Positions 1 through 13,229 of a stretch of DNA of 13,229 bases are shown piece by piece. A program made the translations under genes and the position numbers. The DNA lies in contig JAEOSI010000037.1 of the NCBI GenBank assembly GCA_016840425.1, positions 1-13,229 of the forward strand, in the 5' to 3' direction. Under the pieces are notes generated by a model, which saw only the letters and a list, made by a program, of their open reading frames with translations, was not told where the DNA came from and searched no databases. Position 1 is the first letter of the stretch. Every line of letters starts with the position of its first letter. Origin of the DNA: Candidatus Wukongarchaeum yapensis. GTDB lineage: Archaea > Asgardarchaeota > Wukongarchaeia > Wukongarchaeales > Wukongarchaeaceae.

Positions 1-20
1 TTTTTTTCTTCAGGAACAAT

Positions 21-200
21 CTGACATACTCCCACGACTAAAGTCGGTGGGGTTCTATGCTACGCTACACTGTGCAGAGTAGCTAGCGAGGGGCGTGCCA
101 CCGCCCCGTTAACGACCCCCGCAGGAAACATGTTTCCATCTTCCTGAGCGAGTCTTATATTTCCTATGTTCACACAGCCAACAGCGTCTCTATGCGCTTC
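21..200 (-). ncRNA. Predicted omega/reRNA scaffold overlapping the tnpB 3' end and right end; guide would start at position 20 (ATTGTTCCTGAAGAAAAAAA...)
   Basis: Stacked hairpins on minus: GGAAACATGTTTCC palindrome (124-137), GGGGCG-GTGGCA-CGCCCC, GCTAC...GTAGC, and the terminal right-end hairpin. TnpB reRNAs are known to derive from this region. The 5' boundary (about 200) is a guess. Confidence 0.6.
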
Positions 201-1304
201 CAACTTACATTCTTTACACTTGAACAGTCTTTTATGACGCATTATCTTCTTTGAACTGCATCTAGGGCACGTTGAAGAAGTTCCTCTCTCGTCTATTCTC
301 ACTGTTTTTATCCCGTATTCTTCGGCTTTTTCTTTTAACCGTTTGTAGACGTGTCCTACCGACCAAAAGTTATGAATCATCGAATTACTTTTCTTGTTAA
401 AGTTTGCGCTTTTACGTATGTCCCTTAAGTCTCCGCAGACTATTTCTGAAACGCCTTTTGCCCAGCACTTTTCCATAAAATCTTTCACGATCTTGTTCAC
501 TTTGTCTCTGAACCTTCTTTTACGTTTACGATATAGGGCTTTTAACCGTTTTGAAACGTGTTTATTGTTCTTTTTTTTCAGCTCTTCTTGGTGTTTAGCA
601 ATCTTCTCGGTGTTCCAGTACCACCAGTCTGAAAGCATCGAGTTTGCCTTATAGCCGAAAACTTCCCCGTCTACCCACACCATAATAGGGACTTTTACTC
701 CCAAATCAACGTACGCCTCCTTCTTTTTCTTTTTGTCTCCTTTTAGTTGATGTAGGGGTGGTGGTAGTGGTGGTGGTTTTTCTACCTCTACTGGCATGTG
801 GGCGTACCATTTCTTTGAGAGGTTGTCGTAGCGTATTTCTAACCGTCCTTGTTTTTTTCCTTTCCACTTGTTCTGTCCTTTCCAGTTGATTTCTAGGTTG
901 AAGGGGAGTTTTAGGCGTTTATCGCTTAGTTTGTAGCAGTTACACCTTATAAGAATGGTTAAAACTCTCTTCCCCGTTTTCCTATCCTTCCAGTAGCCTG
1001 GAGGAGAAACCTTACGTATATGTTTTGGGAGTTTTCCCTGTTTCTTCAACCTTAGCAGGGCGAAGAACGATTTCCAAGCTTCGTTGTTCTTCCTTGTTAC
1101 TTGTTGCGCTGTTGCAGAGCCTATAACCTTTTTATATTTGTGATAGAAAAAGTCGGTGTTCCAGTCAAAGTTTTTTGAGAAAAGGGATTGTCTTCTCTTA
1201 TAGTTTATCTCGTTAAACATTCTTGCGCAGTTTTCGGCTAACAAGAACAGTTTTTGCTCTTGCTCTTTTGTCGGGCTTAGTTTAAACGTGTTGGTTCTTC
1301 TCAC
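60..1304 (-). CDS. tnpB: TnpB RNA-guided endonuclease (IS200/IS605 OrfB), 414 aa, GTG start
   Basis: N-terminal 'RTNTFKLSPTKEQEQKL'; RuvC-I 'AYVDLG'; RuvC-II region 'IVCGDL...RIDERGTS'; zinc finger CPRC...CKEC; RuvC-III 'HRDAVGCVNI'; flanked by IS200/IS605 end hairpins. Confidence 0.95.
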   Translation of the reverse strand: MRRTNTFKLSPTKEQEQKLFLLAENCARMFNEINYKRRQSLFSKNFDWNTDFFYHKYKKVIGSATAQQVTRKNNEAWKSFFALLRLKKQGKLPKHIRKVSPPGYWKDRKTGKRVLTILIRCNCYKLSDKRLKLPFNLEINWKGQNKWKGKKQGRLEIRYDNLSKKWYAHMPVEVEKPPPLPPPLHQLKGDKKKKKEAYVDLGVKVPIMVWVDGEVFGYKANSMLSDWWYWNTEKIAKHQEELKKKNNKHVSKRLKALYRKRKRRFRDKVNKIVKDFMEKCWAKGVSEIVCGDLRDIRKSANFNKKSNSMIHNFWSVGHVYKRLKEKAEEYGIKTVRIDERGTSSTCPRCSSKKIMRHKRLFKCKECKLEAHRDAVGCVNIGNIRLAQEDGNMFPAGVVNGAVARPSLATLHSVA

Positions 1305-1436
1305 TTTCTTTCACACTCTCTAACTCCTTTCTAATGAGTTCTGTATAGGCTTTCCTCAGCTTTAAACCCCTTTTGTCTGCATGTTTTTTTCACTTTCTTC
1401 CTGTTTTTCCTCGCTTAAATGTGTATCAATTTTCAT
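1282..1436 (-). pseudogene. Small (about 51 aa) possible RHH/HTH-like ORF overlapping the tnpB start, split by a -1 frameshift
   Basis: ATG at 1436 reads MKIDTHLSEEKQEESEK and stops after 24 codons. A -1 shift in the A7 run (1390-1384) continues HADKRGLKLRKAYTELIRKELESVKESEKNQHV* to TAA at 1284-1282. It lies inside the element ends. The fold assignment is only an impression. Confidence 0.4.
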
Positions 1437-1781
1437 ATAAAAGCACAAATAATAGTTTATTGTAGTGTCTAACTCTTATCGCATTCATCCAACGACTAAA
1501 GAAGCCGTTGGCTTTCTGCGATATTTTTTGTAAACGGCGTAAAATATTTTTAAAGTCGTTCCTGAAGCAAGGAGACGAGGACAGTTTTTCATTATTTCTG
1601 CATAGTTTCTTAGCTTCTTCCGTTGAAGATGTTTCACTAATTATGATCCCACAAATATTTTTTGCCAAATTAAGCCACAACAGATGGTGTTTTATTATAG
1701 AGAAGTAGTAGGGGCGCTTTAGCAAAAAGAAGTTAGAGAGAATGGCGGGCCAGAGGGGATTTGAACCCCCGACCAACAGGT

Positions 1782-1799
1782 TACTTTCCCTTTGAAGGC
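1782..1799 (-). other. tRNA intron 2, 18 nt, canonical position 37/38
   Basis: Bulges TA|G and TA|A; central helix CTCT/AAAG with one C.A mismatch at position 34; intron hairpin CCTT-CAA-AGGG; outer helix is the anticodon stem. Confidence 0.85.
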
Positions 1800-1806
1800 T
1801 AAGAGC

Positions 1807-1828
1807 TTCGACGAGTTTTTCCTCTTTT
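1807..1828 (-). other. tRNA intron 1, 22 nt, non-canonical position 30/31 (BHB/BHL)
   Basis: Central helix CGAC/GTCG, 3' bulge AA|G, outer helix AGAG (D arm)/CTCT (anticodon loop). The 5' site AG|A lies in an enlarged loop before a GAG/CTC intron stem, so the motif is relaxed (BHL-like). Confidence 0.85.
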
Positions 1829-1859
1829 CTGTCGCTCTACCTAGCTGAGCTACTGGCCC

Positions 1860-1975
1860 TTATGGCTTTTCATTGTGTTATTATTAACTAATATGTTTTT
1901 TAATATATTTTTCCTATAAGGATTTCTCATGTTTTTTCCGATTGTTAGTTTTATGTTGATTTGTCTTTGGTTTTG
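1860..1975 (-). repeat. Decayed copy of the methyltransferase 3' end and spacer (homologous to about 4762-4865)
   Basis: Minus 'ATAAAACTAACAATCGGAAAA--AACATGAGAAATCCTTATAGGAAAA' aligns with the MTase 'ATAAAACTTATAACAGGAAAAAGAACCCGAGTAATACTCATAGGAAAA' (IKLITGKRTRVILIGK) with a 2-nt deletion, at a similar distance from the tRNA 5' end. The region is AT-rich, so the boundaries are soft. Confidence 0.6.
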
Positions 1976-2119
1976 ATTTTGGTTTAAGCACATATTATTC
2001 AACAAAATAGGGAGAATGATTATATCATTTGTTGAGAATATTCAAGTAAATAATAGGTTATTCTTTTACATAAATATCATTCTTTTTTGAGGGATGTTAG
2101 TTTGATATGCCGATTGTTT

Positions 2120-4597
2120 ATGGTCAATCAAACTCAAAAAAAGCCGTTTTTAACCGGATTTTTATTAGTCTTATTTGTCACTTCAACGTTATTATCCGTA
2201 TATTTTGACCCTTTTAACCTGCATGAAGAGGCTTACGATACATCCGAAAGCCTGCAACCACCTGATCTCCCTAGGCGTTCAACATACGTGACGGATGGCG
2301 AAGAAAATTGGCTCATCAACGGTACCTTTGAAGACACATACAAACCATGGAACAACGACACCTACAACGACCCCTCTCATCAGAATAACATGACAACTTA
2401 TTGGACCGGAGATCCAACTCATCAGAACGAAACTGGGCCTGGAGAACTTAACATAATTCTGAGAATTGATGGGTATCCTATAGGATCATATTACTACTAC
2501 GATAGAGGCGATAAAGTTTGGTGGAGTCAAACTGTTATGGTTGATAGGCACACTCCAATTCCAGAAACTGAAGAGGGTGCTAGGCTTGTTTTCGATTACT
2601 ATGTTATGGCAGCAGATAACGAGACAGGGCGGATAAGGGAGAGGATCAAGCTTCGGTTTTGGATCAACGACACGTTGATGTGGGAAGGCAGACTCAGAGA
2701 CCTCACCGGGCCGGGTAGTGGATGGACCTACGTTAAAATTACCTCTGCTGAAGGAATGAAGCTCTCAGAATGGTTAAACGAGCGTTTGCCGAGCTATTTA
2801 GAGTTTAAAGTCGAGTTGGTTGTTATAGATGACGCTTATGGGAGTGAACCTTACTCCAATACAACCCAAATTTACGTAGATAATGTTGGTTTAATTATAG
2901 AATCAGAGAGCACGTATTATATTCTGTCCCCAGAAGTCACGGCTACATACGGCGACCATGTAAACTTCAGCGTTTACTACACTTACTTCAACATTTCTGA
3001 GAGTAAACTGAAACTTGTCGAAAACGCTCAAATTGGGATAGACTACAATGGAACACCTTGGATGGGAGGATTCGGTTTTGAAAAACACAATGATCCCGTT
3101 TTGAGCAGCTATACAGTAACCCTCCAAGCACCTCAAACAATTGATTCGGGGCTATATTACCCTGTGTGGGTTAACGCCAGTGCTCCAGGTTTCGAACGTC
3201 AGCGCTTTCCGATAAAGGTTAACGTGGTTAACATTTCAACGGCTTTAAACGCGCCTTACACCATGCTGGTGAGGGAGCATGGTGTAGCAGCAGCTTTCGA
3301 AATCACCTTCAGAGACGCCTATAACGATGCCCCCATAACAGGTGCAAACGTTGTATACGGATGGAGCTATGGATCGGAGCCATTAAACGAAATAGGCAAC
3401 GGCGTCTACAACTTCACAATAGATACTGATTACTTGGACGTGGGAACCTACTACATCAACGTGACTGCTTCCAAGGAGAACTATGACAGCCAGTTTCTGC
3501 AACTTACTCTTGAAATAATCCCCATATCAACAACTTTAAACGCTGACAAAATTACCCTTACTAGGGAAATTGGAGAAAAAGCCGTGTTCGAAGTCACTTT
3601 CAGCGACAGTCAGTGTTCCGTGCTCAGGGGCGCCAACCTCACCTATGAGTGGGATTATGGTTCAGGCCAGTTGCTTGAGGAGGGTGACGGCGTCTACACG
3701 CTAACTATAAAAACCAGTTCCTTAGATGAGGGGACTTATTACATTAATGTTACCGCTTCTCTAAAGGATTATGAGATCCAGTCTTTACAACTTTCGTTGG
3801 TAATAAGGGCAGCTTTCATGGATCAGTTTTTGGATTATTTGCCATACCTGATCTTACTGGCAATAGGCGCGTTTGCTTCGGTTGTTTTGGCGCGGGTTTA
3901 CTCTACTCATAGGCAGGAGCGTCTTGATAGGGAGAAGATTCGCAGGATTATGGTTGTTTTGAAGAGTTTTGCTTTATATGATCAGACCCCTTTTGGGGTT
4001 ATTGCTGGGGAGGGAAGTGTCATCGATAAGGAGTTGGTGAGCGGTTTCTTCACAGCTATTAAAGATATTACTTCAGAAGTTTCAGGAATAACCTTGGAAA
4101 AAATGAAAGTTTATCCCGATCATCCCTACTATTTTGTTTATACTGGCACTTTTTATTGTATTTTGATTTTAAGCGATAAGCCAAGTAAACGTTTGGAGGA
4201 AAAGGTACTTTATTTTGCGGAGGTGGTTGAGGAAAAGTATGGGAATATCTATTCTTCTGATACATTTGGTGTCTTAGACATACAGCTTGACTTAGACGAA
4301 GAAGTTATTCGGATTTTTGGTATAACTCCTATGGCAGTACTTCAAGATATAGTCACGATTTCTTTGAGTTATGAAGAGATTGAAGAAGTTGAGGTAGAGG
4401 ATGATGTTAAAAAGATTTTGAGGACTGGGCGTAGTTTGGCAGATCAGAAGAAAGAGTTCTTCTTGGAAGAGTTAATTCAAGCGTCAAAAGTTGAATTTGG
4501 TGACGATATTAAGAAGGCACACGAATCGTTTATTAAAGCCGTGAAGCGAGGTTTCCTTATCTTAGAAAAAAGTGAAATCAAAGAAGAGAAAAAATAG
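2120..4597 (+). CDS. Large membrane-anchored surface protein: N-terminal signal/TM, beta-rich ectodomain, 2 Ig-like repeats, TM helix, cytoplasmic longin-like domain and small helical C-terminal domain
   Basis: ORF 2087-4597; first ATG at 2120 (MVNQTQKKPFLTGFLLVLFV...). About 16 N-X-S/T sequons occur before the second TM and none after it. Two ~95-aa repeats share GTYYINVTAS (about 3240-3810). TM 'LPYLILLAIGAFASVVLARVY' (about 3839-3900). 'LVSGFFTAIKDITSEV...FYCILILS...LEEKVLYFAEVVEEKY' resembles Asgard longin-like domains. Confidence 0.8.
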   Translation: MVNQTQKKPFLTGFLLVLFVTSTLLSVYFDPFNLHEEAYDTSESLQPPDLPRRSTYVTDGEENWLINGTFEDTYKPWNNDTYNDPSHQNNMTTYWTGDPTHQNETGPGELNIILRIDGYPIGSYYYYDRGDKVWWSQTVMVDRHTPIPETEEGARLVFDYYVMAADNETGRIRERIKLRFWINDTLMWEGRLRDLTGPGSGWTYVKITSAEGMKLSEWLNERLPSYLEFKVELVVIDDAYGSEPYSNTTQIYVDNVGLIIESESTYYILSPEVTATYGDHVNFSVYYTYFNISESKLKLVENAQIGIDYNGTPWMGGFGFEKHNDPVLSSYTVTLQAPQTIDSGLYYPVWVNASAPGFERQRFPIKVNVVNISTALNAPYTMLVREHGVAAAFEITFRDAYNDAPITGANVVYGWSYGSEPLNEIGNGVYNFTIDTDYLDVGTYYINVTASKENYDSQFLQLTLEIIPISTTLNADKITLTREIGEKAVFEVTFSDSQCSVLRGANLTYEWDYGSGQLLEEGDGVYTLTIKTSSLDEGTYYINVTASLKDYEIQSLQLSLVIRAAFMDQFLDYLPYLILLAIGAFASVVLARVYSTHRQERLDREKIRRIMVVLKSFALYDQTPFGVIAGEGSVIDKELVSGFFTAIKDITSEVSGITLEKMKVYPDHPYYFVYTGTFYCILILSDKPSKRLEEKVLYFAEVVEEKYGNIYSSDTFGVLDIQLDLDEEVIRIFGITPMAVLQDIVTISLSYEEIEEVEVEDDVKKILRTGRSLADQKKEFFLEELIQASKVEFGDDIKKAHESFIKAVKRGFLILEKSEIKEEKK

Positions 4598-4649
4598 ACA
4601 ATACGGGAAGAAGAACAAAAACCGAAAACTTCTATCAAACTTTAATATA

Positions 4650-4761
4650 TTATCAGAAGGATTTTGAAATCCCGACCAACAGGTTACTATCCCTTTGGAG
4701 GTTAAGGGGTTCGACGAGTTTTTCTCGTTTCTATCGCTGTAACTAGCTGAGCTATTAGCCT
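4650..4761 (-). pseudogene. Degenerate copy of the two-intron tRNA-Lys(CUU)
   Basis: About 83% identical (91/109 columns by hand) to 1751-1859, including both introns and the CTT anticodon. The acceptor stem is destroyed (AGGCTAA vs CTGATAA), U33 is changed to C, the T-arm is altered and there is no CCA. Confidence 0.88.
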
Positions 4762-4790
4762 TGCATTTTTTTAAGGTAATATTATAACAA

Positions 4791-5588
4791 CTATATTTTT
4801 CTTTTTCCTATGAGTATTACTCGGGTTCTTTTTCCTGTTATAAGTTTTATGAGTGTTGTTTTTAGTTTAAGTTTTTTCATTTGGTTTTCAAGTTTTTTTA
4901 TTCTTTGTTGGTGTTTTATGCTTAAAAGTAAAGCGGTTATTCCTTCTTTTTTTAAGTATTCAACTCCCTCTTTTATGATGTGGGATGAGAGGGTTTGATC
5001 GCTAAGTTCAGCGGGTTCTCCTGAGAACGCTTTTCCCTTTATTTCTTTTTCTTTGTACCAAGGAGGATTTGAAAGGATAGCATCAAATTTGATATCTTCT
5101 CTTATTACTCCTTTTATAACATTATTTTTTTCAACTGGGATTATTTTTACTCGGTCTTCTAAGTCGTTTTTTTTAACGTTTATTTTAGCGTATTTATAGA
5201 GGTGGGAGTCTTTTTCTGTGGCGAAGGCTTTTGCGTTGAAGTGTTTTGCTGCAAGAAGTGCTATGATAGCGCTTGCTCCTGTCCCTATTTCTAAAATATT
5301 GCTTTTCGGTTTGATAGTTTCTTTGAGGAAAGTGAAGCGTAGGGGAGGGGTTGGGGTTAGAGCGTTTTCAGGTAGTTCGAGGTCGAGGTCGTATTTTTCT
5401 CGTGATATTAGGAGATTGTAAAGGCGGAGAGCTTCTTTGGATCTGAAATCGATTCCCTTTTTTATGAGGTATTTTTTGAGCTTTGGTTCTAGCTTGATCG
5501 CTTCTTCTATTTTTAGGGCTTGAGGGACTAAAACACTCCTATCAAATTTCAACGAATTTTTTTGGTGGGAGCAATCGCTGTGGTTCAT
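4791..5588 (-). CDS. RlmF/METTL16-family SAM-dependent (putative RNA m6A) methyltransferase, 265 aa
   Basis: 'DFRSKEALRLYN...LDLELPENALTPTPPLRFTF', motif I 'ILEIGTGASAIIALL', catalytic 'SNPPWY'. The probable start is the ATG at 5588, which overlaps the upstream TGA (ATGA), rather than 5618. Confidence 0.85.
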   Translation of the reverse strand: MNHSDCSHQKNSLKFDRSVLVPQALKIEEAIKLEPKLKKYLIKKGIDFRSKEALRLYNLLISREKYDLDLELPENALTPTPPLRFTFLKETIKPKSNILEIGTGASAIIALLAAKHFNAKAFATEKDSHLYKYAKINVKKNDLEDRVKIIPVEKNNVIKGVIREDIKFDAILSNPPWYKEKEIKGKAFSGEPAELSDQTLSSHIIKEGVEYLKKEGITALLLSIKHQQRIKKLENQMKKLKLKTTLIKLITGKRTRVILIGKRKI

Positions 5589-6858
5589 GGTCCTATATGC
5601 CCTCCTTTTGTTTGGCACATAGCGTTTTTTAGACCCGTTTCATCTAGAACTTCTTTTACTTTCATCATTTCGGCGATTGTTGGCCATATAAGGTGTTTTG
5701 CTCGGAATTCTGGTCTGTAGTCTAAAGCACATACTTGTATGTTTGGTTCCCATTTAGCGATTTTTTCCCCGATTTTTCTAACTTCTTCTAGGGAGATTAG
5801 GGCAGGGTTATAGGGTATTCCTAAGCCTAAAAACACATCTCCCCAGTAGTTGTCTATTATGTATTTTACAGAGTTCCATTCTGTTTCAAAGTAGCGTTTT
5901 GCGAGCTCCTTATCATGAAGGTTTGTGATTTTCATGAAGGTTTCAATTTCTAATCCTTTTACGTCGATGCCTATGTCGGTCATTCCTTTTTCTAAGAGGG
6001 CGTCTATATAGTCTGGGGTGAGTATTGCTCCGTTGGTGTCGACATGAACCCGGGCTTTATCATCTTTATTGAGGTTTTTTACCTCTTTTATGTACTGGAG
6101 GAGCCATGGTTTGTTTAGGGTGCTTTCTCCGCCGCTTATCGCCATGCGGTCCACGTTGTTTATTTTTCTATACTCTGTGATTTTTATCGCAGCTTCTTTT
6201 GGGGTGAGAAGTTCACCTTTAGAAGCATAGGTTATGTGCCAGTTTTGGCAGGAGGGACACCGAAAACAGCATCCTTGGGCAAAAAAGGCAACCTCAATGT
6301 ATCCACGGACTCTTTTGAGTTCAGCGGGTGTGCTTGTGCCACAAGATGCCCAAATAATTAGAGCATTTTTGTGTCTACACCACCAACTGGGTGCCCGCTG
6401 AAACCCCTAACAAGACGGGGGGAGTTAGACCGTTCTACTTGTGTTATTTTGATGTTCATGTTTTCCCTGATCGGCGTGATGCAGGAAGGCTTTAGCTTTC
6501 CGTCGATTTCTACAGCGCAACTCCAGCAACCCCCCGTTCTACAAGGAGCAAAAATCGTGTCTTTTTCGGGGAAGAGGGAAAAGCGATAACTGATCATTTC
6601 TAAAGCTTTTAATACAGTGATCCTTTCAGGCACAAAATAGGTTTCTCTTTCAACTTTGATCCTTACCTGTCCCCTTTCCCTTTTATCAGGGATCAATTTT
6701 CTTGCTTCATGGGGGCATGCAACTATACAGCTTCCGCAACCAGTACAACTTTTAATACCTGGGCAAGCAATCCAAGTCTCGCAAAATCTACATTTCTTAC
6801 ACAATTCCTCTTGTTTGAAAGCTACCTGAAACGGAGACTCTTCTCGTTCTTTTTGCAT
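5585..6858 (-). CDS. Spliced gene join(6858..6375, 6333..5585): 410-aa 4Fe-4S dicluster + 2Fe-2S ferredoxin-like + radical SAM protein (activating-enzyme-like)
   Basis: Exon 1 (484 nt): CKKCRFCE...C, CTGCGSCIVACP, CRTGGCWSC...SC. Exon 2 (749 nt): TPAELKRVRGYIEVAFFAQGCCFRCPSCQNW (CxxxCxxC), then DRMAISGGE and VHVDTNG. Total 1233 nt = 411 codons; the junction reads GGVG-TP. The ORF track splits it into 6358-6858 and 5585-6154 and misses the radical SAM motif. Confidence 0.88.
6334..6374 (-). other. 41-nt BHB (tRNA-type) intron in a protein-coding gene
   Basis: ACACAAAAATGCTCTAATTATTTGGGCATCTTGTGGCACAA. Exon helix GTG/CAC, central helix GTGT/GCAC, 3-nt bulges AG|A and AA|G, intron helices CACAA/TTGTG and ATGCTC/GGGCAT. 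It contains an in-frame TAA and shifts the frame; removal restores it. Confidence 0.88.
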
Positions 6859-7063
6859 CTAAGTTACTCCTATATTTACATATCATGAAATATTGGATGC
6901 ATAGGACATAAAAAGATTTATTATTTGGTTTATATTCAGATTTTAAAGGTTTAAACTAATTTAATAAGATAAAAATGGAAAAAGGAAAGTTTTTCGAAAA
7001 AAATAGTGTTTTTTTAGTAAGATTATGATAATCAAGCCTATCATAGGCTTATTTTTTATATTA

Positions 7064-7666
7064 TTAAACGGGAAAATTTTGTCTGGTTAGCAATAAAAGG
7101 CTGAGGATGCCTGTGATAGTTGTCGCGCTTATTCCAAGAGCTGCTGCGGCTATTGGATATTCTAATTGATCGTATGCCAAAAGAAAGCCCATTTCTGCGG
7201 CTGCAAGAATTAATCCTAAAAATATGGCGAAAATAAGTATGCGGGCAGTGGCTTCTTTTTCTTTTTGAATGTAATCTTTCCGTGTTACTATTCCTTGTAC
7301 CACGACTAGAGGGTTTAATCCTTGTAGGAGAGTCAGGAAGAATAGGAAAATTAAAGCTGCAAATATTCCTAAGCTCATTATGAAACTTATTGCTCGAATT
7401 CCTTTGGAGAAGTAGCCAAGGGTTAGAATTTCTGCGATTATGAAACAAAAAAATAAATAGTTTCCGATCAGCTTATCTTCAGGATGCACGAAGCCTTCAA
7501 CATCGGTGTAAGTCTCAGTAAAAGTATTCCAAACGGCTATGATCCCTACGATTATTAAAAAGAATAGTGAGACATAATAGGTTGCTAAACTATCGTTTAT
7601 TAAGGCAAAAGCGAGTATTGTTGCACCGATACCAGCAAATATGCCGTTAAACATGGCAAGACGCAT
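7064..7666 (-). CDS. Uncharacterised polytopic membrane protein, 200 aa, about 6 TM segments
   Basis: Alternating hydrophobic stretches; GGAGAG SD-like motif upstream of the ATG at 7666. No family recognised. Confidence 0.75.
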   Translation of the reverse strand: MRLAMFNGIFAGIGATILAFALINDSLATYYVSLFFLIIVGIIAVWNTFTETYTDVEGFVHPEDKLIGNYLFFCFIIAEILTLGYFSKGIRAISFIMSLGIFAALIFLFFLTLLQGLNPLVVVQGIVTRKDYIQKEKEATARILIFAIFLGLILAAAEMGFLLAYDQLEYPIAAAALGISATTITGILSLLLLTRQNFPV

Positions 7667-7862
7667 TCTTTAATCTCTCCAAACTTCAATAAGATTCAAA
7701 AACAATGACCTTATTTATCTTTGTTTGCTGTGAATAGTTTAAGCTATTTTTCATGCAAATATAGTTGTGAAAACTTTTAGATATTTTATGTTATGTAAAA
7801 AATATGTGTATTCTTTGACTGTTTAACTTTTGGTTTGTTAATTTATGATTGGGTGTATATGC

Positions 7863-8294
7863 ATGGGTTTTCGGGTTTTGGTTTTTGGTACTTTTGACAT
7901 TATTCATCCTGCCCATGTTATTTTCCTTAAGGAGGCGCGGAAACTTGGTGAGGAGGGGGGAGAGCTTATTGTGGTTGTTGCCCTTGATTCAAGTGTTGTA
8001 AAAGAAAAGGGGAAACCGCCTATTTTTTCTGCTGAAGAAAGACGGTTTTTGGTTCAGGCTTTAAAGCCAGTAAATCAGACTTGCTTGGGTTATGAGGATG
8101 ATAGGTTAAGAATAATTGAAGAGTTGAAGCCTGACTTAATTGCCTTGGGTTATGATCAGAAAGTTGATGAAAGCATCTTAAAAAAAGAGCTTGCTCGGCG
8201 GGGAGTTGATGTAGAGATTATTCGTTTAAAACGATATGGAGATATAAAATCAAGTAAAATAAAGAGGATGGTAGTTGAACGTTTCAAAAAATAG
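7863..8294 (+). CDS. ribL: Archaeal FAD synthetase (cytidylyltransferase-like nucleotidyltransferase)
   Basis: 'VLVFGTFDIIHPAH' (HxxH), 'VVVALD', 'EERRFLV', 'KPDLIALGYDQ', 'SSKIK'. ORF starts at 7845; the ATG at 7863 is the likelier start. Confidence 0.8.
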   Translation: MGFRVLVFGTFDIIHPAHVIFLKEARKLGEEGGELIVVVALDSSVVKEKGKPPIFSAEERRFLVQALKPVNQTCLGYEDDRLRIIEELKPDLIALGYDQKVDESILKKELARRGVDVEIIRLKRYGDIKSSKIKRMVVERFKK

Positions 8295-8410
8295 AGAAGT
8301 AAAGGCTGAAAAGTAAGGGAATTTAAAGGAGGGGGGTTAACTGTCAGAAAATTTAATTTTTTGGCGTTTTTTCTTATTTGTTAAGTTTTTTGTACTCTTT
8401 TATTTTACTG

Positions 8411-9313
8411 TTATTTTCCATAGAGGAGTGTTGCTTCTTCGGCTTCTATTTCTTTCAGTTGGGCTCTTATTTCGTCGAGTTCTTTTGGTTTTATTTTTGG
8501 ATGTTTGTCTGCGGAGTATAGTTGGGTTTCTAATCGTTTTTTAAGTCGGCGTAAAATTAGTAGTTTAGAGCGTTTTATAGGGCTTAGTGTTGGTAAAATG
8601 TATTCGTCTTCTTTTATGATGGGTTCCTCGGTTTCTGCAAGTATAAGGGAGGGGAGCTCTATTTTTCTTTCGAAGGGTTTTTCTCCGGGGGGGATAGTCT
8701 CAGGAATAATAACGGGTTTTTCTTCGATTATTTCGACTTTTTTGGGCTTTTCTTCTTTTTTTAATGTTTTTTTCATCATCGCTTTGAAGGCTTCAAAAAT
8801 GCCTAAACCTATTTTTGCAGACACTTCGTATACTTCGGGCGCCAATATGCCAAGGGCACCTAACCTTTGAATAAATTCAAAACGGCTTATAGGCTCTACA
8901 ACGTCCCCTCTTTGGTTGAGTAAGAAGAGGATTTTTGGGTTTATTTTTAGTTGGTGTAAGTAGGCTCTTAGCTCTCTTAAACTCTCTATGTTTTTTTCAG
9001 CCATGCTTCTTAGAGTGTCTGCGACAAAAATCACGCAGTCGGAATCCTGAAGAATCATTCGTCTTAAAGCATAGAACGAAGCGGCTCCCGCCGTTGTATA
9101 AAGATCTATTACTACTTTTTCGCTTAGGCTGAGAGGGGCATACTCAAACATCATTGTTTTCCCGAATTCTGTAGAAGTTTTGATGATCGAGTTTTGGGAA
9201 ACAGCTCTCTCCATTCGGCTTAATAGAGCGTTGAATGTGGCGGATTTCCCACTTAATTGCGGGCCCCAGATAACGCATTTCACGTGCAGGCGGCCACTAG
9301 CGTCACGTTTCAC
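8411..9313 (-). CDS. MglA-like small GTPase with degenerate G3/G4 motifs and a ~115-aa C-terminal extension
   Basis: G1 GPQLSGKS; switch 'GKTMMFEY'; 'LYTTAGA' and 'LRRMILQDSDCVIFVAD...NIESL' parallel MglA (LYTVPGQ, RKLILKGVDGVVFVAD); G4 NQRG; G5 SAK. GGAG SD before the GTG start. Confidence 0.8.
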   Translation of the reverse strand: MKRDASGRLHVKCVIWGPQLSGKSATFNALLSRMERAVSQNSIIKTSTEFGKTMMFEYAPLSLSEKVVIDLYTTAGAASFYALRRMILQDSDCVIFVADTLRSMAEKNIESLRELRAYLHQLKINPKILFLLNQRGDVVEPISRFEFIQRLGALGILAPEVYEVSAKIGLGIFEAFKAMMKKTLKKEEKPKKVEIIEEKPVIIPETIPPGEKPFERKIELPSLILAETEEPIIKEDEYILPTLSPIKRSKLLILRRLKKRLETQLYSADKHPKIKPKELDEIRAQLKEIEAEEATLLYGK

Positions 9314-9604
9314 GATAAAAAACTCCTTCCGACCTTTTTGGGACTTTGAAAATGATTTTATAATCTATTAACTTTTCTTTTATAGCTAAAAGGGAATATC
9401 GGACTTATCTTTTTTTTGGTTTACTTTTTTGATAGGTTTTTTGAGAAATTTGATTTAAAGGTTTTTTAAAAAAATTAGGGACTATAAAGGTGTTTTTTCA
9501 TTTTTAAGGGTTTTTTGAGGAATTTTAGAGAGAGAAAATTTTGAAATACTTAAAGTTGCATAATAAATAAAAGAGGATTAGTTTTTTGGCAGGGTTGATT
9601 TTTT

Positions 9605-11317
9605 ATGTTTTTTCCTATTTTGTCCTCTTTTGATGCTGAGAAGAATTTTGTTGGGCGATCTGAAATTTTAAACGATTTTAGGAACGTTCTTGACGGTATA
9701 AAAAGCAGAAAAGAAGGAAAAAGGGGCATAATTGTTACAGGTAAAGCTGGATGTGGCAAATCGCTTCTTTTGAAGCTCTTTAGTAATTTGGCGGATGCTG
9801 AAGGTTGGAAAATATCAAGTTTTTCTATACCTCTTGGTAGAGATATTCAGGGCATTGCTAGGAAAATTGTGGAGGATCTTTCATCGTTTTTTCCTTCAGA
9901 GGATAAGAAAATACAAAAAGTTGTTTCTTTGCTTCCACAAGTATCGTTAATTTTTCCGGGTGTGGAGCTTTCAGAGGTTGAAGAAACAGTTAAAAATAGT
10001 TTTAAAGCGATTAAAGAGTTTTTAGAAGCTAATAGGTTAAATGTTATTTTTTTGATAGATTGCTTTGAACGTTTTATTTTGAAGGGTTATACGGATCTGA
10101 CTCGGTTTTTCACAAATCTTGTTGAGTGGCTTGAGGGGGAGAAAATTAGTGTTCTTTTTGTTTTTGCTTTGGATGAAAGGTTTCTGCCTTATTTTGGGGA
10201 GAAAAGCGTTCTCATAGATCGTTTCTCTTTGGTGGAGCTTCGCGCTTTAGGGGTTAGGGAGGCTGAAATACTTATTAATAGGGTAACAGAGGGGGCAAAT
10301 ATTTCAAGTTTGGCGGATGAGGTTCGTAAGAACATTGTGCTTTTGACTGATAGAACGCCTTTTTCTATAATCTATACCTTAGCATCTATCGCGGATTTTG
10401 TAGGAGATCCTTCTATAGAGATCACTATGGAAAAATGGCAGGAGATGGGCGGGGACGATATTTTTGAGAGGCTAATGCCTGCCCCTTTAAACGCTCTTGA
10501 CGATGAAGAAAGAAAAGTTTTGAAATTTTTAGCAAGGACACCTGTAAATATTTCGACCCTTCAGAAGGTTGAAATCAACCTTGCTCCCAATATTGCGGAA
10601 GAGGGATTAGAAGGATTGAAAAGTAAAGGCATCTTAGTGGTGGAGGATGATTTTCTTCAATTTGTATCTAATGCGCTTTTTGAACTGCTTCATAAGAGGG
10701 AGGAGATAGATCCTCTTACTATGCTTTATGTTTATGTGGATCTGGTGACGGCGGAGATAGATAAGGGTTGGAAAGCTTCAGCCACTTTGATTCGTAAAAT
10801 CTCTGAGATGGGACAGGAGATAGTGAAAGAAGGGGGAGAATCCTTTAGGGTTTATGATTTAGCCGTAAAAATCGAGAAATTGGCAAAGAGGACCCTTGAG
10901 AAGAAGTTTTTGCATGATGCTTTTTCGCTTTTTACTTTGAGTGGAGCTTTGTATACTGCCTCTGGAGATGTTGAGAGGGCAGGCATTACTTATGATGAGG
11001 CTTCAAAAGCGTTTATAGAGCTTGATAGGCCTATTTTTGCAAAGATGCTTTTGATACAGGCTTCAGAATTCTTTAAGAGTATAGGCACAGAGTGGAAAGG
11101 TAAAAGTATGGCAAGAGAAGCAGTTTATGTGCTTGAAGATCTTGCGAGAGATTTTTCAAGCCAGAATATGAACGCCATAGCGAGCGCTTATCTTTATTCG
11201 GCCTTAAAATTATGCGAAATAGCTGGGGATGAGGAGAGGAGAAAAGAGATTCTTCAAAAAGCTTTAGCAGCTTCAAGCGATTTAGAACGTAAAAGAAGCT
11301 TTTTTGAAAAGTTATAA
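9605..11317 (+). CDS. Archaeal/STAND-like P-loop ATPase with probable winged-helix and TPR/SNAP-like C-terminal repeats, 570 aa
   Basis: 'FVGR' motif, Walker A GKAGCGKS (aa 46-53), Walker B 'VIFLIDCFE'; helical Ala-rich repeats in the C-terminal ~150 aa. Confidence 0.75.
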   Translation: MFFPILSSFDAEKNFVGRSEILNDFRNVLDGIKSRKEGKRGIIVTGKAGCGKSLLLKLFSNLADAEGWKISSFSIPLGRDIQGIARKIVEDLSSFFPSEDKKIQKVVSLLPQVSLIFPGVELSEVEETVKNSFKAIKEFLEANRLNVIFLIDCFERFILKGYTDLTRFFTNLVEWLEGEKISVLFVFALDERFLPYFGEKSVLIDRFSLVELRALGVREAEILINRVTEGANISSLADEVRKNIVLLTDRTPFSIIYTLASIADFVGDPSIEITMEKWQEMGGDDIFERLMPAPLNALDDEERKVLKFLARTPVNISTLQKVEINLAPNIAEEGLEGLKSKGILVVEDDFLQFVSNALFELLHKREEIDPLTMLYVYVDLVTAEIDKGWKASATLIRKISEMGQEIVKEGGESFRVYDLAVKIEKLAKRTLEKKFLHDAFSLFTLSGALYTASGDVERAGITYDEASKAFIELDRPIFAKMLLIQASEFFKSIGTEWKGKSMAREAVYVLEDLARDFSSQNMNAIASAYLYSALKLCEIAGDEERRKEILQKALAASSDLERKRSFFEKL

Positions 11318-11334
11318 GAGGTGGGTGAGAAGGC

Positions 11335-12846
11335 TTGAGTGAAAAAAGTTTGGAAAAGGTTAAAGAAACTGTTGGAAATATAGAGGAGATTCTTAAGAAT
11401 CTTGATGCTGAGATTTCAAAACTAGACGGGGTTAAGGAGGATTTTGGTAAAAATTTTAGTGCAAATATTGAAGCGGTTAAGAATGAGGCTTCTCGGCTTA
11501 AAAAAGAAGCAGAGGATTCTATAGACGGGGCATCTGGAAAGTCTTTAAGCGAATTAGACGGGATAAAAGGCAGGATAGTTGGAGGAATTGGTTCACAAGA
11601 ACGAGAGTTTTCGGAAAAACTTGATAAATCGGCCTTGGAAGGAGTGTTTTCTGAGGAGCTAAAAAACGTTCAAACAGCTTTTAACATAGGAGCGGCAGGT
11701 CTGGCCGGATTAATAATTTCTCATAAAGATGAGTTAACAAATCTATTGACTGGGCATTTAGGTCAACGGGAGCAGGTTTTTTTAAAAGTTCAAGAGGGTA
11801 TCAATGAACCGATAAAAAAGGTTGGTCAGGAGATAGTTAGTAGTTCTAAGGGCCTTGAAAGCGAGTTAGAAAATGCCTTTACAAGAACAAAGGATAAGTT
11901 TGGAGGGATTCAAAGTAAGGTCTTTAAAGATATTGATTTAACTACGAAGGAACAGTCGGGAAAATTAGGGGAAAGCGTTACAGCGTTGAAACAGGACTTT
12001 CAAAGTGATCTTCTTAAGACATTAGAGACGGTGACAGATTCTTTTATGGCTTTTCAAGGGATGTTTGATTCAACGATTAAAGACGCTATAGATAGGCTTA
12101 ACCAAACAGCCGAGGAGCTTAGGGCAAACATTGATAAAAGGATTGTTGAAAAGCTTGGTGAAATTGAGGAGTTGGCTATAAAGTATGAAGATTTCTTTTT
12201 GAAGACTTTGGAGTCTTCTGTTGAGAAATTTGTTGAACAATTGACGGAAACAAAGACATCCATAATTGATGCTATTTCTTCTCAGACTAATGAGTTTCAA
12301 GAAGTTTTTCAGAATACTAAGTCGCAGATCGTTGAAAACTTTAATACTCATGTAAAAAGTTTTGAAGAGAAAATTGAGGAAGAGATGAAGGAATTTAAAA
12401 ACGCAACGGACCAGGCAAAGACGGATGAACAATCAGTAATCGTTCAAACTAAGGATAGTATAGGACAAAAGACAGGTTCTACGCTAAACAATTTTAACAT
12501 TAGACTAGAAGAACAGTCAATATCACTGGAAGAGAAAATATTAGTGGCAAAAAATAGCATTATTGGGCAATTAGAAGCCTTAGTGAACAATATCAAAACA
12601 CTGTTTTCTGAAGAAAAAACTGAGGTTGAAAACGTTTTCACAGAAACTTCTCAAAGCGTAACAGAAAGCTCAAAAGCCATGATAACGGAGTTTACTAACG
12701 CTATAGATTCCTTCAGCAAAACTGCAGAAAATACCCTAAACGAGGTAAAATCCGACGCAGAAAAAGCGATAAAAGATTCAATAAAACAAGGAAAAAGCAT
12801 CCATAAAGAAGGTGAAAAGGCTAAATTAACCCTCGAAAAAATTTAG
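11335..12846 (+). CDS. Long all-helical coiled-coil / apolipoprotein-like repeat protein, 503 aa, TTG start
   Basis: Continuous amphipathic E/K/L/S-rich pattern with almost no Pro and no Cys or Trp. Starts 17 nt after the ATPase stop, with a GAGGTG SD-like motif upstream. Confidence 0.8.
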   Translation: MSEKSLEKVKETVGNIEEILKNLDAEISKLDGVKEDFGKNFSANIEAVKNEASRLKKEAEDSIDGASGKSLSELDGIKGRIVGGIGSQEREFSEKLDKSALEGVFSEELKNVQTAFNIGAAGLAGLIISHKDELTNLLTGHLGQREQVFLKVQEGINEPIKKVGQEIVSSSKGLESELENAFTRTKDKFGGIQSKVFKDIDLTTKEQSGKLGESVTALKQDFQSDLLKTLETVTDSFMAFQGMFDSTIKDAIDRLNQTAEELRANIDKRIVEKLGEIEELAIKYEDFFLKTLESSVEKFVEQLTETKTSIIDAISSQTNEFQEVFQNTKSQIVENFNTHVKSFEEKIEEEMKEFKNATDQAKTDEQSVIVQTKDSIGQKTGSTLNNFNIRLEEQSISLEEKILVAKNSIIGQLEALVNNIKTLFSEEKTEVENVFTETSQSVTESSKAMITEFTNAIDSFSKTAENTLNEVKSDAEKAIKDSIKQGKSIHKEGEKAKLTLEKI

Positions 12847-12990
12847 AAAAAAAGCAAGAATCCCTTCATTTAGACGTATAGAAACATATAAACCATAATA
12901 TAGGAACAGTTAATATAGATTAATGAGATGCTCTTAGATTATTTTAAAATCTAACATAAAAGCGTTAAAATTTTTGAGAGAGGAGGAAAG

Positions 12991-13229
12991 ATGTCGATAA
13001 CTGAATCTTTAAAGAAAATAGGATTAGAAGAACTTCAAGTAGGAGCTTATAACGTTCTTATAGCTCTTGGGGCAAAAACAGTAGAGGAAGTAGCTTTAAA
13101 CTTAAAAAAAGATCTTAGCGAGATTACTGAGGCACTTGACGAACTTGTGGAAAAGGGGTTCGTTAAAAAAATAGCGGGAAAAGTGGACCTTTACACTGCC
13201 CTTGCACCAAGTATTGTTCTCACAGCCGA
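12991..13229 (+). CDS. TrmB-family winged-HTH protein, 5' part only (runs off the window)
   Basis: Not in the ORF track. AGGAGG SD, then MSITESLKKIGLEELQVGAYNVLIALGAKTVEEVALNLKKDLSEITEALDELVEKGFVKKIAGKVDLYTALAPSIVLTA, matching the TrmB N-terminal pattern (L..lGL...e...Y..L...G...LxxKGFV...Y.A..P). Confidence 0.75.
   Translation, partial: MSITESLKKIGLEELQVGAYNVLIALGAKTVEEVALNLKKDLSEITEALDELVEKGFVKKIAGKVDLYTALAPSIVLTA

What the first reader, a model, noticed from the sequence alone, without database searches (positions are those of the whole stretch)
6334..6374. Canonical bulge-helix-bulge intron inside a radical SAM mRNA (tRNA-type splicing of a non-cbf5 protein gene)
Seen: the gene breaks at a 41-nt insert that carries a TAA and shifts the frame. 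The insert and its flanks form a strict hBHBh' motif: exon helix GTG(6383-6381)/CAC(6332-6330), 4-bp central helix GTGT(6380-6377)/GCAC(6339-6336), two 3-nt bulges AG|A and AA|G, and an intron stem CACAA/TTGTG + ATGCTC/GGGCAT. Cutting after the second nucleotide of each bulge removes exactly 41 nt and fuses GTA-G|GC-ACA-CCC (V-G-T-P) into one 410-aa ORF. Established: archaeal EndA cuts BHB motifs at those positions and RtcB ligates; the well-known archaeal mRNA case is cbf5 of crenarchaeotes. Inference: this is a spliced mRNA in a probable Asgard archaeon that automated annotation would call a pseudogene. I cannot check whether such introns have already been reported in this lineage.
Basis: partly seen in the sequence, partly recalled or inferred. 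Interest (0 to 1): 0.95.

Follow-up and report, generated by a model that had tools for sequence, protein, structure and literature searches.

The report
tRNA-type intron in Asgard radical-SAM gene
A 41-base insert that breaks a radical-SAM enzyme gene of an Asgard archaeon has the exact shape and cut sites of an archaeal tRNA-type intron, so the messenger RNA is very probably spliced, and the insert sits in a patch of foreign-looking DNA that only some members of the species carry.

Summary
On the minus strand, 6374..6334 is a 41-nt insert with an in-frame TAA that shifts the frame. Every stated pair of the hBHBh' motif exists. Cutting after the second base of each bulge gives a 410-aa ferredoxin/radical-SAM protein.

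Four intronless lineages of the same genus have a gap at exactly these two positions. The junction restores GGVGTP, which is invariant in 117 of 117 homologues. A motif this good occurs at a given place and length with frequency 2e-5 in this genome.

The insert is real DNA: five assemblies and contigs from four public runs carry it. The genome encodes EndA and RtcB. I checked four other genes split the same way (pcm, Alba, dnaG, and the only aIF2-alpha copy found).

No RNA data were available, so splicing is inferred (about 0.8).

New here: the intron lies in a sharply bounded ~840-nt island, 14-21% divergent (dS 0.7-1.0, dN/dS about 0.1) from a relative that is otherwise ~99% identical. Both alleles seem to coexist in sediments. 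This suggests arrival by recombination.

I found no paper on such introns in Asgard protein genes. Earlier notes of this scan report many candidates on other DNA.

The parts
6375..6858 (-). Exon 1: codons 1-161 plus the first base of codon 162. Encodes the 4Fe-4S and 2Fe-2S ferredoxin-like modules.
   Evidence: Fer4, Fer2_4, Fer2_3.
6334..6374 (-). 41-nt BHB intron. It carries the in-frame TAA at 6360..6358 and shifts the frame.
5585..6333 (-). Exon 2: the radical SAM core, including CX3CX2C, plus the stop codon.
   Evidence: Radical_SAM 1.5e-16, Fer4_12.
6381..6383 (-). Exon helix h, 5' strand (GUG). It pairs with 6330-6332 (CAC) in exon 2.
6377..6380 (-). Central 4-bp helix H, exon strand (GUGU). 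It pairs with the intron bases 6336-6339 (GCAC).
6374..6376 (-). Bulge 1 (AG|A). The 5' splice site lies between 6375 and 6374.
   Evidence: The cut rule (between the second and third bulge base) is as stated in PMC2738675.
6333..6335 (-). Bulge 2 (AA|G). The 3' splice site lies between 6334 and 6333.
6340..6373 (-). Intron hairpin h': CACAA/UUGUG (6373-6369 with 6340-6344), then AUGCUC/GGGCAU (6366-6361 with 6346-6351), with a 9-nt loop at 6360-6352.
   Evidence: This part is also in the minimum-free-energy fold.
6002..6840 (.). Divergence island around the intron. Against L001 it shows 45 of 332 mismatches on the exon-2 side and 98 of 466 on the exon-1 side. The flanks are about 99% identical.
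5585..5588 (-). ATGA overlap: the stop codon of the radical SAM gene overlaps the start codon of the downstream Methyltransf_10-family methyltransferase gene (4791..5588).

Best explanation
The 41 nt at 6374..6334 (minus strand) are an archaeal bulge-helix-bulge intron inside the coding sequence of a 410-aa ferredoxin-domain/radical-SAM (PFL-activase-like) gene of a Wukongarchaeota-type Asgard archaeon. In the pre-mRNA, exon bases GUG GUGU pair with exon-2 CAC and intron GCAC. This presents two 3-nt bulges on opposite strands, 4 bp apart, closed by an 11-bp interrupted intron hairpin. The splicing endonuclease EndA would cut after the second base of each bulge, and RtcB would join the exons. 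That recreates the Gly codon G|GC and the invariant GGVGTP motif, and releases a 41-nt intron that is probably circularised. Shown here: the motif, the exact boundaries, the presence of the enzymes, and the presence of the insert in DNA of several samples. Inferred: cleavage and ligation in the cell. The intron-bearing allele most likely reached this species by homologous recombination together with about 0.8 kb of flanking exon DNA from an unsampled relative.
For: 1. Every pair of the hBHBh' motif is present. Such a motif at a fixed place and length has frequency 2e-5 in this genome.
2. Four intronless lineages of the genus (L001/L002, G001=L006, L049, L064) align with a 41-nt gap exactly at the predicted cut sites. 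A shift by one base either way would give Asp or Ser instead of Gly.
3. GGVGTP is invariant in 117 of 117 full-length homologues. The junction peptide GGVGTPAELK is identical in P0003.
4. The spliced frame is an intact 410-aa ORF of the same length as the orthologues.
5. The first ATG/GTG/TTG start in the exon-2 frame (6154) lies after the CX3CX2C motif, so a split gene would lack the cluster.
6. The genome encodes EndA (203 aa, N and C domains) and RtcB.
7. The same genome has BHB-bounded inserts in pcm, Alba, dnaG and the only aIF2-alpha copy found. Removing each at the canonical sites restores a conserved motif. The dnaG insert is kept in the same-genus genome, where one G-U pair has become A-U.
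8. The insert is in DNA of five assemblies and in contigs of four runs.
9. Divergence in the island has dN/dS 0.07-0.14.
Against: No spliced RNA, circular intron or peptide has been seen. All intron-bearing copies are nearly identical: one SNP in about 840 nt, and none in the intron. So there is no covariation test for this intron, and an intact ORF says little about time since insertion. The exon helix h has only 3 bp. A competing register is 9 kcal/mol more stable in the nearest-neighbour model. The gene is not universal: a full-length orthologue (E at or below 1e-100) turned up in only about 20 of the 60 related genomes searched. A null allele could therefore be tolerated.
Confidence: 0.8

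Rival explanations
1. Null allele or young pseudogene. A BHB-shaped element, for example a transposed tRNA-type intron, landed in or was recombined into a dispensable gene. It is not removed efficiently enough to give useful protein, and the allele simply segregates in the population.
For: The gene was not found as a full-length orthologue in many related genomes. The intron-bearing copies are almost clonal, so lack of decay is uninformative. An intronless allele seems to coexist at similar depth in the same samples. The competing fold is more stable than the BHB.
Against: By established knowledge, archaeal EndA recognises the BHB structure whatever the RNA around it. A transcript that can fold this way should therefore be cut and religated. 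The same genome depends on such splicing for the only aIF2-alpha copy found and for dnaG. The boundaries restore an invariant motif to the base. The exon bases needed for pairing are present.
Confidence: 0.12
2. Regulatory switch. Splicing is deliberately partial or conditional. The unspliced mRNA yields a free 166-aa ferredoxin-like protein. The spliced mRNA yields the full enzyme and, through the ATGA overlap, translation of the downstream methyltransferase.
For: The intron sits between the ferredoxin modules and the radical SAM core, with a stop five codons into the intron. An ATGA overlap with the methyltransferase gene is present. A competing RNA fold exists.
Against: Close relatives make do with no intron. 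Nothing shows regulation. The other introns in this genome sit inside conserved motifs, not at domain borders.
Confidence: 0.05
3. Assembly or sequencing artefact, or a translational trick (bypassing or frameshifting) instead of RNA splicing.
For: None beyond the broken frame itself.
Against: Five independent assemblies and contigs of four runs carry the identical 41 nt with no gap. There is no matching take-off and landing codon pair that would keep GGVGTP (read). A frameshift cannot remove the TAA and 13 extra codons.
Confidence: 0.02

Closest known systems
cbf5 pre-mRNA intron of Crenarchaeota (Watanabe 2002; Yokobori 2009, PMC2738675)
   Same: A short BHB-bounded intron inside a coding sequence. 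It is cut between the second and third bulge bases and interrupts a conserved motif. Its distribution is patchy, with gains and losses. It is removed by the tRNA splicing endonuclease and a ligase.
   Different: The gene is different (a radical SAM enzyme, not the pseudouridine synthase) and the lineage is Asgard. Here the motif is canonical hBHBh', whereas most cbf5 motifs are described as unconventional or relaxed. Here presence or absence varies within one species and is tied to a recombination island. cbf5 splicing has experimental support; this intron has none.
BHB intron in the 5' UTR of HVO_1309 mRNA, Haloferax volcanii (PMC7714728)
   Same: An mRNA is a substrate of EndA, confirmed there in vivo and in vitro.
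   Different: It lies in the untranslated leader, so no reading frame has to be restored. The host is a euryarchaeon.
Multi-intron tRNA genes of Asgard archaea (bioRxiv 10.64898/2026.10.13.758758)
   Same: The same host group and the same motif. Introns were gained repeatedly on terminal branches, and the route of arrival is called open there.
   Different: Those introns are in tRNA genes. The preprint does not mention mRNA introns.
Archaeal rRNA introns with homing endonuclease genes (own knowledge: I-DmoI and I-PorI type introns)
   Same: BHB-spliced introns that spread as DNA into intron-less alleles, with co-conversion of flanking exon sequence.
   Different: The 41-nt intron here has no room for an endonuclease gene. 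Any spread would rely on ordinary homologous recombination.
HAC1/XBP1 unconventional mRNA splicing in eukaryotes (own knowledge)
   Same: It works alike. A spliceosome-independent endonuclease cut and a tRNA-ligase (RtcB in animals) join change the reading frame of an mRNA.
   Different: The endonuclease is Ire1, which recognises paired stem-loops, not EndA on a BHB. That splicing is regulated by stress.

Membership tests
Archaeal BHB (EndA/RtcB-spliced) intron | Two 3-nt bulges on opposite strands separated by a 4-bp helix, each bulge lying 3' of its strand of the helix | tested here: met
   GUGU/GCAC with one G-U pair; bulges AGA and AAG in the tRNA-type geometry.
Archaeal BHB (EndA/RtcB-spliced) intron | Flanking helices h (exon-exon) and h' (within the intron) | tested here: met
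   h has 3 bp (short); h' has 5 bp plus a 6-bp distal stem.
Archaeal BHB (EndA/RtcB-spliced) intron | Cutting between the second and third bulge bases and joining the exons gives the functional product | tested here: met
   a 410-aa ORF, a gap in intronless orthologues at exactly these sites, and GGVGTP restored.
Archaeal BHB (EndA/RtcB-spliced) intron | The host encodes the splicing endonuclease and RtcB ligase | tested here: met
Archaeal BHB (EndA/RtcB-spliced) intron | Conservation or covariation of the motif among diverged copies of the intron | tested here: inconclusive
   five copies with an identical intron. No diverged copy was found.
Archaeal BHB (EndA/RtcB-spliced) intron | Excision seen in RNA (spliced junction, free or circular intron) | not testable with these tools
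   It needs RNA from these sediments or an in vitro assay.
cbf5-type pre-mRNA intron | Located in cbf5 at the catalytic Asp codon, in Desulfurococcales or Sulfolobales | tested here: not met
   the gene is a ferredoxin/radical SAM enzyme. The host is Asgard.
Pseudogene | Further disabling lesions, or relaxed selection | tested here: not met
   there is no other stop or frameshift, and dN/dS is 0.07-0.14. This says little about the time since the insert arrived.
Translational bypassing (T4 gene 60 type) | Matching take-off and landing codons flanking the gap, giving the conserved protein | tested here: not met
   Read: no codon pair allows a hop that keeps GGVGTP.

The most novel reading that the evidence does not exclude
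This is a snapshot of how a tRNA-type intron enters and spreads in a protein gene. The intron travels as DNA with its flanking exon sequence, by ordinary homologous recombination between related Asgard populations. It leaves a co-conversion-like island. It is currently polymorphic (intron-plus and intron-minus alleles side by side, possibly with tracts of different length) in marine sediments. This would give a tested route of arrival for BHB introns, which a 2026 preprint on Asgard tRNA introns calls open.
Probability: 0.45. Interest if true: 0.85.

Novelty: new member of a known kind. Interest (0 to 1): 0.78.

Why it matters
In the papers I could search, cbf5 of Crenarchaeota is the only archaeal coding sequence reported to need tRNA-type splicing, plus one 5' UTR in Haloferax. 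This case adds an Asgard archaeon, the group closest to eukaryotes, and an ordinary metabolic gene. The same genome has at least four more such genes, including the only aIF2-alpha copy found. That means mRNA splicing by EndA and RtcB would be routine there. It also means annotation pipelines are mislabelling working genes as fragments. The intron-plus and intron-minus alleles of one species, separated by a sharp recombination island, offer a rare chance to study how such introns arrive and spread.

Tried and rejected
**RNA evidence.** No RNA holder was listed for the gene, so expression and splicing could not be examined.

**Blind genome-wide scan.** I combined the BHB motif with an ORF-merging test. 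It did not discriminate: 3115 hits against 3112 for a mirror-geometry control, and no excess at stricter thresholds. The noise seems to come from same-strand gene boundaries. I therefore give no census and checked named genes instead.

**Other copies of the intron.** None in the own genome beyond chance 10-14-mers. No exact match of the hairpin in the species-representative genomes.

**Donor of the exon-1 allele.** Not found. The nearest is 80% identical in amino acids (the same-genus genome), the next 56%. All 13 intronless 410-aa proteins of the cluster are 75-80% identical to exon 1.

**Other truncated N-terminal ORFs in the databases.** These were plain frameshifts or contig ends, not inserts.

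**Uncovered stretch in X4.** Positions 6203-6302 are not covered in run X4, so the suggested short-tract recombinant is not bridged by any contig.

**A similar island around the aIF2-alpha intron.** Comparison of G000 with G001 showed nothing clear at species-level divergence.

**tRNA at 1746-1859.** My simple strict-BHB script found no motif there. I did not pursue it.

**Rejected readings.**
- Split gene with an internal restart: the first ATG/GTG/TTG start lies after the CX3CX2C motif.
- Translational bypassing.
- Assembly artefact.

Full report
**The observation**

The gene lies on the minus strand. From the ATG at 6858 the frame runs to a TAA at 6360..6358, giving a 166-aa ORF. The rest of the protein continues in another frame down to 5585.

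Removing 6374..6334 (41 nt) joins the two parts into a 1233-nt ORF of 410 aa.
- Exon helix: GUG/CAC (6383-6381 with 6330-6332).
- Central helix: GUGU/GCAC (6380-6377 with 6336-6339, one G-U).
- Bulges: AG|A and AA|G on opposite strands, each 3' of its strand of the central helix. This is the geometry of tRNA introns.
- Intron hairpin: CACAA/UUGUG plus AUGCUC/GGGCAU.

A motif at least this good at a fixed position and a fixed length of 41 occurs at 87 of 4.27 million positions of this genome, a frequency of 2e-5.

Two caveats apply. The exon helix is short. The nearest-neighbour model prefers another register for the outer helix (-24.2 against -15.1 kcal/mol).

**The gene**

Exon 1 carries 4Fe-4S and 2Fe-2S ferredoxin-type modules. 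Exon 2 carries a radical SAM core with CX3CX2C. Its nearest curated models are the activases of glycyl-radical enzymes, all below their cut-offs.

About a thousand homologues of roughly 400 aa with the same architecture exist in Asgard, Bathyarchaeia, Nitrososphaeria, Methanomethylicia and other archaea. The stop codon overlaps the start of a Methyltransf_10-family methyltransferase gene in an ATGA.

**Boundaries tested against relatives**

Several intronless lineages of the genus are available:
- P0003 (L001, L002).
- The same-genus species genome G001 (L006, labelled Ca. Hodarchaeota archaeon DZ1B.339).
- A White Oak River contig (L049).
- An ENA contig (L064).
- Nine further 410-aa proteins of the same 90% cluster.

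All are uninterrupted. DNA alignments place a 41-nt gap exactly between G6375 and G6333. The boundary is not ambiguous: moving it by one base would give Asp or Ser where all 117 full-length homologues have the Gly of GGVGTP. So the cut sites predicted from RNA structure alone and the boundaries required by homology are the same.

**The insert is real DNA**

Four further assemblies carry the same 166-aa ORF and an identical intron: two GenBank MAGs, one ENA contig and one JGI contig. Logan contigs of four runs from four studies bridge 6334-6374 with no mismatch and no gap.

**The host can do it, and appears to do it elsewhere**

The genome (2.16 Mb, 92% complete) encodes one EndA with N and C domains, and RtcB. 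An intron-containing tRNA gene lies 4.5 kb away on the same contig.

Following leads from earlier notes of this scan, I checked four other genes myself:

| Gene | Place | Insert length | Junction restored |
|---|---|---|---|
| pcm | C126 5248..5277 | 30 nt | TISAPH^MV |
| Alba | C201 429..464 | 36 nt | KPV^MNY |
| aIF2-alpha | C70 1451..1480 | 30 nt, in-frame TGA | HISE^IA |
| dnaG | C87 7479..7510 | 32 nt | GALFGQ^TEGLLG |

Each has a 4-bp helix, two 3-nt bulges and a strong intron stem, with little or no exon helix. Only one aIF2-alpha copy was found.

The dnaG insert is kept in the same-genus genome with three substitutions, one of which turns a G-U pair into A-U. The aIF2-alpha insert is absent there. 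The exon Ser codon that forms the central helix differs too: TCG in the intron-bearing gene, AGC in the intronless one.

An organism whose only detected aIF2-alpha gene is interrupted must splice mRNAs. This is the main reason I rate splicing of the radical SAM mRNA as likely, although no RNA could be examined.

**Why not a split gene or a translational trick**

The first ATG/GTG/TTG start in the exon-2 frame is at 6154, after the CX3CX2C motif. No take-off and landing codon pair would keep GGVGTP.

**An unexpected finding: a divergence island**

Window and L001 differ at 13 of 1350 positions in 4600-5950 and at 83 of 5990 positions in 6860-12850. Between 6002 and 6840 they differ at 45 of 332 positions on the exon-2 side and 98 of 466 positions on the exon-1 side, besides the intron.

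| Stretch | dS against L001 | dN/dS |
|---|---|---|
| Island, exon-1 side | 1.0 | 0.12 |
| Island, exon-2 side | 0.67 | 0.07 |
| Rest of exon 2 | 0.024 | 0.26 (only 4 differences) |

The window's exon 1 is 63-88% identical per 60-nt bin to every sampled intronless lineage. Those lineages are about 89% identical to each other there, so the window allele is the outlier. Identity to all of them rises just after the intron.

No intronless version of this exon 1 and no donor was found. The simplest reading is that the intron came in with flanking exon DNA, by homologous recombination from an unsampled relative in which the gene was under purifying selection.

The two exon third-position U's that pair in h and H (6382, 6379) lie in the island. 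None of the intronless genus members has GGT GGT there. This is weak support, since the GGT GGT pair occurs in 5 of 28 more distant orthologues.

**The alleles seem to coexist**

In runs X1 and X2 the contigs break at the island ends. The island contig has about half the depth of the flanks (12.3 against 25.6, and 11 against 23.3). Short L001-like unitigs are present in X2.

In X4 a contig joined to the 3' flank carries the L001 base at 21 of the 25 sites between 6002 and 6202 where window and L001 differ. Another contig at similar depth is window-identical from 6303 through the intron. This hints at a recombinant with a shorter tract, but no contig bridges the two.

**Comparison with what is known**

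The papers I read state that cbf5 is the only coding-sequence case, with a 5' UTR intron in Haloferax as a second mRNA substrate (PMC7714728). They also state that introns in other protein genes were only predicted (PMC2738675). Five full-text searches found no report for Asgard protein genes. A 2026 preprint on Asgard tRNA introns does not mention mRNAs and calls the route of arrival open.

Earlier notes of this scan describe many candidate mRNA BHB introns in Asgard and DPANN genomes on other DNA. The kind is therefore not new to the scan, but it is not in print as far as I could find.

**Verdict**

This is a new member of a known kind. The added value is the intraspecific polymorphism and the recombination island. 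Splicing remains to be shown in RNA.

Noticed in passing
window 6002-6840: A sharply bounded island of 14-21% divergence (dS 0.7-1.0, dN/dS about 0.1) against a relative that is about 99% identical on both sides, with the intron inside it. Logan contigs break at the island ends. The island contig has about half the flank depth in two runs, so intron-plus and intron-minus alleles seem to coexist.
   Followed up: yes
window 5585-6202 and 6303-6856 (run X4): In one run, a contig joined to the 3' flank carries L001-type bases at 21 of the 25 sites in 6002-6202 where window and L001 differ. A second contig of similar depth is window-identical from 6303 through the intron. This may be a recombinant with a shorter tract on the exon-2 side. 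It is not bridged by any contig.
   Followed up: partly
G000 C70 1451..1480 (-), C87 7479..7510 (-), C126 5248..5277 (-), C201 429..464 (+): Four more protein genes of this genome (aIF2-alpha, dnaG, pcm, Alba) carry 30-36-nt BHB-bounded inserts. Removing each at the canonical sites restores a conserved motif. The aIF2-alpha insert is absent from the same-genus genome, and its exon Ser codon is TCG with the intron and AGC without it. The dnaG insert is conserved there.
   Followed up: yes
window 1746-1859 (-): A tRNA gene of 114 nt (Rfam tRNA, 50.3 bits) with about 40 extra bases in the anticodon-arm region. Default ARAGORN missed it, and my strict-BHB script found no single canonical motif. 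It probably has more than one intron.
   Followed up: partly
window 3400-4600: A second zone of low identity to L001 (67-85%), inside the 836-aa ORF 2087..4597, next to DNA that is 99-100% identical.
   Followed up: no
window 5585-5588 (-): The stop codon of the radical SAM gene and the start codon of the downstream Methyltransf_10-family methyltransferase gene overlap as ATGA. Translation of the methyltransferase may therefore depend on ribosomes reaching the end of the spliced message.
   Followed up: partly
L051 784-1999 and L052 2001-3319: Two distant orthologues in other metagenomes are split into N- and C-terminal ORFs by plain frameshifts with no insert. Not every fragmented copy of this gene family hides an intron.
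   Followed up: partly
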